Assembly: GCA_017886645.1 (NCBI GenBank)
Contig: JAGHJM010000099.1
Span: 1-61,169, forward strand
Source of the DNA: Clostridia bacterium
GTDB lineage: Bacteria > Bacillota > Clostridia > TANB77 > CAG-508
DNA length: 61,169 nucleotides
Direction: 5' to 3'
Within the stretch, counting starts at the first letter, position 1. Every line of letters begins with the position of its first letter. Under the pieces are notes generated by a model. That model worked only from the letters and a program-made list of their open reading frames with translations, made no database searches and had not been told where the DNA came from. Below, one piece after another: positions 1-61,169 of the stretch. The position numbers and the translations under genes are program-made.

Positions 1-495
1 AAATCCATTAGTTCCTTTTACTTTTTTTAAAAATATTATTCCATCTAAATGGTCACATTCGTGTTGAACTAATCTTGCAAAAAATCCATTTAATGGTTTT
101 ACTATTTTCTCTCCATTTTCATTATAATAAGTCAATTCTATATTTTTATATCTTTCTACTTTTCCTCTTATGCTTGGTACACTCATACAACCTTCGTATT
201 GCACATCTGCATCTTCTGATAACTTCTTCCATGTTGGATTTATCATTGCCGTTATTGCTATTTCTTCTGCATCACTATATTTTATATTTTCTTTTTTGGC
301 TCCTACTACAATAATTCTTTTATTTACTGCTATCTGTGGTGCTGCTATTCCTAATCCTGTTCCATATTCTAATGTTGCTTTTAAGTCTTCCATAATGTCT
401 ATAATCTCTTCATCAATATTTTTTATATTTACTTCTTCACATTTCTTTTCAAGAATAGGATCTCCAACTTCTCTTACTTTTAAAACTTTTCCCAT
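1..495 (-). CDS. def: peptide deformylase; the 3' end runs off the window
   Basis: This comes from my own minus-strand translation and is not in the ORF track. It reads MGKVLKVREVGDPIL..GTGLGIAAPQI..EGCMSVP..QHECDHLDG, which covers the three PDF motifs. The ATG is at 495-493 and the frame is open to base 1. Confidence 0.85.
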   Translation of the reverse strand, partial: MGKVLKVREVGDPILEKKCEEVNIKNIDEEIIDIMEDLKATLEYGTGLGIAAPQIAVNKRIIVVGAKKENIKYSDAEEIAITAMINPTWKKLSEDADVQYEGCMSVPSIRGKVERYKNIELTYYNENGEKIVKPLNGFFARLVQHECDHLDGIIFLKKVKGTNGF

Positions 496-536
496 ATTTT
501 CTCTCTTTCTTAAATTATTTTCAAAATGAAATTAAT

Positions 537-1070
537 TTAAAACTTTAATTCTTTAATTTTTGAAATATCTATTTTGTAAATTTGTTTATAAATATCATCA
601 CAGTTTAAAGTTGTTACCTTACTTTCATCAATATCTAGAATCTTTTTCATATTAAGAACCTCTTCTTTTGATTTTCCTTCTATTTCCATATAAGTTGGTA
701 TCATTGGCCATGAATCTATATCTATTTCTACATCATTTAAAATGTATTGTATTCTTTCGTTTTCTTGATAACTTCTATTTTTAAAACCTATCTTTTTTAG
801 AAATTCATTTGCCTTATGGAAATCTTCTACTTCAAATTCAACTTCCTTTGTTCCATCTATTGTATTGCTTACTACATCTTTATAAGTAAGAGTGGTATGT
901 TCTCCGTTAGTTCTAAGTCTAATCCATTTGCCTTTTTCTGCTGGTCTTAAATCATAAACATATCTTTTTTGTTTAAATTTTCCTTTCTTTATAGCTCCTA
1001 GTTCTTCTAATTTTTTTATAATTTCTTCCTTATTAATTTCTAAAATTCTTATTTCATATTCTGTTTTCAT
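537..1070 (-). CDS. CYTH-domain protein (CyaB-like class IV adenylyl cyclase / triphosphatase fold)
   Basis: The 177-aa size and the N-terminal acidic beta-strand pattern TEYEIRILEI fit a CYTH domain. Confidence 0.65.
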   Translation of the reverse strand: MKTEYEIRILEINKEEIIKKLEELGAIKKGKFKQKRYVYDLRPAEKGKWIRLRTNGEHTTLTYKDVVSNTIDGTKEVEFEVEDFHKANEFLKKIGFKNRSYQENERIQYILNDVEIDIDSWPMIPTYMEIEGKSKEEVLNMKKILDIDESKVTTLNCDDIYKQIYKIDISKIKELKF

Positions 1071-1099
1071 AATTAATCTCCCTTAATTAATAAATAATT

Positions 1100-1738
1100 T
1101 TATCCTTCAACTGTTGGCTTTTTATTATTTTTAGTAAGATCTATTAGAGAATTAACTATTTCCTTGCAGTGCTCATCTGTTATATTTTCAATACTTCTTT
1201 TAAAACTAGAAGTATCTAAGCCATATGCTGCTGATTGTAATATAAATTCTAATTCGTCTAAATTTTTAACAAATTTTGCTTCTTTTGTTTCTCTTTTTTC
1301 AAATTCTTCCCATAGTTCTAAGAAATCATTATCAAAATCTAAAGATTTTAAAACTTTTTGAATTGCTTCTTTTTCTTTTAAATGTTTTTCTTCTTTAGTT
1401 ATTTTATCATATGGAGTATAATCTCCAGCATATATTTCTCCTAACTCATGGATAATACACATTTTTATACATTTTAAAGTATCATATGATAAGTTATATT
1501 TTTCTATCATCGTAATTGCTAATAAAGCCATTGAAAATGAATGGTCTGCAACTGATTCGCATTTTTCTTTATGCTCTAATCCTATTCTTACCTTTAACCA
1601 ACCTTGTCTATATATGTTTTTCAAATGATTATACTGCATATAAAACGAAACTACATCGTTATCTATCTTTTTATATTTTTCGAATGGATTTATATCTTTT
1701 ATATAATTTTCATTATTTTTATCCTTCAATATCTCCAT
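1100..1738 (-). CDS. HD-domain phosphohydrolase, YfbR-like 5'-nucleotidase family
   Basis: It carries ESVADHSFSMA and HELGEIYAGDYTP, which together match the HD..HD..D metal-ligand pattern. Confidence 0.7.
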   Translation of the reverse strand: MEILKDKNNENYIKDINPFEKYKKIDNDVVSFYMQYNHLKNIYRQGWLKVRIGLEHKEKCESVADHSFSMALLAITMIEKYNLSYDTLKCIKMCIIHELGEIYAGDYTPYDKITKEEKHLKEKEAIQKVLKSLDFDNDFLELWEEFEKRETKEAKFVKNLDELEFILQSAAYGLDTSSFKRSIENITDEHCKEIVNSLIDLTKNNKKPTVEG

Positions 1739-1795
1739 ATTTTTTACCCCTATTTATCTTTATATTGTTATTTTTTAACATTCTATCATAAAGCC

Positions 1796-1828
1796 CTAAA
1801 AAAAGGAAGTGCTTTTTCTAGCACCTCC
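1796..1828 (-). terminator. rho-independent terminator after the 1872-2204 gene
   Basis: The minus strand reads GGAGGTGCT-agaaaa-AGCACTTCC followed by a T-run. Confidence 0.7.
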
Positions 1829-1871
1829 AATCAGGTTTTATCTCCAAACATTTATATTTTCATTTTCATAT

Positions 1872-2204
1872 TTACATCTCCATATACCATTGTTTTAAAA
1901 ACACACATTTGTTGTTCTCATTTAATTTTATTTGATATATCATGTCATATGATACTATGTCTTTCAAAATAAAATTAACTATACAACATTTATTATTTTC
2001 ACATAGTATATTGAACTCAATATTACTCATATTTTGTTCTTTTATCTCTTCCCACACTTTTCTAATTTCTTTTATGTCCTCTATTTTCTCTGTAGGACTC
2101 TCATAATACTCTACGTTTTCATCAAATAAATTAACTATGTTTTCTATATTTTTTTGTTTCCAATTATTTAGTAATTCTTCACACCATTTATGATAATCTT
2201 TCAT
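1872..2204 (-). CDS. hypothetical protein, possibly NTF2/SnoaL-like fold
   Basis: It is a 110-aa ORF with host-like composition and a terminator downstream. The fold guess rests only on size and sequence pattern. Confidence 0.4.
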
Positions 2205-2229
2205 ATTTTACTCTCCTAATGTTTACTGC

Positions 2230-3615
2230 TTATAATTCTAGCACTGCTACACATTCCACATGACTCGTATATGGAAACATATCTACCGGCTGAATTTCTT
2301 TTACATCATATTCCGCTTCCATCATATTTATATCTCTTACCATAGTTGCAGGATTACAGCTAATATATATTACTTTTTCTGGTTTTAGCTTTAAAATGTT
2401 ATCTACAGTATTTTTATCTAAACCTCTTCTTGGAGGATCTACAAATACAATATTTGGTATTATATTTTCCTCTTTTATTAAATCTTCTAATATGTTTTCT
2501 ACTGCACCACATCTAAATTTAATATTTTCTATATTATTTATTCTAGCATTCTCTTTTGCATCTTCTATAGCTTGTTCTACAATTTCTATACCATACACTT
2601 TATTTACAAGTGAAGATGCATATATTCCAATTGTTCCAATTCCGCAATATAAGTCTAAGACCACATCACTTTTTTTAAGTTTTGCCGCTTCAATTGCTTT
2701 ATTATATAATATCTCTGTTTGAACTGGATTTGTTTGATAAAACGACATAGGAGATATTTTAAATATATACTTTCCTAACTTATCATTAATATATCCGTCA
2801 CCATATAATACAATATTTTTATCTCCTAAAATCACATTAGAATTTTTAGTATTAATATTTTTTACAATTGTTTTTATTTTGAATTCATTTTTGTTGTCTT
2901 TATTAAATTTTTCAAGTAAGATATTAACAAACTCTTGCTCTTTTTCAAACTTTTCTCCATTTAATACTATAACACACATAACCTCATTAGTTTTTATACC
3001 AACTTTTACTATTAAATGTCTAACAAGTCCTTTTCCTGTTTCTTCATTATATATTGATATATTGTTTTCTCTCACAAACTCAAGCACTTCTCTTGCCATC
3101 TTTTCTGAAATAGGATTTTGTATTTTGCAATCATCTATCTCAATAATTTCGTGCGTTCTTTTTGCATATATACCAAAAACTTTATCTCCATTTTTATTAA
3201 TTCCAAATGGATATTGAGCCTTATTTCTATAATAATATGGCTTTTCCATCCCTATTGTATTATTTACTGTTATTTTATTTTCTAAAGCCTTATTTACTAA
3301 ATTTTGTACTACATCTCTTTTCATTTCTAATGTTTTATTATATTCTATATGTCTTAAATTACATCCTCCACATCTTTTATATGTAGTACAATCCGCTTCT
3401 ACTCTATACTTAGATTTCTCTATAATATCAATTAGTTTTCCATAGCCATGTGATTTAGTAACTTTAACAATTAGTATTTTGCACTTTTCTCCTTTTATGC
3501 CACCATTAATAAAGATAGTATATCCATCTATCTTAGCAATTCCTTCTCCTTCAAATCCATTATCAATTATATCTACTATATATTCTTTATTTTTTTCAAC
3601 TGGTATATTTTCCAT
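2230..3615 (-). CDS. rlmD: 23S rRNA (uracil-5-)-methyltransferase RlmD/RumA family
   Basis: It has an N-terminal TRAM-like region, the Cys cluster CTTYKRCGGCNLRH, the SAM motif VLDLYCGIGTIG, then FVDPPRRG and the catalytic YISCNPAT. Confidence 0.9.
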   Translation of the reverse strand: MENIPVEKNKEYIVDIIDNGFEGEGIAKIDGYTIFINGGIKGEKCKILIVKVTKSHGYGKLIDIIEKSKYRVEADCTTYKRCGGCNLRHIEYNKTLEMKRDVVQNLVNKALENKITVNNTIGMEKPYYYRNKAQYPFGINKNGDKVFGIYAKRTHEIIEIDDCKIQNPISEKMAREVLEFVRENNISIYNEETGKGLVRHLIVKVGIKTNEVMCVIVLNGEKFEKEQEFVNILLEKFNKDNKNEFKIKTIVKNINTKNSNVILGDKNIVLYGDGYINDKLGKYIFKISPMSFYQTNPVQTEILYNKAIEAAKLKKSDVVLDLYCGIGTIGIYASSLVNKVYGIEIVEQAIEDAKENARINNIENIKFRCGAVENILEDLIKEENIIPNIVFVDPPRRGLDKNTVDNILKLKPEKVIYISCNPATMVRDINMMEAEYDVKEIQPVDMFPYTSHVECVAVLEL

Positions 3616-3627
3616 AATAAAATCCTT

Positions 3628-4197
3628 TTATATATAATTTTTAATAACATCATATAATTTGTGTATAGGTAAACCTACAACTGTAAAATAATTACCTTCT
3701 ACTTTGTCTACAAATACTCCAAACTTACTTTGTATTGCATATCCTCCTGCTTTATCATATGGATTTCCTTCTTCAATCCATTTCAATATTTCTTTTTCGC
3801 TCATATCTTTAAAATATACTTTAGCTATGTCATAATCTACATACTCGGTATATTTATCCCCGTCTTGAATTAATATAGTAAGACTTGTTATAACTCTATG
3901 GTCTGTATTTTTGAGTAAATTTAACATCCTTATTGCATCTTCTTTATTTTTTGGTTTTTCTAAAACTTCTTTATCCTTTAATACCATAGTGTCAGAACCA
4001 ATAACTATTCTATCGCCCTCTGTTTTATCAAATACTGCTTTTGCTTTAATATATCCCAGTCTTTTAGATTGCTCTTCTATTGTTAATCCATCTTTAAAAG
4101 TTTCATCTGCATGACTTACAATTACTTCATAATTTAATTCCATTAAATCCATTAATTCTTTCCTTCTTGGTGATTGTGAGGCTAATATAATTCTCAT
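3628..4197 (-). CDS. maf: Maf-like nucleoside triphosphate pyrophosphatase
   Basis: It carries LASQSPRRKELM, GSDTMV and KAGGYAIQ. Confidence 0.9.
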   Translation of the reverse strand: MRIILASQSPRRKELMDLMELNYEVIVSHADETFKDGLTIEEQSKRLGYIKAKAVFDKTEGDRIVIGSDTMVLKDKEVLEKPKNKEDAIRMLNLLKNTDHRVITSLTILIQDGDKYTEYVDYDIAKVYFKDMSEKEILKWIEEGNPYDKAGGYAIQSKFGVFVDKVEGNYFTVVGLPIHKLYDVIKNYI

Positions 4198-4293
4198 ATA
4201 TAATCTTCCTTTCTTAAATAATAAGTATCATAATATTACTTTACTTAATTTAACATGAAATACAAAAAAAATCAATCTTATGTAAAGATTGAT

Positions 4294-5520
4294 TTATTTT
4301 TCTTTTTTCTTTATAACTATTATAGCAACAGTTATACATATTACTGCTACTACTAAAATAATATATGGAATAATATCTTTCATGTTTTCTTCTATTTCTC
4401 CATTATTTGCATTAGCATTTTCTTCATTTTTTTGTTCTTCTAATATAAATGATAGTTTTTCTGCTTGCTGTTTTTGTTCTGCTTCGTATTCTGCTTCCTC
4501 TTGCTCATTTCTTCTATGAACATTTATTTCATATTTTTTCTTTGTTATTCCATCTTCAGCAATTACTACAACTTCTATTATATTATCTCCTATTTGTAGA
4601 TTTTTTGTATTACTTACTTCTGCTTTTGCATTTATATTTATTGGAATTGCTAAAATATCTACACTATTAACTAAATTATCTACGTTCACTCTATAATTAG
4701 TTATATTCTCATCAAATTCAGGAGAAATAGTTACTTGCCTTATTGCTAAATTTTCTAAATTTGCATTAGCTTTTTCTATATCATTTGTTCTAGTTACATA
4801 TATTTTATAATTATTATTTTTTGTTTTATCTTCTGATTGTATATCTATGTTTATTGTATTTAATCCCATTTTTAAATTATTATTTCCACTTATTTTTACT
4901 ATAGCCTTACTATTTTCAGGAATTGCCGTTACTTCTAAGTTTTTAATAGAACTATCTGCTATAAAATAATATTCTTTTATATCTTTTGAAAAATCTGGGC
5001 TTATTCCTTCATGATTTAATCTTAATACTTTTAAATCCACATTATCTGTACTAGTACTTTCATTAGTTGTTTCATTATTTTGTATTGCTACATTTTCTTT
5101 TAATATCTTTACTTCTGTATTATTACTATTAATATTTACCGTATTTCCATTTTCATTATAACCTTCCGCTTCTACTACAATATTTGCTGTACCTTCTTCT
5201 TGTTTTGCTTTAAACTTAAATGTTCCTATATTTACTATATTTTTGTTTTTACCATCTTCTGATACCCAAGTATAAATAATTCTATTATTACTGTAATTTG
5301 CATTTTCTATTTCTCCAATATACTCTAAATTTGTATTATCAAAAAATATTTCTAACGTTAAGGCTGCAACATTTGTATTTGTAATGTTTACTTCTACATT
5401 TATTTCTTCATCTTTTTTTATATAATCTTTATCAGTTATCATTTCTATTTCTGTTTCTGCCAAAGATATAGTTGTCAATAAAGCTAATAATATTATTAAA
5501 GAAACTATAATTCTTTTCAT
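4294..5520 (-). CDS. membrane-anchored surface protein with an N-terminal cohesin-like domain and cadherin-like beta-sandwich repeats
   Basis: It has a signal peptide, a cohesin-like block (INVEVNITNTNVAALTLEIFFDNTNLEYIG..GTFKFKAK), two repeats of the LKVLRLNHEGISPDF..YKIYVTR type, an E/Q-rich linker and a C-terminal TM helix. Confidence 0.55.
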   Translation of the reverse strand: MKRIIVSLIILLALLTTISLAETEIEMITDKDYIKKDEEINVEVNITNTNVAALTLEIFFDNTNLEYIGEIENANYSNNRIIYTWVSEDGKNKNIVNIGTFKFKAKQEEGTANIVVEAEGYNENGNTVNINSNNTEVKILKENVAIQNNETTNESTSTDNVDLKVLRLNHEGISPDFSKDIKEYYFIADSSIKNLEVTAIPENSKAIVKISGNNNLKMGLNTINIDIQSEDKTKNNNYKIYVTRTNDIEKANANLENLAIRQVTISPEFDENITNYRVNVDNLVNSVDILAIPININAKAEVSNTKNLQIGDNIIEVVVIAEDGITKKKYEINVHRRNEQEEAEYEAEQKQQAEKLSFILEEQKNEENANANNGEIEENMKDIIPYIILVVAVICITVAIIVIKKKEK

Positions 5521-5531
5521 CTAAAATCCTT

Positions 5532-7770
5532 TCATTGTTCAATAAATTTTAATTCTAATATATGTCTTTGTATTAAAAGTGAGTCTATTGAAGATGGATT
5601 TTTTCCATCTTTATTTATATTACCTGCAGTTAAAAACACTCCGTTTAATTTTTCTATTTCTAGTATATGCCTTTGTAATACTAATAAATCAATACTGTTT
5701 ATTTTTCCATCTCCATTCACATCTCCATATATTACAATTTCAAACTTTATTTTTAATACATCATTATCTAGTATTTTTATTTTTGATCCTGTTCCTACTA
5801 TTTCATTTTCTGTTAATAATTTATCATCTTTGTTATATATCTCAATTGTATAAATAGTATTAATTTTTTCTTTTATATCATTTACAGTAAGTTCTTTTAT
5901 ATTCCATCCACTTATTTTATTTCCTTGTATCTTTAATGATTCATCAAAACTAATTTCATCTTCATTTATTTTTTCTATTACAGTTACATTTACTTCTTTT
6001 ATTATATTTGAATCTTCTGTAGTAATAATTATTTTAGCTTCTCCCTTTTCTAATGCTGTAATTTTCCCATTAGTATCTACTTTTAATATATTGCCATTGT
6101 CTGTCTTATATGTTACGTTTTTATTACTTGCATCTACTGGATATATTATTGGATTTAATATAAATTCTTCTCCAATTTGTAAAACCAAATTTTCTACATT
6201 TACTTCTAAATCTGTAACTTTAGTATATACCTGTATATCTATCTTACTAGATACATTGTTTTCTTTCGCTTTTACTGTTATTGTAACACTTCCAGATTTT
6301 ATTCCTAATACATTTCCGCACACTGTCTACTCTTGCAATTGTATTATCACTTGATGAAAATTCTACTTCATGATCTTTTGCTTCTTCTGGTAAGATTTCA
6401 ACATTTATTTTTTTAGTTTCGCCTTTGTTTATTACTGTATTATCTATACTAAGTTTTATCTCCTCTATTTGTTTTTCTGGCACTTCTTTTAAATAATTTT
6501 GAAATACATATCCTGTAATACCATTTTCTAATCTTACTTTATCCCATAATTCTCCTGATTGTTTTCCTTTTGCAATTCTAGTCATAATTTCATTTTTATC
6601 TACAGATGTTATTACTTCATATGATGTAGAAGGTCCAGTTCTAATGTTTAAAGTTGTTTGTACATCTGCATAAACTTTGGTATTATCTTTAGAAAAATCA
6701 CTTTCAAGTATATTTGGATTCTCCACCGCTTCTTCTGGCATATTATTATATACTGGAATAATAAAGTTCATACTTGTATTTAACATTCCCATATTATTAT
6801 ATCCATTATAGATTGATTTAGATTCACTATATGGAGCTAATACGTTTGTCATATATTGATGCCAAAATAATTCGCCACTATTATTATCTACCACGTGAAA
6901 TTTTTGAAGATAAACTGTATCTTGTCCTAAATTTATATAACTTGACCCAATAAAAATTCCTCCACCAGTTATTGCTCTTTCTTTTGTATTCCATGGAATT
7001 AAATATTTATTTTTTATTGTTTCACTTGCCCCATTACCATCTTTAGCATATTGAAGCCCTTTTCTTATTGCTCCCATAGGCTCTGACGAACTTGTTGCTC
7101 CTATATTATAAAAATTATATAATCCCTCATATCCACTTACAGTTCCTGATATGGATGCATGTGTTAAAAATGGTCCAACTTCTTGTTTTATTCTTGATGC
7201 TAAATGATATGTGCTTACTAATGACGTTTTTCCAGCTTGCAATATTAAATCAGAATATTTTTTATCCATAGTTATTGTACTGCCACTACTAGTTACATAT
7301 TGAACTGTGGTATTATAAAATTCTGTACCATATAATATTTTCTCTATCCCATCTTTTGTGTTTGTTTTTTCATCATATGAAAGACCTTCAAATTGAAAAA
7401 TTCTTACACTATTTAAAAAATTTCTCGGATCCATAGCATATTCTACTGCTATTCTAGAGGCATCTACCCATCCAGAATCAACTTCTACATTATATTCTCC
7501 TGGATTTGTATTTTTCCATCTATCTGAATAAGATTTTGGAACTAGGTTTACTCCAAATTTATTTTCATTATCTATTACATAATTCCAATCTAACCCTGTA
7601 TATAATGCTGTAAATTTCCAATTAGGAAATTTTTTTTGCAATTCTAATAAATATGGCTTATAGCTATCTGGAAAGTTTTCTATTCCTTCTTTTCTTTCTG
7701 TTGCCATACTTGTAATAGGAATTATAATTAAAAATAGCAGTATTATTAAAAATATCGTTTTCTTTTTCAT
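5532..7770 (-). pseudogene. GH73 N-acetylglucosaminidase-SH3b-Big_2-dockerin surface hydrolase, split by a 1-nt frameshift near 6316-6324
   Basis: ORFs 6247-7770 and 5532-6323 overlap, and together they read through a single Big_2 domain (..NTIARVDS / GNVLGIKSGSVTITVKA). The upstream part has a signal peptide, GH73-like YHLASRIKQE, YNFYNIGA and TVYLQKF, plus an SH3b domain. The downstream part ends in two dockerin repeats, DVNGDGKINSIDLLVLQRHIL and NINKDGKNPSSIDSLLIQRHIL. Confidence 0.7.
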
Positions 7771-7773
7771 TTT

Positions 7774-8412
7774 TTATTCTTCAACTGCCTTTACTATTAA
7801 TCTTTTTTCAGAATAGCTAGAACATGTTATTAGTGTAATTTCTCTTTTACCATTTGTTACCTGATTAAGTGGATTTGTATTATCAGCTTCTACTCTATAC
7901 ATTTCATATATGCTATAAGTATATTTGCCATTTTTATTATCTGATAAATATATTTTATCTCCTATTTCTAAATCTCCTAAATATCCAAACATATTTTTTC
8001 TACCATAGTTATGTCCAGCTATACAGTAATTTCCTACTTCATTTGGTTCTGGTCCCCAATATTTTGAAACACATTCTTCTAATCCTTCTTTAGAATATTC
8101 CTCAAGCACATTGGAATCTATATTTAATTTCGGTATTTCTATCCTTGCACTTACTTTATAATTTAAATATGTTTCTGGTACTTTTCTTTCTAATTTATGC
8201 TTATCGTCAATTATTATAGTTTCTGTACTTATTCTAGAGTATTTTTCTTGTATATCATTTTTTTCTTCTTGTACAAATTTTATTTTGCTTTCATTATAAA
8301 CACCATAAACTATATATATAATTGTTCCCAAAATAAGAAATGTAATAATTATTCTCATAATATTTCTTATCTTATTTTTTTTAGCTTGTCTTTTTTCTCT
8401 TCTGGCTCTCAT
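7774..8412 (-). CDS. sortase-family transpeptidase
   Basis: It has an N-terminal TM anchor, an AGHN motif and the catalytic TLITC motif (REITLITCSS). Confidence 0.85.
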   Translation of the reverse strand: MRARREKRQAKKNKIRNIMRIIITFLILGTIIYIVYGVYNESKIKFVQEEKNDIQEKYSRISTETIIIDDKHKLERKVPETYLNYKVSARIEIPKLNIDSNVLEEYSKEGLEECVSKYWGPEPNEVGNYCIAGHNYGRKNMFGYLGDLEIGDKIYLSDNKNGKYTYSIYEMYRVEADNTNPLNQVTNGKREITLITCSSYSEKRLIVKAVEE

Positions 8413-8469
8413 AATAAAACCTCTTATCCTATGTATTTGTGACTTCTTTTTTAGAAATCACAAATCTTT

Positions 8470-9522
8470 TTAATTTTTCCTTCTTGTTAAAACAAAATAT
8501 AAAATTACTCCTACTACAAGAATTGGAATTATAACAAAATAAATTGTATTTCCTGTTTTAGGCAATGTTTCTGGTTCTTCATTATTAGTTATTCCTGTTG
8601 TATTATTACCTATACTATTTACATTTTCATCTACAACCTCATTACTTATTTCATTTTCTCCTTCAGATGGTTCCGAAGAAGCTTCTTTTACTTCAATATT
8701 AAATGTTTCTTTTACAATTTCAGCATCTGAACTATCCCTGTCTATCAATTTAAATGTAAGTGTATAATTCCCTACTTTATCAAATATACCTCTTACATTT
8801 AATTCTTTATTTACATCTTTTCCTCCTATAGCATCACCTTCTGCCGATCCCCATCCACTTTGTATTATGTCATGTTCTAAATCTTGATTATCTGTTCCAA
8901 ATAATTTTACACTTCCTCCATCTGGTGTAGTTGCCTCTGCTAATATTCTTGTATGTTCATAGTTTTTTCCCATGCTTGAAGATATAGAAATCTTCATATC
9001 TTTCTCTTCATTTACTATTATATCTCCCGTATATTCTAAGTTTATATCATAGTCTACATATATAGGTTCCACTACAACACTTTTAACTATAGGAGTTGTA
9101 ATATCGTCATAAGTTACAGATGCATCATTATTAGCTAGCCCTTCTGCTGTTATACTAAATTCTGTAGGATTTGATGTTATAATATCGCTTTTTGCTTTAA
9201 ATGTAATTGACATGGTTCTACGTGGATTTGTTCCACCAGCTGAATCAAAGTAATATAATCTTACTCTTGTTCCATTATCATTTTCTGTTCCACCTTCTGA
9301 TGATACATATTCAAATAAGTTATTATCATAAGCTACATCTACCGTATAAGAACCTAAGTCTTGACCAAAGTCTACTTCTACAGTTACTTCTTCATTTGGA
9401 TGTATTGTATCTTTATCTACAGATACTGTAATATTATTAAGAGTATCAGCTTGTACTGGCATAGTAAAACTAATTGCAAAAACAAAAATTAAAATTAATG
9501 TTAAACTTACAAACTTTTTCAT
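8470..9522 (-). CDS. LPXTG-anchored surface protein with a cohesin-like N-terminal domain
   Basis: It has a signal peptide and a cohesin-like block (VTVEVDFGQDLGSYTVDVAYDNNLFEYVS..ITFKAK). The C-terminus is LPKTG followed by a hydrophobic helix and an RRK tail. Confidence 0.7.
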   Translation of the reverse strand: MKKFVSLTLILIFVFAISFTMPVQADTLNNITVSVDKDTIHPNEEVTVEVDFGQDLGSYTVDVAYDNNLFEYVSSEGGTENDNGTRVRLYYFDSAGGTNPRRTMSITFKAKSDIITSNPTEFSITAEGLANNDASVTYDDITTPIVKSVVVEPIYVDYDINLEYTGDIIVNEEKDMKISISSSMGKNYEHTRILAEATTPDGGSVKLFGTDNQDLEHDIIQSGWGSAEGDAIGGKDVNKELNVRGIFDKVGNYTLTFKLIDRDSSDAEIVKETFNIEVKEASSEPSEGENEISNEVVDENVNSIGNNTTGITNNEEPETLPKTGNTIYFVIIPILVVGVILYFVLTRRKN

Positions 9523-9632
9523 AAAAACCTCCTTTTTATTTTATATTTTTATTATGGTTAATTTTTTTATTTTTAAGTTGGAAAATTTTGGCGTAAAAAA
9601 ATAGATGTTAAAAATTTAACATCTATAACATT

Positions 9633-10148
9633 TTAGTTTTTCATCATTTCAAAATTAATTTCTTTTAATCCATCATCTATTAGATAACACATTTCTTCAT
9701 GTTGAGATGCATCTTCTGCAATTTTATTTACATCCAATTTTATATACTTTATTGTTCCATTTGCTAATATTTCACCTTTTTCATTCATTATACTTGATTC
9801 TGTTATGAAAAATTTTGAGTTTTCTTTCACAACTATTCCTTTTCCTATTAGTGGAACTTCATATGGTACTGGGTTCCTATATTTAGTATCTAGAGAAATT
9901 GTCACTCCAAATTGCTCCTCATTTCCTTGTTTAGCCCATAATGCTCTTAATCCCATTTCGTCTAACATTGCTGTAATAAGTCCACCATGAACTCTTAGAG
10001 GATAACTTTGATGATACTCTTTGTATTTAAATACGGTCATTACACTACCATCTTCCATATTATAAAAAGGTGCTTTCACTCCATATTCATTATCTAGCCC
10101 GCATATTACACACATCTTACTATTTTTTTGTTTACTAATTATTTTCAT
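9633..10148 (-). CDS. PaaI/hotdog-fold thioesterase
   Basis: It contains HGGLITAMLDEMG. The track start at 10172 is a TTG, whereas the ATG at 10148 has a GAAGG upstream. Confidence 0.6.
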   Translation of the reverse strand: MKIISKQKNSKMCVICGLDNEYGVKAPFYNMEDGSVMTVFKYKEYHQSYPLRVHGGLITAMLDEMGLRALWAKQGNEEQFGVTISLDTKYRNPVPYEVPLIGKGIVVKENSKFFITESSIMNEKGEILANGTIKYIKLDVNKIAEDASQHEEMCYLIDDGLKEINFEMMKN

Positions 10149-10253
10149 TTTATAGTACCTTCTTTCTTGCAATTTATTTTTTGAATTATATCATAATTTT
10201 AGCATATTTTATAATTTTTGGATAATAATAATTTTGAATGGAGGTTTTTATAT

Positions 10254-10685
10254 ATGAGTAATAATTCTAAATATGTATTAAATGAGATTAGTAAAGGTTT
10301 GCAAATGGGAATAGATTCTATTTCCAATGTTTCAAAAAAAGTAGAAGATTCTAATTTAAAAGAAGATTTATTGTTTCAATCAAATGAGTATAATAATTTA
10401 CTTGCTAGAGTTAAAACTGAAATGGAAAATTATGCAGATGAAACAGAACAATTAAACCCTATGCAAAAAGCTATGGGATGGATGAGTGTTGAAATGAGCA
10501 CTTTAACAGATAGAAGTAATTCTAAAATTTCCGAAATGATGCTTCAAGGTACTAATATGGGAATTATTGAAGGTACAAAACTTTGGAATCAAAATCCTAA
10601 TGTAAGTGAGAATGTAAAAAATATTTTAAAAGATTTCATTAGTTTCCAAGAAAACACTGTAGAAAAGCTAAAAAAATATTTATAA
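10254..10685 (+). CDS. hypothetical helical protein
   Basis: A GGAGG lies 9 nt upstream of the ATG at 10254; the track start at 10218 is a TTG. I did not recognise a family. Confidence 0.5.
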   Translation: MSNNSKYVLNEISKGLQMGIDSISNVSKKVEDSNLKEDLLFQSNEYNNLLARVKTEMENYADETEQLNPMQKAMGWMSVEMSTLTDRSNSKISEMMLQGTNMGIIEGTKLWNQNPNVSENVKNILKDFISFQENTVEKLKKYL

Positions 10686-10715
10686 TTTACTTTAGTTAAT
10701 TCTTATAAATTTCTA

Positions 10716-10745
10716 TTGACATTTACTAAAAAAATGTGCTACAAT
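10716..10745 (+). promoter_or_regulatory. sigma-A type promoter for tRNA-Leu
   Basis: TTGACA lies at 10716-10721, followed by an 18-nt spacer ending in TGc, then TACAAT at 10740-10745. The promoter is bracketed by the inverted repeat CTATTGACA / TGTCAATAG. Confidence 0.7.
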
Positions 10746-10766
10746 AATTGTTGTCAATAGAAATTT

Positions 10767-10850
10767 GCGGATGTGGCGAAACTGGCAGACGCGCTGGTCT
10801 TAGGAACCAGTGCCAACGGCGTGGAGGTTCGAGTCCTCTCATCCGCACCA
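10767..10850 (+). tRNA. tRNA-Leu, anticodon UAG
   Basis: I folded the cloverleaf by hand. The acceptor stem is GCGGATG/CATCCGC, the anticodon stem is CTGGT/ACCAG with loop CTTAGGA, there is a long variable arm, the T-arm is GGAGGTTCGAGTCCTCT, and CCA is encoded. Confidence 0.9.
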
Positions 10851-10992
10851 ATAATGTTTCTGTTCGAACGCCATCAAACAGAATTTATGCAAAATCAATC
10901 AGAAATAAGAATCTGGTTGATTTTTTGTTTACAAAAAGATTTCTTTTATTAGGTGTAGAACTAGTAAATTTATATCACAGAACATTTGAGTT
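10845..10992 (+). repeat. tRNA-flank module, copy A
   Basis: The module begins at GCACCAATAA. It then has the hairpin AATCAATCAGA..TCTGGTTGATTTTTT, followed by TTTCTTTTATTAGGT and CACAGAACATTTGAGTT. It is homologous to 11885-12023. Confidence 0.75.
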
Positions 10993-11143
10993 ATATTAGC
11001 ATGACACAACATATAAAAGACTCTTAGCATAAAGTTAAGAGTCTTTCATTATTTTATAACAATTATCGCCCCCAAAATTAATCCAAAAGCCGTAGTTTCA
11101 AGTAAATAAATTCAATTTTACATATATCCTTTATAATAGATAT

Positions 11144-11172
11144 GTTGTCAAAAATCCCCGTCCCAATTGACA
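11144..11172 (+). promoter_or_regulatory. 29-nt inverted-repeat motif, copy A
   Basis: The sequence is GTTGTCAAAAATCCCCGTCCCAATTGACA. It matches 12021-12049 at 27 of 29 positions and ends 31 nt before the -10 hexamer. Confidence 0.6.
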
Positions 11173-11180
11173 TATATAAT

Positions 11181-11209
11181 TTGCAATTTTATGTAAAATG
11201 TGTTATAAT
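11181..11209 (+). promoter_or_regulatory. sigma-A promoter with extended -10 for the 138-aa ORF
   Basis: TTGCAA is followed by a 17-nt spacer ending in TGt, then TATAAT. Confidence 0.7.
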
Positions 11210-11292
11210 TGTAGTGATGAAGAGTTTTGGCTCTGTTTCATCAGTAGTAAATAAACCACAAAGAACGCGTTATTACGCAAGGAGGAAAAATT

Positions 11293-11709
11293 ATGGCAAA
11301 ATACGAAGACGAAGGTTATTGTCCGTGTCAGTGGCTTGAGTTTACTGCCGATAATCGCTTGGCGGGTCTGTGGAGCTTGATCGGTTACAGTGTGGTGTAT
11401 GAGAAGGAAGATGCAGTAAAATGCACTCCTGACACCGCTACTTGCGACAAGGCTTTCAGCTCCGATCCTATCGCTTACGATGTGCTTTCCGCCATCGTTA
11501 AGAGGAATGTGAACGCTGATAAAATTCTCGTACATCAGCTTCACAATGGCGCTGTCAATACGCAACGTATCTCTGACATTCAGAAGACCTTGGCAGAAGC
11601 AACCAATCCGCAGCTGATTGCACATGCAAAAAGCAACTTCATTGTCATCATCGCCGATGCTTCTTATGGCATTGATGTGTGGGTCTGGGATCTCTCAAGC
11701 TGCTATTAA
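11293..11709 (+). CDS. hypothetical protein, compositionally foreign
   Basis: AGGAGG lies 7 nt before the ATG, and a clean terminator follows the stop. GC is about 44-50% in hand-counted lines, against about 20-28% in the flanks. I did not recognise a family. Confidence 0.65.
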   Translation: MAKYEDEGYCPCQWLEFTADNRLAGLWSLIGYSVVYEKEDAVKCTPDTATCDKAFSSDPIAYDVLSAIVKRNVNADKILVHQLHNGAVNTQRISDIQKTLAEATNPQLIAHAKSNFIVIIADASYGIDVWVWDLSSCY

Positions 11710-11736
11710 GCCATAACTAAAAAAACGAATTGTTTT

Positions 11737-11765
11737 CTGCACTCGAAATGGGTGCAGTTTTTTTT
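11737..11765 (+). terminator. rho-independent terminator
   Basis: The stem-loop CTGCAC-tcgaaatgg-GTGCAG is followed by T8. Confidence 0.8.
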
Positions 11766-11884
11766 GAAATTTTTATTAAATTTATTGTATCTTATAAAAA
11801 ATATGATATATTTTAGTAGATTGATTGATATTTGTATTCAATCATTATGAGAGTCAAAAAAGCTTGTAGATAATTACTTTGATG

Positions 11885-12023
11885 GCACCAATAAATGATC
11901 TATTCAAACTAATTGAATGCTAAGAAACAAAAATCAATCAGAAGTGGTTGATTTTTTTGTTTGAAAAAAATTTCTTTTATTAGGTATGAAACTATTAAAT
12001 TTGTCTCACAGTACACCTGAGTT
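11885..12023 (+). repeat. tRNA-flank module, copy B
   Basis: It starts with GCACCAATAA, which is identical to the tRNA 3' end plus flank. It then has AATCAATCAGAAGTGGTTGATTTTTTT, TTTCTTTTATTAGGT and CACAGTACACCTGAGTT. Confidence 0.75.
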
Positions 12024-12049
12024 GTCAAAAATCTCCGTCCCGATTGACA
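12021..12049 (+). promoter_or_regulatory. 29-nt inverted-repeat motif, copy B
   Basis: The sequence is GTTGTCAAAAATCTCCGTCCCGATTGACA. It ends 31 nt before TGgTATTAT (12078-12086). Confidence 0.6.
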
Positions 12050-12137
12050 CAAAAGTATTTATCTTTTTATTAAAATATGGTATTATCTTCTGTGCAGGCA
12101 AAATTTATTTTAGTGCATAGTTGTATAGGAGGTTTTT

Positions 12138-12764
12138 ATGCAAAAAATAATTTTCGGTACTACAAATAGACGGAAAATCGAAGACTTAAATGAAATAATA
12201 AAGCACTGTCATTTTCCCGCCAAGATTCTCACATTACAAGATATTGGTTGGGATTTAGGAGAAATTGAAGAAGCTGGTCGCTCACTTTCAGAAAATTCTT
12301 TAATCAAAGCTCATGCTATTCGCAACTTTTGTCTATCCCACCATCTTTCGTATCCAATAATTACTGATGATTCTGGGCTTTTTGTTCACAGCCTTAATGG
12401 AAAACCTGGAATCCGTACCGCAAGATATGCCGACGAAGAATTGTCTACTAACCCAAGCCTTCCTAAGTATGAATGCGTAAATAAGCTGTTAAGAAATTTG
12501 AAAGATGCCTCCAATAGGGATGCAACTTATAAGTGCGTTGTAACATGTATCCGCCAAAGTGGTACATATTTCCAAGTTTCGAGCAGAAGTCAAGGAAAAA
12601 TCGCAAACGAGATTGTTGAACCAATTCAAAAGCCGTATTTTTATTCAGTATTCATTTTAGACTCTGCACAAAAAACTTTTAACCAATTGTCCAAGGAGGA
12701 ACTAAAAGAAACTTATAGGTATAAAGCATTAGAAAGAACTCTAGAAGTACTTTTTCATATGTAA
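12138..12764 (+). CDS. divergent Ham1/RdgB-family non-canonical NTP pyrophosphatase
   Basis: It carries FGTTNRRKIED, ITDDSGLFVHSLNGKPGIRTARYA and ENSLIKA. The usual C-terminal FGYDP and SHR motifs are replaced by PYFYSVF and YRYKA. An AGGAGG precedes the ATG. Confidence 0.75.
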   Translation: MQKIIFGTTNRRKIEDLNEIIKHCHFPAKILTLQDIGWDLGEIEEAGRSLSENSLIKAHAIRNFCLSHHLSYPIITDDSGLFVHSLNGKPGIRTARYADEELSTNPSLPKYECVNKLLRNLKDASNRDATYKCVVTCIRQSGTYFQVSSRSQGKIANEIVEPIQKPYFYSVFILDSAQKTFNQLSKEELKETYRYKALERTLEVLFHM

Positions 12765-12874
12765 ACCTATTTTTTCCAAAGTTTCCCCAAATATTAAATC
12801 TTATACAGAGTATAATATCTTATATTTATCTTGCACTAAGGGACGTTGGCATTTATTGCCACGCCCCTATTTTA

Positions 12875-14386
12875 TTAGCTTTTCTCTAAATCTTTTACTG
12901 TTGGTCCATATATCGTTTTCCCTTTATAGTCATATCTTGATCCATGGCATGGACAATCCCACGTTTTATCTAAATTATTCCATATAAGTTCACAACCTAA
13001 ATGCTTGCACTTTGGTATTATTCTATATAAAATTCCTTTTTCATTTCTATATATTCCTATTTTTTCACCGTTAATTTCTACTATTTTTCCTTCTCCTATT
13101 TTTACTTTTTCTTCAATTTCTTGTGGTATCTTTAGTTTTTTTATAATAAGAGAATTTACTGTTTCTTTTAACATATTTCCCATTTCTGTATTATTTTTTA
13201 TTGGCTCTAATCTTGTTGATGTATATAATTCTTCATATTCATTTTCCTTGCCTAATATATTGTCTGATATTATTTCTGCTGCTATATTTGATGTAGTTAT
13301 TCCCCATTTGTTAAATCCCGTTGCTACATAAGCATTTTCCCACATTTTTGAATATGAACCTATATATGGTATTTTATCTAAAGTAATACAATCTTCTGTA
13401 TTCCAATAATATTTTATATTTTCTACCGGATATATTTTCTTTGCTATATCTTCTAAATTTTTATATGAATTTGTTAAATCTATATCTTCTCCTGTTTTAT
13501 GGTCAGAACCTACTACAATTAATAAATATCCATCATTTTCCTTCGCTGTTCTTAATGAAATTTTAGGATTAGCTGAACTTATATACATTCCTTCAAATAA
13601 TTTTTCTTTTGTTTCTATCGCTATAGCATAGCTTGTCGATTGATACATTTTCATAAAGTAAAAGCCCGGCATATTTATTATTGGATATTTTGTTGCTACA
13701 ACTAAATATTTAGTCCTAATGCTACATCCATTTTCTGTATGAACAGTGTAATAGTTTTCTTCATTTTTTACTTCTACTACTTTTGTATTTTCATATATAC
13801 TCACACCATAATTTTTACATATTTCTGTTAACGAACTTACGTATTTATATGAATTAAATTGTGCTTGATTTTCAAATTCAATAGCAGAAATAGGATTTAA
13901 ATTCATAACTTTTTTATCTATGTTTTCTTTTGCTATATATTTAGCTCTTCCACCAAAACTCTGTACTATTTCTACTTCTTCTTTTACTTTTTTATCTTCT
14001 TCTTCAGATTGTGCAAATATAAATGCTGATTGTTTTTCATAGTCACAATCAATTTTCTCTTCTTTTATAATATTACTTATGTCTTTAATAGCATTTTCAT
14101 TTGCTTCATAATATTTCTTCGCAAATTCTTCTCCCTTAGAATCTTTTAAATATTTATAAAACAACCCATGTTGACTTGTGATTTTAGATGTGCTATTACC
14201 AGTAGTTTGATAACCCATTTTATCTTTTTCTATTAATATAATGTTTAAATTTTCTTTAGCTAATTTATATGCAACACTGACTCCTGTGATTCCTCCACCA
14301 ATTATGCATACGTCAGTTCTAATATCTTCTTTTAGTTCCTTGTATTCATTTTCATTCTTTACGCTTTCTATCCAATATGATTGCAT
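12875..14386 (-). CDS. FAD-dependent oxidoreductase fused to a C-terminal Rieske [2Fe-2S] domain
   Basis: It has VCIIGGGITGVS and the Rieske pattern CKHLGC..CPCHGS. The ATG at 14386 follows AAGGAGAG; the track start is a GTG. Confidence 0.8.
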   Translation of the reverse strand: MQSYWIESVKNENEYKELKEDIRTDVCIIGGGITGVSVAYKLAKENLNIILIEKDKMGYQTTGNSTSKITSQHGLFYKYLKDSKGEEFAKKYYEANENAIKDISNIIKEEKIDCDYEKQSAFIFAQSEEEDKKVKEEVEIVQSFGGRAKYIAKENIDKKVMNLNPISAIEFENQAQFNSYKYVSSLTEICKNYGVSIYENTKVVEVKNEENYYTVHTENGCSIRTKYLVVATKYPIINMPGFYFMKMYQSTSYAIAIETKEKLFEGMYISSANPKISLRTAKENDGYLLIVVGSDHKTGEDIDLTNSYKNLEDIAKKIYPVENIKYYWNTEDCITLDKIPYIGSYSKMWENAYVATGFNKWGITTSNIAAEIISDNILGKENEYEELYTSTRLEPIKNNTEMGNMLKETVNSLIIKKLKIPQEIEEKVKIGEGKIVEINGEKIGIYRNEKGILYRIIPKCKHLGCELIWNNLDKTWDCPCHGSRYDYKGKTIYGPTVKDLEKS

Positions 14387-14442
14387 TAAAATCACTCTCC
14401 TTATGGTAAATTATTTGCAATCTTTTTTAAAATATACATTTC

Positions 14443-14471
14443 TTGCTCTTTTTTCTTTTCTATGATATAAT
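14443..14471 (+). promoter_or_regulatory. sigma-A promoter with extended -10 for the hydrolase-like gene
   Basis: TTGCTC is followed by a 17-nt spacer ending in TGa, then TATAAT. The perfect palindrome ATGTAAATCATTTACAT lies at 14476-14492, between the -10 and the SD. Confidence 0.65.
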
Positions 14472-14512
14472 TTTTATGTAAATCATTTACATATTTTTTG
14501 AGGGGGATTCTC

Positions 14513-15280
14513 ATGAAAATTCGGAATGTAGTTTACAAGACTCGGAACATAGTAGTTGTTTTAAAACGAAAAGTTCAAAACACTACTAATTGCGTAATTA
14601 TTGGAAGTGGATATAGTCTATCTGTAAATGAAAAAGGCCAAGTAATATATAAAGATCCATTATTTTTTGCACCAAGCGGAAAGGGATATGGAAATTGTGA
14701 TGTTTTCTCCATGTTTTTTACCTTAAACTGTCTTGGTTTGCAAGAAGCAGGAAAAGATTTAGCCGATTTTATAAATAACAAATTATATCATTACTCGGGT
14801 GTCATACTCCATGGTCATTCTAAGTGCGGAGCTTGCTTTCTAAATCTTGCACAATGGCTAAATAGGAAAGTAAGCATTATAAGTATATCTGCACCTATAA
14901 ATATCAGTGGAGCACCTATTACAAGTCCAGAATTTAATCAAGGGCTAAATATTGTAGAAGCAAAACTTTTCAATTATATTTATTCAAATCATAAAGTAGA
15001 CAAAGATATTTCACCAAACTCAAATTTTCTAAAAAATATTAACCTTGTTGCTTTCCGTGAACACCGCTACAAAATAATCGTTTCTACATGCTGCAGAAAT
15101 ATTACTTTCAATCCGGTTTCTGTTTTTCTTAAATGGTTTGATAAAATGCATGGCATAAATGGAGATGGTATTATTCCGCTTTGTTCACAGGTACCAACAT
15201 TTTGTAGTTTTGACTTAATAAGCGCAACTCATGCTGAATCTATGCATAAAAGCATTAAATTTGTAAAACCATTCTTATGA
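14513..15280 (+). CDS. alpha/beta-hydrolase-like protein (putative Ser-Asp-His esterase/lipase fold)
   Basis: It has a nucleophile-elbow-like LHGHSKCG, then INGDGIIP and ATHAESMH. GAGGGGGA precedes the ATG at 14513. GC is about 33-37%, which is above the flanks. Confidence 0.5.
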   Translation: MKIRNVVYKTRNIVVVLKRKVQNTTNCVIIGSGYSLSVNEKGQVIYKDPLFFAPSGKGYGNCDVFSMFFTLNCLGLQEAGKDLADFINNKLYHYSGVILHGHSKCGACFLNLAQWLNRKVSIISISAPINISGAPITSPEFNQGLNIVEAKLFNYIYSNHKVDKDISPNSNFLKNINLVAFREHRYKIIVSTCCRNITFNPVSVFLKWFDKMHGINGDGIIPLCSQVPTFCSFDLISATHAESMHKSIKFVKPFL

Positions 15281-15288
15281 GAATATTA

Positions 15289-15320
15289 AAGAGGGGGAGC
15301 AAAGATTGCTCCCCCTTTAT
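15289..15320. terminator. bidirectional terminator between the convergent hydrolase-like and LemA genes
   Basis: The stem-loop AGGGGGAGC-aaagatt-GCTCCCCCT is flanked by A and T runs. Confidence 0.8.
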
Positions 15321-15330
15321 TATAATTATT

Positions 15331-15858
15331 TTAAGTTTGTTTGTCTTCATCTAGTTCAAATAGATTCATTTCTTTAAAATTAAATAATTTTGCTATTAAA
15401 TTATTTGGAAAAGTACTAATACTAATATTGTAATTTGTTACATCATTATTATAAATTCTTCTTACTGCTTGTAATTGGCTTTCTACTTTTACCAATGTTT
15501 TTTGTAAATTTAAAAATTGCTCACCTGATTTTAGTTCTGGATAATTTTCTATTATAGCAATTATTTCCTTATATTGCTTAGTTAGACTATTAGCAGCCTC
15601 CATATTTTTATTCATATTATATTCAGTTCTTAATTTTGCTATATTTTCTAATACTTCCTTTTCATGTTTCATATAGCCTTTTGTAATTTCCACTAAATTA
15701 GGTATAAGATCAAATCTTTGTTGTAAATATACATCTATACCACTTTCAGATTGAATTGCCCTTTTTCTTAAAACTGTTAGTTTATTATAAATTATAACTA
15801 TCGCTAGCAATAGTATTATTATTAATATTACTATAAATCCAATTCCTATCTCTAACAT
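15331..15858 (-). CDS. lemA: LemA family protein
   Basis: It has an N-terminal TM helix and the motif VYLQQRFDLIPNLVE. Confidence 0.85.
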   Translation of the reverse strand: MLEIGIGFIVILIIILLLAIVIIYNKLTVLRKRAIQSESGIDVYLQQRFDLIPNLVEITKGYMKHEKEVLENIAKLRTEYNMNKNMEAANSLTKQYKEIIAIIENYPELKSGEQFLNLQKTLVKVESQLQAVRRIYNNDVTNYNISISTFPNNLIAKLFNFKEMNLFELDEDKQT

Positions 15859-15967
15859 TCATTTTCTCCTTTTTACTAATTTTAGCATATAAAATTTTAT
15901 ATTACAACAAATTAGTTGTTTTTATTTTATTCATATGATAATATTCTTTTAAGGGGGGGATTTACTT

Positions 15968-17074
15968 ATGAAAAAACGTAATGTAAGTACAATTATTTTA
16001 TTAGTCTTTCTAGCCTTTTTTCTTGTTGGCATTTTTATTATTTCTCAATCTTTTGGTGGTCTTATGAAAATGCAAAGTTTTCATATGTTACTAATCTTGG
16101 TAGTATTTATTATATTCTTTATTATATTTTCCATTATAAATAAAAATTCTAGAAGGCCTGGTAGATTTTTCATATCTTCAGAAACAACTCCAGAATTTGA
16201 AAATTTATATACTGATCTATGTAGTAATTATTTTAATAATTTAAAAAAATTTCAAATAATAACAAGATGCTTTATAATTTGTGTTTTTATTTTTCTAGCT
16301 TTTTTGTTTATTTTTCCTAATAATATTGTTAAACTTGCAAGTATCATCCTTGTTTTTGCATGTGTTATATTAAGTATTGTTTTTAAAAATAAATATGTTG
16401 CAGAATATAAGAATGTTGTTATATATAATTTTGTAAAACTTTTTAATCATAAGTTAGACTATTCTAAAAATTCTGAATATGAATTATTTATGAAAAGCTT
16501 TATTGATTCTAATTTTGAAGTATCCGGATTTTCTAAGTTTTACTCGGATGATTATATAAAAGGATATTTAAACGAAAATACATTTATTAGAATGAGTGAT
16601 ATAAAGGTAGAAAAAATTGTTAGGGATAAACGAGATAATACTAGAGAAAAAATAACATTATTTGAAGGTATATTCGCATTTACAACTTCTATAAAAAACA
16701 TTAATACATATTTAAAAATATCATTAAATCGTTTTAGATTTTTTAAACCAAGAAATACTGTTGAAATGGATAGTTCTGAATTTGAATCATACTTCGATGT
16801 AGTTTCTCCTGATAAAATTCTTACTATGCGAATTCTTACTCATGACGTTATGGATACTTTGATTGATTTTTATAAAACATATAATTTATCTTTTGAAATT
16901 GCTTTTAAGAATAATTTTATTTATTTAAGATTCTATACTGGTCCTATGTTCGAACCTAAGATATGGAATAATTCATTAGACAAAAAATTGCTATATACAT
17001 ATTATTGCATATTAAGTTTTATTATTGCAGTAAGTAAAAATGTCAATAAAGCATTAGAGGATATAGAAATTTAG
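15968..17074 (+). CDS. membrane protein, DUF3137-like
   Basis: It has several N-terminal TM helices and a soluble C-terminal domain. It lies divergent to lemA, which is a known pairing. I assigned the family from memory. Confidence 0.45.
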   Translation: MKKRNVSTIILLVFLAFFLVGIFIISQSFGGLMKMQSFHMLLILVVFIIFFIIFSIINKNSRRPGRFFISSETTPEFENLYTDLCSNYFNNLKKFQIITRCFIICVFIFLAFLFIFPNNIVKLASIILVFACVILSIVFKNKYVAEYKNVVIYNFVKLFNHKLDYSKNSEYELFMKSFIDSNFEVSGFSKFYSDDYIKGYLNENTFIRMSDIKVEKIVRDKRDNTREKITLFEGIFAFTTSIKNINTYLKISLNRFRFFKPRNTVEMDSSEFESYFDVVSPDKILTMRILTHDVMDTLIDFYKTYNLSFEIAFKNNFIYLRFYTGPMFEPKIWNNSLDKKLLYTYYCILSFIIAVSKNVNKALEDIEI

Positions 17075-17133
17075 TTAATTTATGTAAAAAATATGATATG
17101 AATATTAATCATATCATATTTTTTGATTTATTG

Positions 17134-17928
17134 TTATCCCAATGCTACATCTAATATCATCATTATTACAAATCCTATAGCAACACCAATTGTACCTATA
17201 TTTGAATGTTCACCTTCTTGTGCCTCTGGAATTAGCTCTTCTACTACTACATATATCATTGCTCCTGCTGCAAAAGATAGTATATATGGTAATATTGGTA
17301 ATATAGTACTGGTTAGTAATATTGTTATTAAAGCACTTATTGGTTCAACTATTCCAGATAAAGTTCCATACAAAAAAGCTTTAGGCTTAGAAACTCCTTC
17401 ACTTTTCAATGGCATTGATACAATTGCACCTTCTGGAAAGTTTTGTATTGCTATTCCAATAGCAAGTGCTACTGCTCCAGCCAATGTAATGCCCGTATTT
17501 TGTGCTAATACACCTGCAAACACCACACCTACAGCCATTCCTTCTGGTATATTATGAAGTGTTACTGCCAGCATCATCATCGTAGTCTTTTTCAATTTTG
17601 ATTTTAATCCTTCTGGTTTTTCTGTCTTTAAATGTAAATGCGGTATTAAACTATCTAAAACTAATAAAAATACCATGCCTAGTATAAATCCTATGGCTGC
17701 TGGCACCCAAGCTATTTTTCCCTGCTCTTCTGACATATTTATTGAAGGTATAATAAGTGACCAAATAGACGCTGCTATCATAACTCCCGATGCAAATCCT
17801 AGCAAAAGTTTTTCTACTCTTTTATTAATTTGGTTTCTCATTAGAAATACCATAGCAGCACCTAAGGTTGTTCCTAAAAAAGGGATTAATAGTCCTATAG
17901 CAATATTCATATTTTTCTCCTTTATCAA
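17134..17928 (-). CDS. ZIP-family metal (Zn) transporter, ZupT-like
   Basis: It is polytopic and carries HNIPEGMAVG and FAAGAMIYVV. Confidence 0.8.
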   Translation of the reverse strand: MIKEKNMNIAIGLLIPFLGTTLGAAMVFLMRNQINKRVEKLLLGFASGVMIAASIWSLIIPSINMSEEQGKIAWVPAAIGFILGMVFLLVLDSLIPHLHLKTEKPEGLKSKLKKTTMMMLAVTLHNIPEGMAVGVVFAGVLAQNTGITLAGAVALAIGIAIQNFPEGAIVSMPLKSEGVSKPKAFLYGTLSGIVEPISALITILLTSTILPILPYILSFAAGAMIYVVVEELIPEAQEGEHSNIGTIGVAIGFVIMMILDVALG

Positions 17929-17933
17929 TAATA

Positions 17934-18824
17934 TTACTTATTTCTATTTTTTACATATAAAGCTAATTCTACTAAAAATTTTGCCTTTTCCCCATATGGA
18001 GTAAGTTCCTTAATTGCCTCTTCTATTAATTTATCTAACTTGTTTTTTGCTTCTTCTATCCCATATTTTGATACATATGTACATTTTTTCATTTTTTTAT
18101 CATTTCCAACTGGTTTACCTAATATTTTTTCGTCTCCTTCTTCTGATAAAATGTCATCTTTTACTTGAAATGCCAGTCCTACTTTTTCCGCATAATTTGT
18201 TAGTTTTTTAAAATCATTTTCTTCACATTCAGCTAAGTAAGCACCCATTCTAACAGAAAGCCTTAGTAATGCTCCTGTTTTATTTGCATTCATGTATTCT
18301 AAATATTTTTCCAATACGTCTTTTCCTTCATATTCTGTATCTATATATTCTCCCGCTATCATTCTATCAACTGCGTATGAAAATTCCTTAAATACCATCA
18401 TTTTTATATCTAATTTTGATTTATCTACTGTATTTAATAAATCTTTACTTATCACTATATAAGCATTATTTAACAGCCCATCTCCTGCAAGTATAGCTGT
18501 TGCTTCATTAAATTGTTTATGGTTTGTAGGTTTTCCATGTCTAAAATCATCATTATCTATTCCTGGTAAATCATCATGAATTAATGAAAAATTGTGTATC
18601 ATTTCAATTGCAACCGCATAAGGTAAACATTCTTTTATGTCATTTTTAAACAGCTGATATGTTGCTATAACTAAAATAGGTCTTAACCTTTTTCCTCCTG
18701 CCATAAGGCTATATTCCATAGACTCATTTAAAACTTTTTCTGGGCAATTTTCTTTTCTTACATATTTTTGCAACTCTTTATTTATAATTTCTTGATATTT
18801 TTTTAATTCTTCTTTAAAGTCCAT
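17934..18824 (-). CDS. ispA: polyprenyl (farnesyl/geranylgeranyl) diphosphate synthase
   Basis: It has the FARM motif HDDLPGIDNDDFRHGKPT and the SARM motif FQVKDDILS. Confidence 0.85.
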   Translation of the reverse strand: MDFKEELKKYQEIINKELQKYVRKENCPEKVLNESMEYSLMAGGKRLRPILVIATYQLFKNDIKECLPYAVAIEMIHNFSLIHDDLPGIDNDDFRHGKPTNHKQFNEATAILAGDGLLNNAYIVISKDLLNTVDKSKLDIKMMVFKEFSYAVDRMIAGEYIDTEYEGKDVLEKYLEYMNANKTGALLRLSVRMGAYLAECEENDFKKLTNYAEKVGLAFQVKDDILSEEGDEKILGKPVGNDKKMKKCTYVSKYGIEEAKNKLDKLIEEAIKELTPYGEKAKFLVELALYVKNRNK

Positions 18825-18888
18825 ATTTTATCTCCCCTTAATATTTATATATTTTACTTTTCTTATACCCTATTATAATAATTTCTAT

Positions 18889-20796
18889 TTATGAAATTAA
18901 GCTATTCCATTCAATCATTTTTTCTTCCATTATCTTATTTAGTTCATCTATTTTTTTCTGAAGTTCTTCTAGCTTTATATAATCACTACTGTTTTCTTCT
19001 TTTATCATTTCATTTTCTATATTTCTTATTTCGTCTTCTAAATTATTTATTTCATTTTCTAGCTTTCCTATCTTATTTTTTATTTTTCTTTGTTCTTTAT
19101 TTATAAAATATTGATTATTAGTATTACTTTTTCCTTTATTTCTAGTATTTTCTTCGACCGTTTTCTCTATTTGCATACTTTCTTTTAATGTCTCTTCCTT
19201 TTCCTTGTACTCATCATATTTTCCATTAAAAAACATAACATTATCAGTCTCAAAAATCAGCATAGAATCTGCTATTTTATTTACAAAATATCTATCATGA
19301 GATACAAATATTAAGGTTCCTTTATATTCTTTAAGTATATTTTCCAAACTTTCCTTTCCTATTATATCCATATGGTTTGTTGGTTCATCTAATAATAATA
19401 AATTTGGTCCTTTTTTAAATATTTTACATAATTGTAATCTTGCTTTTTCTCCTCCTGATAATACTTTTATTTTCTTAAATACATCTTCTCCTGTAAACAA
19501 AAAAGTTCCCAATATTGTTCTAATTTGAGTTGTAGTTAGGTTTGGAAATTCTTCATAAAAATCATCAAATACTGTTTTTTCTACATCTTTAAATTCCATT
19601 TGTTGGTCAAAATATTCTTTTTCTACATGATATCCATATTCCAAATTTCCATTTATTTTAGGAATATTTCCATTTAAAGTTTTAAGCAATGTTGATTTTC
19701 CTATTCCATTTTCGCCAATAATAGCAAGTTTTTGACCTTTATATAGTTCAAAAGAAACTTTGGCAATTGCTTTATTGTTATATCCTATCTCTAAATCTTT
19801 TGCTGATAATACCATTTTTCCACTTTCCAATTTAATATTAAAATTCAAATGGAAAGTTTTTAAGTCATATCTATTTGGCTGTTCTATTATTGTCATTTGC
19901 TCTATTTTTTTCAATTTAGATAATGCCATTTTTGCTTTTGTTGGTTTGTATCTAAATCTATCAGCAATTGCTTTTAACCTTTTTATTTCTGCTTGTTGAT
20001 ATTCATAGTCTTTTAGTTGTTTTTCGTAATTAATTCTTTTTTGTTTTTCAAATGATGTGTAATCTCCAATATATTCTGTTATTGTGGCATATTCTATTTC
20101 ATATACCTTATTTACTATTCTATTTAAAAACATTCTATCATGAGATACAATAACCACTGCATTTGGATATGATTTTAAATAATTTTCTAACCATTCTATA
20201 GCAGTAATATCTAAATGGTTGGTAGGTTCATCTAATAGTAAAATATCTGGCTTGCTTAATAATAATTTTAAAAACGCAATTTTAGTTCTCTGCCCACCAG
20301 AAAATTGGTCTATTCTTTTATTTTTATCTTCTTCACTAAATCCAAATTTTTTTATGGCTATTTCATATTCTTTTTTATAAGTATATCCTCCAAGCATCTC
20401 AAATCTATCTAATTCTTCGGTATATTTCTTTATTAATTTATTATTTGTATTACTTTGTAATTCATAAGATAAATCTGAAATTTTTTTCTCTAATTGTAAA
20501 ATTGGAGTATAAACTTTTAATATTTCTTCTAACAATGTTTTTGTGGAATCTTCAAATTCTATTTGTTTTAAATATCCTATACTTTGAACACCTTGCTTAT
20601 ATATACTAAATTTTTCTTCTCCGATTCCTTCTTCTAGCATTTCATTTTCTACTATTGCTTTTAATAATGTCGTCTTTCCACTTCCATTTCTTCCAACAAT
20701 AGCAATCTTTTCTTTATCTTTTATTTCAAAATTAATCTCTTCTAATATTGTTTCTGCTCCATATGATACAGCACCATTTACTATTTTGTAATTCAT
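18889..20796 (-). CDS. ABC-F family ATPase
   Basis: It has two ABC domains with no TM domain (GRNGSGKTT and GENGIGKST, plus two LSGG signatures) and a coiled-coil C-terminus. Confidence 0.85.
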   Translation of the reverse strand: MNYKIVNGAVSYGAETILEEINFEIKDKEKIAIVGRNGSGKTTLLKAIVENEMLEEGIGEEKFSIYKQGVQSIGYLKQIEFEDSTKTLLEEILKVYTPILQLEKKISDLSYELQSNTNNKLIKKYTEELDRFEMLGGYTYKKEYEIAIKKFGFSEEDKNKRIDQFSGGQRTKIAFLKLLLSKPDILLLDEPTNHLDITAIEWLENYLKSYPNAVVIVSHDRMFLNRIVNKVYEIEYATITEYIGDYTSFEKQKRINYEKQLKDYEYQQAEIKRLKAIADRFRYKPTKAKMALSKLKKIEQMTIIEQPNRYDLKTFHLNFNIKLESGKMVLSAKDLEIGYNNKAIAKVSFELYKGQKLAIIGENGIGKSTLLKTLNGNIPKINGNLEYGYHVEKEYFDQQMEFKDVEKTVFDDFYEEFPNLTTTQIRTILGTFLFTGEDVFKKIKVLSGGEKARLQLCKIFKKGPNLLLLDEPTNHMDIIGKESLENILKEYKGTLIFVSHDRYFVNKIADSMLIFETDNVMFFNGKYDEYKEKEETLKESMQIEKTVEENTRNKGKSNTNNQYFINKEQRKIKNKIGKLENEINNLEDEIRNIENEMIKEENSSDYIKLEELQKKIDELNKIMEEKMIEWNSLIS

Positions 20797-20892
20797 TTTT
20801 GTCCTCTCATAAAATTTAATTGTCTATCTATTTTATATCATAAAATAAGCAAAAATAATAGACTTTTAGATATTTATTTTCTTTTATAACAT

Positions 20893-20924
20893 AAAAAAGC
20901 TCCCCACCACACTGCGGTGAGGAG
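20893..20924 (-). terminator. rho-independent terminator after the 92-aa ORF
   Basis: The minus strand reads CTCCTCACC-gcagtgt-GGTGGGGAG followed by T6. Confidence 0.75.
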
Positions 20925-20934
20925 AGTGAAAGTA

Positions 20935-21213
20935 TTACATGTCCACATAGTACCCGGAATTCTTGTTAGTCTCCCGGTTGTATCTGCATTTTGGGCTTGT
21001 CACCCCCCGACACCCAACGCACATTGTGCCAGTACAAAACTGGTGGAACTCGCCATTGTAAACGGTGCCATATAGTGCCAAAACGGTCTTGCCAGGGGTA
21101 TCTGTGAGCTCGACCTCGAAAAAGCCATTTCCGGCTCTTCCTTCTTTTCCAATGCAGACTCCGGTCTCTTCGAGAACGACGTTCCCAAATGAAGACAATA
21201 CTCTCTTATACAT
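20935..21213 (-). CDS. hypothetical Cys-rich small protein (92 aa), compositionally foreign
   Basis: GGAGG lies 8 nt before the ATG at 21213 (MYKRVLSS..), so the track's upstream extension is probably not translated. One hand-counted line gives about 55% GC. It has its own promoter and terminator. Confidence 0.55.
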   Translation of the reverse strand: MYKRVLSSFGNVVLEETGVCIGKEGRAGNGFFEVELTDTPGKTVLALYGTVYNGEFHQFCTGTMCVGCRGVTSPKCRYNRETNKNSGYYVDM

Positions 21214-21270
21214 CCTTTTGTCCTCCAATGCTGTAATATTTTGTTCACATAGAACAAGATGCATAATATA

Positions 21271-21299
21271 ATTATACCACTTTTCTGCCAATAAAGCAA
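21271..21299 (-). promoter_or_regulatory. sigma-A promoter with extended -10 for the 92-aa ORF
   Basis: The minus strand reads TTGCTT, a 17-nt spacer ending in TGg, then TATAAT. It overlaps the hairpin ATACCACTATTTT..AAAAGTGGTAT just after the trxA stop. Confidence 0.6.
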
Positions 21300-21317
21300 A
21301 ATAGTGGTATTTTTTTA

Positions 21318-21632
21318 TTATAATCCTAAATTTCTTATTAATTCATTTTTGTCTTGAACACCAACTGTTGATGCAGTCTCTTGACCATTTTTAAATAATT
21401 TAAATGTTGGTATACTCATAACTCCATATTGTTCTGCAATTTCTGGTGCTTCATCTATATTTATTTTAGCTACCTTTATTTTATCTTTAAGTTCTTCTCC
21501 TATTGTATCTACTGTTGGTGCCATCATTTTACAAGGATTACACCATTCTGCCCAAAAATCTACTAAAACTGGTATATTTGATTTTAGTACCTCTTCTTCA
21601 AAATTTTGATTTGTTAATTTTATAACTGACAT
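21318..21632 (-). CDS. trxA: thioredoxin
   Basis: It is 104 aa and has the active site WAEWCNPCK, a WCNPC variant of WCGPC. Confidence 0.9.
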   Translation of the reverse strand: MSVIKLTNQNFEEEVLKSNIPVLVDFWAEWCNPCKMMAPTVDTIGEELKDKIKVAKINIDEAPEIAEQYGVMSIPTFKLFKNGQETASTVGVQDKNELIRNLGL

Positions 21633-21643
21633 ATTCTTACCTC

Positions 21644-22501
21644 CTATTTATTATTTTTAACTTTTTTTATTATTTCTAAACCTACTTTCATGCCATCATA
21701 TACTGCCTTACTAATTTGAAGTATTCCTCCTACACAATCACCACATGCATATAAATTTGGTACAGTTGTTTCCATATTTTCATTTACTACTATATTATTA
21801 TTTTCTATTCTTGCTCCAATTTTTCTTGCTAAATCACTTGTAGATGCAGTTCCTATAGCAATAAAAACACCACTTACATCTTCTTTTGTACCATCATCAA
21901 AGATAATTTCATTTACATTTTCAGAACCTCTTACTTCTCTTATTTTCTTTTCGTTTACATTTATTGATATATCTCTATTTTCCACTGGTCTTTCTCCATT
22001 TGTTAAAAGTATTACAGATTTTGTAACAGGCTTAAGAACTTCTGCTTCGTGAATAGCATAATTTCCATTTCCTAAAACTGCTACATTTTTATTTTTATAA
22101 AAAAATGCATCACAAACAGCACAATAACTTATTCCTTTCCCTTCAAATTCTTTTATTCCTTTTATAACAGGTGCTTTTCTGCTAGTTCCTGTAGCTAGTA
22201 CAACATATTTTGAATAAAATGAGTTATTTACAGTTATAACTTCAAAATTATTATTATAATTTAATTGTACTACTTCATCTTTGACTAGATCGATATTTAA
22301 ATTTTTTAATTGTTCTATTCCTCTATTAAATAACTCTTTTCCTGATATTTTTGAAAATCCATAATAATTTTCTATTTTTTCAGTTTTTCCTAAAGCTCCA
22401 AATCCATTATATATAACTAATGGATTAAGACCTCCTCTTTTAGCATATATAGCAGCTGTGACTCCTGCAGGTCCACTTCCTATAATTATAACATCATACA
22501 T
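21644..22501 (-). CDS. thioredoxin-reductase-like flavoprotein, possibly a ferredoxin-dependent (FFTR-type) enzyme
   Basis: It has the FAD motif IIGSGPAG and the redox motif CAVCD. GNGNYAIHEA stands where the NADPH GGGxSAxEEA motif is expected, and I see no HRR motif. Confidence 0.7.
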   Translation of the reverse strand: MYDVIIIGSGPAGVTAAIYAKRGGLNPLVIYNGFGALGKTEKIENYYGFSKISGKELFNRGIEQLKNLNIDLVKDEVVQLNYNNNFEVITVNNSFYSKYVVLATGTSRKAPVIKGIKEFEGKGISYCAVCDAFFYKNKNVAVLGNGNYAIHEAEVLKPVTKSVILLTNGERPVENRDISINVNEKKIREVRGSENVNEIIFDDGTKEDVSGVFIAIGTASTSDLARKIGARIENNNIVVNENMETTVPNLYACGDCVGGILQISKAVYDGMKVGLEIIKKVKNNK

Positions 22502-22587
22502 ATTATATTAACCTCTATAAACTATATGTATTGTAAATTAACATATAGCCTTAAATTGAAATTCAATTTAAGGCTAGTACTTTTCTA

Positions 22588-22914
22588 TTAATCTACAAAA
22601 TTAAAATCATCTTTAAATTTTTCTTTAAACTTTTCAAATACAGCATTTAAAATTTCTTCATCTTCAACACTTACATACGATTCTTCATCTTCATTATCTG
22701 TATCTTCTAATTTTAATATTACTACTTCTCCTGGTTCTTCTTCGTCTTCTTCATCTTCAACAGGTAGTAAAATTACATATTCTTCTCCTTCGTATTCTAT
22801 TAAGTCTAAAAATTCAAATTCTACTTCATTTCCTTCTTCATCATTTAATGTTAATATATTGTCTAATTCCTCTCCTTCATTTTCTAGTGGGGTATTGTTT
22901 TTGTTTTCTTCCAT
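22588..22914 (-). CDS. DUF1292-family acidic protein
   Basis: It carries DEEGNEVEFEFLDLIEYEGEEYVILLP. Confidence 0.75.
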   Translation of the reverse strand: MEENKNNTPLENEGEELDNILTLNDEEGNEVEFEFLDLIEYEGEEYVILLPVEDEEDEEEPGEVVILKLEDTDNEDEESYVSVEDEEILNAVFEKFKEKFKDDFNFVD

Positions 22915-23024
22915 CTTCTTCTCCTTTCAAACTTAAAATCTTTATATAAAATATTGTATTTCTACAATGTTAAAATCTAATTAATATTATTCGCAACTTT
23001 AGTTAATCTATACTAAAGTTTATA

Positions 23025-23447
23025 CTATTTTTTGTTTATATATGTTTCTAATATATATACAGCAGAAATAGTATCTACTATATCTTTCTTTTTATATTTA
23101 TTAATATTTAAAAAATTCATTGTTTTATGTGCAGCAACTGTAGTAAGCCTTTCATCAATTGTAACTATTTTAATTTTATTAAACTTACATTTTAACTTAT
23201 GAATAAATTTTTCTGTTACCTCTGCCCTTTGTGTTTTTGTTCCATTCATATTGTATGGCATTCCAATAACAAAAGTATCGACATCATAGTTTTGTAATAA
23301 TTCTTCTAATCTTTTTAAAACTATCTTGTCGTTTCCCTTATGATATACTGTTTCCAAGCCTTGTGCAGTTATGCCTAGCTCATCTGTAATAGCTAAACCC
23401 ACTCTACTATCACCATAGTCAATTCCTAATTTTCTCATATTAATCAT
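23025..23447 (-). CDS. ruvX: Holliday-junction resolvase-like RuvX/YqgF
   Basis: It carries [13 protein letters not shown]. Two in-frame ATGs are possible (23447 or 23438), and the gene overlaps the ireB stop. Confidence 0.85.
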
Positions 23448-23694
23448 CTAGTCCTATATAGTTCTTTACCATTTTTTCCAAAAGCTCGTCTCTTTCTACT
23501 TGTCTTATTAGGTTTCGTGCATTATTATGACTTGTTATATAAGTTGGATCTCCAGACAATATATATCCAACTATTTGGTTTATTGGATTATATCCTTTTT
23601 CTTCAAGCGCTTTATACACTTCTTTTAAAATTTCTCTAGCCTTAATACTCTTGTCTCTTTCTACTTTAAAACTTACTGTTTCGTCCATATTCAT
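23440..23694 (-). CDS. ireB: IreB-family regulatory phosphoprotein (UPF0297)
   Basis: It carries [32 protein letters not shown]. Confidence 0.85.
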
Positions 23695-23709
23695 AATACC
23701 TTACCTCCT

Positions 23710-24795
23710 TTATAAATTATTTATATCACTTTCTTTTGGATTTGCACTATCTAAATACTCTTCTAATTTTTTTGTTACTCCATCTAATGCAGTTCCTTTA
23801 TAATATGTTGAAATAGCTATATTAATTTTGGGGCTAGCAAATACTTCTTCATCTTCTTCGCCAACCACTGGTATTTCTAGTGCTTCTACTTTTCTTTTCA
23901 TTTCTTTCATAAAATCTGCCACAGTATTTAATTCTATTCCTGAAAATACAATAGCAAATTTTGGTCCCATATATCTTACAAAAATATACTCACTTGAAAT
24001 TTCTTTACTTATTTCTCTGCAAACTTCTGTAATAGTATTGTTTCCTGTTTCTCTATTAAACTTTTGATTTATATCAACTAAATTTATTATTTTAAACATA
24101 CATACTGTTGAAGTAGTATATTTATCAATAATTTTTTTAGCTTCACCATACAAATATTCTGCTGACTTTAATTTACTAAATTGATCATCTCTAACAATAT
24201 TTTGTAAAGTATCTTGATTTTGAATGGTTTTTAATACAGATACAATATTACTTTTTACAACTTCTAACATTGTTACATCTATATTATCAAACTCATGAGG
24301 TCTACTTCCTTCGATAATCCAATATCCTATATATACATTATCTATATATAAAGGGAAAAAGATAGCTGATTTAGCTCTTCCAAATTCCATTTTTTGATAT
24401 GGTAGCCTTTCTCCTTCTTGATTTACTGTTATATATTTAGGTACGGCAGTTTCTATACTTTCTTTAAATGTATCTTCACTATTTAAATTTCTTAAAGTAT
24501 CCCAATGTTTTTCTTCTACATTCGAAGCTCTTATTACATATTCTGCACCATTATATGTTACTATTGTAGAATATTTAATTTCATAACGTTCTATTAATAT
24601 ATTATTTATTTTTTGAAGTTTTTCATTAGTTGACTCTTCCTCTCCTAAAGTGTCCATAAAATCTTGTAATATATTTAAGTTAGTAATTTTCTGATTTATA
24701 TTATTAAAGCTTTGAATTTTTTTATGAATAGACATATTGTAAAACATTAGTACTGCAATAATTATTACTAGTATTACTATTACCGCTATTATCAA
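23710..24795 (-). CDS. membrane-anchored sensor with a degenerate GGDEF domain
   Basis: An N-terminal TM helix and a central GAF-like region precede a GGDEF-like segment, VCMFKIINLVDINQKFNRETGN..FVRYMGPKFAIVFSG. In that segment the GGDEF motif reads MGPKF. Confidence 0.55.
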   Translation of the reverse strand: MIIAVIVILVIIIAVLMFYNMSIHKKIQSFNNINQKITNLNILQDFMDTLGEEESTNEKLQKINNILIERYEIKYSTIVTYNGAEYVIRASNVEEKHWDTLRNLNSEDTFKESIETAVPKYITVNQEGERLPYQKMEFGRAKSAIFFPLYIDNVYIGYWIIEGSRPHEFDNIDVTMLEVVKSNIVSVLKTIQNQDTLQNIVRDDQFSKLKSAEYLYGEAKKIIDKYTTSTVCMFKIINLVDINQKFNRETGNNTITEVCREISKEISSEYIFVRYMGPKFAIVFSGIELNTVADFMKEMKRKVEALEIPVVGEEDEEVFASPKINIAISTYYKGTALDGVTKKLEEYLDSANPKESDINNL

Positions 24796-24827
24796 AAGTT
24801 ATCACCTCAATTTCTGTAATATAGTGT

Positions 24828-27383
24828 TTATAAATTTTTCTTCATTTTATCTAAGGTACTGTTCATATTTGGATTAAATGTTGTTGTTTTATTTGCATAA
24901 TACCCTGCATTAGGTTGATTTATTCTTTTAGCTGCATCTTTTGCAATTAATGGATATACCATACTAGTAAGTTTTGACATGGCTGACATAAAATTTTTAG
25001 AATATCCATTTGTTGTTATTTTACAATTAACTAATCCTTCTAAATATTTTGAATATGTTTGTTCTTCAAATGGTATTACACAATATGGTATACTATCTTT
25101 ATTAAATAGTTCTGTCATAAATGACATTGCTGGATCATTATAAAATGCCATTCCTCCTATTATTGTTCTTTCTGTTATACTTTTAACCCTCAAAACTTTG
25201 TTTAAAACCACTTTTAATTTTTCTGGCTCTAATATATTTTTTGCCTTTAAATCCCTTAAAAAAGCTGTAAGCGGTTGTATAGTTAATACATCATATGATT
25301 GTACCAAATATAGTTCTTGAGCAATTCTAAAGTACTCAATATTTGTATCAAAATCACAATCTAATATAACTAAAGAATAATTGCTAATAAGTGTTTGCAT
25401 TATATTTGATGCGTCATTTATATCTTGATTTTCTCCTGGTAATGTAGTATATACATCAAGATTTTTGTGAACATTAATACCTTGTGCATTACCTCTTCTC
25501 AAATTATCTATACAATTAAAAGCAATTTTTCTTAAATCTTCTTCATTTTCTGTATAAATATAATATGCATTTTTATTTTTAGTTAAGTCTAATATCGCTG
25601 TTTTTATGCCATTTTGAGAGATAATTTCTGCAATATTATTTACTAAGAAAGATGTTCCGTTTTTAGATGTACCCACAAATGAAACCACTTTTTTATCGGC
25701 AGTTAATAATCTTGTTAAGTCAATATTAGTATTTTGTATACTTTGCATACTTGTATTTTGATTTGACTGATTTACATTATTCATGTAATTATTAATATTT
25801 CCTTGATTATAACCATTACTTTGATTATATGCACTATTTTGATTATAATCATTCTTAAAGTTAGAATTACTTGTACTATTATATAAATTATTTATATTAT
25901 TATTTGATTCTATATTATTTTCTTCTTCTACTTCTTCAAATCCTGGTAATATTGTTGTCTCCTCATTGTTATTATTACCATTTCCTTGAGCTGCATTACT
26001 TATATCTGTATTGTCTTCTTCGTCATCTAAGTCAAATAAGTTAACAATAGGCTCTTCTTTTTCAGATTTTACAATGTTTTGATATCCATCCACATCACTT
26101 TGTAATGTTGGTTGAACATTTTCTTCATTTTCAACAATTGGTTGAACTTTTCTAGGTCTTCCTCTCTTTTTTGGTTGAGATGGTGTTTCTGAATCAAGAC
26201 CAGGTAATACATTTGTGGCTTCAGGATTTTTTCTAGGTCTTCCTCTTCTTTTAGGTTGTACAGGTACTTCTACATTTTCTTCAGTATTGTCACCCTCTGA
26301 TTCAATTATTCCCTTTAATTCTTCTTTTATAGAAGCTAATGGATCATCGTCTTCTTGAACCATGCCACCTCCTACAGGTTGCCCTGCATTTTGAGTTTGC
26401 TTAATGCTATCATTAAAATTAACATCTTGGAATCCATCTGTTTCATCTATAGGATTTTGTTCTATCTTTGTTACATTATTTATATTCATCGCACTTGGTA
26501 CAATTACAGGTTTTGTTAATTTATTTTTTTCTAGTTGTTTTTGAATTATATCTATCTTTGAATTATCAAATTTAGTATTAGTATTTGTATTAGATTTTAT
26601 TTTAGCTTTATAATTTTCCGGAGTTGCTGAATATGTTTTGCTAGGAGCAGAAACAGCTCTTGGAGTACTACTATTTTGATTAAAACTTGTTCCCATCATT
26701 ACTTCTTGATATTTTGGGCATTCTGCTTCCAAAACAGCTTTAACATTAAGAGGTAAAAATTTTGCTATTATTTTTAATTGCTCATTTGTATACTGAGCTG
26801 CAATACTGTTAAAACTATCTACATATTTTTCTTCATTTTTTCCTAATCTTTTATAATGCATTAATATATTTTGAATTTCTACTTCGCTAACATCATTTTC
26901 GTTTTCTGGTTTATAGTCAACATCATCGGTATCTATTTTATAATAAATTTTTGCTTCTTTTTTTGTACGTGGTACATTAATTAACTTACATACATTTGTT
27001 ATAGTTCTATCTTGACCAATTAGCGCACTATATATTCCAATACTAAATAATTTTACTAAAATTGAATCTGCTTTATTTCTTCTGTCTGTACAAATTAATA
27101 TTATTGGTATATCTTCTCCTGAAGCATTTGAAGCTTCATCACTTACTTTATCCAATCTGTCAAAAATAAATTTGTCCATAGCATCATAGTTATTGTTTGA
27201 AAACATTTCCAAGTCTTCTCCAATTACTATTCTGTCATAAGACTTATCTTCTTGTAGTTCCTTTAAAAGTGCATTAAAATAATATACATTTTTACTAGAA
27301 ATCAATTCTTTATAATCTTGTTGATATTTTTTTATAATTGAATCTGATATATGCTCATTATTAACAGCAAATAATACCTTCAT
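24828..27383 (-). CDS. multidomain protein: receiver-like N-terminus, two AT-hooks, an N/Q-rich low-complexity region and a ParA/MinD(CpaE)-like C-terminal domain
   Basis: The AT-hooks are KRRGRPRKNP and KKRGRPRKVQ. A long Asn/Gln-rich tract follows. The C-terminal part carries the deviant Walker-like VVSFVGTSKNGTSFLVNNIA. Confidence 0.55.
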   Translation of the reverse strand: MKVLFAVNNEHISDSIIKKYQQDYKELISSKNVYYFNALLKELQEDKSYDRIVIGEDLEMFSNNNYDAMDKFIFDRLDKVSDEASNASGEDIPIILICTDRRNKADSILVKLFSIGIYSALIGQDRTITNVCKLINVPRTKKEAKIYYKIDTDDVDYKPENENDVSEVEIQNILMHYKRLGKNEEKYVDSFNSIAAQYTNEQLKIIAKFLPLNVKAVLEAECPKYQEVMMGTSFNQNSSTPRAVSAPSKTYSATPENYKAKIKSNTNTNTKFDNSKIDIIQKQLEKNKLTKPVIVPSAMNINNVTKIEQNPIDETDGFQDVNFNDSIKQTQNAGQPVGGGMVQEDDDPLASIKEELKGIIESEGDNTEENVEVPVQPKRRGRPRKNPEATNVLPGLDSETPSQPKKRGRPRKVQPIVENEENVQPTLQSDVDGYQNIVKSEKEEPIVNLFDLDDEEDNTDISNAAQGNGNNNNEETTILPGFEEVEEENNIESNNNINNLYNSTSNSNFKNDYNQNSAYNQSNGYNQGNINNYMNNVNQSNQNTSMQSIQNTNIDLTRLLTADKKVVSFVGTSKNGTSFLVNNIAEIISQNGIKTAILDLTKNKNAYYIYTENEEDLRKIAFNCIDNLRRGNAQGINVHKNLDVYTTLPGENQDINDASNIMQTLISNYSLVILDCDFDTNIEYFRIAQELYLVQSYDVLTIQPLTAFLRDLKAKNILEPEKLKVVLNKVLRVKSITERTIIGGMAFYNDPAMSFMTELFNKDSIPYCVIPFEEQTYSKYLEGLVNCKITTNGYSKNFMSAMSKLTSMVYPLIAKDAAKRINQPNAGYYANKTTTFNPNMNSTLDKMKKNL

Positions 27384-27387
27384 TTGT

Positions 27388-27804
27388 TTATCCCCTCCAA
27401 CCTCTTACTACAATAGCAAAAATTAATGGTAAAACTTGGCATATAACCATAACAGTAATAATACCTATCATTACGCCAAATCCTTTTTCTTGTGTGTCCA
27501 ATTTTCTTATACCTAAAACATATCTATGTATTGCTGCAATTACTATTCCAACAAAGCCAAATGGAATACTATATATTCTTACTATATTTAATATATATGC
27601 TACCAAGCCATATGTATCATTTCCGTATGCTACTTGATAGTCTTCTAAAGTACTTAGCGCTCTGTCTTTTAATTCTACTAAATTAGTGGTAGAGCTTGTT
27701 GTTTCTATAACATTATTTTGATTTGTATTAGTTGCTTGTACTGGAATTATTAACATGCTTATTATAATAAATACTATAATAAAACTTACTATTATTTTTT
27801 TCAT
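27388..27804 (-). CDS. small membrane protein with a signal peptide
   Basis: It is 138 aa, with a signal peptide and 2-3 TM helices. Its stop lies 4 nt from the start of the next gene. Confidence 0.5.
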   Translation of the reverse strand: MKKIIVSFIIVFIIISMLIIPVQATNTNQNNVIETTSSTTNLVELKDRALSTLEDYQVAYGNDTYGLVAYILNIVRIYSIPFGFVGIVIAAIHRYVLGIRKLDTQEKGFGVMIGIITVMVICQVLPLIFAIVVRGWRG

Positions 27805-27898
27805 TTAAGTACTCCTTTCCTTTATTTGCGTAAGTACATATAACTTATTATATGATACAATAATATAGAGAAAATATCAAGAAAAAAACAATATATTT

Positions 27899-29512
27899 TT
27901 AATTTTTCTCTTCCATATATTTTTTTGCAGCCTGTATTAATCCTACAAATAAAGGATGTGGTTTGTCTGGTCTTGATGTAAATTCTGGGTGAAATTGACT
28001 TGCTATAAAAAAATTATGATTAGGAATTTCTACCATTTCAACCAATTTTCCATCTGGAGATTTTCCTGAACACATTAGTCCATTTTTTTCTAATGCTTCT
28101 TTATATTCATTATTATATTCATATCTATGTCTATGTCTCTCTTTTATTTGTTTTTGCTTAAAAAGTTTTTGTGCAAGACTACCATCTTCTAATATACAAT
28201 CATAGCATCCTAGCCTCATAGTTCCACCTTTTTTAGTTATATTTTTCTGTTCATTCATTAAATGTATAACAGGGTTTTTACAATCTGGTGATATTTCTGT
28301 TGAATTTACATCTGGTAGATTAAGTACATTTCTTGCATATTCTATTACTGCCATTTGCATTCCTAAACAAATTCCCAAGAATGGAATATTATTTTCTCTA
28401 ACATATTTTATTGTTTCAATTTTTCCTTCTATTCCTCTATTTCCGAATCCTCCTGGAACTATAACTCCATCATATTTTGAAATTTTCTGTTCTACATTTT
28501 CTCTATTTATTGTTTCAGAATTTATAAAAGATATTTCTACAGGAACATTATTGGCAAATCCACCATGTTTTATGCTTTCAACTACTGATAAATATGCATC
28601 TTCCAATCTTACATATTTTCCTACAATTGCTATTTTTACTGGATTTCCGCTAATATTTTTTATTTTTTTTATTAATTTCTCCCATTCTTCATTCTTAGGT
28701 TCTACATTTTCTAATTGTAAGTGCTTGCATACTTGTACAGCTAATCCTTGCTTTTCCAACATTAAAGGCACTTCATATAAAATATTAGCATTATTATTTT
28801 CTATTACATTTTCTTTTCTAACATTACAAAACATTGCAATTTTTTGTTTCATGTCATCAGGTATTGGTAATTCTGTTCTACACACTAAAATGTCTGGCTT
28901 TATTCCTATTGATTGCAACTCTTTTACTGAGTGTTGAGTTGGTTTTGATTTTAATTCATTTGTCCCAAATATATGAGGCAATAAAGTTACATGTACATAT
29001 GCTACATCTTCTTTATCGTTTTCTAAGCCTATTTGCCTTATTGCTTCCATAAAAGGCAAACTTTCTATATCACCAACTGTTCCTCCTATTTCAGTTATTA
29101 CAATATCTACATCTTGATCTTTAAATTGGTAAATATTATTTTTTATTTCATTAGTAATATGGGGAATTACCTGTACTGTTTTTCCTAAATATGCCCCTTG
29201 TCTTTCTTTTCTAATTACCTCTGAATAAATTTTTCCAGTAGTAACACTTGAATTCCTGGTTAAACTTACATCTGTAAATCTTTCATAATGGCCTAAATCC
29301 AAATCGGTTTCTGCTCCATCCTCTGTTACAAATACTTCGCCATGTTCATATGGACTCATTGTTCCAGGATCAACATTTATATATGGATCAAATTTTTGAT
29401 TAACTATTTTATACCCCCTATTTTTAAGTAATCTTCCCAATGATGCTGCAGTAATCCCTTTTCCTAAACCTGATACCACTCCACCTGTTACAAAAATATA
29501 CTTTGTTTTCAT
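27899..29512 (-). CDS. pyrG: CTP synthase
   Basis: It carries [16 protein letters not shown] and the glutaminase motif GICLGMQ. Confidence 0.95.
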
Positions 29513-29515
29513 TTA

Positions 29516-32500
29516 TTATACCTCCCCATAATTTAATTCTATTTCATAACAATTCCAATTTCTATTTGCTAAACATATAAATGATTTCTCTACTTTTTTC
29601 TCAAGCGATTGTTCTAATGCTTTTTTATATATTTCTAGTTGTTTTGCATATTTATTTACAACATTTTTTTCTTGACCTACGCCAACATAGTCAGTTTTAT
29701 AATCAACTAATATAAGATGGTCATTTTTATCAATAAAGTATAAGTCCATTACTCCTTGTACTAAAATTTTTTCATCTGAGTTAACGTCACTATATATTTC
29801 TTTTGAAGGTATACTTATATAAAAAGGTTGCTCTTTATATACTTTCTTTGCATCCCTTATCTGAGTAAAAATATTGGATTTAGTATATTTCAGCAATAAC
29901 TCTATATCTATTTTTTTAGATTCTTCTTCAGATATATATTGTTTTAATACTAACTGATTAATAAGTTCTTTAATTTCTCGCATATCATATTCTTTCTTCT
30001 CGTCTATTCTTTGTACACACATATGCATTAGTGTTCCTATTTGGGCTTTTGATATTTCATTATTTTTCAAGAACTTAGGTTTATCCAACGATATGTTTTT
30101 ATTTTCCCCAATTATTTTTAAATTTTCTATAGAATCTTCTGCATTAATATATTTGGTATTCTCCTTTATTTTTGTAACACTAGTCTTAGTTGGAAGTAAT
30201 GTAGAATTTAAAAAACTATAGTTCCAATTTATTCTTTCTTTAAGTTCTTTTATTTCTTTTTTATTATAATCTTCTTCTGCTTTTTTTCTTATAGTATCTA
30301 GCATATCATTTTCTTTATCACTTGAATTTTTTAATTCTTTTATTAAGTCTTTCTTTTTCACTACATTAAATTCAATAAGATTATCTAAATCATTTTTTAT
30401 ATAAATTAGTTCTATCCAATCTAAATATGATTTGTATCTTTCTACAATATTACTTTTAACTTCATTATTGTAAGTTTTTAAAATATCTTCCTTATCTTTT
30501 AACTCTTTTTTTACATCTTTGCTTGTTGCTGTAATAATAAGTTTTTCTTTTGCCCTAGTTAGAGCAACATATAATACTCTTTCTTCTTCCGAAATAATTT
30601 CTTTTTTAGCTTTTATTTTTATTGCTTCCTTCGCTAAAGTATTATATTCCATTCTATTTTCCATATCTATATACTTAGGTCCAAGTCCTAAATCTTGATG
30701 CAGTATAATATTATCATTTAAGTCTTTCATATTAAATTTTTTTCCCATATTGCATAAGAATACTATCGGAAATTCAAGACCTTTACTTTTATGAATGCTC
30801 ATTATTCTAACAACATTTTCATTTTCACCAATTAATTTAGCACTAGACAAGTCTCCTCCACTATTTCTTAGTTTATCAATAAAATTAATAAATTGAAATA
30901 ATCCATTAAAATTCGTACTTTCAAATTCTCTTGCTTTTTCAAATAAAATTTTTAGGTTTGCCTGTCTTAATGCTCCATTAGGCATTAAACTTACATAATG
31001 ATAATATCCTGTATCTATATATATTTGCCATATAAATTCTTCTAATGATAAATGTTCTACATCCTTTCTCCATTTATCTAACCTATCTAATAATTTTGAA
31101 ATTTTTTGTTTTATTTTATCATTTACTCTTGTCCTAGATTTTAACATTGCTTCATAAAAACTACATTTTTTATCTGTAAGCCTTATTTCTATTAAATCAT
31201 TATCTGAAAATCCACCAATGCATGATCTTAAAATAGTAACCAATGGGATATCTTGAATAGGATTATCTATTATTTTTAGCAAAGCAATCATTGTTTGTAT
31301 TTCAATTGAATCTAAATATGTACTCGAAAAATCGCTAAACACTTTTATTCCAACTTCTAATAACTCTTTTTCATATATTGGAGCTATATTGTTGGTGGTT
31401 CTTAACAAAATTGATATATCTTTGTTTTCTAATTTCCTTTTACCCTTTTTTTTATCAAAAACTTCCATGTCGCTATTTAGCATTTCTTTTATTTTCTTTG
31501 CTACAAATCTAGCTTCTAATATAATATCATCTATTCTTTCTTCTGTTTCTTCGTCTTCTAAATCATCTGTATTTGTTTTTGTTACTTCTTCTAATTCACT
31601 TTCTTCTTCATCTTTTACATCAATAACATAAATTTCGGATTTTTCTTTTTGTTCTGGATAATTTGCTCCATAGTTTAAAAATTCTTCCTCTGTATATGAT
31701 ATTTCTCCTATTTGTTTACTCATAATATTTTTAAATATTTGGTTTGTTATTTCTAATATATTTTTCCTACTTCTAAAATTTTTAAAGAGTTGTATTTTTT
31801 CTCCAATTTCGTTTCTTTCCTTTAACTTATAATTTTCATATTTGTCTAAAAACAATTCTGGTCTTGCTTGTCTAAATCTGTAAATGCTTTGTTTAACATC
31901 TCCAACCATAAAAATGTTGTTTCCTCTTGATATACTATTTAATATATATTCTTGTACCAAATTACTATCTTGATATTCGTCCACATCTATTTCAATAAAT
32001 TTATCCATATAATATTGTGCTGCTTTTGTTTTTTTACTATTTTTACCTATAAGTATATCTAATGCAAAATGTTCAATATCATTAAAATCTATTACATTTT
32101 TTTCTTTCTTAGTTTTTGAAAATCTATTTTTAAATTCTATAACTAGTTCTGATAAATCTTTTAAAGTTAAGTACATTCCATTTATGTCTTTATTTATTTC
32201 ACCTGATGGATAAACCATAACTTTTGAAATAATTTTATTAAACTCTTTTTTTACATTATCTCTTACTTCTTTTGCTTCATTTTTTAAATCCATTGTGACT
32301 TTTTTATCTGTAGGCCATTTCAACCATGAAATATTGTTTACTTTATTGTAGATTTCATCCCATTTATAGTTTTTATTTATTGATTTTAAGTTTTCTATGT
32401 CTTGAATTAGTACTGCACTAAATTTAGATAGTTCTATATATTTAGCAACTTCTTTATATACCTGTTCAAGTTTAATTACACAATCTTCAATTTTTAAAAA

Positions 32501-33169
32501 TAAATCATCTATTATAATTTTTCCCCATTTTGTTTCCGAAAAATCTATACCATTGTTATAATTAAACTCTTCTATTTTTTCTTTTAACCATTCTTCTGGG
32601 AAAGGAATACTTTGAATAAATTCATATAATTTTATAACCAATTCTTTAAGATTGTCATCACTTCTATAGTTAGTATACATTTGAACCAATTTTAAAAATT
32701 TTTCATCTTCTACTTCATATTTCTCTTCAAATAATTCTTCTATAACATCTTGTTTTATTAACTCAATTTCTGTTGAATCTCCTATACGAAAGTTAGCTGA
32801 AACATCAATTTCAAAAAAGTTATTTCTTATAACATCTAAACAAAAGGCATGTATTGTACAAATACTTGCCTTGTTTAATAAATTTATTTGTTTTTGAAGA
32901 TGAAGATTCTCTGGATCTTCTTCTAATTTTTTATATATTGCTTCTAATATTCTTTCTCTCATTTCTGAAGCTGCTGCGTTTGTAAAAGTAACTACTAATA
33001 TATCATTTATATTTACTTTTTCATTTATAACTTTGTTTATTATTCTTTCTACTAATACAGCTGTTTTTCCGCTTCCAGCAGCAGCAGCTACTAGAATATT
33101 AGAATTTTTTTCATTTATAGCTAATTTTTGTTCTTCTGTCCATTTTGTATCTGACATTTTTTTCTCCAT
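29516..33169 (-). CDS. addA: ATP-dependent helicase/nuclease AddA (UvrD-like helicase with a RecB-type nuclease)
   Basis: It has the Walker A motif AAAGSGKT, DEYQDS, and the C-terminal nuclease pattern GVMDLYF..VDYKTD. Confidence 0.85.
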   Translation of the reverse strand: MEKKMSDTKWTEEQKLAINEKNSNILVAAAAGSGKTAVLVERIINKVINEKVNINDILVVTFTNAAASEMRERILEAIYKKLEEDPENLHLQKQINLLNKASICTIHAFCLDVIRNNFFEIDVSANFRIGDSTEIELIKQDVIEELFEEKYEVEDEKFLKLVQMYTNYRSDDNLKELVIKLYEFIQSIPFPEEWLKEKIEEFNYNNGIDFSETKWGKIIIDDLFLKIEDCVIKLEQVYKEVAKYIELSKFSAVLIQDIENLKSINKNYKWDEIYNKVNNISWLKWPTDKKVTMDLKNEAKEVRDNVKKEFNKIISKVMVYPSGEINKDINGMYLTLKDLSELVIEFKNRFSKTKKEKNVIDFNDIEHFALDILIGKNSKKTKAAQYYMDKFIEIDVDEYQDSNLVQEYILNSISRGNNIFMVGDVKQSIYRFRQARPELFLDKYENYKLKERNEIGEKIQLFKNFRSRKNILEITNQIFKNIMSKQIGEISYTEEEFLNYGANYPEQKEKSEIYVIDVKDEEESELEEVTKTNTDDLEDEETEERIDDIILEARFVAKKIKEMLNSDMEVFDKKKGKRKLENKDISILLRTTNNIAPIYEKELLEVGIKVFSDFSSTYLDSIEIQTMIALLKIIDNPIQDIPLVTILRSCIGGFSDNDLIEIRLTDKKCSFYEAMLKSRTRVNDKIKQKISKLLDRLDKWRKDVEHLSLEEFIWQIYIDTGYYHYVSLMPNGALRQANLKILFEKAREFESTNFNGLFQFINFIDKLRNSGGDLSSAKLIGENENVVRIMSIHKSKGLEFPIVFLCNMGKKFNMKDLNDNIILHQDLGLGPKYIDMENRMEYNTLAKEAIKIKAKKEIISEEERVLYVALTRAKEKLIITATSKDVKKELKDKEDILKTYNNEVKSNIVERYKSYLDWIELIYIKNDLDNLIEFNVVKKKDLIKELKNSSDKENDMLDTIRKKAEEDYNKKEIKELKERINWNYSFLNSTLLPTKTSVTKIKENTKYINAEDSIENLKIIGENKNISLDKPKFLKNNEISKAQIGTLMHMCVQRIDEKKEYDMREIKELINQLVLKQYISEEESKKIDIELLLKYTKSNIFTQIRDAKKVYKEQPFYISIPSKEIYSDVNSDEKILVQGVMDLYFIDKNDHLILVDYKTDYVGVGQEKNVVNKYAKQLEIYKKALEQSLEKKVEKSFICLANRNWNCYEIELNYGEV

Positions 33170-33178
33170 CTTCTATTT

Positions 33179-34654
33179 TTATTGTTGAGCTTGCATATTA
33201 CTATTTGTTTGCCCCTGATTTTGCTGTTCACTAGTTATATTGTTTTGCTCTGTTGTTTGATTACTATTTTGAGCTGTATTATTTTCCGTTGTATTTGTTT
33301 CTTGTGTATTATTTTCCCCACCATTTTGTTCATAATATTGATTTATGAATTCTATTAAATTGATAGTTTGTTCATTTATTGTCATGTAGTATGTTGTTTC
33401 TCCATTCATAGTAACTGAATATATTGAATCCATAGCACAGTCAAATATAATATTACCATTAACATCTGCTAATCCATACTTTCCTGCATTTCCAATAACA
33501 ATTGCATTATACTCTGGTATTAATAAAACATTGTGGCTTGAACTACTTGAAGTTGATACATTACATCCTAATCTATCATATTCTATTGGTATTACTGTAT
33601 TTCCATTTTTGTCCATCAATCCCCATTTTTGATCTCTCATAACAGGTATATATGCATCATATAATAAATATTGGTTTCTAATAGTATTTGTTGAGAATGC
33701 ATTAGGATCTACTCCAATTTTATCATACTCAATGTATAGTATAATTCTTCCGGTTTCATTTACTACTCCATATTTACCATCGTTACTCACTAAATACAAG
33801 TTTAAGTTTTTATCTATATGTTTTACATCATCATATTCTGGAGTAATTTTAGTTGTAGAATCATATGATATTATTCCCATCTTGTTATCTTCTGTTTTTA
33901 CTATGAAATCCATTGTACTTTCAACAAATGTTACTTCTGTATATTTTGTTCCCAATACTTCTTGTCTTTGTGCATCCTGAGAAACATTTATTACACCATA
34001 TAATCCATCTGTATTAGTTACAACTAACATATCATATAGTATTGCTTTCTTATTTTCAAAACTTGCATTAGAGTTTCCAATAGCTGAATTTTTATATCTT
34101 GATGAATACCATGTAGTTAAATATGGTAATGTAAGTATTCTTATCTGATTTTGCTCTGCACTATAAATAAATTGAACATTAAATCCCTTTTCTATTCCAT
34201 CCATTGAAGCATATAATTTTCCATTAACCATTTTTACTTCTTTATCCATTGTATAGTATTCATAATTATTATCATTTCCTGCCATCTTTTTATATACTGT
34301 TGCTGAATTCATTTCATAATATGCGTTTTCTTGTGTACTTCTTACATAGCATTTAGTTTCATCTTCTGAAATTTCATCACCGTTATAAGATTCATAATCT
34401 AAATAAGATGCAATGTCCTTTATTGCACAATATACTGTATTATCTTCAAATAAAAATAAATCTGTTGGTATAGTTTGCATACTTACATTGTCTATACTTA
34501 CTTTTAACATTGAATTTCTTAAATAAAATACCCATGCTGTCAACCCTATAATAATAAATAATAATATAACAATTAAAACAATTATTATTGTCATAATTTT
34601 TTTAGTATTGTTATTCTTTTTTACGCCCATATTTGTGTCATCAATAAGGTTCAT
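33179..34654 (-). CDS. membrane-anchored WG-repeat protein
   Basis: An N-terminal TM helix is followed by repeated YGVVN..G..I.P.EYD and WGLMDKNGNTVIPIEYD units, then a Q/N/T-rich tail. Confidence 0.6.
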   Translation of the reverse strand: MNLIDDTNMGVKKNNNTKKIMTIIIVLIVILLFIIIGLTAWVFYLRNSMLKVSIDNVSMQTIPTDLFLFEDNTVYCAIKDIASYLDYESYNGDEISEDETKCYVRSTQENAYYEMNSATVYKKMAGNDNNYEYYTMDKEVKMVNGKLYASMDGIEKGFNVQFIYSAEQNQIRILTLPYLTTWYSSRYKNSAIGNSNASFENKKAILYDMLVVTNTDGLYGVINVSQDAQRQEVLGTKYTEVTFVESTMDFIVKTEDNKMGIISYDSTTKITPEYDDVKHIDKNLNLYLVSNDGKYGVVNETGRIILYIEYDKIGVDPNAFSTNTIRNQYLLYDAYIPVMRDQKWGLMDKNGNTVIPIEYDRLGCNVSTSSSSSHNVLLIPEYNAIVIGNAGKYGLADVNGNIIFDCAMDSIYSVTMNGETTYYMTINEQTINLIEFINQYYEQNGGENNTQETNTTENNTAQNSNQTTEQNNITSEQQNQGQTNSNMQAQQ

Positions 34655-34666
34655 AGCATCCTCCTT

Positions 34667-35806
<1,140 letters not shown>

Positions 35807-35950
35807 CTAAAATATATTATTGTACTTTTAATATGATTTATAGTATCATATTTTGCATATTTATACAAGTAATTTAAGCACATATTATTGGCAAACTTAT
35901 ATATCAAAAGAAAAGGAAATTCCAATTTAGAATTCCCCTTATTATATTAT

Positions 35951-36976
35951 TTATTTTATAAACATTGCATCTCCAAAACTGAAGAAACGATATTTTTCTT
36001 TTACAGCTTCTCTATATGCTTTCATTATAAAGTCCTTCCCTGCTAATGCTGAAACTAACATAATTAATGTAGACTCTGGTAAGTGAAAATTTGTTATTAA
36101 TGCATCTAAACATTTAAATTTATACCCTGGGTAAATGAATATACTTGTATCTTTTTCAGTTGCCTCCACCATACCATTTTCATCTGCAATTGATTCCAAT
36201 ACTCTGCAAGAAGTCGTTCCTACTGCAATAACTCTTTTCCCTGCTTTTTTAGCTCTATTTATTTTGTCTGCATCTTCCTGTTTTATATAGAAATGTTCTG
36301 AATGCATATTATGTTCTTCAACATTTTCTACTTTTACAGGTCTAAAAGTACCGATTCCAACATGTAAAGTCACATTTGCTATTTCTACACCTTTTTCTTG
36401 TATTTTTTTCAATAATTCATTTGTAAAATGTAAGCCAGCAGTTGGAGCAGCAGCAGACCCTTCATACTTAGCATAAACTGTTTGGTATCTATCTTTTTCC
36501 TTCAATTTTTCATGAATATATGGTGGTAATGGCATTAGACCTATTTTATCTAATATTTCGTTAAATATTCCATTATATTCAAATTTTACTTTTCTATTTC
36601 CATTTTCCATTTTTTCTAGTATCTCTGCCTTTAAAATTCCGTCACCAAAAGTAACTTTTACTCCAGGCATAAGTCTTCTTCCTGGTCTTACCATTACTTC
36701 CCATATGTCCCCGTCAATTCTGTTTAAAAGCAAAAATTCTATATTTGCTCCTGTTTCTTCTTTTATTCCATATAATCTTGCTGGAATAACTTTTGTATTG
36801 TTCCTAACTAAGCAATCTCCTGGATTTAGATAATCTATAATATCTTTAAATATCTTATTTTCTATAGTTTTATTTTTTCTGTCTAATACCATTAGCCTAG
36901 ATTCATCCCTGTCTTTTATAGGTACTTGTGCTATTAATTCTTTTGGTAAATCATAATTAAAATCTGATACTTTCAT
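35951..36976 (-). CDS. queA: S-adenosylmethionine:tRNA ribosyltransferase-isomerase
   Basis: It carries [24 protein letters not shown] and [10 protein letters not shown]. Confidence 0.95.
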
Positions 36977-38367
36977 CTATTACTCCACCCTATTTCCATG
37001 TCTTCTTTATCTGTAGAAAATAATTTTTCTATTCTATTTATAATACTTTGTATTTCTTCTATTATATTTTCTGGTTCTTCTAATGCATCCATTTTATATG
37101 CATATGCAAAACTTGATCTTTTAGCTGTTTTAATAGTATATATTTCTTCTGGTAATCCTATTTTTTCTCCATTAGCAGATTTTATTTCTTTTCTCATATA
37201 ATCAATATACCACTGTTTTAACCCAACCATATCTTCACTTCTATATCCATATTCTTCATAACTATGTAGCTCTGGTCTTTCAAAACCATTTTCTTCTGCA
37301 TTTCTTTCCAAAGTATGTAAGAATTCGTGTATAAAGACTTCTTCTGGGAACATATTTACTCTTGCATTATATGTAAAACTATAGTTGCTTTTATCTGGAA
37401 TTTTTACATTGGAATATCCTATTCCAAAATAGTCCATTCCACCTAATCCTATCCAATCATGAATTCCACCTTCAAAGTTCTTATTTATATCTCCTAGTCT
37501 CATTACTATAAATATATGATCATAGTTTCCTTCTTTTACATATTGATTTATTAAACTATATACATCCTCTGGTGCTGCATAATATCCATTTTCTGAATCA
37601 TATGATATACTTGTAATTGGCTCTGCTATTTCTATTATGTCGTAATCAGCTGTCATTCTATTTTCACTCATTTGTGCTATACTTGTTTTAAATCTAGCTA
37701 TATTTGACTTAATATTATTTACATCTGTAGCATCCATACTTAATTTAACATTTTTTTCTAAGTTATTCTCTTCTTTTTTTATATTTGCATTCTCTATTAT
37801 AAAAAAACCAAACTTCCATTCATTTGATACATCTTGTGTTCCTTCTTCTACAACAAAATCAGAAAACCACGCTTTTCCTCTAGATTTTTCTTGAAATCCA
37901 CCTAGCCTAAAACCTATATTAACTGTTTCTCTATTCTTTGAGTTAAACAGAAATTCTACCTTAGTCCAATCATTATTTCCCACCAAAAATTCTGATCTTT
38001 CTGTTGTATCTTCAATGCAAATATGTGCACCACCTGTTTTTGTATCATTTAAGTTTTCTACTTGTTCTGTTTTCACCATACAAGTTACTCTATATGGAGT
38101 ATTAGGAGTAACTTGTACTTCTTGATAAAACATTGCATCATTATAATCTGCATTATCTATTTTATAACTATTAGAATCGCTATATTTTATTTCCTTATCT
38201 CTTTGAAAAGAAGTAACTCCTGTTTCTCTCACACTTTTAGTAAAATTGTGAAAATTATATTTATTATATATTGATAAAAATGCAATAATAAATATTACAA
38301 ATATTATTAACCATATAATCCTTACAACTAACTTACTTTTCTGCTTTTGCATAAAAATCTCCTTCAA
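36973..38367 (-). CDS. membrane-anchored protein with a beta-sandwich (CBM-like) region and an HExxH motif; putative metallopeptidase
   Basis: It has an N-terminal TM helix and the motif [11 protein letters not shown]. Its stop overlaps the queA start by 4 nt. Confidence 0.4.
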
Positions 38368-38369
38368 TG

Positions 38370-41144
38370 TTATTTCATTTTTTTCATAACTTCACTACAT
38401 CTATGACATAAAGTAGGATATTCTTTATTTTCTCCAACACTTGTAGAATATGTCCAGCATCTTTCGCATTTTTGTCCATCTGCTTTTTCTACTTTAACTC
38501 CAATTTTTTCTGCATCTTTTCTTTCATTTTTTTCAATATCTAGTCCAGAAACTATAAACACTTCTTTTAATAAATGTTTATTTTCTGCTAAGAAGCTATA
38601 TTCTTCTCCGTCCGCATATAGAGTAACTTTAGCATCTAAAGAATTTCCTATAGTTTTATTTGCTCTTTCAACTTCTAAATCTTTTGCCACTATATCTTTT
38701 AGAGCTATTATTTTTTTCCATTTTTCTGATAGTTCTCTATTATCATATTTGCTATTGGATTTTGGCCAATATGTTAACATTACACTTTCAACTTGTTCTT
38801 CTTTTTTATGTGGCATATATTTCCATATTTCTTCTGCTGTATATACAGTCATAGGTGCTAATATCTTTACCAAAGCATCTAAAATAGTGTACATTGTTGT
38901 TTGTGCGGCTCTTCTTTCTTTAGAATCTTTTAAAGATGTATATAATCTATCTTTTATAATATCTAAATAGAATGTACTCATATCATTAACACAAAATTGA
39001 TTTATATCATGATATACTAAATGGAAATCATAGTTTTCATAGTTTTTAGTACAATCTTTTACTAATTTATTTAATCTTGTTAATGCCCATTTATCTATTT
39101 CTTCTAAATCTTCATATGCCACAGGATTCTCTGGATCGTAGTCAAATGTATTTCCTAAAATATATCTTGCTGTATTTCTTATTTTTCTATATACTTCAGA
39201 AATTTGTTTTAATATTCCTTTTGAAATACTAACATCTGACTTAAAGTCTGAAGAAAGTACCCAAAGTCTTAATATATCTGCGCCATATTCTTTAATTATA
39301 TCTTGAGGTGCTATTCCATTTCCCAAAGATTTAGACATTTTTCTTCCTTGATCATCTACTATAAATCCGTGTGTTAAAACTTGCTTATATGGAGCTATTC
39401 CATTTACTGCAACAGATGTAAGTAATGATGACTGGAACCATCCTCTATATTGATCTTGACCTTCTAGATATAAATCTGCAGGATAGTTTATTCCTCTTTC
39501 TACTAGCACTCCCTGATGTGATGAACCGGAGTCAAACCATACATCCATTATATCTGTTTCCTTTTTGAACTCTTTACATCCACAATGAGGACAAGTTGCT
39601 CCTTCTGGCATTAAATCTTTTTCTTCTTCATCAAACCAGGCATTTGAACCTTTTTTTCTAAATATTTCTTGAATTTTCTTTATACTTTCGTCTGTAACAT
39701 ATTCTTTACCACAATCTTTACAATAAAATATTGGAATTGGCACTCCCCATGTACGTTGTCTAGAAATACACCAGTCATTTCTATCTCTAATCATTTCAGA
39801 AATTCTTTCTTCCCCCCATGAAGGAAACCATTTTACCTTTTTCACTTGTTCTAAAGTTTCTTTTCTAAAACCATCTACTGATGCAAACCATTGGTCTGTT
39901 GCTCTATAAATTATAGGTTTTTTACATCTCCAACAATGTGGATATGAGTGTAATATTTCTTCTTGTTGTAAAAGGTATCCATTTTCATCTAACCATTTTA
40001 TAATTTCTGTATTTGATTTTGCATAATACATTCCTGCAAATGGACCTGCACCTTCTGTTTGATGTCCTTTTGCATCCACTGTAACTACAACATCTAATCC
40101 ATTCTTTAAACCACATAAATAGTCTTCTTTACCATATCCAGGTGCTGTATGAACTGCTCCAGTACCCATTTCTAAGTCTACTTTAACTGTATCATCACTT
40201 CCTAGAACAACCTTTGAAGTTCTATCCAAAAATGGATGTTTACACAAAGCTCCTTCAATTTGTGAACCTTTAAAAGTTTTTATTATTTTATAGTTTTCAA
40301 TTTTTGCTTCTTTCATTACCTTGTCTACAAGTTCTTTTGCTATAACTAATTTTTCTTCGTTTGCTTCTACAACAGCATATTCAAATTCTCCATCTATTGT
40401 AATTCCCATATTTCCTGGTAATGTCCATGGTGTTGTTGTCCAAATAACAATCGAAGTATCTTTTGTTAATACTCCATTTCCTTCTACAACTGGAAATTTT
40501 ACATATATAGATACAGCTTTGCTATCTTTATATTCAATTTCTGCTTCTGCCAATGCTGTTTCACATTCTGTGCACCAAAATACTGGTTTTAATCCTTTAT
40601 ATATATATCCTTTTTTATACATATCACCAAAAACGCCAATTTGTCTTGATTCAAATTCTGGCTTTAGTGTAATATATGGATTCTTCCAATCTCCCAATAC
40701 TCCAAGTCTTTTAAATCCTTCTGATTGTTTTTCAACAAACCCTAATGCAAAATCTCTACAAGTATTTCTAAAATTGTTTATTCCAACTTTTTCTCTGTCT
40801 AAGCCTAACACTTCAATAGCTTTTCTTTCTGTTGGAAGTCCATGTGTATCGTATCCAGGAACATATGGTGTATAATACCCTTCTAGGTTTTTAAACCTAT
40901 TTATTGTATCTTTTAAAATTTTGTTTAATGCATGTCCCAAATGAATTTCTCCATTTGCATATGGAGGTCCATCATGCAATACAAATGCTTCTTTTCCTTC
41001 ATTTTTCTTTAACATTTTTTCATACAAATCATTTTCAAAAACTTCTTCTTTTATCTTTGGCTCATTTTCTGGTAAATTTCCTCTCATTGGAAATTCTGTT
41101 TTTGGTAGATTCAATGTTTCTCCATAATTTTTCTTTTCTTCCAT
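38370..41144 (-). CDS. ileS: isoleucyl-tRNA synthetase
   Basis: It has the HIGH motif (HLGHALNK), KMSKS (RKMSKSLGN) and C-terminal Zn-finger cysteines. Confidence 0.95.
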   Translation of the reverse strand: MEEKKNYGETLNLPKTEFPMRGNLPENEPKIKEEVFENDLYEKMLKKNEGKEAFVLHDGPPYANGEIHLGHALNKILKDTINRFKNLEGYYTPYVPGYDTHGLPTERKAIEVLGLDREKVGINNFRNTCRDFALGFVEKQSEGFKRLGVLGDWKNPYITLKPEFESRQIGVFGDMYKKGYIYKGLKPVFWCTECETALAEAEIEYKDSKAVSIYVKFPVVEGNGVLTKDTSIVIWTTTPWTLPGNMGITIDGEFEYAVVEANEEKLVIAKELVDKVMKEAKIENYKIIKTFKGSQIEGALCKHPFLDRTSKVVLGSDDTVKVDLEMGTGAVHTAPGYGKEDYLCGLKNGLDVVVTVDAKGHQTEGAGPFAGMYYAKSNTEIIKWLDENGYLLQQEEILHSYPHCWRCKKPIIYRATDQWFASVDGFRKETLEQVKKVKWFPSWGEERISEMIRDRNDWCISRQRTWGVPIPIFYCKDCGKEYVTDESIKKIQEIFRKKGSNAWFDEEEKDLMPEGATCPHCGCKEFKKETDIMDVWFDSGSSHQGVLVERGINYPADLYLEGQDQYRGWFQSSLLTSVAVNGIAPYKQVLTHGFIVDDQGRKMSKSLGNGIAPQDIIKEYGADILRLWVLSSDFKSDVSISKGILKQISEVYRKIRNTARYILGNTFDYDPENPVAYEDLEEIDKWALTRLNKLVKDCTKNYENYDFHLVYHDINQFCVNDMSTFYLDIIKDRLYTSLKDSKERRAAQTTMYTILDALVKILAPMTVYTAEEIWKYMPHKKEEQVESVMLTYWPKSNSKYDNRELSEKWKKIIALKDIVAKDLEVERANKTIGNSLDAKVTLYADGEEYSFLAENKHLLKEVFIVSGLDIEKNERKDAEKIGVKVEKADGQKCERCWTYSTSVGENKEYPTLCHRCSEVMKKMK

Positions 41145-41232
41145 ACTTTTCCTCCCTCTTGAAAATGTTTTTTGTTTTGAAATTTAGTTCTATATTGTAA
41201 ATTTTTACAAACTTATAATATAGAATTACTCC

Positions 41233-41490
41233 AAACAAAAAACATTTCAATCCTAAAATTATTAGGACGAAATGTTTATATTCCGCGGTACCACCTAATT
41301 TAGAAAAGTAAATCTTTTCTCTCTTATTTTCTCTTTAACGCAGAGTATACGGCTTAGTCTACTATTATTTCAATAAAGCAACTAAAAGGTGATAATAGTT
41401 AGTAAATTTCCTGCTAAAATCTCAGCCACCTTTAGCTCTCTGTAGGCTTTTTAATAACTATCGTGTCCTTTATCTTCGTTTTTATTAATG
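41233..41490 (-). promoter_or_regulatory. T-box leader (riboswitch) upstream of ileS
   Basis: The minus strand has AGAGAG..GGTGGCTGAGA in stem I and a candidate ATC specifier in CTATTATCACC. The T-box sequence is AAATTAGGTGGTACCGCGG (41283-41301). The terminator reads AAACATTTCGTCCTAA..TTAGGATTGAAATGTTTTTTG. Confidence 0.85.
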
Positions 41491-41495
41491 ATGAA

Positions 41496-41524
41496 ATTAT
41501 ATCATCATATAAAATTTTTTTCAA
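41496..41524 (-). promoter_or_regulatory. sigma-A promoter for the ileS leader
   Basis: The minus strand reads TTGAAA, a 17-nt spacer, then TATAAT. Confidence 0.7.
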
Positions 41525-41535
41525 TAGTTTTAACA

Positions 41536-41572
41536 TAAATAATTATCACAAATGATATTTGTGATAATTATT
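41536..41572 (-). terminator. terminator hairpin after the 41579-41962 gene
   Basis: A perfect 17-bp stem, AAATAATTATCACAAAT / ATTTGTGATAATTATTT, has a 3-nt loop in a T-rich context. Confidence 0.7.
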
Positions 41573-41578
41573 TATATT

Positions 41579-41962
41579 TTATTGCCATTCTATTTCATTT
41601 TTATTTAGAATATCTGGATAATATTGATTGTAATAATCATCATAATAGTCATATCCATCATAATATTTATAATAGCTGTTAGAAGGTTCTTTTAATAAAT
41701 CATTTTCATTATTTAATATTTCAGCTATAATACCTATTGATGCAAAACTCATAATTGCACCTATCATAAATGCCATAGCTGATATTATTATACCAGCCAA
41801 AGCATTTCCAAAATTTTGATTTCCAGTTTTATCTTTTCTTATAATATCCAATATAGATAATATTAAGCCTATAATTGATAATAAAAATCCTAGAATACAT
41901 AATATTGGTATCCATCCAATTATTAAACCAATAATTCCTAACACTAGTCCCGCTATTCCCAT
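41579..41962 (-). CDS. DUF4190-like small membrane protein with a Tyr/Asp-rich tail
   Basis: It starts MGIAGLVLGIIGLIIGWIP and has 3 TM helices. The tail reads YYKYYDGYDYYDDYYNQYY. It is a paralogue of 42084-42482. Confidence 0.65.
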   Translation of the reverse strand: MGIAGLVLGIIGLIIGWIPILCILGFLLSIIGLILSILDIIRKDKTGNQNFGNALAGIIISAMAFMIGAIMSFASIGIIAEILNNENDLLKEPSNSYYKYYDGYDYYDDYYNQYYPDILNKNEIEWQ

Positions 41963-42083
41963 ATTTTTTCCTCCATTTTCATACTATTATTATACTTCAA
42001 ATTCTATTATAAGTCAATTAATGTTTACATAAAAATAAGTAGGCATATAATACCTACTTATTTTTCATTTACTAATGTTAAAA

Positions 42084-42482
42084 TTAGTTTAAGAAATCAT
42101 AATAATCATAGTCATAATCATAATAACTATTATAGTTACTGTTGTTGTAATAATCATCTAAGCTTCTTTCAAGATTTCTAAGATTGTCCTCTATAGAATT
42201 AAGATCCATATTTTCTATGCTATCTGATGCTGCTCCATAGATTAATAAACCAATTAACAATATAGCTGTCATAATTCCTGATATAACAAAAGCTATTGCT
42301 GAGATAATAATACCTGCAATTCCAGGTCCTTTATTTGGATTGTTTGCTTTATGTTTTTTTACTATATCTACTATTGACAAAACTAGACCCACAATTGCCA
42401 TAATAAATCCTACTACACCTACTAGAGGTATCCATCCTATAATGAGTGCAATAATTCCTAATACTAATCCTGCTATTCCCAT
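42084..42482 (-). CDS. DUF4190-like small membrane protein with a Tyr/Asp/Asn-rich tail
   Basis: It starts MGIAGLVLGIIALIIGWIP, and the tail reads YYNNSNYNSYYDYDYDYYDF. Confidence 0.65.
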   Translation of the reverse strand: MGIAGLVLGIIALIIGWIPLVGVVGFIMAIVGLVLSIVDIVKKHKANNPNKGPGIAGIIISAIAFVISGIMTAILLIGLLIYGAASDSIENMDLNSIEDNLRNLERSLDDYYNNSNYNSYYDYDYDYYDFLN

Positions 42483-42676
42483 TTTATTTCCTCCTTATTT
42501 TACTATGTTTATATTATATTTATAATAACTTTAAATGTCAACCATGAACAAAGATTATAACAAATAAAAAAATATTTTTAGTATAAATTTTTTAGTATAT
42601 TTTGTCATTTTTCTATTGAATTTATCTAAATTTTGATATAGTATTATATAAAATAAAAATATTTACGGAGGAAGCC

Positions 42677-43636
42677 ATGCCAAGAAAAGCTAAAGATGAA
42701 AAAAATATAAAATCAGAAGAAGAAGTAAAAGAAAAGAAAAAAACTACTAAATCTACTACAAGAAAAACATCTAGTAAAGCAAATGCAAATACTACTAAAG
42801 CAACTGCTAAAAAGTCTTCTGCAAAGAGTTCAACTACCAAAACAGCTTCTGCTAAAAAAGCTTCTAAATCTGACTCAGAAGAAACTGTAAAAAAAGCTAC
42901 AAGAAAAACTACTAAAAAAACTTCTAATTCAGTAACACCAAAAGCTACTAAATCTAGTACAAAAAAAACTACATCTAAAACTACCAAAAAGACTGCAAGT
43001 ACTAGAAAAACAGCAAAAGCTTCTAAATCTGATAAGGATGACATATTAGATGAACCAAAAGTTGAAATTATTGAATATTATGATTTACCATATAGATATA
43101 ATCAAACTGTTGTAAAAATCTTAGCACAAACTCCAAATGTTTTATTTGTTTATTGGGATATTTCCGATATTGATAGAGAAAATTTTATAAATAATTATGG
43201 AAATGATTTCTTTAACAATACTATCCCTATACTTCTTGTAATAAATAAAACAATGAATTATTCATATGAAGTTGAAATAAACGATTTTGCTAATAGTTGG
43301 TATCTTCATGTTAATGATGCAAATTGTGAATATAAAGTAGAATTAGGTCGCAGGACTAAAATTAATTCAGATTATTATCACATAACTACTTCTAATGATT
43401 TAAATATGCCTAATGACCATATTTTATTTGAAAACATACCTGATAAAGTTTTATTTAGGAATGTTAAAACACAAGAATCAATTGAAAAACCTATTACTAC
43501 TATTAAATTTTTCAAAGAGTTTGCTAAGAGTAAAGATTTTTATAATTATTTCAAAAAATTACTTAATGATGAACTTACGGAAGATGGCATAAAATTGACT
43601 TTACCTTCTTCACATACTAGTTCAAGTTTTAAATAA
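42677..43636 (+). CDS. DUF4912-like protein with a Lys/Thr/Ser-rich N-terminal region
   Basis: GGAGG precedes the ATG. The first ~120 aa are K/T/S/A repeats, and the C-terminal part is globular (YDLPYRYNQT..VYWDIS). It sits directly upstream of a GH57 gene, which is the usual context for this family. Confidence 0.55.
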   Translation: MPRKAKDEKNIKSEEEVKEKKKTTKSTTRKTSSKANANTTKATAKKSSAKSSTTKTASAKKASKSDSEETVKKATRKTTKKTSNSVTPKATKSSTKKTTSKTTKKTASTRKTAKASKSDKDDILDEPKVEIIEYYDLPYRYNQTVVKILAQTPNVLFVYWDISDIDRENFINNYGNDFFNNTIPILLVINKTMNYSYEVEINDFANSWYLHVNDANCEYKVELGRRTKINSDYYHITTSNDLNMPNDHILFENIPDKVLFRNVKTQESIEKPITTIKFFKEFAKSKDFYNYFKKLLNDELTEDGIKLTLPSSHTSSSFK

Positions 43637-43648
43637 AAGGAGAAAATT

Positions 43649-45238
43649 ATGTCAAAAGAAAAAGGCTACGTTAGCTTTGTATTACATGCACATTTGCCTT
43701 TTGTTCATCATCCTGAAAGTGAGGATTATTTGGAAGAACAATGGTTATACGAAGCTATGTCAGAAACATATATACCATTACTTACAAATTTCAAAAAATT
43801 GGAGGAGGAAAAAGTTGACTTTAGAATTACAATGTCACTTACTCCCCCTCTTCTTAATATGCTTGATAATAAAATGCTTCAAGAAAGATATATATAATAT
43901 TTAAACACTCATATAGAACTTGCTAAAAAGGAAGTAGTAAGAACAAAGTATGATGAAAGGCTAAATAATTTAGCCAAATATTATGTTGATAAATATTCCA
44001 ATGACTTACATATTTTTAAAGATATTTATAACTGTAATCTAATTCAAGGTTTTAAACATTTTCAAGATATTGGAGTTTTGGAAATAATAACATGTGGAGC
44101 AACACATGGATATTTTCCTATTTTATATGTAAATGAAAAGGCTGTTAAAGCCCAAATTGCAGTTGGTGTTAAAACCTATGAAAAATATTTTGGTAAGAAG
44201 CCAAATGGAATTTGGCTTCCTGAATGTGGATATATACCAGAAGCAGATAAATACTTAAAAGAATTTGGAATAAAATATATTATTACCGAAACTCATGGTA
44301 TTTTATATGCAAATCCAGCACCTGTATATGGAACATATGCTCCTATTGTCTCCCCTGAAGGAGTTATTGCCTTTGGTAGGGATTTAGAATCATCAAGGCA
44401 GGTTTGGAGTTCTATTAATGGGTATCCTGGTGATTTTAACTATAGAGAATTTTACAGAGATATTGGCTATGATGTTGACTATGATTATATAAAGCCTTAT
44501 ATTGCTTCAAACGGTGCTAGAGTTCATACTGGAATAAAATATTATAGAATTACAGGAAAAGATTGCGAAAAAGATTTATATAACTTACAATGGGCTAAAG
44601 ATTCTGCAGAAAAACAAGCTGGGCATTTTTTTGATAGTAGAGAAAAGCAAATAACTAGTCTTGCATCTTCTATGTCTAATCCACCTATAATACTATGTCC
44701 TTATGATGCGGAATTATATGGACACTGGTGGTATGAAGGTCCATATTGGCTTTATGTGTTATTTAAAAAGATATATTATGATAAATGTGACTTTAAATTA
44801 ATAACTCCAAGTGAATATATTGAAAAATATCCTTTAATGCAGGTATCCACTCCTTGCCGTTCTAGTTGGGGAGCTAATGGATATAGTGAAGTTTGGTTAA
44901 ATCAAACAAATGATTATGTTCATAGGCATCTTCATGTTGCAGCAGATAGAATGGTTGAACTTGCGAACTTATTTCCTGATGAAAATAACGAATTAAAAAA
45001 ATCTGCATTAAATCAATGTGCAAGAGAATTATTACTTGCCCAAAGTAGTGATTGGCTATTTATTATAACTAATGGTACTATGGTGGATTATGCTAAAAAG
45101 CGAATAAAAGATCATATTGGTAGGTTTACTAAATTATATTATCAAATCTTAGATAATAATATTGATAAAGATTTCTTAAATGATATTCAGGAAAAGGATT
45201 GCATTTTCCCAGAAATAGATTATATGATTTATAAATAA
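43649..45238 (+). pseudogene. GH57-family glycoside hydrolase (alpha-glucan branching-enzyme-like) interrupted by one in-frame TAA at 43895-43897
   Basis: ORFs 43649-43897 and 44078-45238 are in the same frame. I read 43898-44077 codon by codon and found no further stop. The N-terminus reads GYVSFVLHAHLPFV, and later regions read CGATHGYFPIL and WLPECGY. Confidence 0.75.
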
Positions 45239-45278
45239 GTACTAAATGCAATATCCCCTAAATTAGATACTATAAAAT

Positions 45279-45315
45279 AAGGCTCGATATAATTTAAAAA
45301 ATTATATTGAGCCTT
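45279..45315. terminator. bidirectional terminator between the GH57 gene and the ytxC-like gene
   Basis: The hairpin is AAGGCTCGATATAATTT / AATTATATTGAGCCTT. Confidence 0.7.
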
Positions 45316-45349
45316 AGAAGATATTATAAATCATTTAGCTAAATGTATT

Positions 45350-46189
45350 TTATTTGGCATTATTTATAATTTTATATGTTCTACATATATTGCAGTCACT
45401 ACATATATATACTCTTTCTTCAAATATTAATTTAAGCGTATTAATAAATTCATCTTGTTTTGTAATTAAATGAATATTTATTTTTTTAGGTAATAGTGAT
45501 AGTAACGCATTTAGTGCAAAATCATTTGATGAAAAAGAAATATCAGATAAATATTTAGTATTAAATGCATTGTTTGAAATAGTAATTATATCTTTATTCC
45601 TGTCTAATAAAATTGATTCTCCATTTGTATAAATTAAGTGTACCTCATCTGTTTCGGCTTCTTTAGAATTTACATACATCTTTAGCAAACTAATAAATTC
45701 TGCATATTCCTTATCTAGAATGTATTTGTTTACCCCATCATCTATTATTTCATCTACTTTTTTTATATATTCTTTTATCCTAAAAGTTACAAAACCATCT
45801 AATATCATTGATTTATTTTCTTTTACATATTTTAATACCTCTTTTTTTATAATATTATATATAGTTTTATTTCTCTCATTTGCCAAAATCTTTATACAGT
45901 TTTTTTCTATCTCATTACATTCAAATTCATCAAAATAAAAATAGTTAAAAAGTAGTATCTTTCTTACTATAATATTTTCATAAAACTTTAATATAGTATC
46001 TGCAATTACAATACATAGTATTTTATAAAATTCCTCAATTTTGCTTCCAGAATAATGTATTATAAAGTTATAATATATTTTAAATTTTCTATTTATATAA
46101 GAAATATTTTCAAAATCTATTTTCTCAAATTTGTTTAGTAGATAATCTATTATTTCTTTATTATTTGTCTTAATACAAAACGATTTCAT
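45350..46189 (-). CDS. ytxC: YtxC-like sporulation protein
   Basis: Its size, composition and general sequence pattern fit YtxC. I assigned the family from memory. Confidence 0.45.
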   Translation of the reverse strand: MKSFCIKTNNKEIIDYLLNKFEKIDFENISYINRKFKIYYNFIIHYSGSKIEEFYKILCIVIADTILKFYENIIVRKILLFNYFYFDEFECNEIEKNCIKILANERNKTIYNIIKKEVLKYVKENKSMILDGFVTFRIKEYIKKVDEIIDDGVNKYILDKEYAEFISLLKMYVNSKEAETDEVHLIYTNGESILLDRNKDIITISNNAFNTKYLSDISFSSNDFALNALLSLLPKKINIHLITKQDEFINTLKLIFEERVYICSDCNICRTYKIINNAK

Positions 46190-46287
46190 TATGAGACTTC
46201 TCCTTTCAATATGTATTATTATCTACTAAATAGCTTTCATATATACATATTTTATTCGTAAAAGCCTCATTTGGTAACATGTTCTAA

Positions 46288-48900
46288 TTAGTTATTTGTT
46301 TTATATTTATAAATTACTTTTCCAAATTTTATTTCATTAAACTTTTTCTGAAGTTCAATTATAAATACAGGCATAATTGAAATTATAATTGTTATAATCC
46401 ATTGAATATAGTTAAGTTGAGTTAATTTAAATACATTTGCTATGCTTGGAATAAATACTATTATTACCTGCAAAAATACACCTATTAAAAAAGCACCTAT
46501 TAAATATTTATTTTTAAATACATTACTTTTAAAAATTGATTTTTCTGTACTTATATTAAAGCAGTGAATTAATTCTAACATTCCTAAACTAATAAATGCC
46601 ATTGTTCTTCCTACTTCTATTCCGTAATATCTATTACCTATTGCAAATGCAAGTATTGTAAGCATTCCTATCATAAATCCTTCTGCTAATATCTTTCCAA
46701 ATAATCCATCTGCAAATATACTTTTTTTAGAATCTCTTGGTGGCTTATTCATTATATCACTTTCAGGCTCTTCTAATCCTAATGCTATAGCTGGTAAAGA
46801 ATCAGTTATTAAATTTATCCATAGCAGTTGTATTGCAAGTAGAGGTGATTTCATTCCTAGTAGTAATCCTACAAATATAGTAACTATTTCTCCAATATTT
46901 GTCGATATTAAAAAATGTATTGCTTTTTTTATATTATCAAAGATATTTCTTCCTTGTTTTACTGCTTCTACAATTGTTACAAAATTATCATCATTTAATA
47001 TCATGTCAGATGCATTTTTTGCAACATCTGTTCCTTTTAATCCCATAGCAATTCCTATATCTGCCTTTTTTAGGGCTGGTGCATCATTCACACCATCTCC
47101 TGTCATAGCTACTACTGCCCCTGTTTTCTGAAATGTTTTTACTATTCTTACTTTATGTTCAGGTGATACCCTTGCAAACACTGAATAATTCATAATATCT
47201 TTTATTAATTTTTCTTCTGGAATTTTATCTAATTCTTCACCTGTAATTGCCAATTCACCTTCTTTAAGTATTCCCAAATCTTTTGCTATTGCTTTAGCTG
47301 TTGTAATATGATCTCCTGTAATCATTACGGTCTTTATTCCTGCATTTCTACATGATAATACTGCTTCTTTTACTCCTTTCCTTGGTGGATCTATCATTCC
47401 TATCAATCCAACAAATATTAAATTATTTTCTATCTTACTATTTTCTATACTTGTTGGTAGAATATCAATGTCTTCGTATGCAACACCTAATACTCTTAAT
47501 GCCTTTTCAGCCATTCTTTCATTTGTATTTTTAATTTTTGTATAATAATTTTCTAACAAATCATTTTTTATATTATTATTTTCATAAAACTTACATTTAC
47601 TAAGCAATACTTCTGGAGCACCTTTTGTTATTATTCTATATTTGCCATTATTTAATTTTACTATTACAGTCATCAATTTTCTGTTAGAATCAAATGGTAT
47701 TTCATAAACTCTTTCGTATTCGCTTTTATCTACTTTGTTTTCAATAGCTGCTTTAACTATTGCTACTTCTGTTGGTTCTCCTTCTATTTCTCCATGATTA
47801 GTTATCTCGCAATTTGTACATAATAATCCCAATTCTAAAATTTTATTCTTTTCTCCAAAAATTTCTACCACTTTCATATTATTTTCTGTTAAAGTTCCTG
47901 TTTTATCAGAACAAATTACTTTACTGCTTCCTAACGTCTCTACTGCTGGAAGTTTTCTTATTATGCTATTTTTCTTTGCCATCTTAGTTACAGCTATGGA
48001 TAGTATTATTGTTACTATAGCAGGTAGTCCTTCTGGAATTGCTGCAACTGCTAGTCCAACAGATGTCATAAACATTTCCATTATAGATATATTTTTTATT
48101 ATTCCTATTATAAAAATGACTACACAAATAGCTAAGCAAGCTATTCCTAACGTTTTTCCAACTTCTCCTAGCTTTTTTTGAATAGGAGTAGTTGGAGATT
48201 CATTTGTAATAATCATTTTTGCAATTTTTCCAACTTCTGTATCCATTCCAATACCTATTACTATTCCTTCTGCATGTCCATTCGTAGCAACTGTTCCGCT
48301 AAACGCCATATTAGTTATATCTCCTAACGACATTTTTTTACTATTTAATATTTCATTTTCATCCTTCAATACTGCCTCTGTTTCTCCTGTTAAACTTGAT
48401 TCTTCTACCTTAAAATTATATGTATTTGCTAGTCTAACATCTGCAGGAATATAGTTACCTGCTTCTAATATTATGATATCTCCTGGTACTATATCTTCCC
48501 CATTTATAATTTGAATTTTTCCATCTCTTTTAACTTTAGCTGTTGGCGACGTCATCTTTTTTAAAGCTTCTATAGATTTTTCAGCTTTTACTTCTTGTAT
48601 TAATCCCATTATTCCATTAAAAATAACTATTGCTATTATTATTATTGAATCAAAATAATCTCCTGTTCCTTCTACTTTACTTACAATAGCTGAAACTATT
48701 GCCGCTATTATTAATGTAATTATCATAAAGTCATTAAATTGTTTTATAAACTTTATAAAAATATTCTCTTTTTTTCCTTCTTGAATTATATTTTTACCAT
48801 ATTTTATTTGTCTTTCTGTTACTTCTTTATTTTTTAATCCCAATCTAACGGTTGTCCTAAGTTTTCTTTCAATTTCATCAATCTTATAAGTATACCACAT
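46288..48900 (-). CDS. P-type cation-transporting ATPase (Ca2+-ATPase-like, P2 type)
   Basis: It carries TGES, CSDKTGTLT and MTGDGVNDAPALK, with about 10 TM helices. Confidence 0.9.
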   Translation of the reverse strand: MWYTYKIDEIERKLRTTVRLGLKNKEVTERQIKYGKNIIQEGKKENIFIKFIKQFNDFMIITLIIAAIVSAIVSKVEGTGDYFDSIIIIAIVIFNGIMGLIQEVKAEKSIEALKKMTSPTAKVKRDGKIQIINGEDIVPGDIIILEAGNYIPADVRLANTYNFKVEESSLTGETEAVLKDENEILNSKKMSLGDITNMAFSGTVATNGHAEGIVIGIGMDTEVGKIAKMIITNESPTTPIQKKLGEVGKTLGIACLAICVVIFIIGIIKNISIMEMFMTSVGLAVAAIPEGLPAIVTIILSIAVTKMAKKNSIIRKLPAVETLGSSKVICSDKTGTLTENNMKVVEIFGEKNKILELGLLCTNCEITNHGEIEGEPTEVAIVKAAIENKVDKSEYERVYEIPFDSNRKLMTVIVKLNNGKYRIITKGAPEVLLSKCKFYENNNIKNDLLENYYTKIKNTNERMAEKALRVLGVAYEDIDILPTSIENSKIENNLIFVGLIGMIDPPRKGVKEAVLSCRNAGIKTVMITGDHITTAKAIAKDLGILKEGELAITGEELDKIPEEKLIKDIMNYSVFARVSPEHKVRIVKTFQKTGAVVAMTGDGVNDAPALKKADIGIAMGLKGTDVAKNASDMILNDDNFVTIVEAVKQGRNIFDNIKKAIHFLISTNIGEIVTIFVGLLLGMKSPLLAIQLLWINLITDSLPAIALGLEEPESDIMNKPPRDSKKSIFADGLFGKILAEGFMIGMLTILAFAIGNRYYGIEVGRTMAFISLGMLELIHCFNISTEKSIFKSNVFKNKYLIGAFLIGVFLQVIIVFIPSIANVFKLTQLNYIQWIITIIISIMPVFIIELQKKFNEIKFGKVIYKYKTNN

Positions 48901-49015
48901 ATAAATCTCTCCTTTTGTATTAGTTTATTAATCTATATGCTTATACTATTTTTTTATTCCTATATTTCACTTTATCAATTAGTTAACATATTATATCAAT
49001 AGGGGGGGTGATTCA

Positions 49016-49639
49016 ATGCTTATTGCTATTATAATACTTGCTCTATCAGTTAGTATTGATTCTTTTGGAATTGGAATTACATACGGAATTAGAAATACTA
49101 CTTTGCCAATATCTTCAAAATTTATACTAGTTGTAATATCCTTCTTGTTTTCTTTTTTTGCAGTATTTATAGGTAACACTTTGTTATCACTACTATCAGA
49201 TACTATGATTAAAATTATAAGTGTGGGATTATTAATTTTATTAGGTCTTTGGATTATATATATATCTATAAGAGAAGATAATCCAAAAGAAATTAAGACT
49301 CATAAAATTTTTTTTAAAACTTTTGGAATTACCATTCAAATTATTAAAAATCCTTCATCTTCGGACTTAAATGATTCCAAAAACATTGAAAAAAATGAAG
49401 CAGTATATCTTGCTACTGCCCTTTCTTTAGATTCTATTTGTGTAGGAATTTCAAGTTCATCATTTGGATTTTATAATGTTTTATTTCCTATTTTAGTTCC
49501 TTTATTTCAATTTATATTTATAAATTTAGGAATAAAACTTGGAAAAAAGATAATTTTAATAAATTCCAATTTGCTAAAGTTTTGGAATATCTTATCTGGT
49601 GTACTTTTAATTATAATTGGTCTTTTTAGATTATTTTAA
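49016..49639 (+). CDS. ytaF: YtaF-like sporulation membrane protein (MntP-related)
   Basis: It carries LALSVSIDSFGIGITYGIR and is polytopic. GGGGGGTGA precedes the ATG. Confidence 0.65.
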   Translation: MLIAIIILALSVSIDSFGIGITYGIRNTTLPISSKFILVVISFLFSFFAVFIGNTLLSLLSDTMIKIISVGLLILLGLWIIYISIREDNPKEIKTHKIFFKTFGITIQIIKNPSSSDLNDSKNIEKNEAVYLATALSLDSICVGISSSSFGFYNVLFPILVPLFQFIFINLGIKLGKKIILINSNLLKFWNILSGVLLIIIGLFRLF

Positions 49640-49672
49640 AAAAGCACCTTAAAATATTTTTAAGGTGCTTTT
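49640..49672. terminator. bidirectional terminator
   Basis: The hairpin is AAAAGCACCTTA-aaatatttt-TAAGGTGCTTTT. Confidence 0.8.
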
Positions 49673-49676
49673 TTAT

Positions 49677-50330
49677 TTATTTTTCATTCGCTTGTAATTT
49701 TCTTAATTTATTTTCACGTTTTACTGTAACTACTAATATTGAAATAGCATATATAAATAATCCCACTGGTACAACATATGCATCTATTGGATATCTTGTT
49801 ATTGCAAGTAGCCCTACATATACAGCCTCTGTACCTACTACTCCTACTATATATTTTCCTAATGTTCTAAATACTCCAAGTTTTCTAAAACGTATCATTG
49901 CATATATGAATACTAGAAGTGTACAAATTCCTATTGGTATAACGTATGTTTTTGCAATATCATATAATCTAACTTTTGGGTTATGTGTAACATTTATATC
50001 ATCTACAGTATTCTCTAATTCATATTTTTCATTTATTTTATTATTTAGTTCTTCTAATTTTGGTTGTAATTCTTCATCAGATTTTTCTTCTAATGTAAAA
50101 GATACCATATCATTATAAAGTTCTACTTTTTGCACTATTACACTCTCGTCTGGAAATACTTCTTTAGCAATATTCATCATATCTTTATTTTCAAATTCTT
50201 GTCCTATTTTTACATATATTGTTACATTTCTTTTATATTGCACACTTTTATTGAATCCGTTTACTCCAACTACAATCCCACCTGCAATAATTATTGCTAT
50301 CAATATAAAGTAACTAATTTTTTTTAACAT
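49677..50330 (-). CDS. membrane protein, truncated SecF-like architecture
   Basis: One TM helix and an extracytoplasmic alpha/beta domain of about 110 aa are followed by only 3 TM helices. The assignment is weak. Confidence 0.3.
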   Translation of the reverse strand: MLKKISYFILIAIIIAGGIVVGVNGFNKSVQYKRNVTIYVKIGQEFENKDMMNIAKEVFPDESVIVQKVELYNDMVSFTLEEKSDEELQPKLEELNNKINEKYELENTVDDINVTHNPKVRLYDIAKTYVIPIGICTLLVFIYAMIRFRKLGVFRTLGKYIVGVVGTEAVYVGLLAITRYPIDAYVVPVGLFIYAISILVVTVKRENKLRKLQANEK

Positions 50331-50370
50331 TTTTATATCTCTCCCTCGTTTCTTAGCATTTTACCTAGTA

Positions 50371-51936
50371 TTATTCTTTTGATGAATTTACTAACATTGT
50401 TCTAGTTATTACAATATTATAAATTAATAATATTATAATACCCCAAACTATAACCATTCCAAAGCTAAATAATTGTAACCATTCTGTAAAACATAAAATT
50501 ACAGATATAATCATTAACGGAATCATTATAAATAGCATTGAAATAAGAACATTTTTAAAGTCAATTTCTAGTTCTATTTTTTCTTTATCTTCATAACCTT
50601 TTTTCATTGTTTGTAGTAAATAGAAAATAAATACAAAATTTACTATCATTGAAACAACAATTGCTAATAACCCGTCCAATGTTATATACACATATGCATA
50701 TCGTAATATAAGTAATAAACTTGCTATATATCCAACAACTGATATTGCTGCTAATAATCCATTTCTTCTATATTTTATTATCATAACTATTAATGTTATT
50801 ATTGTTATTACTCCAACAACTATTGCTGCTAAATATATTATTTCGTGTGGTATTTCTGATGATATATATCTATTTTCGTCTAAGTTATAAGATACTGGAA
50901 GTAATCCATATTTTAGTACTGATGTTATTCCTGCTGCTTGCATTATATTATTCTCTAAATCCGCTGTAGTAGTAGGAGTGCTACCAATATTTAGTTCCAA
51001 TCTTCCTGTTGTATTTTCTTGGCTAAAGTATGACTCTGTTAATACTTCATCATCTACTGATATTTGTACATTTTTTGTTGTATCATTTCCATCTGCATCT
51101 GTTGATTGTACGTATGTTGTACTTATTTCATTTAATTTTTGTTTACCTTCATCATTAAATTCTATTATAATATAGACTCCTGTGCCATAGCTTGTATAAG
51201 CATAATTAACATCTGTAATTTGTGTATAGTCTATTAGTACCTCATCTGTATCTGCATCTGTAATTTGAAATCTTCCTTGCATGTACATATATTCTGCTAT
51301 AGTATCTGTACGTGAGTTATCTGTCATGTCTAGTACAATAGAACCATTTCCTTCATTTAGTCCTATTGTATAATCATTTACTCCCATAAACTTTAATCTT
51401 TTTTCTATAATATCTTTTACTTCTTTATAATTTTCTGGAGTTCTTACATCTTCTGGGTTAATTGGTTCTTCTACTGTTGTAGTTTCATCCCCTTCTTCAT
51501 CAACCACATTTCCATCTTTATCATATATAACTGTATTAGTTGACTCATCTACAACTAAGCCTAATCTTCTATAACCTTCTAAATCAGTTCCTATTGTATA
51601 ATCTGGAATTAGATTTTCCATATTGTTTTTATATTGTACATAAATTCCACCAAAAGAAATAGCAGACATTAAAATAATTACTAATAAAGATAATGTAATT
51701 TTTAATCTTCTATCTAACTTTTTGTGTTCTTTTTTTTCATCTTTTTTCTTGTCTACATTTTTATTTTCTTTTTTCTTAAAAGTTTTACTTATACTTTTCT
51801 TCGAATCTTTACTTGTACTGCTTTTAGAAGTTTTAGTAGTATTAGTTTTCTTCTTTTTTTCTAATTCTTTATTTTCTTTACTTTTTTCTTGCTTTGTACT
51901 CTTTTTTTTATTTTCTTCCACTTTATTTGCCTCCAT
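50371..51936 (-). CDS. membrane protein, SecD-like architecture with a Lys-rich N-terminal extension
   Basis: A K/E/S/T-rich stretch of about 75 aa and one TM helix precede a large external domain containing IIEKRLKFMGVNDYTIG, which resembles SecD. About 6 TM helices follow. Confidence 0.35.
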   Translation of the reverse strand: MEANKVEENKKKSTKQEKSKENKELEKKKKTNTTKTSKSSTSKDSKKSISKTFKKKENKNVDKKKDEKKEHKKLDRRLKITLSLLVIILMSAISFGGIYVQYKNNMENLIPDYTIGTDLEGYRRLGLVVDESTNTVIYDKDGNVVDEEGDETTTVEEPINPEDVRTPENYKEVKDIIEKRLKFMGVNDYTIGLNEGNGSIVLDMTDNSRTDTIAEYMYMQGRFQITDADTDEVLIDYTQITDVNYAYTSYGTGVYIIIEFNDEGKQKLNEISTTYVQSTDADGNDTTKNVQISVDDEVLTESYFSQENTTGRLELNIGSTPTTTADLENNIMQAAGITSVLKYGLLPVSYNLDENRYISSEIPHEIIYLAAIVVGVITIITLIVMIIKYRRNGLLAAISVVGYIASLLLILRYAYVYITLDGLLAIVVSMIVNFVFIFYLLQTMKKGYEDKEKIELEIDFKNVLISMLFIMIPLMIISVILCFTEWLQLFSFGMVIVWGIIILLIYNIVITRTMLVNSSKE

Positions 51937-51938
51937 AA

Positions 51939-52598
51939 CTATAATAATTTTGTATCATTTATTATAAGTTCAAACCATACATCTAGATATTTAGCCGCAT
52001 ATTTGCTCATCATTGTTCTATCCATAAATATTTCAAAATAGTCTAGCACTGGTGATATTTTTGTATCTATTGTTAAATCTAAAGTTACTTTTCTTTCTTC
52101 TTTATTTACAATAAATTTAGATTCAGTAACCGCATAATTTACTTTATCGTGTTTGTCAAAACTAGAAATGTTTGGATTTGTAACTCTTGACCTATTAGCA
52201 TCTGATTTATCTGCTAATATTAGCGCTGCAGAAATATCACTAACAGCATTACCACTTTTTTCATCATGGTTTCCTATTGCAGTCATAATTTCTGTTCTTT
52301 TATTAGCTTCCATCCCCATATCTTTTAAAATTTGATATGCTAATATTGCTCCTGTATGTGCATGGTCTACTCTATTTATGCAATTACCTATATCGTGCAT
52401 ATATCCCGCAATTTTTGCTAATTCTATTCTTTCTTCTGTGTAGTCTAATGCCATTAAAACTTCTGCTGCTCTATCTGAAACAATAGTTGCATGCCTTACA
52501 GAATGTTCTGTATATCCAAGTGCATTTAATTGCTTTTGAGAACTTGATATAAGAGCTTTTACATCTTCGTTATTTTTAACATCTTCAAATGTTATCAT
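51939..52598 (-). CDS. HD-domain phosphohydrolase
   Basis: It carries HSVRHA, GYMHDIGN and GNHDE. Confidence 0.7.
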   Translation of the reverse strand: MITFEDVKNNEDVKALISSSQKQLNALGYTEHSVRHATIVSDRAAEVLMALDYTEERIELAKIAGYMHDIGNCINRVDHAHTGAILAYQILKDMGMEANKRTEIMTAIGNHDEKSGNAVSDISAALILADKSDANRSRVTNPNISSFDKHDKVNYAVTESKFIVNKEERKVTLDLTIDTKISPVLDYFEIFMDRTMMSKYAAKYLDVWFELIINDTKLL

Positions 52599-52676
52599 TT
52601 GTTTCCTCCATTCTAATAATTTGTATTTTATATTAAAACAATAAAAATATCAACTATTTATTGACAGTTTTTTATA

Positions 52677-55421
52677 TTATTTTACATCATACCAAGTTGT
52701 AGCTTCTGATGTTTCTACTTTAAGTGGTATATCAAGTTTAGTTGCGTTTTCCATACTATCTATTAATATTTCTTTTACTCGTTCCTTATCTTTTATTGAA
52801 CTTTCTATAATTAGTTCATCATGTATTTGCAATACTAATTTTGCTTCCAAATTTTCTTCTTTTAATCTATTAAATACATTTATCATTGCAATTTTCATTA
52901 TATCTGCGGCAGTTCCCTGAATAGGTGTATTCATTGCTGCCCTACTTCCGAATTGTCTTATCATGTAGTTATTTGATTTAAGTTCTGGAATATATCTTCT
53001 TCTATGGAATAAAGTTTCTACATATCCATCATTTTTTGCTTTTTCCACTATGCTATCCATAAATTCTTTTACACCACTATACTTATCTAAATACTGTTCT
53101 ATATATTGTTTTGCTTTTTTATTAGTAATTCCCAATTGTTGTGCTAATCCATAATCACTTATTCCATACACTATTCCAAAATTTACGGCTTTTGCTTCAC
53201 TTCTTTGCTCTTTAGTTACTTCTTCTATTGGAATTCCTAATACTTTAGATGCAGCTTGTTTGTGTATATCCTCATTATTTTTAAAAGCCTCTATCATATG
53301 TTTATCTTTTGAAATATGTGCTAAAACTCTTAACTCTATTTGTGAATAATCTGCATCAATAAATATTTTTCCATTTTCTGTTTTAAATGCTTTTCTTATT
53401 TGTTTTCCCTGTTCTACTCTTGTAGGTATGTTTTGTAAATTTGGCTCTGTACTACTTATTCTTCCGGTAGCAGTAATTGTTTGATGAAAATACGAATGAA
53501 TTCTATTTGTAGTTTTATTAATATAAGGAATTAATCCTTCTACATATGTTGAATTAAGTTTCATTAAACTTCTATATTCTAATATTTTTTCTATCACAGG
53601 ATGTTCACCTATAAGCCTTTCTAATATATCAGAATCTGTTGAATATCCAGTTTTTGTTTTTTTATAAACAGGTAATTTCAATTTTTCAAATAAGATTTTT
53701 CCTAATTGTTGTGTAGAATTGATATTAAACTCTTCATCAACCAACTTATATATTTCATCCTTCAAAGATTCTATCTGCTCTTTTAACTTATTTCCAAATG
53801 ATATTAGTTCCTCTTTATCAATTGGCATTCCCTCAAACTGCATTTCTCCTAATACTTCTACAAGTGGCATTTCTATATTATTAAATAGCTCCAGTAAATT
53901 CTCGTCTTTTAACTTTTGTATGGTTGTTTCATATACCTCACTTATGCAGTAACTGTATATGTCATTTTTTACCCTATCATAATTATTTTTCCCATCGTCT
54001 TCAGAAGAGAACAAATTTATTTGTTTGTTTTTTTCTTCTTCTATTCCTTTAGATTGCATATATTCATCAATATAAATATTGGCATATTCTATTGCTAAAT
54101 TTTCAAGGCTATATTTTGACTCTGTTGGGTTTAAATCATATGCTGCAATTTCAGCATCATAATAAATTGAATTTAAAGTTATTCCCATTTGCTTTAAAAT
54201 AACATAATCTTCACTTAATTTATGACCATATTTTTTTATGTCTTTGTCTTCAAATATCGGTTTAAAATATTCTATATATTTTTTAGTATCATCTATTTCT
54301 ATAGAATAAACTTTATTTTCATCTTTAATATAGATACTTATACATTTTATTTCTTTTGCAATAATATTTTCATTTTTATTTGGTGATTCTTTTTTTAATA
54401 AAGAAAAACATATTATTTTACTATTATTTATCTTTTTTATTATATTATCAATTTTTTGTTTTTCATTAATATTTATATTTTCTGTTTCAAACAACGTCTC
54501 TTTTTCTCTGCTACCTTTACTTTCTTTTAAGTTAAATCTCTCCATAAACCTATTAAAATTTAGCTCTTTAAATTTTTCTGCTACTTTTTCATTATTCCAC
54601 TCCTTAATTTTTAGCTCTTCTACCTTATTTTCTAAAGGGACATCTCTATTTATAGTACCCAAAGTTTTAGATAAATATGCCATTTCCTTATCATTAACCA
54701 ATTTCTCTTTAGTTTTTGGTTTTAATGTATCTTTTCCAGTCTCAATTGCTTTATACAACTCATCTATTGAACCATATGTTTTAATTAATTCTAATGCTGT
54801 TTTTTCACCAATTCCAGATACTCCTGGTATATTATCAGAAGTATCACCCATTAATCCTTTTACTTCAATCAATTGTATTGGCTTTACTCCATATTTTTCT
54901 ATAATTGCCTTTTCATCAAAATAATCCACCTCTGTTTTTCCAACTTTAGTATGAGGTATTCTTATTGTAACTTTATTTGATGCAAGTTGGAATGTATCTA
55001 TATCTCCCGAAACAATTACAACATCTATTCCTTCTTGTTCTGCTTTTTTAGATAGAGTTCCCAATATATCATCAGCTTCATAAGTCTCTTTTTCTATAAT
55101 CGTAATGTTCATGTCTTCTAAAATTTCTTTTACAATTGGCATTTGTTCTGCAAGTTCATTTGGCATACCCTTTCTATTTGCTTTATATCCTTCATACATC
55201 TTATGTCTTGCAGTAGGTGCTTTTAAATCAAATGCAACTGCTATATAACCTGGCTTTGTATCCTCTAATACTTTAAATAATATAGCTAAAAAACCATATA
55301 CTGCATTTGTATACTTTCCATCTTTAGTTGTTAACATTTTTGAACCCATAATTCCATAAAATGCTCTATTTAAAATGCTATTTCCATCAATTAAAACTAA
55401 TTTACTCATATTTTTCCTCAT
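52677..55421 (-). CDS. polA: DNA polymerase I
   Basis: It has a 5'-nuclease N-terminus (LIDGNS), DYSQIELRVLAH and QIHDELI. The start may instead be the ATG at 55409. Confidence 0.95.
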   Translation of the reverse strand: MRKNMSKLVLIDGNSILNRAFYGIMGSKMLTTKDGKYTNAVYGFLAILFKVLEDTKPGYIAVAFDLKAPTARHKMYEGYKANRKGMPNELAEQMPIVKEILEDMNITIIEKETYEADDILGTLSKKAEQEGIDVVIVSGDIDTFQLASNKVTIRIPHTKVGKTEVDYFDEKAIIEKYGVKPIQLIEVKGLMGDTSDNIPGVSGIGEKTALELIKTYGSIDELYKAIETGKDTLKPKTKEKLVNDKEMAYLSKTLGTINRDVPLENKVEELKIKEWNNEKVAEKFKELNFNRFMERFNLKESKGSREKETLFETENININEKQKIDNIIKKINNSKIICFSLLKKESPNKNENIIAKEIKCISIYIKDENKVYSIEIDDTKKYIEYFKPIFEDKDIKKYGHKLSEDYVILKQMGITLNSIYYDAEIAAYDLNPTESKYSLENLAIEYANIYIDEYMQSKGIEEEKNKQINLFSSEDDGKNNYDRVKNDIYSYCISEVYETTIQKLKDENLLELFNNIEMPLVEVLGEMQFEGMPIDKEELISFGNKLKEQIESLKDEIYKLVDEEFNINSTQQLGKILFEKLKLPVYKKTKTGYSTDSDILERLIGEHPVIEKILEYRSLMKLNSTYVEGLIPYINKTTNRIHSYFHQTITATGRISSTEPNLQNIPTRVEQGKQIRKAFKTENGKIFIDADYSQIELRVLAHISKDKHMIEAFKNNEDIHKQAASKVLGIPIEEVTKEQRSEAKAVNFGIVYGISDYGLAQQLGITNKKAKQYIEQYLDKYSGVKEFMDSIVEKAKNDGYVETLFHRRRYIPELKSNNYMIRQFGSRAAMNTPIQGTAADIMKIAMINVFNRLKEENLEAKLVLQIHDELIIESSIKDKERVKEILIDSMENATKLDIPLKVETSEATTWYDVK

Positions 55422-55540
55422 CTCCTAATGCATTTTTATTTATTAAATGTTTCCCTTTGGTTTCCTGAAAAAAACAAATCGTTACCCTCTTCCATTTTTT
55501 CCTCCTTATGAACTCATTCAGTTCATTTTTTATGTTAATT

Positions 55541-56764
55541 TTATATTTCTATACCTAATTCTTTTTCTACATTTATTATGTCTAGTTCACTAATTTCTTT
55601 ATATTCTTTAGTTCTATAATCAAATTCATAATATTTTTTATTTTCATTATCTTCATCTATTTTAAACACAATTTTCCTTGGCAATTCTTTTGTATCTTCA
55701 TATGCATAACTAGCTACTTTTACTCTTTTGGCAAATTCTATATCAGTACTTTTTGATAATATCCATCTAATTATTTCAACATAATCTGCATCTGTTGGTC
55801 TTCCTATTGTTTTTATATTTTTTATTCTTTCAATAAAATTTATTACTTTTTCATCAAAAGTACTTCCTTCTAAATCATTTGCAAGTTTGCTTAAAATCTC
55901 ATCTGTATAATCTCCTCCGAATTTTTCCAAGTAATCTATACATTGGTCTATTTCTTTTATTTCTTCACTATCTAAACTTGCAAATTCATATTCATCCGCT
56001 TCTGTTTGTTTTAAATCGTGAGAATTTTTTTCAAATTCTTCTTTTGGAATAGCAAAGTTTCTAGTTTTCAAACCAAACTTTAATCTTGTTGCATCATAAG
56101 TAGGATCTGTTAAATAATCTTCTCCATTAGAATCACTTATCATTACATAATCGTGGTCATCTTCTGATAAGATAGTACTATCTAAGCCACATTTATAGCA
56201 TAAATAATCATATATTGCTGCAAATGAGGCACATATTCCCCAATTTTTTGAAATTGATGTAAATATATTTCTTGAATATTTTTCATGAAAGTTTGCATTA
56301 ATTGTATGTTGTAATACATTTAAATCATATGAAAGGATTATACCTGTTTGATTATATAAATATTTATATTTTTGTAAGTCTGTCCATTCTGGATTTATTC
56401 CATCTATAATACTATCAAATATTTTTTCTCCTTCAAAAAATTCATCTGGACTTATTGGTACTATTTTATTTCCTCCTGGCTTTTCAGTTTTAAATCTGAC
56501 TTTAAACTCAGGTGCCATTCTTTTTATAACTTCCATAATACTTGCACTTGGTATATATATGCTTATTAGTATAGGAGAAATGTATTGTTTAAAATTCACA
56601 AGTATATATTCTAATTCCTGTTCTGTAAGGGTATCTATATCTTCAAGTACAGAATTTCTAACTATTATTCTTCCATTTTTCTTTATATCAATTTGTCCTT
56701 GAAAAGAAGTAATTTGTGGTAATTTTTCTGATTTATCTAGATCTATAAGTATTTTATTATCCAT
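55541..56764 (-). CDS. transglutaminase-like (papain-fold Cys-His-Asp) domain protein
   Basis: It has WGICASFAAIYDYLC, then DHDYV, then TDPTYD, with the order and spacing of the catalytic triad. GGGAGG precedes the ATG. Confidence 0.5.
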   Translation of the reverse strand: MDNKILIDLDKSEKLPQITSFQGQIDIKKNGRIIVRNSVLEDIDTLTEQELEYILVNFKQYISPILISIYIPSASIMEVIKRMAPEFKVRFKTEKPGGNKIVPISPDEFFEGEKIFDSIIDGINPEWTDLQKYKYLYNQTGIILSYDLNVLQHTINANFHEKYSRNIFTSISKNWGICASFAAIYDYLCYKCGLDSTILSEDDHDYVMISDSNGEDYLTDPTYDATRLKFGLKTRNFAIPKEEFEKNSHDLKQTEADEYEFASLDSEEIKEIDQCIDYLEKFGGDYTDEILSKLANDLEGSTFDEKVINFIERIKNIKTIGRPTDADYVEIIRWILSKSTDIEFAKRVKVASYAYEDTKELPRKIVFKIDEDNENKKYYEFDYRTKEYKEISELDIINVEKELGIEI

Positions 56765-56851
56765 ACATACTCCTCCCTTATGAACTTTAGATACGTTTTT
56801 TAAAGTTCATAATAAATAGTCAATTACTTAATTGTAATTTAGTTAATTATA

Positions 56852-57790
56852 CTACAATTTAGGATTATATTTTTCTCTTAAAATTAATGTCATATCTTTT
56901 CTTTGGATTATTCTATTTATTTTTGCTATATTATTTTTTTCAAATTTATACCCAAATGTTTTTATTACAAATTGTTTACTTTCTTCATCTGCTGGAAGTA
57001 CAATTATATATCCGTTTAAAATATCCACACAATTTGTAAAAATATAATCTATTTTCTTTTCTTCTTTTACAGTCTTCATAATATTTAAAATTTGATCTTT
57101 TTTTTCTTTTAAAAATTCCTCTAAATTTGCCACCTCTAATTGCCCTACAATAACATTAAAATTAGGAAAAGTATTTGGAATTTCACATTCCATTTCTGCA
57201 CGTAAATTACAATCTTCAATAATAGATTTTTTAATAAATATTTCTTTTATCTTTTCATTAGAAATATCTTTACAAATACTTTGTAGCCATTTACAAGCTT
57301 CTATATCTCTTTGTTTTGTAATATTAGATTTTAAATTAATGCTATTTGATATTATTCCATAAAATAATAATATAGCGGATTCTTTAGAAGGTATTAAGCC
57401 TGCTTCTATATACCTTTCTGTAACTATCGTAGCTGCTGCACCAATTTTATCTATTTGAAGTCTTTGAAGTGATGTATAACTCTGAAGCCATTTACTTAAT
57501 CCATGATGGTCTATAATTTCTATTACTTGATTTGTTTCTATTTTTTTATGTAATTGTTCTTTACCATTTAAGTCAACAATTACAAATTTACTATTTTCTT
57601 CAACATCTTCTTCTTTTAGAGATGATAACTCTATTCCAAACATTTTACAAACAATACTAACTTCCTGCTTTGGATTACCCCAAATAAAATACTCTGCCTC
57701 TTCACCTATTCTATTTAGTAACTCTGAATATGCATACATACATGCTACTCCATCTAAATCTGGATCACAATATGATGTTACTATTTTCAT
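56852..57790 (-). CDS. DHH/DHHA2-family phosphoesterase, family II inorganic pyrophosphatase-like
   Basis: It carries CDPDLDG, VIVDLNG and IIDHHG, and a DHHA2-like C-terminus (VGQLEVANLEEF..FTNCVDILNG). The first His of the PpaC motif is replaced by Cys. Confidence 0.65.
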   Translation of the reverse strand: MKIVTSYCDPDLDGVACMYAYSELLNRIGEEAEYFIWGNPKQEVSIVCKMFGIELSSLKEEDVEENSKFVIVDLNGKEQLHKKIETNQVIEIIDHHGLSKWLQSYTSLQRLQIDKIGAAATIVTERYIEAGLIPSKESAILLFYGIISNSINLKSNITKQRDIEACKWLQSICKDISNEKIKEIFIKKSIIEDCNLRAEMECEIPNTFPNFNVIVGQLEVANLEEFLKEKKDQILNIMKTVKEEKKIDYIFTNCVDILNGYIIVLPADEESKQFVIKTFGYKFEKNNIAKINRIIQRKDMTLILREKYNPKL

Positions 57791-57880
57791 TTTTACCTCC
57801 TAATTTTTGTTATTATCTTTGTGCATAACATCTTTTAAAGCTATTATATTCTTAGCAAGTATATAACTATAGTTTTTCTA

Positions 57881-58420
57881 TCATTTTACTTTTTTAAATA
57901 AATTTATTAATTTCAAATATATCTTTTTATACCATTTCTCTTTTTGTAAGACTATTGACATATTTTCTTGCTTTTTTGAGTCACTCTCTTTTTGGTTTTC
58001 TTTTGTAATTTCTTTTTTAAATAAATCAATATTGCAAAATTCTTCCTTTTTTAATTTTTCTTTCTTTCTCCAGTTATTGTAAATTACATTTTCTAAATAT
58101 TTTTTCTCTTTTTCTGAATCGCACCAATAGTTATGATATAGATAATAAATCATAGAAATTGCCTCATTACTAACTCCTTGAGTTTTTAGTGAATTTTTTA
58201 AATTATATCTTTGAATATTATATTTCTTTTTGCCATTATTTATTGTAAATGACATATTTTTTATAATATTGTTTAATATTTCCTTAGGTAACTTATTTAT
58301 GAAATCATTTTCAAGAGTTATTAATATACTGTACACTTCATCGTAAGGATTCTGTTTACTTTTTTCTATAATATTACTTTCCATAAAACTATTATAACAC
58401 CTCTCATTCACTATCTGCAT
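57881..58420 (-). CDS. hypothetical Lys-rich protein
   Basis: The ATG at 58420 overlaps the upstream stop by 17 nt, and an alternative ATG lies at 58384. I did not recognise a family. Confidence 0.4.
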   Translation of the reverse strand: MQIVNERCYNSFMESNIIEKSKQNPYDEVYSILITLENDFINKLPKEILNNIIKNMSFTINNGKKKYNIQRYNLKNSLKTQGVSNEAISMIYYLYHNYWCDSEKEKKYLENVIYNNWRKKEKLKKEEFCNIDLFKKEITKENQKESDSKKQENMSIVLQKEKWYKKIYLKLINLFKKVK

Positions 58421-61169
58421 GGGTAATTTTATTTTCTTTATCTTCTACTCCGAGCATTTGCTCTGCTTTATTAACATCTTCTCCAGTTATACCACTTTCC
58501 TCTATAGCCTTTATTATTTCTTTTTTCTTATCAGATTTGCTTAAATTCCTACTATATTCCTCTTCCATTCCCATAATTTCTTCTATCTTATGTTTTATTT
58601 CTTCATAAATTTTTGGATAAGGTTCAGCATCAACAAAACGTCCAGATATGGTATTCCTTTTATTAGATTCTTCTTCTAATATTTTTTTTAAAAATTCCAA
58701 ATTTTTTAGTCTTTCATTATTATCTGTAGAATTTAATTCAATAGATGACATTATAGCTGATATCATTTTTTTCCTATCATCATCTGTAAAATATTCATTT
58801 TTTAGTTCATTTGTATATCTAAGTCCATTTCTATTATTTTCAAACAATAAAATTGTTTCTCTTATCAATTCTTGCTTTGTTTTATTAGTTGTATTATCTT
58901 TTTCACCTTTTAATATTTTCAAATTTTCTATTACTTTACTTTTCTCTTGTATTGCAAATGCCTCTCTATCAATAATAACAATTGGTATATTAAGTTCTAT
59001 CGCTAAACGTTTTGATTCATCATATCTAGTCTTTTCAGTTTCTAGTTTTTTTCTTTCTTCTTCTGATAACTTATTAAAATTCTCATCTTCAAACCTACTA
59101 AAATCCTCTCTAGTTCTTTCTTTAAACATTAGCACATAAGAAGGCAACTTTCTAGTTAATGTATTTGTATTTGAATCATATATTAGTCTATCTGAAACTA
59201 ACTCATTATGTGGGTGTCTTGTATTATCTATCATTTCTTTTGGCGTTCTATATTGTATGCCTCCTAATGGAAATTTACTTATTGCTGTTCTTGCTTCTTC
59301 TACCCAATTTGCCTCTCTAATATTTAATTTCCAATTAAACATATTAGAATCTAGATCCCATGGTCCCATAATTTCAAACATACAAGGAGATCCATATCCA
59401 ACAATTGGTCCTGCCCCTGTTCTTGCTATTGCCAACATACTTTGATTTATATAGCTTTCACAAACTCCATGAAATTGAATTGAAGGTTGATTATAATAGT
59501 TTTCATAGTTCTCAGGAATCTCCCAATTAGTATATGCTCCTTCCACTCTTACAATCATTGAAAAGTCAAAAGGTGTATCTACTCCATTAGGTGGTAACTC
59601 ATATACATTTATAGATTTACCATTATAAGATATTGTCCTATTGCTTTTTTGTTTGTTAGCATCAAATAACAGCTCATTATACTCTCTTGAATACATTTCT
59701 ATTAATGAATTTTCTATATCAAGCCTATTTATAATGTTTTTATTACCTTCATTTAAAATCTGTTCTTTAAATTTTCCGTTAGAAAGTAGTCTATCTATCT
59801 CATCTTCAGACATATCTACAATACTACGCATTTTTTTCACAAGATCAACTACATATCTTTCATCATTATTCTTTATGTCTAATTTATCTAAATCTTCTGC
59901 GTATTTTTTTATAATATTTTCTGCTGAGTCATAGTCTATATCATAAAGTAGCTCTAAAATTGCAAATTTTCTTTCAGTTCCTTCTTTTACTTCATATAGT
60001 CCTTCACCTTTTTTTTCTAATAATCTTAAACATATTTTTCTTTTTATTTCTTCATATTTTTTTACATCATCTAAAGAACTTATACCAAAATAGTTATTTC
60101 TTGAACTAAGTATATTTATAAGTTTATTGTAGTCTATTTGCTCATCATTTTCACACTCACATAAAGCATGTAATAATTGAAAATTATCATGGTAATTCCC
60201 CAAAATTGCACCAATATATGCAATTTGAGCATTATTATTTTTTCTCAATATTTCTTCATATAGATGCCTATAAGCTCCATTTGGTTTCATGTCAGCAAGT
60301 CTAATTTGTATACTATCTTGTCCAGTACTTTTTTCAGAAATTCTAACTAAAATATTATTTGGAATATAATTATACTCTTTTTCCAGCAATTCTAAATATA
60401 TTCCTTTATTTATAGCACTATTATTAGCTAGTAAATATTTATATTTAGCTATAATATCTTCAATTTCATTCTCATCCTTATTTTTAAATTTCAAATGAAA
60501 AAATAAATCAATTGATTTATCATCCATTGCTTCAACTTTAGTACGACTTAATAAATCGTCATAAATTTGTGGATATTTAATCTCAGATTGTTCTATCTTA
60601 TGAAGAACTTCAACAAATTGTTCAGGAGTTTGCTCTTCTACTTCCGCCCAATCATACATTATATTTTCAGTTTGCTTAAACTTTTTTTCATACTTTTCTT
60701 TATATTTAGGATTAATATATTCAAATATATTATCAGGAAATAATCTAAATTCTCCATCTCCATTTATAAAAATTTGAATCATTCTTTCCGTTTGTCTTTC
60801 CTTTGGAAATCTACGCAAATACCTATCTATCACCTTACTATTATCCTTGTTTTTTTCCACTTCTTCCTCAGCAATTTGTTCTATTGGATAATTCGGATTT
60901 AATCTATTAATTTTTAATAATGTATCTAATAGACTTTCTGTATCACTTTTTGCCTTCTCTACAATCCTATCATAATATTCTTCATCAACATATGCAACCA
61001 AAATAGGTAATGCTTCAGGATTTGCTTTTTGTATAATCTCGTCAATTAAATTTTTATTATATGAAAACAGCTTTTGAAATACTGGTAAAAACATTTCTTC
61101 TTCACCATCAGAGTAATTAAGTAGTTCCAAAACATCATCAGGTTTATTTGAAAATTCTTTTGCTAATGC
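58404..61169 (-). CDS. large hypothetical protein (more than 920 aa; the 5' end runs off the window)
   Basis: The track's start at 61130 is a TTG, and the frame stays open to base 61169 (ALAKEFSNKPDDV-LELLNYS..). I did not recognise any motif. Confidence 0.6.
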   Translation of the reverse strand, partial: ALAKEFSNKPDDVLELLNYSDGEEEMFLPVFQKLFSYNKNLIDEIIQKANPEALPILVAYVDEEYYDRIVEKAKSDTESLLDTLLKINRLNPNYPIEQIAEEEVEKNKDNSKVIDRYLRRFPKERQTERMIQIFINGDGEFRLFPDNIFEYINPKYKEKYEKKFKQTENIMYDWAEVEEQTPEQFVEVLHKIEQSEIKYPQIYDDLLSRTKVEAMDDKSIDLFFHLKFKNKDENEIEDIIAKYKYLLANNSAINKGIYLELLEKEYNYIPNNILVRISEKSTGQDSIQIRLADMKPNGAYRHLYEEILRKNNNAQIAYIGAILGNYHDNFQLLHALCECENDEQIDYNKLINILSSRNNYFGISSLDDVKKYEEIKRKICLRLLEKKGEGLYEVKEGTERKFAILELLYDIDYDSAENIIKKYAEDLDKLDIKNNDERYVVDLVKKMRSIVDMSEDEIDRLLSNGKFKEQILNEGNKNIINRLDIENSLIEMYSREYNELLFDANKQKSNRTISYNGKSINVYELPPNGVDTPFDFSMIVRVEGAYTNWEIPENYENYYNQPSIQFHGVCESYINQSMLAIARTGAGPIVGYGSPCMFEIMGPWDLDSNMFNWKLNIREANWVEEARTAISKFPLGGIQYRTPKEMIDNTRHPHNELVSDRLIYDSNTNTLTRKLPSYVLMFKERTREDFSRFEDENFNKLSEEERKKLETEKTRYDESKRLAIELNIPIVIIDREAFAIQEKSKVIENLKILKGEKDNTTNKTKQELIRETILLFENNRNGLRYTNELKNEYFTDDDRKKMISAIMSSIELNSTDNNERLKNLEFLKKILEEESNKRNTISGRFVDAEPYPKIYEEIKHKIEEIMGMEEEYSRNLSKSDKKKEIIKAIEESGITGEDVNKAEQMLGVEDKENKITHADSE

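Follow-up and report, generated by a model that had tools for sequence, protein, structure and literature searches.

A probable accretion scar of IME-derived elements at the CCA end of a clostridial tRNA-Leu(UAG) gene

The window, a 61,169-nt (61-kb) stretch of a contig from a Clostridia bacterium, has a GC content of 26.9%, and its genes average 27.2% GC (sd 3.9). Directly behind the CCA of its tRNA-Leu(UAG) gene lies a segment termed unit 1, which is composed of a left end, a remnant of a region upstream of mob, an accessory cassette with ORF1, and a right end. It is followed by a second copy of the left-end module (module 2) and by ORF2, a gene of the Ham1 family. The features are collected in Table 1, in which IME stands for integrative mobilizable element.

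Table 1. Features at the tRNA-Leu(UAG) locus, in window positions.
Feature	Position	Strand	Basis
tRNA-Leu(UAG), integration target	10767..10850	+	ARAGORN; Rfam tRNA, 56.5 bits
CCA of tRNA-Leu(UAG), the junction	10848-10850	+	
Unit 1, 1040-bp recombinase-less derivative of a serine-recombinase IME	10851..11890	+	BLAST to full IMEs and ORF1 units of other species
Left-end module: hairpin TTCTGTT..AACAGAA, then terminator hairpin 10891-10924	10851..10935	+	fold z = -3.6; terminator scan; junction consensus
Palindromic box GTTCGAAC, inside left-end hairpin	10862-10869	+	mirror symmetry with tRNA T-loop
Remnant homologous to the non-coding region immediately 5' of mob in full IMEs (..CCTCGCAGAGC..GAGTT and inverted repeat)	10936..11015	+	alignment with L128, L031, L009, L155, L120
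Terminator-like hairpin in the 151-nt stretch of copy 1	11016..11046	+	terminator scan
29-nt inverted-repeat motif, copy 1 (GTTGTCAAAAATCCCCGTCCCAATTGACA)	11144..11172	+	
Cassette promoter TTGCAA-17-TATAAT (upstream TG, extended -10) and conserved 5' UTR (hairpin, ACGCGTTATTACGC, AGGAGG)	11181..11292	+	promoter scan
ORF1, 138-aa accessory protein, 47% GC	11293..11709	+	58 homologues
ORF1 intrinsic terminator	11737..11757	+	terminator scan
IME right end (about 125 nt, terminates GGCACCA): ATTGATTGATATTTGTAT; GTAGATAATTAC..GATGGCACCA	11767..11890	+	right-end catalogue
Module 2, probable older diverged left end	11891..12023	+	repeat alignment, fold
29-nt motif, copy 2	12021..12049	+	
Ham1-family NTP pyrophosphatase (ORF2), 35.6% GC, GC z = +2.2	12138..12764	+	Pfam; homologues in non-syntenic contexts
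GC-rich hairpin, likely bidirectional terminator, between convergent Ham1 and FAD-oxidoreductase/Rieske genes	12840..12867	.	sequence; fold

The repeats that a first-pass annotation of this DNA had reported at the tRNA end were confirmed. The 10-nt sequence GCACCAATAA was found at 10845 and 11885 and nowhere else in the 61-kb window (0.08 copies expected; two or more copies in 0 of 100 dinucleotide shuffles). In the sister contigs inspected (e.g. L001) the tRNA is followed by CCAATGACG, so that the repeat there is just GCACCAAT; the 10-nt repeat is partly strain-specific, and at the ends of unit 1 it reads GCACCA(ATAA). The module of about 140 nt is present twice and absent from the remainder of the window. 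Its copies are 82% identical between 10914-10992 and 11945-12023 and 76% identical between 10845-10869 and 11885-11909, with the terminator-hairpin seed AAAATCAATCAGAA unchanged. The 29-nt motif also occurs exactly twice in the window (expectation 0.00) and has the structure of a TTGTCAA-N15-TTGACA inverted repeat on folding. The promoter and terminator of ORF1 were found by the scan. Two further points of the earlier description needed correcting: in copy 1, module and motif are separated by an additional 151 nt (10993-11143), and past the motif the two 'promoters' agree at only about 57%, close to the background for AT-rich DNA. BLAST returned no homologue of 10993-11143 outside the window species.

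With 47.0% GC against 26.9% for the window, ORF1 is compositionally foreign, as had been noted from the sequence. Judging from its homologues, it belongs to a genuine conserved family. No Pfam, PHROG or PADLOC family was assigned to it. The AlphaFold2 model (pLDDT 83.8) gave nothing below E = 0.05 by Foldseek against PDB and BFVD, and a profile search of PDB sequences yielded noise only. The whole ORF1 unit recurs 89% identical over 713 nt in contig L009, at a different tRNA and in an unrelated gene neighbourhood, and 85% identical behind Leu(GAG) in L018; on this homology, the unit has moved between species. The cassette promoter and 5' UTR also precede unrelated ORFs (L148, L096, L099), and different cargo behind the same frame was thus seen elsewhere. 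Having its own promoter, 5' UTR and terminator, ORF1 would be a self-expressed accessory gene.

The window was searched by tblastn with IME proteins and by Pfam (seven locus-flanking genes, and ORFs of at least 110 aa between 17.9 and 61 kb); for the genes at 0.5-8.4 and 15.3-17.9 kb, precomputed Pfam labels of the same-species contig L172 were the only source. In agreement with the first reading of the locus, no recombinase or transposase was detected by either method, nor a large serine recombinase (LSR) or mob homologue by tblastn. Pfam matches were to non-mobile functions only, and several large ORFs had no match. No helper IME was found within the 61-kb window. Three further contigs (L062, L078, L085) did not supply one either, having only the tRNA region in common with the window.

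Recombinases do accompany the module in other contigs. In more than 120 metagenome contigs, collected in two scans with a DNA pattern that included the CCA and the box, so that conservation of both in those loci is partly by construction, the module begins right where the CCA of a tRNA (at least 17 species) or of tmRNA ends. Loci fetched via the ORF1 protein have the same junction, at Leu(CAA) (L009), Thr(CGU) (L017) and tmRNA (L025). Among 135 non-redundant module junctions, 81 lie behind a tRNA called by ARAGORN, with 17 anticodon species represented, including Leu (four), Arg (two), Gly (three), Tyr, Met, Phe, Thr (two) and Lys. At another 5 the module stands behind a tmRNA end and at 14 behind a partial tRNA end, while 40 of the 135 follow not a tRNA but the right end of another element or a short CCA-ended remnant; arrays are common in this IME family. 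A scatter of the module over sites unrelated to tRNAs was not seen. At least 2.5 kb of downstream sequence was available for 72 junctions, of which 28 carry p93 and the LSR and 21 more carry IME gene fragments.

The full IME measures about 5.5 kb and comprises a gene for a 93-aa protein, an LSR of about 640 aa, a MOBV/Mob_Pre relaxase, TnpV and a small accessory cassette (Pfam: Resolvase and Recombinase in a 642-aa protein, Mob_Pre, TnpV). The 90%-identity cluster of the 93-aa protein has 766 members. In its catalytic domain the LSR resembles TP901-1 integrase (1e-21), whereas its similarity to TnpX is only remote (E = 4e-6 over 86 residues); a plasmid search with the LSR gave matches below 30% identity only. 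Complete elements with both ends were found in L128 (5552 bp), L099, L148, L120 and L053. Their left junction reads ..NCCA/ATGACGTATCTGTTCGAAC and their right junction ..GTTGTAGATAACTACnnnnnnGGCACCA/flank, and the two ends have merely 5-7 nt in common. One recombinase serves several targets: LSRs that are at least 95% identical occur at Lys(CUU), Arg(ACG) and a Leu(CAA)-type end, and a second such set at Leu(UAG), Arg(ACG) and a Leu(UAA)-type end. In elements at tRNA-Gly, the right ends read ..GCTCCA and match U73 (by eye, L047 and L133). That the LSR acts on these ends is suggested by association. The B' side of the target, i.e. the native trailer, is not conserved, which is unusual for an LSR attB. 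Past GGCACCA, some elements (L128, L009) continue with an extra piece of about 165 nt and with 14-21 nt copied from the 3' end of the tRNA at that locus; at least a part of the insertions may thus have involved a T-loop crossover. Such a crossover as the general mechanism, suggested by the partial tRNA copies of 14-21 nt in L128, L009 and L155, was rejected for the main family, because the right ends of L099, L148, L120 and L053 join native flank with NCCA alone in common and because in L130 attL (..CCACCA) and attR (..GTACCA) differ left of ACCA.

Against these elements, unit 1 can be read from end to end. Positions 10823-10937 are 78% identical to the left end of L128, and 11768-11891 are 79% identical to its right end and 76-86% identical to those of over 20 other IME loci (BLAST). 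Between them, 10960-11015 aligns with the mob-upstream region of full IMEs; the remnant of about 80 nt is a candidate degenerate oriT region. The right end contains an apparent outward-facing extended -10 promoter at about 11786-11815 (by eye). As in a cis-mobilizable element (CIME), both attL and attR are kept, with the box intact on the left and the right end complete to GGCACCA, and ORF1 is the sole gene between them. Unit 1 has the ends of a serine-recombinase IME and encodes neither a recombinase nor a MOBV/Mob_Pre relaxase. By homology it is thus a decayed, CIME-like mini-element, an IME derivative and not a member in its own right. The module, which the first-pass annotation had proposed as a reusable leader, is instead the left end of an element, with an att half-site, a terminator and a mob-upstream remnant. 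The unit in L009 has the same left-end-to-mob-upstream architecture at a different tRNA in a different species. Internal deletion junctions vary from species to species, and in-place decay, instead of movement as mini-elements, may account for many ORF1 units. An empty tRNA-Leu site was seen in 0 of the 24 same-species contigs read, all 24 of which have ORF1; mobility in the window species is therefore historical, and the polymorphism met in these contigs was the presence or absence of a third cassette, MYG1, flanked by copies of the 29-nt motif.

Module 2 would be the degenerate left end of an earlier insertion. In it, the box GTTCGAAC is degraded to ATTCAAAC, with hairpin and terminator kept. 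It is both more degenerate and distal to the tRNA, as an earlier insertion should be, and is for that reason taken as the older copy. The assignment of ORF2 to the Ham1 family was borne out by Pfam (PF01725, Ham1p_like; 111.3 bits, E = 6.7e-32, profile 1-183 of 186, above the gathering score). No second right-end core was found in the window or detected after Ham1, so that 'cassette 2' is not established as an element; Ham1 may be either the surviving cargo of the older element or a native gene. A possible right end at 12792 (25/33 nt similarity) was rejected, since two other 24/33 matches in the window make this similarity not significant. The proposed tandem of two mini-elements stands as an insertion-built tandem at the tRNA 3' end in which unit 1 has both ends, while the second unit has a degraded left end and no detected right end.

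Taken together, the locus is likely the accretion scar of a gut-Clostridia IME family that inserts at the CCA ends of tRNAs. Strand exchange would take place within the terminal NCCA, and the LSR would read the universal T-loop box, GTTCGA, which lies some 17-22 bp left of the exchange point. The palindrome GTTCGAAC lies at the mirror position in the left end of the element and may have a role in recognition. With such a mirror box, each insertion would recreate a symmetrical attB-like junction beside the tRNA; the next element would enter this regenerated junction, and older ones would be pushed outward. Unit 1 would then be a full IME that lost recombinase and relaxase by internal deletion and that, CIME-like, could be mobile only with a helper. 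The circular joint of the excised unit is predicted to read ..GATGGCACCA/ATGACGTTTCTG...

Among the alternatives, the one that keeps most weight, although we regard it as improbable, is that the 29-nt motif (GTTGTCAAAAATCYCCGTCCCRATTGACA) organises a cassette array in which a recombinase acting on it would add or remove units that each bring promoter, ORF and terminator, in the manner of integron attC sites or Xer-dependent pdif, with the tRNA-end repeats being secondary. In 15 of the 24 contigs of this species, two motif copies flank an inverted MYG1 cassette of 1214 bp and 42% GC; its site is the single motif copy 2 of the window, and the second copy stands 1.2 kb upstream in the sister strains. 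The motif is an inverted repeat of the size of a recombination site, a partial motif precedes ORF1 in another species (L022), and the cargo cassette occurs in both orientations among related elements, e.g. L120. However, homologous recombination between two short repeats gives the same MYG1 polymorphism, and the outer boundaries of unit 1 are IME ends and not motif copies. Other ORF1 units have no motif, and no matching recombinase was found. The full motif was met essentially in this species alone, the exception being a variant in an ordinary promoter region of L120. The nearest MYG1 homologues outside the species are just about 70% identical, so that the cassette boundaries cannot be traced elsewhere. 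In integrons and in the pdif modules of Acinetobacter, single-gene units lie between short inverted-repeat sites and show presence/absence polymorphism. The likeness concerns the 29-nt motif only: the cassettes here have their own promoters, whereas those of integrons are promoterless, end in attC and go with an IntI integrase and attI; no integrase was found, and an IntI- or Xer-type site architecture did not emerge for the motif.

The length of the tRNA repeat bears on a second alternative, in which prophages or genomic islands of the classical tyrosine-integrase type left these remnants. Prophages favour tRNA-Leu(UAG) as a hotspot, and in the viral contigs L029, L033 and L037 a 52-nt partial tRNA copy adjoins the module. 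In the window merely 6-10 nt of the tRNA end are repeated, against the more than 15 nt duplicated by such elements, no tyrosine integrase or fragment of one was found there, and the ends match those of LSR elements. We consider this origin very unlikely.

It is just as hard to see the module as a generic structured tRNA trailer or small RNA whose link to mobile genes is incidental. Both window copies retain two hairpins on folding, with a compensatory change in hairpin 1, and the module of L009 matches Rfam RF02920 (Fusobacteriales-1) at 32.8 bits, below the gathering score of 52.1; this lead was dropped, and the literature searched contained no mention of it. The window modules themselves have no Rfam match even at a relaxed threshold (10840-12060 at E <= 10, noise alone; whole window at E <= 1, the tRNA alone). 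Moreover, the module travels with IME genes and the right end, and it stands behind many unrelated tRNAs with about 80-90% identity across species. Least credible of all is a local tandem duplication of tRNA trailer and promoter with later divergence and gene replacement, without any mobile element: the two copies keep the same order from GCACCA, via the module, up to the 29-nt motif, but ORF1 is foreign in composition and the ends and cargo of unit 1 recur at 78-89% behind other tRNAs in unrelated genomes and as ends of recombinase-bearing elements.

Returning to the accretion scar, a wider reading is offered, to which we give slightly less than even odds. An LSR lineage may recognise the T-loop GTTCGA and the NCCA common to all tRNA and tmRNA genes, with the mirror box rebuilding the landing pad, and recombinase-less mini-elements of about 1 kb may spread small GC-rich genes in trans. 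Recognition of universal tRNA features would allow one element behind almost any tRNA, and a landing pad rebuilt at each insertion would lead to accretion arrays. Each mini-element would have two ends and a single exchangeable cargo cassette with promoter and UTR, perhaps together with an oriT. For annotation, the accretion reading itself means that the roughly 100-nt stretches conserved as 'tRNA trailers' in gut Clostridia are scars of a very common IME family and that the orphan GC-rich genes following them are its cargo; the conserved promoter/5' UTR frame with interchangeable small ORFs marks a mobile pool of accessory proteins that can be collected systematically. If the wider reading is true, a serine recombinase that aims at generic tRNA ends and regenerates its landing site represents a new targeting logic, and this LSR family a possible multi-site, sequence-predictable integration tool for low-GC Firmicutes.

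Several known systems share parts of this arrangement. In SCCmec and pseudo-SCC elements at rlmH, Ccr serine recombinases direct repeated insertion at the 3' end of the gene, giving arrays with recombinase-less units between att cores. Those units measure tens of kb. The likeness lies in the serine-recombinase arrays at a 3' end; target gene and unit size differ, and the recombinase families are unrelated. CIMEs and the tandem accretion of ICE/IME-derived elements are described for ICESt1/ICESt3 of Streptococcus thermophilus (review, PMC5704250). As there, unit 1 and a related remnant follow one another behind the 3' end of the target gene, and the insertion closest to the target is the newest; unlike there, where a tyrosine integrase is used, an LSR, a 5-10 nt repeat and a tRNA CCA target are involved.

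The full IMEs resemble Tn4451/Tn4453 of Clostridium (TnpX, TnpZ, TnpV) in having an LSR, Mob_Pre and TnpV, a size of about 5-6 kb and very short direct repeats. For Tn4451, low target specificity and strand exchange at an identity of 2 bp are described (PMC5704250). In contrast, the IMEs are specific to tRNA/tmRNA 3' ends, have no catP but a small-ORF cassette as cargo, and carry an LSR that is nearer TP901-1 integrase than TnpX. Their ends have NCCA in common and not GA, the 2-bp identity of Tn4451.

Finally, at the tRNA genes of Prochlorococcus, successive integrations of tycheposons shift older elements outward (bioRxiv 10.1101/2020.12.28.424599). Degenerate remnants and partial tRNA ends pile up in a similar way, but nearly all tycheposons have tyrosine recombinases, their partial tRNA repeats are longer, and each of their integrases keeps to one particular tRNA. 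That decayed elements accrete in tandem is known; the targeting of generic tRNA ends by a serine recombinase appears to be new.

The window (26.9% GC) comes from the chromosome of an uncultured Clostridia bacterium of the gut and holds housekeeping genes, those for IleRS, PolA, TGT, QueA and CTP synthase among them. The repeats claimed by the first-pass annotation behind tRNA-Leu(UAG) proved real: GCACCAATAA, the module and the 29-nt motif are each present twice. GCACCAATAA was found only at 10845 and 11885 (0.08 expected), the 29-nt motif only at 11144 and 12021 (0.00 expected), and the stretches 10845-10992 and 11885-12023 match at about 80%; between module and motif, copy 1 is longer by 151 nt. 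The 10-nt repeat stands for the window, but sister strains such as L001 read CCAATGACG, where it shrinks to 8 nt. After the CCA, the window has ATAATG (10851-10855) versus ATGACG in the sister contig (e.g., L001 5559-5563), and owing to these two changes the 10-nt repeat with module 2 is exact; gene conversion from module 2 is possibly their source. The tRNA promoter lies inside a perfect 15-nt inverted repeat (AAATTTCTATTGACA ..30 nt.. TGTCAATAGAAATTT), the left arm of which includes the -35 box, and a similar palindrome surrounds the tRNA-Leu(UAG) promoter in another species.

Viral and metagenome collections were scanned using CCA together with the module's first 19 nt, giving >120 contigs among the metagenome matches listed. 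This pattern fixed CCA and box, so the collected loci carry an ascertainment bias; loci fetched through ORF1 independently show both features. The module starts immediately 3′ of CCA. Among the matches listed, 81 of 135 non-redundant junctions lie behind called tRNAs (17 anticodon species), and the module is preceded by tmRNA at 5, by a partial tRNA end at 14 and by another element's right end or a short remnant at 40. Downstream of the module follow a 93-aa ORF (p93), a 642-661-aa Resolvase + Recombinase protein, the catalytic domain of which matches TP901-1 integrase (1e-21), a Mob_Pre relaxase (mob) and TnpV. Among the matches listed, 28 of the 72 junctions with enough sequence carry p93 and recombinase, so that a serine recombinase does accompany the module elsewhere, and 21 carry element gene fragments. 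The module-linked element is an integrative mobilizable element (IME) that in its full form shares the Tn4451-family gene repertoire, whereas its recombinase is no more than a distant relative of TnpX and shares <30% identity with any plasmid large serine recombinase (LSR).

Ends were defined from complete copies (L128, 5552 bp; L099, L148, L120 and L053). With a slash marking the junction, the left end reads NCCA/ATGACGTATCTGTTCGAAC, followed by a hairpin and a terminator, and the right end ..ATTGATTGATATTTGTATCAATCGT..GTTGTAGATAACTACnnnnnnGGCACCA/, followed by the native terminator, another unit or the next module. Left and right junctions have just 5-7 nt in common. Recombinases at least 95% identical were found at Lys(CUU), Arg(ACG) and a Leu(CAA)-type end, and likewise at Leu(UAG), Arg(ACG) and a Leu(UAA)-type end. 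Right ends of tRNA-Gly elements finish in GCTCCA, agreeing with U73 (by eye, L047 and L133). In the junction consensus, T-loop GTTCGA (-24 to -19) mirrors the module palindrome GTTCGAAC (+12 to +19) about C74. Given this end structure, the multi-tRNA recombinases and the mirror symmetry, strand exchange would occur inside NCCA, the recombinase would read the universal T-loop, and each insertion would rebuild an attB-like site. By eye, the right end also shows an apparent outward-facing extended -10 promoter (TTGCAA-N16-TGnTATACT), resembling the cargo promoter and not called by the automated promoter scan. In the circular form it would read over the joint into the left end, recalling the joint promoter reported for Tn4451.

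The left end of unit 1 is 78% identical to L128, and 10936-11015 is homologous to the non-coding stretch that, in full IMEs, directly precedes mob, where a MOBV oriT is usually located. A unique 130 nt with a hairpin, the 29-nt motif and the accessory cassette follow, up to a right end 76-86% identical to >20 IME right ends. No homologue of p93, recombinase, mob or tnpV was found in the window, in line with the earlier statement that it lacks a recombinase. Because unit 1 consists of IME left end, mob-upstream stretch, cassette and right end, it is, as judged from sequence, a deletion derivative without these four genes.

ORF1 (47% GC) is a real, mobile gene. Its homologues (n = 58) occur in unrelated gene neighbourhoods, repeatedly right behind tRNA-type genes; it matches no known family, and a confident structure model gave no functional lead. 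Window and L009 are 89% identical over 713 nt, from the ORF1 promoter through ..GGCACCA, and these loci show no match outside that stretch. The accessory cassette is a standard feature of the IME family's right end. The ORF1-type promoter and 5′ UTR (hairpin GATGAA..TTCATC, then ACGCGTTATTACGC and AGGAGG) also precede an unrelated 128-130-aa ORF, of a GC-rich family beginning MAK(I/K)VRYNG, in three contigs, so other cargo in a related frame does exist. Since this promoter and 5′ UTR drive unrelated GC-rich ORFs, a swappable cassette slot in the right end is suggested. A related, inverted cassette holds a GC-rich 169-aa ORF, and other recombinase-less derivatives (e.g., L009, L053) carry a 603-aa nucleotidyltransferase-like protein and PemK. 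Elsewhere in the window, another compositionally foreign ORF (92 aa, 44.8% GC), which has a promoter and a terminator of its own, is found immediately 3′ of a gene with a thioredoxin-like look, judged from the translated sequence; it has no Pfam match, and neither module nor 29-nt motif is close by.

Coordinates of features in the window and in compared contigs (L-numbers)
Feature	Locus	Position	Remark
tRNA-Leu(UAG)	window	10767-10850	
tRNA-Leu(UAG) promoter	window	10707-10766	
Similar palindrome	L062	1515-1562	
Unit 1	window	10851-11890	
Apparent right-end promoter	window	11786-11815	
Module 2	window	11891-12023	
Ham1	window	12138-12764	
92-aa ORF	window	20935-21213 (- strand)	
Gene upstream of ORF1 unit	window		tRNA-Leu(UAG)
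Gene upstream of ORF1 unit	L009		tRNA-Leu(CAA)
Gene upstream of ORF1 unit	L017		tRNA-Thr(CGU)
Gene upstream of ORF1 unit	L018		tRNA-Leu(GAG)
Gene upstream of ORF1 unit	L023		tRNA-Leu(UAA)
Gene upstream of ORF1 unit	L025		tmRNA
Upstream of ORF1 unit	L011-L016		CCA-ended remnant
128-130-aa ORF cassette	L148	10900-11420	
128-130-aa ORF cassette	L096	11880-12380	
128-130-aa ORF cassette	L099 (rc)	9200-9700	
169-aa ORF cassette	L120	5138-5760	
MYG1 cassette	L173	8771-10010	also L179; = window 12021-12049
Ham1 paralogue beside canonical gene	L180	2746-4630	
Ham1 paralogue after uvrB	L185	451-3039	
Ham1 paralogue in island	L182	1-6243	
165-nt unit	L009	6598-6762	
165-nt unit	L128	12531-12698	
165-nt unit	L155	about 270-440	
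165-nt unit	L061, L124, L167		

Module 2 directly abuts the right end of unit 1, with both hairpins kept and the box decayed to ATTCAAAC; its most plausible reading is the left end of an insertion that preceded unit 1 and was pushed outward by it. Behind Ham1, no right-end sequence was found anywhere in the window. The proposed stacking of two mini-elements is largely upheld, unit 1 probably being the later insertion and module 2 the earlier, but no right end was found for the second. Each unit has one ORF, as described before. A promoter and terminator per unit were confirmed by scan for unit 1, the promoter being called for ORF1 only and terminators in unit 1 only; the extended -10 promoter and 3′ terminator hairpin of Ham1 were read by eye and folding. 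The two promoters show no convincing homology beyond the 29-nt motif. Ham1 matches Pfam Ham1p_like (E = 6.7e-32) and has a raised GC content (35.6%, z = +2.2); its 62-68% homologues are non-syntenic (uvrB operon, beside a second Ham1 paralogue, or in an LSR/RhuM/DndB island). Ham1 may be acquired cargo or a native gene; GC content and scattered homologues are compatible with the former. Ham1 proteins of 208-210 aa form a paralogous subfamily that coexists with a canonical 199-aa Ham1 gene; it may also come after uvrB, or share an island with a serine recombinase, RhuM, HNH and DndB.

Unit 1 is present in 24 of 24 same-species contigs. Between module 2 and Ham1, 15 of the 24 have an inverted 1214-bp cassette flanked by two 29-nt motif copies, where the window has one. 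The cassette comprises a cargo-type promoter, a MYG1-family (UPF0160) gene (42% GC) and a terminator; outside the species, MYG1 homologues reach only about 70% identity. A partial 29-nt motif was seen upstream of ORF1 in L022, and L120 has a variant in the promoter region of a peroxiredoxin gene. The motif could act as an operator, provide a second recombination site or, as a short repeat, mediate deletion.

Six contigs have a unit of about 165 nt, placed between the right end of an element (or a tRNA) and the module that comes next. It is made up of a terminator, GGGAYTCGAAAAGGAGG, a stretch with CCGACGCGGCTYG at its end, and 14-21 nt that match the 3′ end of the local tRNA exactly. The 5′ portion of the unit is similar to the 5′ strand of the T-stem and covaries with whichever tRNA is resident. 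The unit looks like a partial tRNA copy, its T-loop split by an insert of about 110 nt, and could represent an attR scar left by another element family, one that crosses over in the T-loop. Elements of other serine-recombinase families (recombinases 30-50% identical), with right ends such as ..TTTTTCGCATACGTGTATAGTTAAGGCTCCA, were found between tRNA and reference-family module at L048, L097, L115, L164, L058, L131, L011-L016, L107, L108 and L101, and tRNA ends therefore hold mixed-family tandems.

It is established that integrated ICEs and IMEs decay to CIMEs, which keep att sites but few genes, and that such elements accrete in tandem at the 3′ end of the target gene (PMC5704250); tycheposons show a like accretion/decay pattern at tRNAs (bioRxiv 10.1101/2020.12.28.424599). 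Unit 1 and module 2 likewise show decay and tandem accretion at a target 3′ end; because these patterns have been described, the window feature is a further case of an established phenomenon. Known serine-recombinase IMEs integrate within genes, or with low specificity like Tn4451 (PMC5704250), and in the literature searched no serine-recombinase family is described as targeting the CCA end of many tRNAs and tmRNA. The element family behind the window feature looks like a departure from described IMEs.

What the first reader, a model, noticed from the sequence alone, without database searches (positions are those of the whole stretch)
11293..11709. GC-anomalous orphan ORF (138 aa) with complete host-style expression signals
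Hand-counted lines give about 44-50% GC, against about 20-28% in the surrounding genes. The ORF nevertheless has TTGCAA-17-TGtTATAAT, AGGAGG at -7 and a clean T8 terminator. Its 5' UTR of about 77 nt contains the hairpin TGATGAAGAG..CTCTGTTTCATCA. The protein (MAKYEDEGYCPCQWLEF..VWVWDLSSCY) matches nothing I recognise. A recently acquired single gene that is expressed is the kind of cargo seen for immunity, anti-defence or toxin-neutralising functions, but that is speculation.
Basis: partly seen in the sequence, partly recalled or inferred. Interest (0 to 1): 0.6.

Follow-up and report, generated by a model that had tools for sequence, protein, structure and literature searches.

The report
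Mobile self-expressing gene cassette, unknown protein
The GC-rich 138-codon ORF is a real, strongly transcribed gene of a small unnamed protein family; it travels between AT-rich, small-genome gut Clostridia as a 590-bp promoter-to-terminator unit, often lands next to tRNA genes, and in one lineage shows the rapid amino-acid change typical of genetic conflict.

Summary
The ORF at 11293-11709 has GC 0.47 and GC3 0.51, in a genome with GC 0.275 and median GC3 0.14.

It is not an orphan. It belongs to an unnamed family of about 140 aa: 58 clusters at 90% identity and 82 at 50%. The family has no Pfam, NCBIfam, PHROG or PADLOC match. The predicted fold is confident and has no neighbour in PDB or BFVD.

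It is protein-coding (dN/dS 0.1-0.25). In three chicken-gut or faecal metatranscriptomes it is the only part of a 5.5-kb neighbourhood that assembled.

The mobile unit is 11176-11764, from the -35 box to the terminator. It is patchy (2 of 37 species of the genus). It occurs at 96-98% identity in unrelated contexts, and 12 of 33 contexts lie just after a tRNA or tmRNA gene. Once it is cargo of a decayed serine-recombinase island.

GC-richness stops at the CDS edges. It recurs in nearly all sampled AT-rich hosts and shows no clear decay. One clade has 14-26 nonsynonymous against 0-2 synonymous changes.

Function is untested. I favour a cytoplasmic binding or neutralising protein in a genetic conflict.

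This scan had already noted a similar GC-rich cassette elsewhere in this genome.

The parts
10767..10850 (+). tRNA-Leu(UAG) gene. The cassette lies 325 nt beyond its 3' end.
   Evidence: ARAGORN and Rfam tRNA, 56.5 bits.
10845..10992 (+). tRNA trailer plus terminator module, copy 1 (GCACCA, conserved trailer, hairpin 10891-10924). It is a repeated module behind stable-RNA genes, not a target-site duplication.
   Evidence: It is 82% like 11945-12023. The same module follows tRNA or tmRNA genes in L009 and L019 and also occurs in L017 and in the genus.
11144..11172 (+). Dispersed 28/29-nt REP-like motif, copy 1. It directly abuts the left edge of the cassette.
   Evidence: Repeat family D2. At least 14 copies on 9 contigs, some as inverted doublets.
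11176..11764 (+). The transferable unit: a promoter-to-terminator cassette of about 590 bp.
   Evidence: Homology with L011, L012 and L014 starts at 11177-11178 and ends at 11764. The equivalent 605-nt unit is the only similarity between L058 and L021 or L017, at 96-97% identity.
11181..11209 (+). Sigma-70-type promoter TTGCAA-17-TATAAT with an extended -10 TG. The spacer TTTTATGTAAA is conserved across the family.
11215..11243 (+). Hairpin close to the predicted 5' end of the leader. I infer that it stabilises the mRNA.
   Evidence: Seven pairs, 94.8% of cells paired, one pair with compensatory changes.
11267..11278 (+). Mini-hairpin GCGT/ACGC just 5' of the Shine-Dalgarno sequence.
   Evidence: Three of its 4 pairs show changes on both sides (GTGC/GCAC, GGGT/ACCC). 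0 of 500 shuffles reach the covariation score.
11280..11285 (+). Shine-Dalgarno AGGAGG, 7 nt before the ATG.
   Evidence: Conserved in all loci.
11293..11709 (+). ORF of 138 aa, a member of an unnamed family of about 140 aa.
   Evidence: AlphaFold2 gives pLDDT 91 and pTM 0.86. RNA contigs cover 11231-11713, 11267-11715 and 11240-11732.
11203..11625 (-). Mirror-frame antisense ORF of 140 aa. I judge it a by-product of the sense strand avoiding the codons TTA, CTA and TCA.
   Evidence: It is in codon register with the sense ORF. Those codons are 3-4% of Leu and Ser codons in the family. No Shine-Dalgarno sequence precedes its ATG.
11737..11765 (+). Intrinsic terminator with an A-tract before and T8 after the stem, so it is potentially bidirectional.
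11785..11892 (+). Conserved small element: a promoter-like site followed by about 74 nt ending GGCACCA. Nature unknown. It travels with the cassette in L010 and L013 and follows another GC-rich ORF on contig C8.
   Evidence: No Rfam match.
11885..12023 (+). tRNA-type trailer plus terminator module, copy 2.
12021..12049 (+). REP-like motif, copy 2, in direct orientation with copy 1. In sister strains an extra 1,184-nt MYG1-like cassette sits exactly between two copies of the motif at this point.
12138..12764 (+). Ham1/RdgB-like gene, the next unit of the stack, with its own promoter behind motif copy 2.
   Evidence: Pfam PF01725, E = 6.7e-32.

Best explanation
Window 11176-11764 is an autonomous, horizontally mobile, single-gene expression cassette. 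A strong extended -10 promoter drives a monocistronic mRNA. Its 77-nt leader has a hairpin close to the predicted 5' end and a mini-hairpin next to the Shine-Dalgarno sequence. An AGGAGG site and a strong terminator complete the unit. By analogy with known 5' stabilisers I infer a stable, heavily translated message.

The product is a cytoplasmic, acidic alpha/beta protein of 138 aa (pI 4.7). It belongs to an unnamed family whose predicted fold has no detectable neighbour.

The cassette spreads among small-genome, AT-rich gut Clostridia. It reaches the 3' flanks of tRNA and tmRNA genes at least partly as cargo of integrative islands that carry a large serine recombinase. Those islands later decay and leave only the selected cassette. 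In this genome it sits in a stack of cassettes whose junctions are marked by a dispersed REP-like motif of 28/29 nt.

Its GC-rich coding sequence avoids A-ending codons. This is a stable trait of the subfamily, not a fading donor signature.

Most likely function (inferred, about 35-40%): a non-enzymatic binding or neutralising protein engaged in a genetic conflict, such as immunity to a toxin, or defence or counter-defence against mobile elements. It would act through variable surface loops on a conserved scaffold.
For: Coding:
- Third codon positions vary most (majority fraction 0.57, against 0.76 and 0.82 at positions 1 and 2). dN/dS is 0.1-0.25 in 12 pairs.
- Indels are in frame.

Expressed:
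- In three metatranscriptomes from three studies, the only long, near-identical contigs on 9000-14500 are 11231-11713, 11267-11715 and 11240-11732. The immediate neighbours are at 0 depth.
- At least 14 RNA runs hold the ORF.

Cassette unit and mobility:
- The homology block has sharp edges at the -35 box and at the terminator.
- L058 shares only 605 nt with L021 and L017, at 96-97% identity. L017 and L021 share only a 2.84-kb block at 98.5% identity.
- That block contains a truncated large serine recombinase (aa 2-201 of 639, 85% identical to the copy on G000 contig C98) and starts at a tRNA-Gly 3' end.
- The family is present in 2 of 37 species of the genus and 0 of 24 in other families of the order. 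No neighbour gene recurs.
- 12 of 33 distinct contexts lie within 900 nt downstream of a same-strand tRNA or tmRNA gene.
- The tRNA-Leu(UAG) 3' flank in the genus holds either other GC-rich cassettes or the recombinase island.
- A strain polymorphism of a 1,184-nt cassette lies exactly between two copies of the motif.

Leader: both hairpins covary.

Composition:
- The ORF has GC 0.40-0.52 in 17 hosts whose flanks have GC 0.25-0.29.
- ATA, TTA and AGA are used at 0.03-0.04, against 0.58-0.82 in the host.
- In L021 the rest of the island has GC 0.22-0.28, while the ORF has 0.51.
- Outgroup-polarised synonymous changes are GC>AT 51 and AT>GC 54.
- The host ribosomal protein S12 gene has GC3 0.12.

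Conflict signature:
- L058-L021 differ by 0 synonymous and 14 nonsynonymous changes. L058-L017 differ by 0.8 and 18.2. L017-L021 differ by 1.8 and 26.2.
- 28 of the 40 mismatches in the shared 2.84 kb lie inside the 426-nt ORF. They cluster at residues 13-14, 42-52 and 85-93.
- L092 holds a tandem array of four divergent paralogues. Tandem fusions also exist.
- No column is invariant across 66 members.
Against: - No biochemical or genetic function was tested. Sequence and fold searches returned nothing informative.
- No toxin, defence or phage gene is a recurrent neighbour in more than 40 loci.
- The family was not found in phage, plasmid or IMG/VR collections.
- The positive-selection burst is confined to one clade. 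A population sample of 13 copies from human gut is almost invariant. The window's own lineage differs from sister strains at the background rate: 4 of 28 differences over 3.76 kb fall in the ORF.
- The RNA runs were chosen because they hold this gene, and contigs give no strand. They show that the RNA is present and exceeds its neighbours, not absolute abundance.
- The polarised counts use parsimony with long outgroup branches, which can inflate the AT>GC class.
- A distant tandem array (L092) is AT-rich, so GC-richness is a subfamily trait, not a family-wide one.
- Recombination at the 29-nt motif could be ordinary homologous exchange rather than site-specific.
Confidence: 0.55

Rival explanations
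1. A neutral relic of a recent transfer from a donor of about 50% GC. On this view the gene is foreign DNA that has not yet ameliorated and has no role in the host.
For: Foreign composition. Patchy distribution. Family members occur in hosts of 40-46% GC (L016, L020, L028, L029). GC3 varies between clades from 0.32 to 0.71, which could reflect different stages of decay.
Against: Purifying selection acts across the family. The promoter, leader and terminator are conserved, with covariation. The gene is strongly transcribed. About 17 AT-rich hosts keep GC-rich copies at synonymous divergence of 0.4 to more than 1.6. Synonymous changes are balanced, 51 to 54, where I calculate about 6 to 1 for decay towards the host GC3 of 0.14. 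Even the AT-rich island that carries it in L021 differs from it in composition.
Confidence: 0.1
2. A highly expressed cellular protein, structural or stress-related, whose unusual codons reflect translational selection and whose place beside tRNA genes reflects a high-expression neighbourhood. On this view it is not mobile.
For: The promoter is very strong, with AGGAGG, an MAK start and a stabilising leader. Its RNA far exceeds that of its neighbours. C-ending NNY codons and T-ending four-fold codons are frequent, as I recall for optimal codons in Firmicutes.
Against: It is present in only 2 of 37 species of the genus. The same cassette sits in unrelated contexts at 96-98% identity. The host ribosomal protein S12 gene has GC3 0.12, and no standard highly expressed gene is among the top GC3 ORFs. 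CAG, AAG, CTG and CGC are preferred although the host hardly uses them.
Confidence: 0.1
3. The GC-rich block is a structured non-coding RNA, or the real gene is the antisense 140-aa ORF (11203-11625, minus strand), and the 138-aa ORF is incidental.
For: GC-rich intergenic blocks in AT-rich Firmicutes are often structured RNAs (my own knowledge). The antisense frame is open in 18 of 23 loci.
Against: No Rfam match at E <= 1. The substitution pattern has codon periodicity and dN/dS is well below 1. Indels are in frame and length is kept down to 25% identity. The antisense frame is the exact mirror of the sense codons, and it stays open because TTA, CTA and TCA are avoided along with all other A-ending codons. 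It has no Shine-Dalgarno sequence. Promoter, Shine-Dalgarno sequence and terminator all serve the plus strand.
Confidence: 0.03
4. The bursts of amino-acid change come from targeted hypermutation, for example by a diversity-generating retroelement, rather than from selection.
For: 25 of the 28 differences between L017 and L021 are at codon positions 1 and 2, and they lie inside a 2.84-kb block that is otherwise 99.5% identical. Three sites show three states among three alleles.
Against: The 8.4-kb loci hold no second copy of the ORF (a template repeat) and no neighbour gene family recurs across loci. No second copy exists in the window's own genome. The differences are spread over 340 nt, and 9 of 28 involve no adenine in either allele. 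Thirteen population copies of another allele are almost invariant.
Confidence: 0.04
5. A divergent YhbY/CRM-like RNA-binding (ribosome-associated) domain protein.
For: A profile search of PDB sequences gives 1rq8 (labelled 'conserved hypothetical protein') at E = 0.044, aligned over residues 64-130 in a plausible register; from memory this is a YhbY-family protein. Profile-profile alignment against YhbY sequences collected with PF01985 finds the same register. The two carriers G000 and G003 show no PF01985 match.
Against: hhalign against 14 YhbY sequences gives probability 0.8% and E = 0.066. None of the 66 members hits PF01985. Foldseek lists no such match among its best PDB hits. The GKxG loop of the YhbY sequences is replaced by S-x-D-P in the family. 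7 of 16 genomes of the genus (G000 included) lack YhbY anyway.
Confidence: 0.05

Closest known systems
Phage 'morons' (Cumby, Davidson and Maxwell 2012, PMC3594210)
   Same: It is an independent transcriptional unit with its own promoter and terminator. [quoted passage not shown] It shows presence/absence relative to related genomes, spreads by horizontal transfer, and usually carries one small gene of accessory benefit (definition read).
   Different: It is not inside a recognisable prophage and was not found in phage or IMG/VR collections. It sits beside chromosomal tRNA or tmRNA genes, or at the end of a decayed serine-recombinase island. The composition shift is confined to the CDS and persists across many hosts.
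Orphan or acquired immunity genes of polymorphic-toxin systems (comparison from my own knowledge, not tested here)
   Same: These are small cytoplasmic proteins without enzymatic signatures. They are patchy and horizontally acquired, and they stand alone without the toxin. The family has a tandem array of divergent paralogues (L092) and shows episodic diversifying selection.
   Different: No cognate toxin was seen next to any family member. There is no similarity to any known immunity family. Protection has not been demonstrated.
REP/REPIN elements, and module junction sites such as the pdif (Xer) modules of Acinetobacter plasmids (from my own knowledge)
   Same: A short imperfect palindrome of 28/29 nt is dispersed in intergenic DNA. 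It occurs singly and as inverted doublets, and it lies exactly at the junctions of gene modules that are present or absent between strains.
   Different: No RAYT or Xer dependence was tested. The copies that flank the cassettes are direct, not alternating. The motif is specific to this genome and its close relatives, and it is not part of the cassette in other hosts.
Integron gene cassettes
   Same: Single-gene units are stacked one after another with short repeated sites at their junctions.
   Different: Each unit here has its own promoter and terminator. No integron integrase or attI/attC structure was seen. One unit is inverted (the MYG1 cassette).

Membership tests
Phage moron | Own promoter and terminator flanking one or a few genes | tested here: met
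   Promoter 11181-11209 and terminator 11737-11765. Both are conserved with the gene. The RNA contigs are confined to the unit.
Phage moron | Composition differs from the neighbouring genes | tested here: met
   GC 0.47 against 0.275, and GC3 0.51 against 0.14.
Phage moron | Inserted between genes of a phage or prophage | tested here: not met
   The neighbours are a tRNA gene, thioesterase, DUF2383, Ham1 and oxidoreductase genes. There is no match in phages, plasmids or IMG/VR. In L017 and L021 it lies in a decayed recombinase island that is not shown to be a phage.
Polymorphic-toxin immunity protein | Encoded next to its cognate toxin in at least some genomes | tested here: not met
   No recurrent neighbour in 23 loci. 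None appears in the Pfam-annotated contexts.
Polymorphic-toxin immunity protein | Small cytoplasmic protein, diversifying selection, paralogue arrays | tested here: met
   pI 4.7. By inspection of the sequence I see no long hydrophobic segment; no signal-peptide or transmembrane predictor was run. dN/dS is above 4 in one clade. L092 has a four-gene array.
Polymorphic-toxin immunity protein | Neutralises a toxin | not testable with these tools
   This needs co-expression or competition assays.
Diversity-generating retroelement target | Template repeat and reverse transcriptase nearby, with variation only at template adenines | tested here: not met
   No second copy in the loci or in G000. 9 of 28 differences involve no adenine.
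CRS1/YhbY (CRM) domain, PF01985 | Significant profile match and the GxxG loop | tested here: not met
   0 of 66 members hit PF01985. hhalign gives probability 0.8%. The loop is replaced by S-x-D-P.
Integron cassette | Promoterless ORF with attC, next to intI/attI | tested here: not met
   The cassette has its own promoter. No tyrosine recombinase gene lies in the window neighbourhood. attC folding was not tested.
REP/REPIN (for the 29-nt motif) | Short imperfect palindrome, dispersed in intergenic DNA, also as inverted doublets | tested here: met
   At least 14 copies on 9 contigs, with doublets on C9, C36 and C69.
REP/REPIN (for the 29-nt motif) | Cognate RAYT transposase in the genome | not tested
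   No search for Y1 transposases was run.
Known structured RNA (Rfam) | Covariance-model match | tested here: not met
   Only tRNA-Leu is found in 9500-13000 at E <= 1.

The most novel reading that the evidence does not exclude
Small-genome AT-rich gut Clostridia may keep a pool of 'recoded' single-gene cassettes. About 20 GC-rich blocks stand out in this 1.46-Mb genome, and ORF138 is one of them. Each would have a portable promoter, leader and terminator, and a coding sequence held GC-rich and poor in A-ending codons by selection. The selective reason could be message stability, or continued expression when AU-rich host mRNAs or particular tRNAs are under attack. The cassettes would accrete at the 3' flanks of stable-RNA genes at junctions marked by a REP-like 28/29-nt motif. 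This would be a chromosomal, integrase-independent analogue of a cassette array. ORF138 would then be a conflict protein that evolves by bursts of positive selection after each transfer.
Probability: 0.2. Interest if true: 0.8.

Novelty: new variant of a known kind. Interest (0 to 1): 0.6.

Why it matters
Three things would matter if the reading holds.

1. It defines a new protein family with a confident predicted fold that has no structural neighbour. The family is strongly expressed in animal-gut communities and is a good target for structure and function work.

2. It shows cleanly that the unit of horizontal transfer can be a 0.6-kb promoter-to-terminator module outside any phage. Both ends are mapped, and there is a plausible vehicle (serine-recombinase islands at tRNA flanks) and a local junction motif.

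3. The coding sequence appears to stay GC-rich, avoiding A-ending codons, in hosts whose GC3 is 0.14. That is hard to reconcile with simple amelioration and offers a test case for selection on synonymous sites or on mRNA composition in extremely AT-rich bacteria.

The dN/dS burst marks the family as a candidate player in interbacterial or phage conflict in uncultured gut Clostridia.

Tried and rejected
- Rfam on 9500-13000 and on 17 homologous loci found only tRNA, tmRNA and RNase P.
- Pfam, NCBIfam, PHROGs and PADLOC gave nothing on several members.
- Foldseek against PDB and BFVD gave best E = 0.07 and TM <= 0.3.
- ESM Atlas scores were <= 0.67, below the useful range.
- The YhbY/CRM lead from PDB 1rq8 was tested by hhalign and rejected.
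- Weak hits to giant proteins in the representative search turned out to be proteins made of Listeria-Bacteroides repeats, and I treat them as spurious.
- The att-site idea was rejected. The duplicated tRNA 3' end and flank (10845-10992 and 11885-12023) is a module that recurs behind stable-RNA genes in several genomes, not a target-site duplication.
- The idea of a special regulon was rejected. The TTATGTAAA promoter spacer also precedes ordinary AT-rich genes.
- DGR was rejected (see the rival explanations).
- A Cys4 metal site was rejected, because the cysteines are not conserved in the wider family.
- The C58 150-aa ORF is only a weakly supported remote paralogue (hhalign E = 8.5e-4, probability 24%).
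I built no ancestral sequence and used only outgroup-polarised counts of site patterns, which are weaker.
- An 'empty site' comparison at tRNA-Leu(UAG) gave no clean empty site, because the flank differs in every species.
- The small element at 11785-11892 showed no covariation and no Rfam match.
Full report
**1. The observation**

The block at 11200-11700 has GC 0.42-0.50 in 200-nt windows. Most flanking windows are at 0.19-0.34; the tRNA gene and the Ham1 gene reach 0.38-0.40. The ORF at 11293-11709 has GC 0.473 and GC1/2/3 of 0.51/0.39/0.51. The assembly is 1.46 Mb and 81% complete. Its overall GC is 0.275, its long ORFs have a median GC3 of 0.139, and this ORF ranks 5th of 1185 by GC3.

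- TTGCAA-17-TGtTATAAT at 11181-11209.
- AGGAGG at 11280-11285, 7 nt before the ATG.
- A stem at 11737-11757 followed by T8.
- The leader hairpin at 11215-11243.

**2. Not an orphan, and protein-coding**

A word-indexed search found 58 clusters at 47-90% identity, nearly all 134-143 aa long. A full HMM scan of 1.8 billion representatives found 82 clusters. None carries a name or a Pfam domain, and NCBIfam, PHROGs and PADLOC are silent.

In a codon alignment of 21 DNA copies the third position is the most variable. Nei-Gojobori dN/dS is 0.10-0.26 in twelve pairs. Indels are in frame. Rfam finds nothing but the neighbouring tRNA.

The 140-aa antisense ORF is the exact mirror frame of the sense codons. 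It stays open because TTA, CTA and TCA are avoided along with all other A-ending codons. I treat it as a by-product.

**3. Expression**

At least 14 metatranscriptome runs from several studies hold the ORF. I laid four of them on window 9000-14500. In three runs (X26, X27 and X36, from three studies) the only long, near-identical contigs are 11231-11713, 11267-11715 and 11240-11732. The immediate neighbours are at zero depth. This fits a discrete monocistronic RNA running from the predicted start near 11216 to the terminator.

Two caveats apply. The runs were selected because they hold this gene. Contigs carry no strand information.

**4. The unit that is conserved and moves**

Across loci the conserved stretch runs from the -35 box to the terminator T-run. 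Homology with L011, L012 and L014 starts at 11177-11178 and ends at 11764.

Both leader hairpins are kept by compensatory changes. 93.9% of cells are paired, four pairs show changes on both sides, and 0 of 500 shuffles reach the covariation score.

No neighbouring protein family recurs among 23 loci. In the window's genus only 2 of 37 species carry the gene, and none of 24 genomes from other families of the order do. The other carrier in the genus (G003, same protein as L010) has it behind tRNA-Leu(GAG), not tRNA-Leu(UAG).

Near-identical copies sit in unrelated DNA:
- L058 shares only 605 nt, the cassette itself, with L021 and L017, at 96-97% identity.
- L017 and L021 share only a 2.84-kb block at 98.5% identity.

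That 2.84-kb block begins at a tRNA-Gly 3' end. It holds a truncated large serine recombinase (aa 2-201 of 639, 85% identical to the copy on contig C98 of the window's genome). It ends just after the cassette terminator.

12 of 33 distinct contexts lie within 900 nt downstream of a same-strand tRNA or tmRNA gene. My rough estimate of the chance expectation is about 2% of genes, based on 32 stable-RNA genes in this genome.

In the genus, the 3' flank of tRNA-Leu(UAG) is occupied in one of two ways. It holds other GC-rich cassettes with the same style of promoter (G004, G031). Alternatively it holds an island that starts with the same first gene as the L021 island and carries the same recombinase family (G022, G010; G007 more distantly).

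**5. The local architecture in the window**

The apparent duplication of the tRNA 3' end and its flank (10845-10992 and 11885-12023, 82% identical) is not a target-site duplication. It is a trailer-plus-terminator module that recurs in other genomes, behind tRNA or tmRNA genes in L009 and L019.

The cassette is bracketed by two direct copies of a 28/29-nt motif, at 11144-11172 and 12021-12049. The motif has at least 14 copies on nine contigs, and some form inverted doublets 15-60 nt apart.

Sister strains of the same species are 99.3% identical over 3.76 kb. They carry an extra 1,184-nt block exactly between two copies of the motif. The block holds a MYG1-like gene on the minus strand, with GC 0.42 and, by inspection of the sequence, its own terminator hairpin and Shine-Dalgarno site. 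The window has a single motif copy at that point.

So the locus is a stack:
- tRNA-Leu
- motif
- ORF138 cassette
- motif
- MYG1 cassette (present or absent)
- motif
- Ham1 gene

The motif is specific to this genome and its close relatives, and it is not part of the cassette elsewhere.

**6. Composition**

In 17 loci whose flanks have GC 0.25-0.29, the ORF has GC 0.40-0.52 and GC3 0.32-0.69; GC3 is 0.41 or more in all but one.

Codon use is not simply GC-rich. It avoids A-ending codons: ATA 0.03 against 0.58 in the host, TTA 0.04 against 0.64, AGA 0.04 against 0.82, and CAA 0.17 against 0.89. T-ending codons are kept.

The host ribosomal protein S12 gene has GC3 0.12, so ordinary high-expression codon bias does not explain this. 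In L021 the rest of the mobile island has GC 0.22-0.28, while the ORF has 0.51.

Outgroup-polarised synonymous third-position changes are 51 GC>AT and 54 AT>GC. For neutral decay from GC3 0.5 towards the host value of 0.14, I calculate an expected ratio of about 6 to 1. Parsimony with long outgroup branches can bias this count, so I call the result suggestive. Model-based ancestral reconstruction was not available.

A distant tandem array (L092) is AT-rich. GC-richness is therefore a subfamily trait.

The window's genome has about 20 further GC-rich blocks that each hold one short ORF. Many of these ORFs are preceded by an extended -10 promoter and a strong Shine-Dalgarno site. Earlier notes of this scan list two of them.

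**7. The protein**

AlphaFold2 with a 66-sequence alignment gives pLDDT 91 and pTM 0.86. The model has a poorly ordered N-terminal tail (the conserved motif MAKYENEGYCP), followed by an alpha/beta core.

Foldseek finds no significant neighbour in PDB (best E = 0.07, TM 0.3) or in BFVD. A weak profile hit to PDB 1rq8 (labelled 'conserved hypothetical protein'; a YhbY-family protein as I recall) at E = 0.044 did not survive profile-profile comparison (probability 0.8%).

The protein is acidic (pI 4.7). By inspection I see no signal peptide or membrane segment, and no predictor was run. No column is invariant across 66 members. The best-conserved polar residues (D58, S114, H81) are replaced in the array paralogues. 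This argues for a binding scaffold rather than an enzyme.

**8. A conflict signature**

Three alleles (L017, L021 and L058) differ from each other by 14-26 nonsynonymous changes and only 0-2 synonymous ones. 28 of the 40 mismatches in the 2.84-kb block shared by L017 and L021 fall inside the 426-nt ORF, and 25 of those are at codon positions 1 or 2. They cluster at residues 13-14, 42-52 and 85-93, and none lies in the last 27 residues.

My binomial estimate for so few synonymous changes among about 30 on the three-allele tree is p of about 0.005.

I rejected a diversity-generating retroelement. There is no template copy or reverse transcriptase, the changes are not specific to adenines, and another allele is almost invariant in 13 metagenomes.

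The burst is episodic. The window's own lineage differs from sister strains at the background rate.

Tandem arrays and tandem fusions of the domain exist.

**9. Verdict**

Shown:
- It is a real, transcribed gene.
- Its family is conserved but unnamed.
- It sits on a sharply bounded promoter-to-terminator cassette that moves between genomes and is enriched behind stable-RNA genes.
- The CDS alone has a foreign codon usage that recurs across hosts.

Inferred:
- The cassette is delivered by serine-recombinase islands that later decay.
- The leader stabilises the mRNA.
- The composition is maintained by selection.
- The protein is a binder or neutraliser in a genetic conflict.

The closest known concept is the phage moron (PMC3594210). 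It shares the autonomy, the deviant composition and the transfer. It differs in that there is no phage context.

Noticed in passing
window 11144-11172 and 12021-12049; L101 3729-3756 and 4942-4970: A dispersed 28/29-nt imperfect palindrome (TGTCAA..CTCCGTCCC..TTGACA) has at least 14 copies on 9 contigs, some as inverted doublets. It lies exactly at the junctions of a 1,184-nt MYG1-like cassette that is present in sister strains and absent here. It is REP/REPIN-like and may be a recombination site.
   Followed up: partly
window 11785-11892; G000 C8 (L002 about 1497-1625, minus strand); L010 4483-4598; L013 782-900: A conserved element of about 110 nt: a promoter-like site, then about 74 nt ending GGCACCA, followed by the same trailer and terminator as real tRNA genes. 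It follows GC-rich cassettes in four loci. It has no Rfam match, no tRNA fold and no covariation.
   Followed up: partly
window 20935-21213 (-) and about 20 blocks on other contigs (e.g. C90 2193-2492, C108 16494-16862, C58 7964-8416): There are about 20 further GC-rich blocks in this 27.5%-GC genome, each holding one short ORF with GC3 mostly 0.40-0.70. Many have their own extended -10 promoter, a strong Shine-Dalgarno site and a GC-rich terminator. The C58 ORF (150 aa, MAMYENLGFCP...) looks like a remote paralogue of ORF138 and lies beside tRNA-Trp.
   Followed up: partly
L021 1773-4605 and L017 1771-4605: A 2.84-kb island is shared at 98.5% identity by two different species in otherwise unrelated DNA. 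It holds a truncated large serine recombinase that is 85% identical to an intact copy on G000 contig C98. The same island type, starting with a gene for MKIIKEEL..FICEFSKVT, sits behind tRNA-Leu(UAG) in G022 and G010, and more distantly in G007.
   Followed up: partly
RNA runs X26 and X27 at window 11231-11301: Metatranscriptome contigs share the ORF138 leader and the first three codons (5-7 mismatches in about 70 nt). They then continue into a different coding sequence (MAKVRYNGGTKS...). This suggests the leader module is reused in front of other genes in related organisms.
   Followed up: no
L092 53-2319: A tandem array of four divergent, AT-rich paralogues of the family (142, 142, 143 and 151 aa), each separated from the next by 100-220 nt.
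   Followed up: partly
window 10707-10766: A perfect 15-nt inverted repeat (AAATTTCTATTGACA / TGTCAATAGAAATTT) brackets the tRNA-Leu promoter.
   Followed up: no
G000 C82 (minus-strand scan hit; about 1065-aa ORF beginning MRYTIGLDIGIASIGWAV): A Cas9-like gene has a promoter of the same TTGACA..TTATGTAAA type. The spacer motif is therefore a general feature of strong promoters here, not specific to the cassettes.
   Followed up: no
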